NCBI RefSeq assembly: GCF_006345805.1 | Contig: NW_021828255.1 | Coordinates: forward strand, 1-8,870 | Direction of reading: 5' to 3' | Source: Octopus sinensis | Lineage: Eukaryota | Length of the DNA: 8,870 bases | Shown: positions 1 to 8,870 of the stretch, piece by piece | Numbering within the stretch: the first letter of the stretch is position 1 | How the letters are laid out: every line of letters starts with the position of its first letter | Program-made: the position numbers and the translations under genes | The notes under the pieces: generated by a model | What the model saw: only the letters and a program-made list of their open reading frames with translations | Told to the model about the DNA's origin: nothing | Database searches by the model: none

Positions 1-424
1 TTGACTCATTTTTCCTGTGTCCTTATATACATTTACGAAGGGGAGACAAAAGGCCATCAGGAGGCGTCGATGCTTCCTAGGGCTAAACAGCGGTGGTATA
101 ACCCCCTACTGTCACGTTCACGTTAGATTGACAGTATACAACCATATATATTATTGTTGTATGCTATCATAATAGCGAAAGATTGTTTTCGACATAAACG
201 ATTTTGGATGAATATTATTTGAGATAAATAGAAATATATTTCGGTAGTTGTAGACTCTGCTTACTTAATTATTTCATCCCTTAAAATTTTGTTGATTTTT
301 AATTGTAATTGTTATTCTAGTTGAAAAGTTAACGTTCACGCTCATAATACATAGGCATTTGAATTAATTTATTTTTACAATCTAGCCGTCCTTTCACACG
401 GAATTTCGTCTATATATAAAGCTT

Positions 425-504
425 AGCTCTGATGAGACTTATATAAGCGAACTGAATTGTTTATATATCAGAGGATGTGTATAAGTCGAAACAAATTGTT
501 GACT
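425..504 (+). ncRNA. Candidate hammerhead ribozyme motif (minimal type I-like, as found in Penelope-like element LTRs); possibly decayed
   Basis: CTGATGA at 429-435. Stem II GACTTATATA (436-445) pairs with TGTATAAGTC (478-487): 10 bp including one G-U. GAAA at 488-491. Near-palindromic ACAAATTGT (491-499) followed by U500 gives a GUU triplet. Stem I is weak: T428-G501 wobble, C427/A502 mismatch, G426-C503, A425-T504. Confidence 0.55.
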
Positions 505-584
505 TTTTATGGTTTTTTTAATAATTGTTTATGTTGTCTTATATTATATTATATTGTATTCATAGTATATTACGTTTTATTATA

Positions 585-761
585 TAGATAGATAGATAGA
601 TAGATATCGATAGATAGATATAGATAGATAGATAGATAGATAGATAGATGGATAGATAACCGACAGACAGATAGACAGACAGACTACACGGACAGACAAC
701 AACAACAGATAGATAGATAGATGATAGATAGATAGATAGATGGATGGATCGATAGATAGTA

Positions 762-827
<66 letters not shown>
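585..827 (+). repeat. (GATA)n microsatellite with a GACA/CAA sub-block
   Basis: Direct reading of tandem GATA units, interrupted by GACA and ACA units at about 660-707. Confidence 0.97.
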
Positions 828-891
828 CGTAGTGAAGTATGGATATATGTAGTGAAGTATTTCTTCAAATATTATAACTGTCTGTGTGTGT

Positions 892-1008
892 AAGAGAGAG
901 GGGGGAGGGAGAGAGAGAGGGAGGGGAGGGGAGGGAGAGGGAGGGAGAGGGAGAGGGAGGGATGGATGGAGGGAGGGAGGGAGGAAGAGAGAGGGAGAGA
1001 GAGAAAGA
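892..1008 (+). repeat. Polypurine (GA/GGGA)n tract
   Basis: Almost pure G/A on the + strand (only two T), with many GGG runs. Confidence 0.9.
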
Positions 1009-1107
1009 CTAATTCCAGTATCTCTTTTTTTTCTACTACGGCGTTGAAGACGAGGTATATGCTATGCCACGACGTATCATAACGAGGCATGATCACAAAA
1101 ATAGTTC

Positions 1108-1240
1108 TACCACAGTCACCACCACTACCACCACCACCACCACCATCATCGTCATCACCACCGCCATCATCTATAATCATTATGCAACTCATCATAGCCA
1201 TAGCTGTCATCGCCGTTAGATCCATCATCATCATCATGAA
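1108..1240 (+). repeat. Degenerate (CAC/CAT)n trinucleotide repeat
   Basis: Runs of CAC, CAT and ATC. These explain the poly-Pro, poly-Gly/Asp and poly-Ile/Met ORF translations. Confidence 0.85.
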
Positions 1241-1292
1241 CGTAACCTTCCTCTTTGTCATTATTTCGATTTCCATTTCTCTCATACAGGCT

Positions 1293-2080
1293 ACATATAT
1301 CATATACCTATATATATATATATATGTATATAATATATATATATATATATATTATATATATCTATATATATGTATGTAATGTATAGTATATATATATATA
1401 TATATGTGTGTGTGTGGTGTATATATATATTAATACCTATATATTATATATATCATAATATATGTATATATATATATATGGGTGTATATATATCTGTGTG
1501 TTATCTATATACTATATATATATATACTATTCTATGTATCTATATCTATGTATATATCAATATATATCTATAATATATATATGTTATTGTATATATAATA
1601 TATTATATGGTATATATATATATATGTATGTATATGTATATGTATATGATATGTATATGTCATATGTATATATATCTATATATGTATATGTATGTTATAT
1701 ATATATATATATGTATATGTATATGTATATATAATGTATATGTCTATGTATATATATATATATATGTATATGTATATGTATATATATACTATATATATAT
1801 GTATATGTTATAATATTATATAATATATATGTATCTATATATATGTACATATACGTATATATATATACATCTATACAATATATATACCATATATATCACA
1901 TATATACATATATATATCTACATACATATATTTATACACACATATATCTATACATATATATATACATACATATATATATATATACATACATATATATATA
2001 TACATGTATGTATGTATGTATGTGTATTTATATATACACACATACACACGCACACACACACCACACACTTTCATATACAC
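1293..2080. repeat. Long compound (TA)n/(TATG)n/(CATA)n/(CA)n low-complexity array
   Basis: About 790 bp of alternating TA with interspersed TG/CA units. Confidence 0.97.
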
Positions 2081-2672
2081 ATGCTAATACAAACATGCAC
2101 GTGTACGCATGCGCTGTGTGTGCAGAGTAATTCCTGCTCGTTCCAAAAGTTGCAACAGGACAGAAGCCATATTTTTCAGAGACGTCACTTACAGCATTTC
2201 AGGATACGCAGAATGTCGCCAATGCGGCAGGCAGAAGGGGAATGCTGGGAATGTTTTCACTTCCGACAAACAGCATTTGACTTCCGGCAGAGCGACAGAG
2301 GGGTAAAGAACGAAATAAAATCGTTGTTTATAATCAAGAAAGTACAAAATTAGATATTTCGATATTTCTATATTACATGTCGACATTTTTAGTGGCAAAT
2401 TTCTTGTTTTCGTTGTATGGAAAACGATCGTTCGCTGTTGGATTGCCTCTGGGTGTACGTATGTGTTTCTACGTATGCATGAATGTACGTATGTATTTAT
2501 TTATGTGAATGTAAGTATGTACATGATTGTATGCAGGCTTGTGTAAGTTAGTATGCGTGTGTGATAATATGTATGTGTGATAAAACTATCGTAAAAAGAT
2601 AAACATGATAAGATAAATTTAGATGGTATAACAGTATAAGAATCTAAAAACGACATAAAAATATATACATAA

Positions 2673-2750
2673 GATAGATCGATAGATAGACAGACAGACG
2701 ACAGACAGGCAGGCAGGCAGGCAGCCAGGTAGGTAGGTAGAAAGAGAGAT

Positions 2751-2817
<67 letters not shown>

Positions 2818-2845
2818 TAAGATAGATAGATAGATAATAGATAGT

Positions 2846-2939
<94 letters not shown>

Positions 2940-2940
2940 T
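2673..2940 (+). repeat. (GATA)n microsatellite with GACA/GGCA/GGTA lead-in
   Basis: Direct reading; nearly pure GATA from about 2750 to 2940. Confidence 0.97.
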
Positions 2941-3100
2941 GTTTCTTTATTGGCTACACAGGGCTGAACACAGAGGGGACAAAATACAATGTAGAACTTT
3001 TCTTTTGGGGAAGAAGAAAATAAGGGGAGGAGGGTAGAATTTCGATCGAAAGGGGTCGTGGGAAAAAAGGCCGATCAATTGGGATCGTGCATCGCAGAAA
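2941..3100 (-). mobile_element. Short retroposon fragment sharing its 3' tail with SINE family A
   Basis: Minus strand ends ...TTTGTCCCCTCTGTGTTCAGCCCTGTGTAGCCAATAAAGAAAC, closely matching the tail of the SINE A copy at 4221-4265 (TTTGTCCCCCTCTGTGTTTAGCCCCTTGTGGGTAATAAAGAAAT). The body (3000-3100) does not align to SINE A by eye. Confidence 0.55.
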
Positions 3101-3180
3101 GACAGACAGACAGACAGACAGACGGGTGGATAGATGGATAGATGGATAGATAGATAGATAGATATATAGATAGATAGATA

Positions 3181-3215
<35 letters not shown>

Positions 3216-3235
3216 TATTAGATAGATAGATAGAT
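3101..3235 (+). repeat. (GACA)n/(GATA)n microsatellite
   Basis: Direct reading. Confidence 0.95.
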
Positions 3236-3271
3236 TCTTGTGTCTCCCATCTTCCGTGTCTGTCATTAATC

Positions 3272-3278
3272 ATATATA

Positions 3279-3339
<61 letters not shown>
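3272..3339. repeat. (TA)n microsatellite
   Basis: Direct reading. Confidence 0.95.
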
Positions 3340-3342
<3 letters not shown>

Positions 3343-3344
<2 letters not shown>

Positions 3345-3552
3345 TACAAATGGGACACGAACGCAAAACATCTGGACAACTAGGTGATACAAAAGGCAGC
3401 CGAAATTGCGAGGATGATCCGGTTCTTGACTGAGGATGGAGAACTTCGAATGATCCGTCCTTGTTTTTTTTTGTATCGACTATCTGGATGTTTTGTTGTC
3501 CCTTTTTGTGTCACCTAGTCGTCCGGATATTTTGCATTCTAGTCCCATTTTG

Positions 3553-3556
<4 letters not shown>
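3343..3556. mobile_element. Fold-back / MITE-like element with ~55-bp inverted arms, flanked by (TA)n
   Basis: Left arm 3343-3396 (AATACAAATGGGAC...GATACAAAAGG) versus the reverse complement of 3501-3556 (AATACAAAATGGGAC...GACACAAAAAGG): 7 substitutions and 2 single-base gaps by manual alignment. (TA)n arrays abut both ends. Confidence 0.7.

Positions 3557-3582
<26 letters not shown>
3555..3582. repeat. (TA)n microsatellite
   Basis: Direct reading. Confidence 0.95.
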
Positions 3583-3583
<1 letters not shown>

Positions 3584-3837
3584 GCCATCGAGAAAAAGTA
3601 TGACAACGACTCTTACCTATGGAAATTTGTAGAGAAGGACCGTTTCCATACTTTCCACACCAACCTTTCCGACAAATGCTCTCTTAAGTGATCATCTACT
3701 TTTTGTTAAACTTGCAGAATTGTTTCAATAACAACCACGTAATTTTGAACATAATCGCATACATATTTTTTGTCAGCACCCAATACAACATAATTATTAA
3801 AATTCAGTACAGTTATTATATAATTATTTAGTTCACG

Positions 3838-4034
3838 TTTTGCCACAAGGCCAGCAATTTCATGGGAGTGAGTAAGTTGATTACATGGACCCCAGTGTTT
3901 CACTGGTATTTATTTTATCGACCCTGAAAGGATGAAAGGTAAAGTCGGCCTCGGTAGAACTCAGAACATAAATACGGACCAAATTCCGCCGCGCATTTCG
4001 CCCCGCGTGCCAACGATCCTGCTAGTTCGCCGCC
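3838..4034 (-). mobile_element. tRNA-derived SINE family A, diverged near-full-length copy
   Basis: Minus strand starts GGCGGCGAACTAGCAGGATCGTTGGCACG, collinear with the copy at 4221-4451. The B-box is partly deleted. The 3' tail is AAATTGCTGGCCTTGTGGC. Confidence 0.85.
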
Positions 4035-4065
4035 TTATAATAGGATATAATCAGTAATAATCCTT

Positions 4066-4220
4066 TCGGCTATAGGCACAAGGCCTGAAATTTGGTGGGA
4101 GGGGCAGTTGATTAGATCGACCCCAGTATGCAACAGGTACTTAATTGATCGACTCTGAAAGATGAAAGGCAAAGTCGGCCTCGATGGAAGTTAAACTCAG
4201 AAAATAAAGGACGAAATACC
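4066..4220 (-). mobile_element. SINE family A unit lacking the 5' (A-box) part, fused behind the copy at 4221-4451
   Basis: Collinear with the central part of SINE A (GATCGACCCCAG...GAAAGATGAAAGGCAAAGTCGGCCTCG...ACGAAATACC on +). It stops at 4220, where the next copy's tail begins. Its own tail is AAATTTCAGGCCTTGTGCC. Confidence 0.8.
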
Positions 4221-4451
4221 TATTTCTTTATTACCCACAAGGGGCTAAACACAGAGGGGACAAACAAGGACAGACAAACGGATTAAGTCGATTATATCGA
4301 CCCCAGTGCGTAACTGGTACTTATTTAATCGACCCCGAAAGGATGTAAGGCAAAGTCAACCTCGGCGGAATTTGAACTCAGTACGTAGCGGCAGACGAAA
4401 TACTGCTAAACATTTTGCCCGGCGTGCTAACGGTTCTGCCAGCTCGCCGCC
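4221..4451 (-). mobile_element. tRNA-derived SINE family A, full-length copy
   Basis: Minus strand starts GGCGGCGAGC, followed by a pol III A-box-like TGGCAGAACCG (4441-4431) and a B-box-like GAGTTCAAATTCC (4379-4367). It has an internal hairpin GTCGATATAATCGAC and a 3' tail with AATAAAGAAATA. It resembles octopus tRNA-SINEs, but I cannot assign the exact family name. Confidence 0.9.
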
Positions 4452-4577
4452 TCTGAGATCAAATTCCGCAGAGGTCGACTTCACCTTTCATTCTTTCGGG
4501 ATCAATAAAATCGAGAGGGGTCGATGTAATCGACTTACCCTCTCCCTACGAATATGCTGGCCCTGTTCCAAAATTTG
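4452..4577 (+). mobile_element. SINE family A partial copy in the opposite orientation, abutting the 5' end of the previous copy
   Basis: 4453-4500 matches the reverse complement of 4334-4381 at 41/48. It then has GGGGTCGATGTAATCGAC and the tail TATGCTGGCCCTGTTCCAAAATTTG. Confidence 0.85.
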
Positions 4578-4663
4578 TGATCAATAATAGTAAATTATTA
4601 TTATTGTTATTACCACATACTATTATATTAATAAATATATATGTGCAGTCAAAGGTAGTAATA

Positions 4664-4778
4664 TATTATGTCGCACGTTCGGATGCCTTCTACTTAAATC
4701 TGCTCTACTCGGTTTCTTTATTAGCCACAAGGGCCCATGGGCTAGTCTACTTCATCGTCTGGGGGCGTCCACACAACA
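4664..4778 (-). repeat. 3' LTR (115 bp)
   Basis: Minus strand starts TGTTGTGTGGACG and ends CGACATAATA (terminal CA mutated to TA). 4739-4778 matches 5644-5683 at 37/40, and 4685-4710 matches 5580-5605 at 25/26. Confidence 0.85.
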
Positions 4779-4790
4779 CCTTCCCCTTCT
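4779..4790 (-). promoter_or_regulatory. Polypurine tract (PPT)
   Basis: AGAAGGGGAAGG immediately 5' of the TG that starts the 3' LTR on the minus strand. Confidence 0.85.
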
Positions 4791-4818
4791 GAGTTTTTTA
4801 AACCCGAATTTATCAATT

Positions 4819-5000
4819 TTATTTCCTCGGTGAGAAACTGGCATATCTTTTTCTCTTAGCGTTAATTACCATCATTTCTGTAGGTTTTCTCTTCCTGTTC
4901 GACCTACGTATCGGTTCTGCTTTTGCTTGTGGTTCTGGGACCTCGACCAAATCATACCATAAATCCATTGGTTCTTCTGGCCTCTCTTGGTTTTTGATAC
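4819..5000 (-). pseudogene. C-terminal tail of Ty3/gypsy pol (after the integrase core)
   Basis: KNQERPEEPMDLWYDLVEVPEPQAKAEPIRRSNRKRKPTEMMVINAKRKRY..stop. The RRSxRxRKP-type basic motif is typical of gypsy integrase tails, and the stop lies about 30 nt before the PPT. The first ~20 aa of the track ORF 4819..5061 come from the SINE tail. Confidence 0.65.
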
Positions 5001-5432
5001 TCTCTTTACTCTTTACTCTTTTACTTGTTTCAGTTATTTGACTGCGGCCATACTGGAGCACCGCCTTTAATCGAGCAACTCGACCCCGGGACTTATTCTC
5101 TGTAAGCCCAGTACTTATTCTATCGGTCTATTTTGCCGAACCGTTAAGTGACGAGGACGTAAACACACCAGCATCGGTTGTCAAGCAATGCTAGGGGGAC
5201 AAACACAGACACACAAACATACACACCACACACACACACATATGTATATATATACATACGCATATATACGACAGGCTTCTTTCAGTTTCCGTCTACCAAA
5301 TCCACTCACAAGGCATTGGTCGGCCCGGGGCTATAGCAGAAGACACTTGCCCAAGATGCCACGCAATGGGACTGAACCCGGAACCATGTGGTTGGTAAGC
5401 AAGCTACTTACCACACAGCCACTCCTGCGCCT
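5001..5432 (-). mobile_element. tRNA-derived SINE family B, full-length, inside the LTR element
   Basis: Minus strand has GGCGCAGGAG, an A-box-like TGGCTGTGTGG, a B-box-like GGTTCAGTCCC, a CORE-like CTTGGGCAAGT box, a central GTGGATTTGGTAGACGGAAACTGAA, an internal CA/TA microsatellite (about 5203-5268), and a 3' end ...GAAACAAGTAAAAGAGTAAAGAGTAAAGAG. It is homologous to 6352-6680 and 6681-7040. Confidence 0.9.
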
Positions 5433-5542
5433 ACATATCTATATATGTATGCTATATATCTTTTTTGTTGTTGTTTAAATGCCTTCTGCAGTTGCTGCTG
5501 CTGCTCTTGTTGTTTTACAACTGCTTTCAGTAACTCTTTCAT
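5433..5542 (-). pseudogene. gag N-terminal remnant
   Basis: ATG at 5542-5540, 17 nt after the PBS, reads MKELLKAVVKQQEQQQQLQKAFKQQQK... and is then cut by low-complexity sequence and the SINE. It is under 60 aa, so it is absent from the ORF track. Confidence 0.6.
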
Positions 5543-5558
5543 TTCGGTACTATTCGAA

Positions 5559-5569
5559 CCTCGTCGCCA
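5559..5569 (-). promoter_or_regulatory. Primer binding site complementary to the tRNA-Ser(GCU) 3' end
   Basis: TGGCGACGAGG lies 1 nt after the LTR end (...ATAACA). It is complementary to ...CCUCGUCGCCA, the 3' end of metazoan tRNA-Ser(GCU). Confidence 0.85.
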
Positions 5570-5570
5570 C

Positions 5571-5683
5571 TGTTATGTCGCCTTCTACTCAAATCTGCTC
5601 TACTCTTCCCTGTTCCAATCTTCTCCGTCTATATCTACGTTTTGGGATAGTCTACTTTATCGTCTGGGGTCGTCCACACAACA
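5571..5683 (-). repeat. 5' LTR (113 bp)
   Basis: Minus strand reads TGTTGTGTGGACG...GGCGACATAACA, with imperfect terminal inverted repeats TGTTGTGT/ACATAACA. It is homologous to 4664-4778. Confidence 0.85.
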
Positions 5684-6351
5684 TATATATATATATATGT
5701 GTGTGTGGGCGGGGGAGTATGTTCTCTTCTATTTTTAAGTTTTTCAACTCTCCTTACAATAAAGGAGCTAGTTTCTGACCAGGATATAAAACTCCATCGT
5801 TGGAATATAGTTTCTTGCATATTTTTACAATTCCGCTAACAGACTGTATTTCTAAATGTCCGCATTATTTGGTTGATTTCTTTTTCTGAAAACCCTAGCT
5901 TTTCCAGATTGTCACTTAAGTATTTCCTCACAAAATCAAATGCATTGCTTCAAATGTGAACTTACAAAAACGGATGGTTTCAAAGCAGTTGCCCATAGCT
6001 GTTCTCATTGTTCGATTCCCGATGTTTGCTTGCATTCATACATGCAAGTATGTATTGTTGTAAATAAGTGCAGTTTACCATAGCTGTTTTCGAGCCATTA
6101 GACATTAGGACAAGAGTCATGCTAGAAATAACTGGTAGGAGGTTAATGCTCTTTGCTGGTTATCGACCTGTGTCAATTGTTTGCATATTAAAGCTGGATT
6201 ATGTGACAGCATTTCATGTAATAGACGAACGTTTAGCAAATTCTTTTGTGATATCCCATGAATACATACAAATGCTAACTATTTGATAACATATATTGTT
6301 GTATAAGAGTATAATGGGAGAAGCAGAGGTGAAGTTTGATGAAGATCTGTA

Positions 6352-6680
6352 AGACACGAGCATGACTGTGTGGTAGGAAGCTTGCTTCCCAACCACATGG
6401 TTCCAGGTTCAATATTACTGCGTGTCACCTTGGGAAAGACACTTCTACTATAGCCATGAGCCGACTAAAGCCTTGTGAATGGATTTGGTAGACGGAAACT
6501 GAAAAAAAAATAACACATCGCATGTGTGTGTTAGTGTTTTTGTGTCTGTTTGTTGCCCAACACCGCTTGACAACCGGTGAGGGCGTATTTACGTCCCCAT
6601 AACATAACGGTTCAACAAAAAAAGGACAAAGAGGAGCGTTACCAGGTTTAAAAATATAAGACTCTGCAAGGCGGTGCCCC
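6352..6680 (+). mobile_element. SINE family B, diverged, 3'-truncated
   Basis: Contains CTGTGTGGTAGGAAGCTTGCTTCCCAACCACATGGTTCCAGGTTCAA, CCTTGGGAAAGACACTTCT and TGGATTTGGTAGACGGAAACTGAA. It ends at GGCGGTGCCCC, short of the tail seen in the copy at 5001-5432. Confidence 0.85.
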
Positions 6681-6843
6681 GGTACTTATTTTAAGCTTGT
6701 TAATATTCTATCGGTCTCTTTTGCCGAACAGCTCTGTTGTCAAGCAGTGGTGGGAGACCATCACAGACACAAAGACACATACACACATATATATACACAC
6801 ACATACATACATACATACATACATACATACATACATACATACA

Positions 6844-6875
<32 letters not shown>

Positions 6876-7040
6876 ACGGATGGCTATTTTCAGTTTCCGT
6901 CTAAGAGATCCACTCATAAGGATCTCGTGGGCCCGAGGCTATAGTAGAAGATACTTGCCCAAGATACCATGCAATGGGACTGAACTCGGAACCATGTGAT
7001 TTAGGAGCGAGCTTCTTACCACACAACCGCACCTGCGTCC
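6681..7040 (-). mobile_element. SINE family B, 3'-truncated, with expanded internal (CATA)n and a ~29-nt internal deletion
   Basis: Minus strand starts GGACGCAGGTGCGGTTGTGTGGTAAGAAG...GAGTTCAGTCCC and is collinear with 5085-5432. About 18 CATA units lie at about 6801-6872. Confidence 0.85.
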
Positions 7041-7050
7041 ATATATGTGT

Positions 7051-7069
7051 AGATAGATGGATAGATAGG

Positions 7070-7145
<76 letters not shown>

Positions 7146-7188
7146 TAGATAGATAGATAGATAGATAGATAGATGATAGATAGATAGA
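7051..7188 (+). repeat. (GACA)n/(GATA)n microsatellite
   Basis: Direct reading. Confidence 0.95.
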
Positions 7189-7977
7189 GGTACATATATA
7201 TGTATGTAGATATTGTATATGCATACTTTTACCTAACCCTATCTCATAAATCGTTTTACTATTTCTCGCTACATGGCATTCACCGAAACAGACCTAACAG
7301 GCGTCTTAGCGCCAAATCCTGCTACAGTTATTGATTAATAACTGAAAACAAAATGGCCGCCGACGGTTTAGCTTGACGTCTTTTTCCCATATGCCACTAT
7401 CGATTAAAAGGATTCGATTCTGTCATTAATGGTGCTGAATTAGTATTTTTTGTGGTCTTTGGCCGGAACTTGGACAGCTGTCTAAACTACTTTCCATGTA
7501 TGAGACTAAAAATACTTTTTGTTTGCGTTATATGGATCTAATTTTAGTAATATATCCGAAAACGGTGATGTTACTAGAAAGGATAAATATACTAAATATA
7601 CAATATACGTCAGCTGTATGTATTTATGGATTTGTTCTGGATATACCTCACTGTCAAAGTGATCTGGGTGTCTTACATTAGAATGTTTTGATCTTACATT
7701 CTTTACTGAATCAGAAAGTATCAGGCGTTATTTTTTTTCTTCCTTTTTGTTAGAAGTTTATTGTGTAAGAATTATGGCTTAAACTCGTTATAAGACTCTG
7801 CTATGTATATGTTACAACTATTAAGACAAGTCATACGACTGTTGTATAAGGATTAAAACGTTTGAAGCAACCGAGAAGGCTGAAAGCATGTAGTGTCTCA
7901 TTGTTTTTCACAAATGGATGCTATCGCACCTGGGTGAGAGACATGAAAAATCTTATATATATATTTTGGGGACAAAG

Positions 7978-8870
7978 GAGGCACGTTTTGAGAGTCCCAA
8001 CTTCATCCTGGCACATTTTGAGAGTCCCAACTCCATCTTAATATCACTGGAGAAAATCCGCACAGACTGGACTAGGCTGTCCAGTTCTGCCTCAGTTTTT
8101 GTGAATAGATTCAGTTCGGCCATGAATAGCGAGTGGTTCAGTTTACCCTTACCACTTCCCAGACCATACCCCAACTTTGTTTTCTGCAGTATTTCACTCA
8201 AGGGGATGATCCTCAGCACGAATATTAGTGGGGGGGACACCGTTCCCCTGAAAGATTCCTCTCTTGATTTTCACCTCTCCTAGTACTTGCTTCCCTGCTG
8301 TCCATCCCGTTCCCCAGTATTTCATGCTATTCCATATAAGGCTTCTCATAATCTCTGCTACTCTATACATTTCCATCGTTCGTATTATCCAGGAGTGTGA
8401 TGTCATATCGTATGCTTTGCGATAGTCAACCCATGCCGTGCTCAGGATGTATGTCTTCTCTTGCAGTTCCTGATAATTAGATTATCAATTAAGAGCTGAT
8501 CCCTCGTTCCCCGGCTCCTTTTTCAGCACCCTTTATGTTCAATATGTAGAAGCCCACTTTTCTCCAAATATCTGTACAGTTTACCGGCCAAAGCACCTAA
8601 CATTAATTTCCACATTAGCGGAAGGCATATTATTGGTCTAAAGTTGGATGCCACATTTCACTTTTCAGGATCCTTGGCACATAACAATGTCTTTCCTTTT
8701 GTCATCCAACTGGGTACTATACCTTCCTGCAAGCACTCATCTAGCTGTTGTGCTATCCCTTCATGGGGCCCTCTCAGCTTCTTCATTCAAAACCCTTGGA
8801 CCCCATCCGGGGGAATTTTATTGACTGCTTTTTTTATCATTTCTGAAGTTATCTTTGTTTCCTTCGACTT
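7978..8870 (-). mobile_element. Decayed non-LTR retrotransposon reverse transcriptase fragment, R4/Dong-like; continues beyond the window
   Basis: Manual minus-strand translation from 8870: ...PDGVQGF*MKKL...VPSWMTKGKTLLCAKDP...NFRPIICLPLMWKL...KGC*KRSRGTRDQLLID...[fs]AWVDYRKAYDMTSHSWI...KRGIFQG[fs]SPPLIFVL...NHSLFMAELNLFTKTEAEL...MELGLSKCA. These are collinear RT motifs of the R4/Dong type. In-frame stops occur at 8787-8789, 8658-8660 and 8523-8525, with frameshifts near 8445 and 8240. Confidence 0.9.
7980..8037. repeat. 30-nt-period tandem duplication at the LINE breakpoint
   Basis: GGCACGTTTTGAGAGTCCCAACTTCATC (7980-8007) versus GGCACATTTTGAGAGTCCCAACTCCATC (8010-8037): 26/28 identical. 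Confidence 0.9.

What the first reader, a model, noticed from the sequence alone, without database searches (positions are those of the whole stretch)
4664..5683. Miniature (TRIM-sized) Ty3/gypsy element keeping every cis signal but only the two tips of gag-pol
Seen on the minus strand: 5' LTR (113 bp, TGTTGTGT...ACATAACA), G, PBS TGGCGACGAGG, ATG plus a Gln-rich peptide, a SINE, an integrase-tail peptide with RRSNRKRKP, a stop, PPT AGAAGGGGAAGG, and the 3' LTR (115 bp). Excluding the SINE, the element is 588 bp with only 360 bp of internal sequence. Flanks AATA (4660-4663) and TATA (5684-5687) could be a 4-bp TSD with one mismatch. Established: a tRNA-Ser PBS and Gln-rich gag starts are seen in Mag-group gypsy elements, and TRIMs are well known in plants but sparsely reported in animals. 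Inference: this is either a one-off deletion derivative or a member of a non-autonomous mini-LTR family mobilised in trans. It is invisible in the ORF track.
Basis: partly seen in the sequence, partly recalled or inferred. Interest (0 to 1): 0.8.

Follow-up and report, generated by a model that had tools for sequence, protein, structure and literature searches.

The report
Gutted, dead Ty3/gypsy retrotransposon copy
This is a roughly 570-bp wreck of a Ty3/gypsy LTR retrotransposon that kept its ends, its tRNA-Ser primer site and the last ~75 codons of pol and was later hit by two SINE insertions; it is an ordinary kind of genomic fossil, and nothing here shows it belongs to a mobile miniature (TRIM) family.

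Summary
On the minus strand, 5683..4664 carries two terminal direct repeats (113 and 115 nt, TG..CA and TG..TA). An 11-nt PBS, exactly complementary to the 3' end of tRNA-Ser(GCT), starts 1 nt after the 5' repeat. A PPT abuts the 3' repeat, and a nested SINE sits inside.

The pol-tail reading is supported. The internal sequence aligns with the stretch just after the integrase domain, through the stop and PPT to the LTR start, in degenerate Ty3/gypsy elements from other assemblies. One of these relatives has the same PBS and a similar leader.

Three corrections:
1. The last ~12 residues of the "Gln-rich gag start" are in fact the end of pol. The remaining 19 codons resemble a relative's Gln-rich gag N-terminus in composition only (shuffle p 0.4).
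2. The LTRs are 63% identical overall. The centre of the 3' LTR is the last ~23 nt of a second SINE family, so its AATAAA is foreign.
3. The 4-bp TSD (3 of 4 matching, inside a TA microsatellite) is uninformative.

The TRIM-family idea could not be tested, because the source genome is in none of the searchable collections. The best reading is an old, dead, internally deleted copy. Interest is low.

The parts
5571..5683 (-). 5' LTR, 113 nt, TGTTGTGT...ACATAACA (TG..CA)
   Evidence: Direct repeat of 4664-4778. Its first ~10 nt resemble the LTR start of relative L001 (TGTTGTATGGA).
5559..5569 (-). Primer binding site TGGCGACGAGG, 1 nt (G, 5570) after the LTR. It is complementary to the last 11 nt of tRNA-Ser(GCT).
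   Evidence: tRNA sequence from PMC10359600. Relative L005 has TGGCGACGAGGGATTCGAAAAGGAC after its 5' LTR.
5490..5558 (-). Short 5' internal segment: 16 nt of leader (TTCGAATAGTACCGAA), then ATG (5542) plus 17 codons and 2 nt of the next, MKELLKAVVKQQEQQQQL(Q). Possibly the gag start; origin unresolved.
   Evidence: The leader resembles L005 just after its PBS. There is no significant similarity to the integrase region of relatives and no order-specific similarity to the L005 gag N-terminus.
5455..5489 (-). Remnant of the end of the integrase C-terminal block (QKAFKQQQKRY, matching KRHFNQLKKRY). The deletion junction lies at or just upstream of 5489.
   Evidence: aligns with L001 1192-1227 at 81%, colinear with and adjoining the main match. 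Searches give the protein alignment.
5003..5454 (-). Nested insertion: ~20 nt of TA-rich filler plus a SINE (head GGCGCAGGAGTGGCTGTGTGG at 5433, internal TG microsatellite, GTAAAGA-type tail). Same orientation as the element. No recognisable TSD.
   Evidence: copies at 6882-7059 and 6363-6507. Boundaries come from the break in colinearity with L001. TSD search.
4819..5002 (-). Pol C-terminal tail remnant ...KNQERPEEPMDLWYDLVEVPEPQAKAEPIRRSNRKRKPTEMMVINAKRKRYASFSPRK, then TAA (4821..4819)
   Evidence: the only true hit among 1.8e9 representatives is P0001 at 59% identity.. dN/dS against L001 is 1.08.
4779..4790 (-). Polypurine tract AGAAGGGGAAGG abutting the 3' LTR
   Evidence: Relatives carry ctcAGGGGAAGG or ctcGGGGGAAGG at the same place.
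4664..4778 (-). 3' LTR, 115 nt, TGTTGTGT...ACATAATA; a composite (see next part)
4711..4737 (-). Foreign patch in the 3' LTR: the last ~23 nt of a second SINE family (sense GGCCCTTGTGGCTAATAAAGAAA). It replaces the ~38-nt LTR centre.
   Evidence: 20/21 match to 4223-4243, E 9e-6. (3 matches against 0 expected). One search shows a full copy ending ...GCCCCTTGTGGGTAATAAAGAAA at 4223.
4660..4663 (.). 3' flank AATA, a candidate TSD half; its partner is TATA at 5684-5687
   Evidence: Matches 3 of 4; the partner lies in a (TA)n run, so this is not informative.

Best explanation
This is an old, inactive, internally deleted copy of a Ty3/gypsy LTR retrotransposon from a lineage with short LTRs and a tRNA-Ser(GCT) primer site, which is Mag-like by those traits.

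What is left:
- both LTRs;
- the PBS;
- about 70 nt of 5' leader or possible gag start;
- the last ~75 codons of pol, downstream of the integrase domain;
- the stop, a short 3' UTR and the PPT.

Everything between (gag, protease, RT, RNase H, most of integrase) is gone. It was lost through one deletion, or through a template switch during reverse transcription.

Two retroposition events came later. A ~430-bp SINE landed in the pol tail. A heavily 5'-truncated copy of a second SINE replaced the centre of the 3' LTR.

Shown: the cis elements, their order, the homology to the pol tail, and the two secondary insertions.

Inferred: that the LTRs were once identical; that the deletion was a single event; and that the copy is dead now. 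It has no coding capacity, one LTR is damaged, and the tail has evolved neutrally. If it ever moved as a miniature, it did so the standard way: tRNA-Ser primes minus-strand synthesis at the PBS, the strand transfers through R, the PPT primes the plus strand, and a partner's integrase acts on the TG..CA ends.
For: - Repeats, PBS and PPT sit in canonical order and spacing.
- The PBS equals the complement of the tRNA-Ser-GCT 3' end.
- Window 5015..4768 aligns with L001 1213..1455 (77%, E 2e-48), running through the tail, stop and PPT into the LTR start. Window 5489..5455 aligns with L001 1192..1227.
- L001 carries an RVT_1 remnant (E 5e-10).
- L002, L003 and L005 carry PR, RVT_1, RT_RNaseH, Integrase_H2C2 and rve ORFs, followed by the same tail motifs and PPT.
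- L005 shows the same PBS plus the TTCGAA leader.
- dN/dS of the tail against L001 is 1.08, with differences spread 9/7/10 over the codon positions.
- SINE nesting. SINE-B patch in the 3' LTR.
- The alignable LTR blocks differ at 5 of 78 sites. With the rate implied by PMC13282606 (JC 0.12 = 33 My), this gives very roughly 9 My, if the host is an octopus.
Against: - No convincing TSD.
- The relatives' LTRs are not alignable with these beyond about 10 nt.
- No relative from the same genome was available, so the parent element and the exact deletion junction are not defined.
- Clade membership (Mag) was not tested by phylogeny.
- One copy alone cannot show whether the deletion preceded or followed integration.
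Confidence: 0.7

Rival explanations
1. It is a member of a TRIM-like non-autonomous family. The miniature, with this same leader-to-pol-tail junction, was itself transcribed, packaged and reverse-transcribed in trans by an autonomous Mag-like partner, and exists in several or many copies in this genome.
For: - LTRs, PBS and PPT are all present at TRIM size, under 1 kb.
- Once the SINE is removed, the ATG frame and the pol-tail frame are the same frame by homology to L001. That gives a ~88-codon open frame.
- TRIMs exist in molluscs (PMC6934838; PMC10886601).
- Deleted derivatives are often mobilised in trans (general knowledge).
Against: - No second copy was found. phmmer of the tail against 1.8e9 representatives gave only P0001, from a different, RT-bearing element. 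The word search found nothing. DNA patterns found nothing in viral or metagenome contigs.
- These negatives are weak, because the source genome is not in those collections.
- The leader is only 16 nt before the ATG, against about 390 nt in L005, so a packaging signal is doubtful.
- LTR elements are a small fraction of octopus repeats (PMC13282606).
Confidence: 0.2
2. It is a recombinant between two different elements. The 5' LTR and 3' LTR come from separate copies or subfamilies joined by ectopic recombination, which would explain the dissimilar LTR centres and the missing TSD.
For: - Overall LTR identity is only 63%, with a non-homologous centre and a 12-nt indel.
- The TSD is imperfect.
Against: - The non-homologous centre of the 3' LTR is accounted for by a fragment of a SINE family present elsewhere in the window.
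- Outside it, the blocks are 93-96% identical, as expected for one ageing LTR pair.
Confidence: 0.07
3. It is not a retroelement. The two ~113-nt repeats are a local duplication or two copies of an unrelated short repeat, and the PBS- and PPT-like strings are coincidence.
For: The window is extremely repeat-rich, and the LTRs have no match in any relative beyond about 10 nt.
Against: - An 11-nt exact tRNA-Ser complement sits 1 nt after the repeat.
- A purine tract abuts the other repeat.
- The interior is homologous to pol tail, stop, PPT and LTR start of RT- and IN-bearing elements.
- A relative has the same PBS and leader.
Confidence: 0.03

Closest known systems
Mag-lineage Ty3/gypsy LTR retrotransposons (Mag, SURL, and the A/B/C clades abundant in molluscs)
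   Same: - PBS complementary to tRNA-Ser.
- Short LTRs. In Culex, Mag-like elements have 119-304 bp LTRs and Ser or Leu PBS (PMC3286476).
- The lineage is abundant in molluscs (PMC6238403).
- The nearest named RT relatives of the sister element L001 are Octopus bimaculoides 'K02A2.6-like' proteins.
- Relative L005 has tandem repeats in its 5' UTR, as some Culex Mag elements do.
   Different: - This copy has no gag, PR, RT, RNase H or integrase core.
- Clade assignment was not tested by phylogeny.
- Mag-like elements in Culex mostly make 5-bp TSDs; here only a 4-bp match of 3 in 4 is seen.
TRIMs (terminal-repeat retrotransposons in miniature), including biv-TRIM of bivalves and Helenus of molluscs, fish and wasps
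   Same: Under 1 kb; terminal direct repeats of 100-250 bp; the internal domain starts with a PBS and ends with a PPT; no enzymes encoded (definition in PMC6934838, and PMC10886601).
   Different: - TRIMs are defined as families of many copies; here there is one copy.
- The interior is a still-recognisable coding remnant of pol (59% aa identity to a relative), so this looks like a deletion derivative rather than an old non-coding TRIM lineage.
- There is no small-RNA-like promoter in the LTRs, unlike Helenus.
- biv-TRIM lacks a canonical PBS; this element has one.
Ordinary internally deleted (non-autonomous) LTR retrotransposon copies, including LARD-type derivatives
   Same: LTR-PBS...PPT-LTR with the coding interior lost; nested later insertions; diverged LTRs.
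   Different: The deletion is unusually extreme: only about 340 bp of interior remain.

Membership tests
LTR retrotransposon (structural definition) | Two terminal direct repeats ending TG...CA | tested here: met
   5' LTR is TG..CA; 3' LTR is TG..TA (one transition).. The centres differ because of a SINE-B patch.
LTR retrotransposon (structural definition) | tRNA-complementary PBS within a few nt of the 5' LTR | tested here: met
   TGGCGACGAGG lies 1 nt after the LTR and is the complement of the tRNA-Ser-GCT 3' end. The octopus tRNA itself was not checked.
LTR retrotransposon (structural definition) | Polypurine tract abutting the 3' LTR | tested here: met
   AGAAGGGGAAGG at 4790..4779. Conserved as GGGGAAGG in relatives L002 and L003.
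LTR retrotransposon (structural definition) | Target-site duplication of 4-6 bp | tested here: inconclusive
   TATA vs TATT (3 of 4) next to a (TA)n run; 5-bp flanks match at 2 of 5.
Ty3/gypsy (Metaviridae-type) descent | Interior homologous to a pol with the order PR-RT-RNaseH-IN | tested here: met
   The tail is homologous to the segment after rve and the integrase C-terminus in L002, L003 and L005, and after the RVT_1 remnant in L001. PF17917 and PF17919 are present in these relatives.
Mag lineage | RT/IN phylogenetic placement within the Mag A/B/C clades | not tested
   This copy has no RT, and no reference set was available. Only indirect traits (Ser PBS, short LTR) agree.
TRIM | Size under 1 kb, terminal repeats of about 100-250 bp, PBS and PPT, no protein-coding capacity for transposition | tested here: met
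   About 570 bp without the SINE block; LTRs of 113 and 115 nt; no enzyme domains.
TRIM | A family: multiple dispersed copies sharing the same internal domain, each with its own TSD | not testable with these tools
   The source genome is absent from the searchable collections. No other copy was found in the protein, viral or metagenome searches.
TRIM | Evidence of mobilisation in trans (polymorphic or young insertions, identical LTRs) | tested here: not met
   The LTR blocks are 6.4% diverged, one LTR is disrupted, and the interior is disrupted by a SINE.
Helenus/TRIMp3 | tRNA- or 5S-like pol III promoter inside the LTRs | tested here: not met
   [quoted passage not shown] The only tRNA-like string is the PBS with TTCGAA, which lies outside the LTR.

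The most novel reading that the evidence does not exclude
The miniature is one copy of a cephalopod TRIM-like family. Its RNA is LTR-PBS, a 16-nt leader, and a small in-frame ORF fusing a Gln-rich N-terminus to the basic (RKRK) tail of pol. An autonomous Mag-like element with the same tRNA-Ser PBS would mobilise it in trans. This would be the first TRIM described in cephalopods, with its partner lineage identifiable.
Probability: 0.15. Interest if true: 0.45.

Novelty: new member of a known kind. Interest (0 to 1): 0.22.

Why it matters
Its value is mainly for annotation. It shows that short LTR-PBS-PPT-LTR skeletons derived from Mag-like elements exist in this repeat-dense, octopus-like genome, where ORF- or domain-based screens miss them. 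It also shows that abundant SINEs overwrite parts of such elements, which can mislead LTR-identity dating and motif calls: the apparent poly(A) signal in the 3' LTR is SINE-derived. If further copies with the same junction exist, it would extend TRIM-type elements to cephalopods. That would be a modest addition, since TRIMs are already documented in bivalves and other animals.

Tried and rejected
- **Pfam on both peptides and on the SINE-free fused ORF:** nothing meaningful.
- **Word-indexed protein search with the tail:** no candidates. With P0001 as query it found only itself.
- **DNA patterns:** LTR head and tail patterns found nothing in viral contigs or metagenome contigs.
- **Exact look-ups of ten window ORFs:** none on record, so the window's genome is not in the collection and copy number cannot be judged.
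- **Extending the pol homology upstream of 5489 towards the ATG:** 38-40% ungapped identity against a 26-27% null, p about 0.06, so not accepted.
- **Homology of the 19-codon N-terminus to the L005 gag N-terminus:** compositional only, p 0.39-0.46.
- **Aligning the window LTRs to the relatives' LTRs** to decide which centre is ancestral: not significant. The question was settled instead by finding the SINE-B fragment.
- **TSD of the nested SINE:** none recognisable.
- **LTR pairs in L002-L004:** none found, because the elements are truncated or degenerate.
- **Searching papers for the SINE sequence** to name the organism: no hit. The Octopus assignment therefore rests on my recollection of this SINE and on the O. 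bimaculoides RT relatives.
- **Rfam microRNA matches at 1600-2100:** microsatellite artefacts far below gathering scores.

Full report
**1. What is in the sequence**

Read on the minus strand, 5683..4664 has the following order:
- a 113-nt repeat, TGTTGTGT...ACATAACA (5683..5571);
- a single G (5570);
- TGGCGACGAGG (5569..5559);
- 16 nt of leader;
- an ATG at 5542 that opens MKELLKAVVKQQEQQQQLQKAFKQQQKRYI...;
- a SINE whose head begins at 5433;
- a frame reading ...KNQERPEEPMDLWYDLVEVPEPQAKAEPIRRSNRKRKPTEMMVINAKRKRYASFSPRK, ending at TAA 4821..4819;
- 28 nt of 3' UTR;
- AGAAGGGGAAGG (4790..4779);
- a 115-nt repeat, TGTTGTGT...ACATAATA (4778..4664).

A 25-nt probe from the repeat head and a 26-nt probe from the second conserved block each occur exactly twice in the window. 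None is expected in 200 dinucleotide shuffles. The PBS string occurs once, against 0.04 expected even with one mismatch. It is the exact reverse complement of the last 11 nt, CCTCGTCGCCA, of tRNA-Ser-GCT as printed in PMC10359600. The nested SINE is a real repeat family, with two more copies at 6882-7059 and 6363-6507.

**2. The LTRs are less alike than implied, and why**

A global alignment gives 63% identity. The parts compare as follows:

| Part of the LTR | Comparison |
|---|---|
| First 41 nt | 38/41 identical |
| Centre | 38 nt (5' LTR) vs 28 nt (3' LTR), not homologous |
| 26-nt block | 25/26 identical |
| Extra segment | 12 nt, ATCCGAACGTGC, in the 3' LTR only |
| Last 11 nt | 10/11 identical |

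The centre of the 3' LTR (plus strand 4713-4735, TTTCTTTATTAGCCACAAGGGCC) matches the ends of a second SINE-like repeat at 2942-2964 and 4223-4245. That is three matches against none expected, and 20/21 identity to the 4223 copy.

A full copy of this second SINE lies just downstream of the element. Read on the minus strand, it has a B-box-like GAGTTCAAATTCCGCC and ends ...GCCCCTTGTGGGTAATAAAGAAA at 4223. The patch in the 3' LTR is therefore the last ~23 nt of that SINE, in sense orientation. This is what a severely 5'-truncated retroposition with loss of target sequence would leave.

Two consequences follow:
- The two repeats can be read as one ageing LTR pair: 5 differences in 78 alignable sites, with one LTR damaged.
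- The AATAAA in the 3' LTR is not an LTR signal.

**3. The interior**

A phmmer search with the 60-aa tail against 1.84 billion representatives gave one true hit, P0001. It is 49 aa long and 59% identical. The second hit is an unrelated repeat protein.

P0001 sits on a 2.3-kb Logan contig, L001. L001 is a degenerate retroelement with:
- an RVT_1 remnant (E 5e-10);
- an integrase C-terminal block, ...VVYMIKGQKYERKRHFNQLKKRY;
- the tail, then a stop;
- a purine tract and TGTTGTATGGA.

BLASTN gives two colinear matches:
- window 5015..4768 with L001 1213..1455, at 77% and E 2e-48, running from the tail into the first 10 nt of the LTR;
- window 5489..5455 with L001 1192..1227, at 81%.

So the SINE block (about 5454..5003) split a continuous pol-end sequence. 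The last dozen residues of the supposed gag peptide (QKAFKQQQKRY) are the pol motif KRHFNQLKKRY.

Using the L001 RT and IN-tail as a composite query found RT fragments. These include Octopus bimaculoides 'K02A2.6-like' proteins and four loci in ENA assembly ERZ21867824. These loci carry PR, RVT_1, RT_RNaseH, Integrase_H2C2 and rve ORFs. I examined them piece by piece.

Their pol ends ...KRHINQLR..YIETIQNNEEIPMEVLYDSFQI...SSRKRKRTKH..LNPKRKKY*. It is followed by ctc(A/G)GGGGAAGG and an LTR start TGATATA... The chain of similarity is window to L001 at E 1e-21, then L001 to L002, L003 and L005 at E 3e-12 to 5e-9. This establishes the window's tail as the segment of a Ty3/gypsy pol that follows the integrase domain.

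Between the window and L001, the tail differs evenly over codon positions (9/7/10), and dN/dS is 1.08. The peptide has therefore drifted neutrally.

**4. The 5' side**

L005 keeps a 5' LTR end followed by TGGCGACGAGGGATTCGAAAAGGAC; this unit is tandemly triplicated. That is the same PBS as in the window, and the leader start is similar (window: TGGCGACGAGGTTCGAATAGTAC).

The L005 gag ORF contains DUF7083 (E 5e-18) and begins MELTKMLGVAVQQLQQFVQQQENFQKQQ.... A Gln-rich gag N-terminus is therefore real in this lineage.

However, the window's 19 to 29 N-terminal residues score no better against it than their own shuffles do (p 0.39-0.46). The ATG also lies 16 nt after the PBS, against about 390 nt in L005.

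Homology of 5570..5490 to the integrase region upstream of the junction is not significant either.

The gag tip is thus plausible by position and composition, but it is not shown. The deletion junction lies at or just upstream of 5489.

**5. TSD, age and state**

The flanks match at 3 of 4 positions (TATA vs TATT on the minus strand). One lies in a (TA)n run, and the 5-bp flanks match at 2 of 5, so this says nothing. In Culex, Mag-like elements mostly make 5-bp TSDs.

The alignable LTR blocks differ by 6.4%. The calibration in PMC13282606 is JC 0.12 for about 33 My. If that rate applies, this is of the order of 10 My, which is a rough inference.

The copy encodes nothing useful, is interrupted twice, and is best regarded as dead.

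**6. Family or one-off?**

None of ten window ORFs is on record in the protein and contig collection. So failing to find other copies does not bear on copy number in the source genome. I also found no positive evidence for a family. I put 0.2 on the TRIM-like family reading and about 0.7 on a one-off or low-copy deletion derivative.

**7. Comparison with what is known**

Structurally the element meets the size and cis-element definition of a TRIM (PMC6934838, PMC10886601). It fails, or cannot be tested on, the features that make TRIMs a family. Its still-recognisable pol remnant points to a deletion derivative.

A Ser PBS and short LTRs agree with the Mag lineage (PMC3286476), which is abundant in molluscs (PMC6238403). 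Membership was not tested phylogenetically.

TRIMs are already documented in bivalves, cestodes, hymenopterans and, as Helenus, in molluscs and fish.

**8. Verdict**

The TRIM idea is untested.

This is an ordinary genomic fossil, a new member of a known kind, and of low interest. The organism was not identified with tools. The SINEs look like octopus SINEs from my memory, and the closest named RT relatives are from O. bimaculoides.

Noticed in passing
window 4713-4735 (within the 3' LTR): The centre of the 3' LTR is the last ~23 nt of a second SINE family, sense GGCCCTTGTGGCTAATAAAGAAA. It replaces about 38 nt of LTR, so the apparent AATAAA poly(A) signal is foreign.
   Followed up: yes
window ~3800-4590 and 2942-3100: A cluster of copies of a second SINE-like repeat ('SINE B'). 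A full copy lies on the minus strand at ~4470..4223, with a B-box-like GAGTTCAAATTCCGCC and the end ...TAATAAAGAAA. Bodies lie at 3870-3959, 4101-4190 and 4281-4370, and another end at 2942-2983. The miniature element sits directly beside this cluster.
   Followed up: partly
window ~7900-8870, minus strand: A degenerate non-LTR (LINE-type) reverse transcriptase remnant with stops and frameshifts. ORF 7956-8240 gives a weak RVT_1 match (E 0.0016). It is unrelated to the LTR element.
   Followed up: partly
window 5543-5569 (minus) and L005 7612-7760: In both the window and relative L005, the tRNA-Ser PBS is followed by TTCGAA.AG.AC. This looks like the tRNA T-arm complement with about 6 nt missing. 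In L005 the PBS-leader unit is tandemly triplicated, recalling the 5'-UTR tandem repeats reported for some Mag-like elements.
   Followed up: partly
window 5003-5542 (minus), conceptual: By homology to L001, the ATG frame before the SINE and the pol-tail frame after it are the same frame. Before the SINE arrived, the miniature would have carried an open ~88-codon fusion ORF. At this divergence that is compatible with chance (roughly 0.3).
   Followed up: partly
window 560-3350, 6740-7210: Very dense (GATA)n, (GACA)n, (TA)n and (TG/TATG)n microsatellites. The Rfam microRNA matches at 1600-2100 (mir-3149, mir-297, mir-466 and others) are all far below their gathering scores and fall in these tracts.
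   Followed up: yes
L001 (Logan SRR11869384 contig, 2302 bp): The sister element is itself internally deleted: the RT remnant joins almost directly to the integrase C-terminus. Its LTR matches the window's only in the first ~10-13 nt, even though the interior is 77-81% identical. The organism is unknown.
   Followed up: partly
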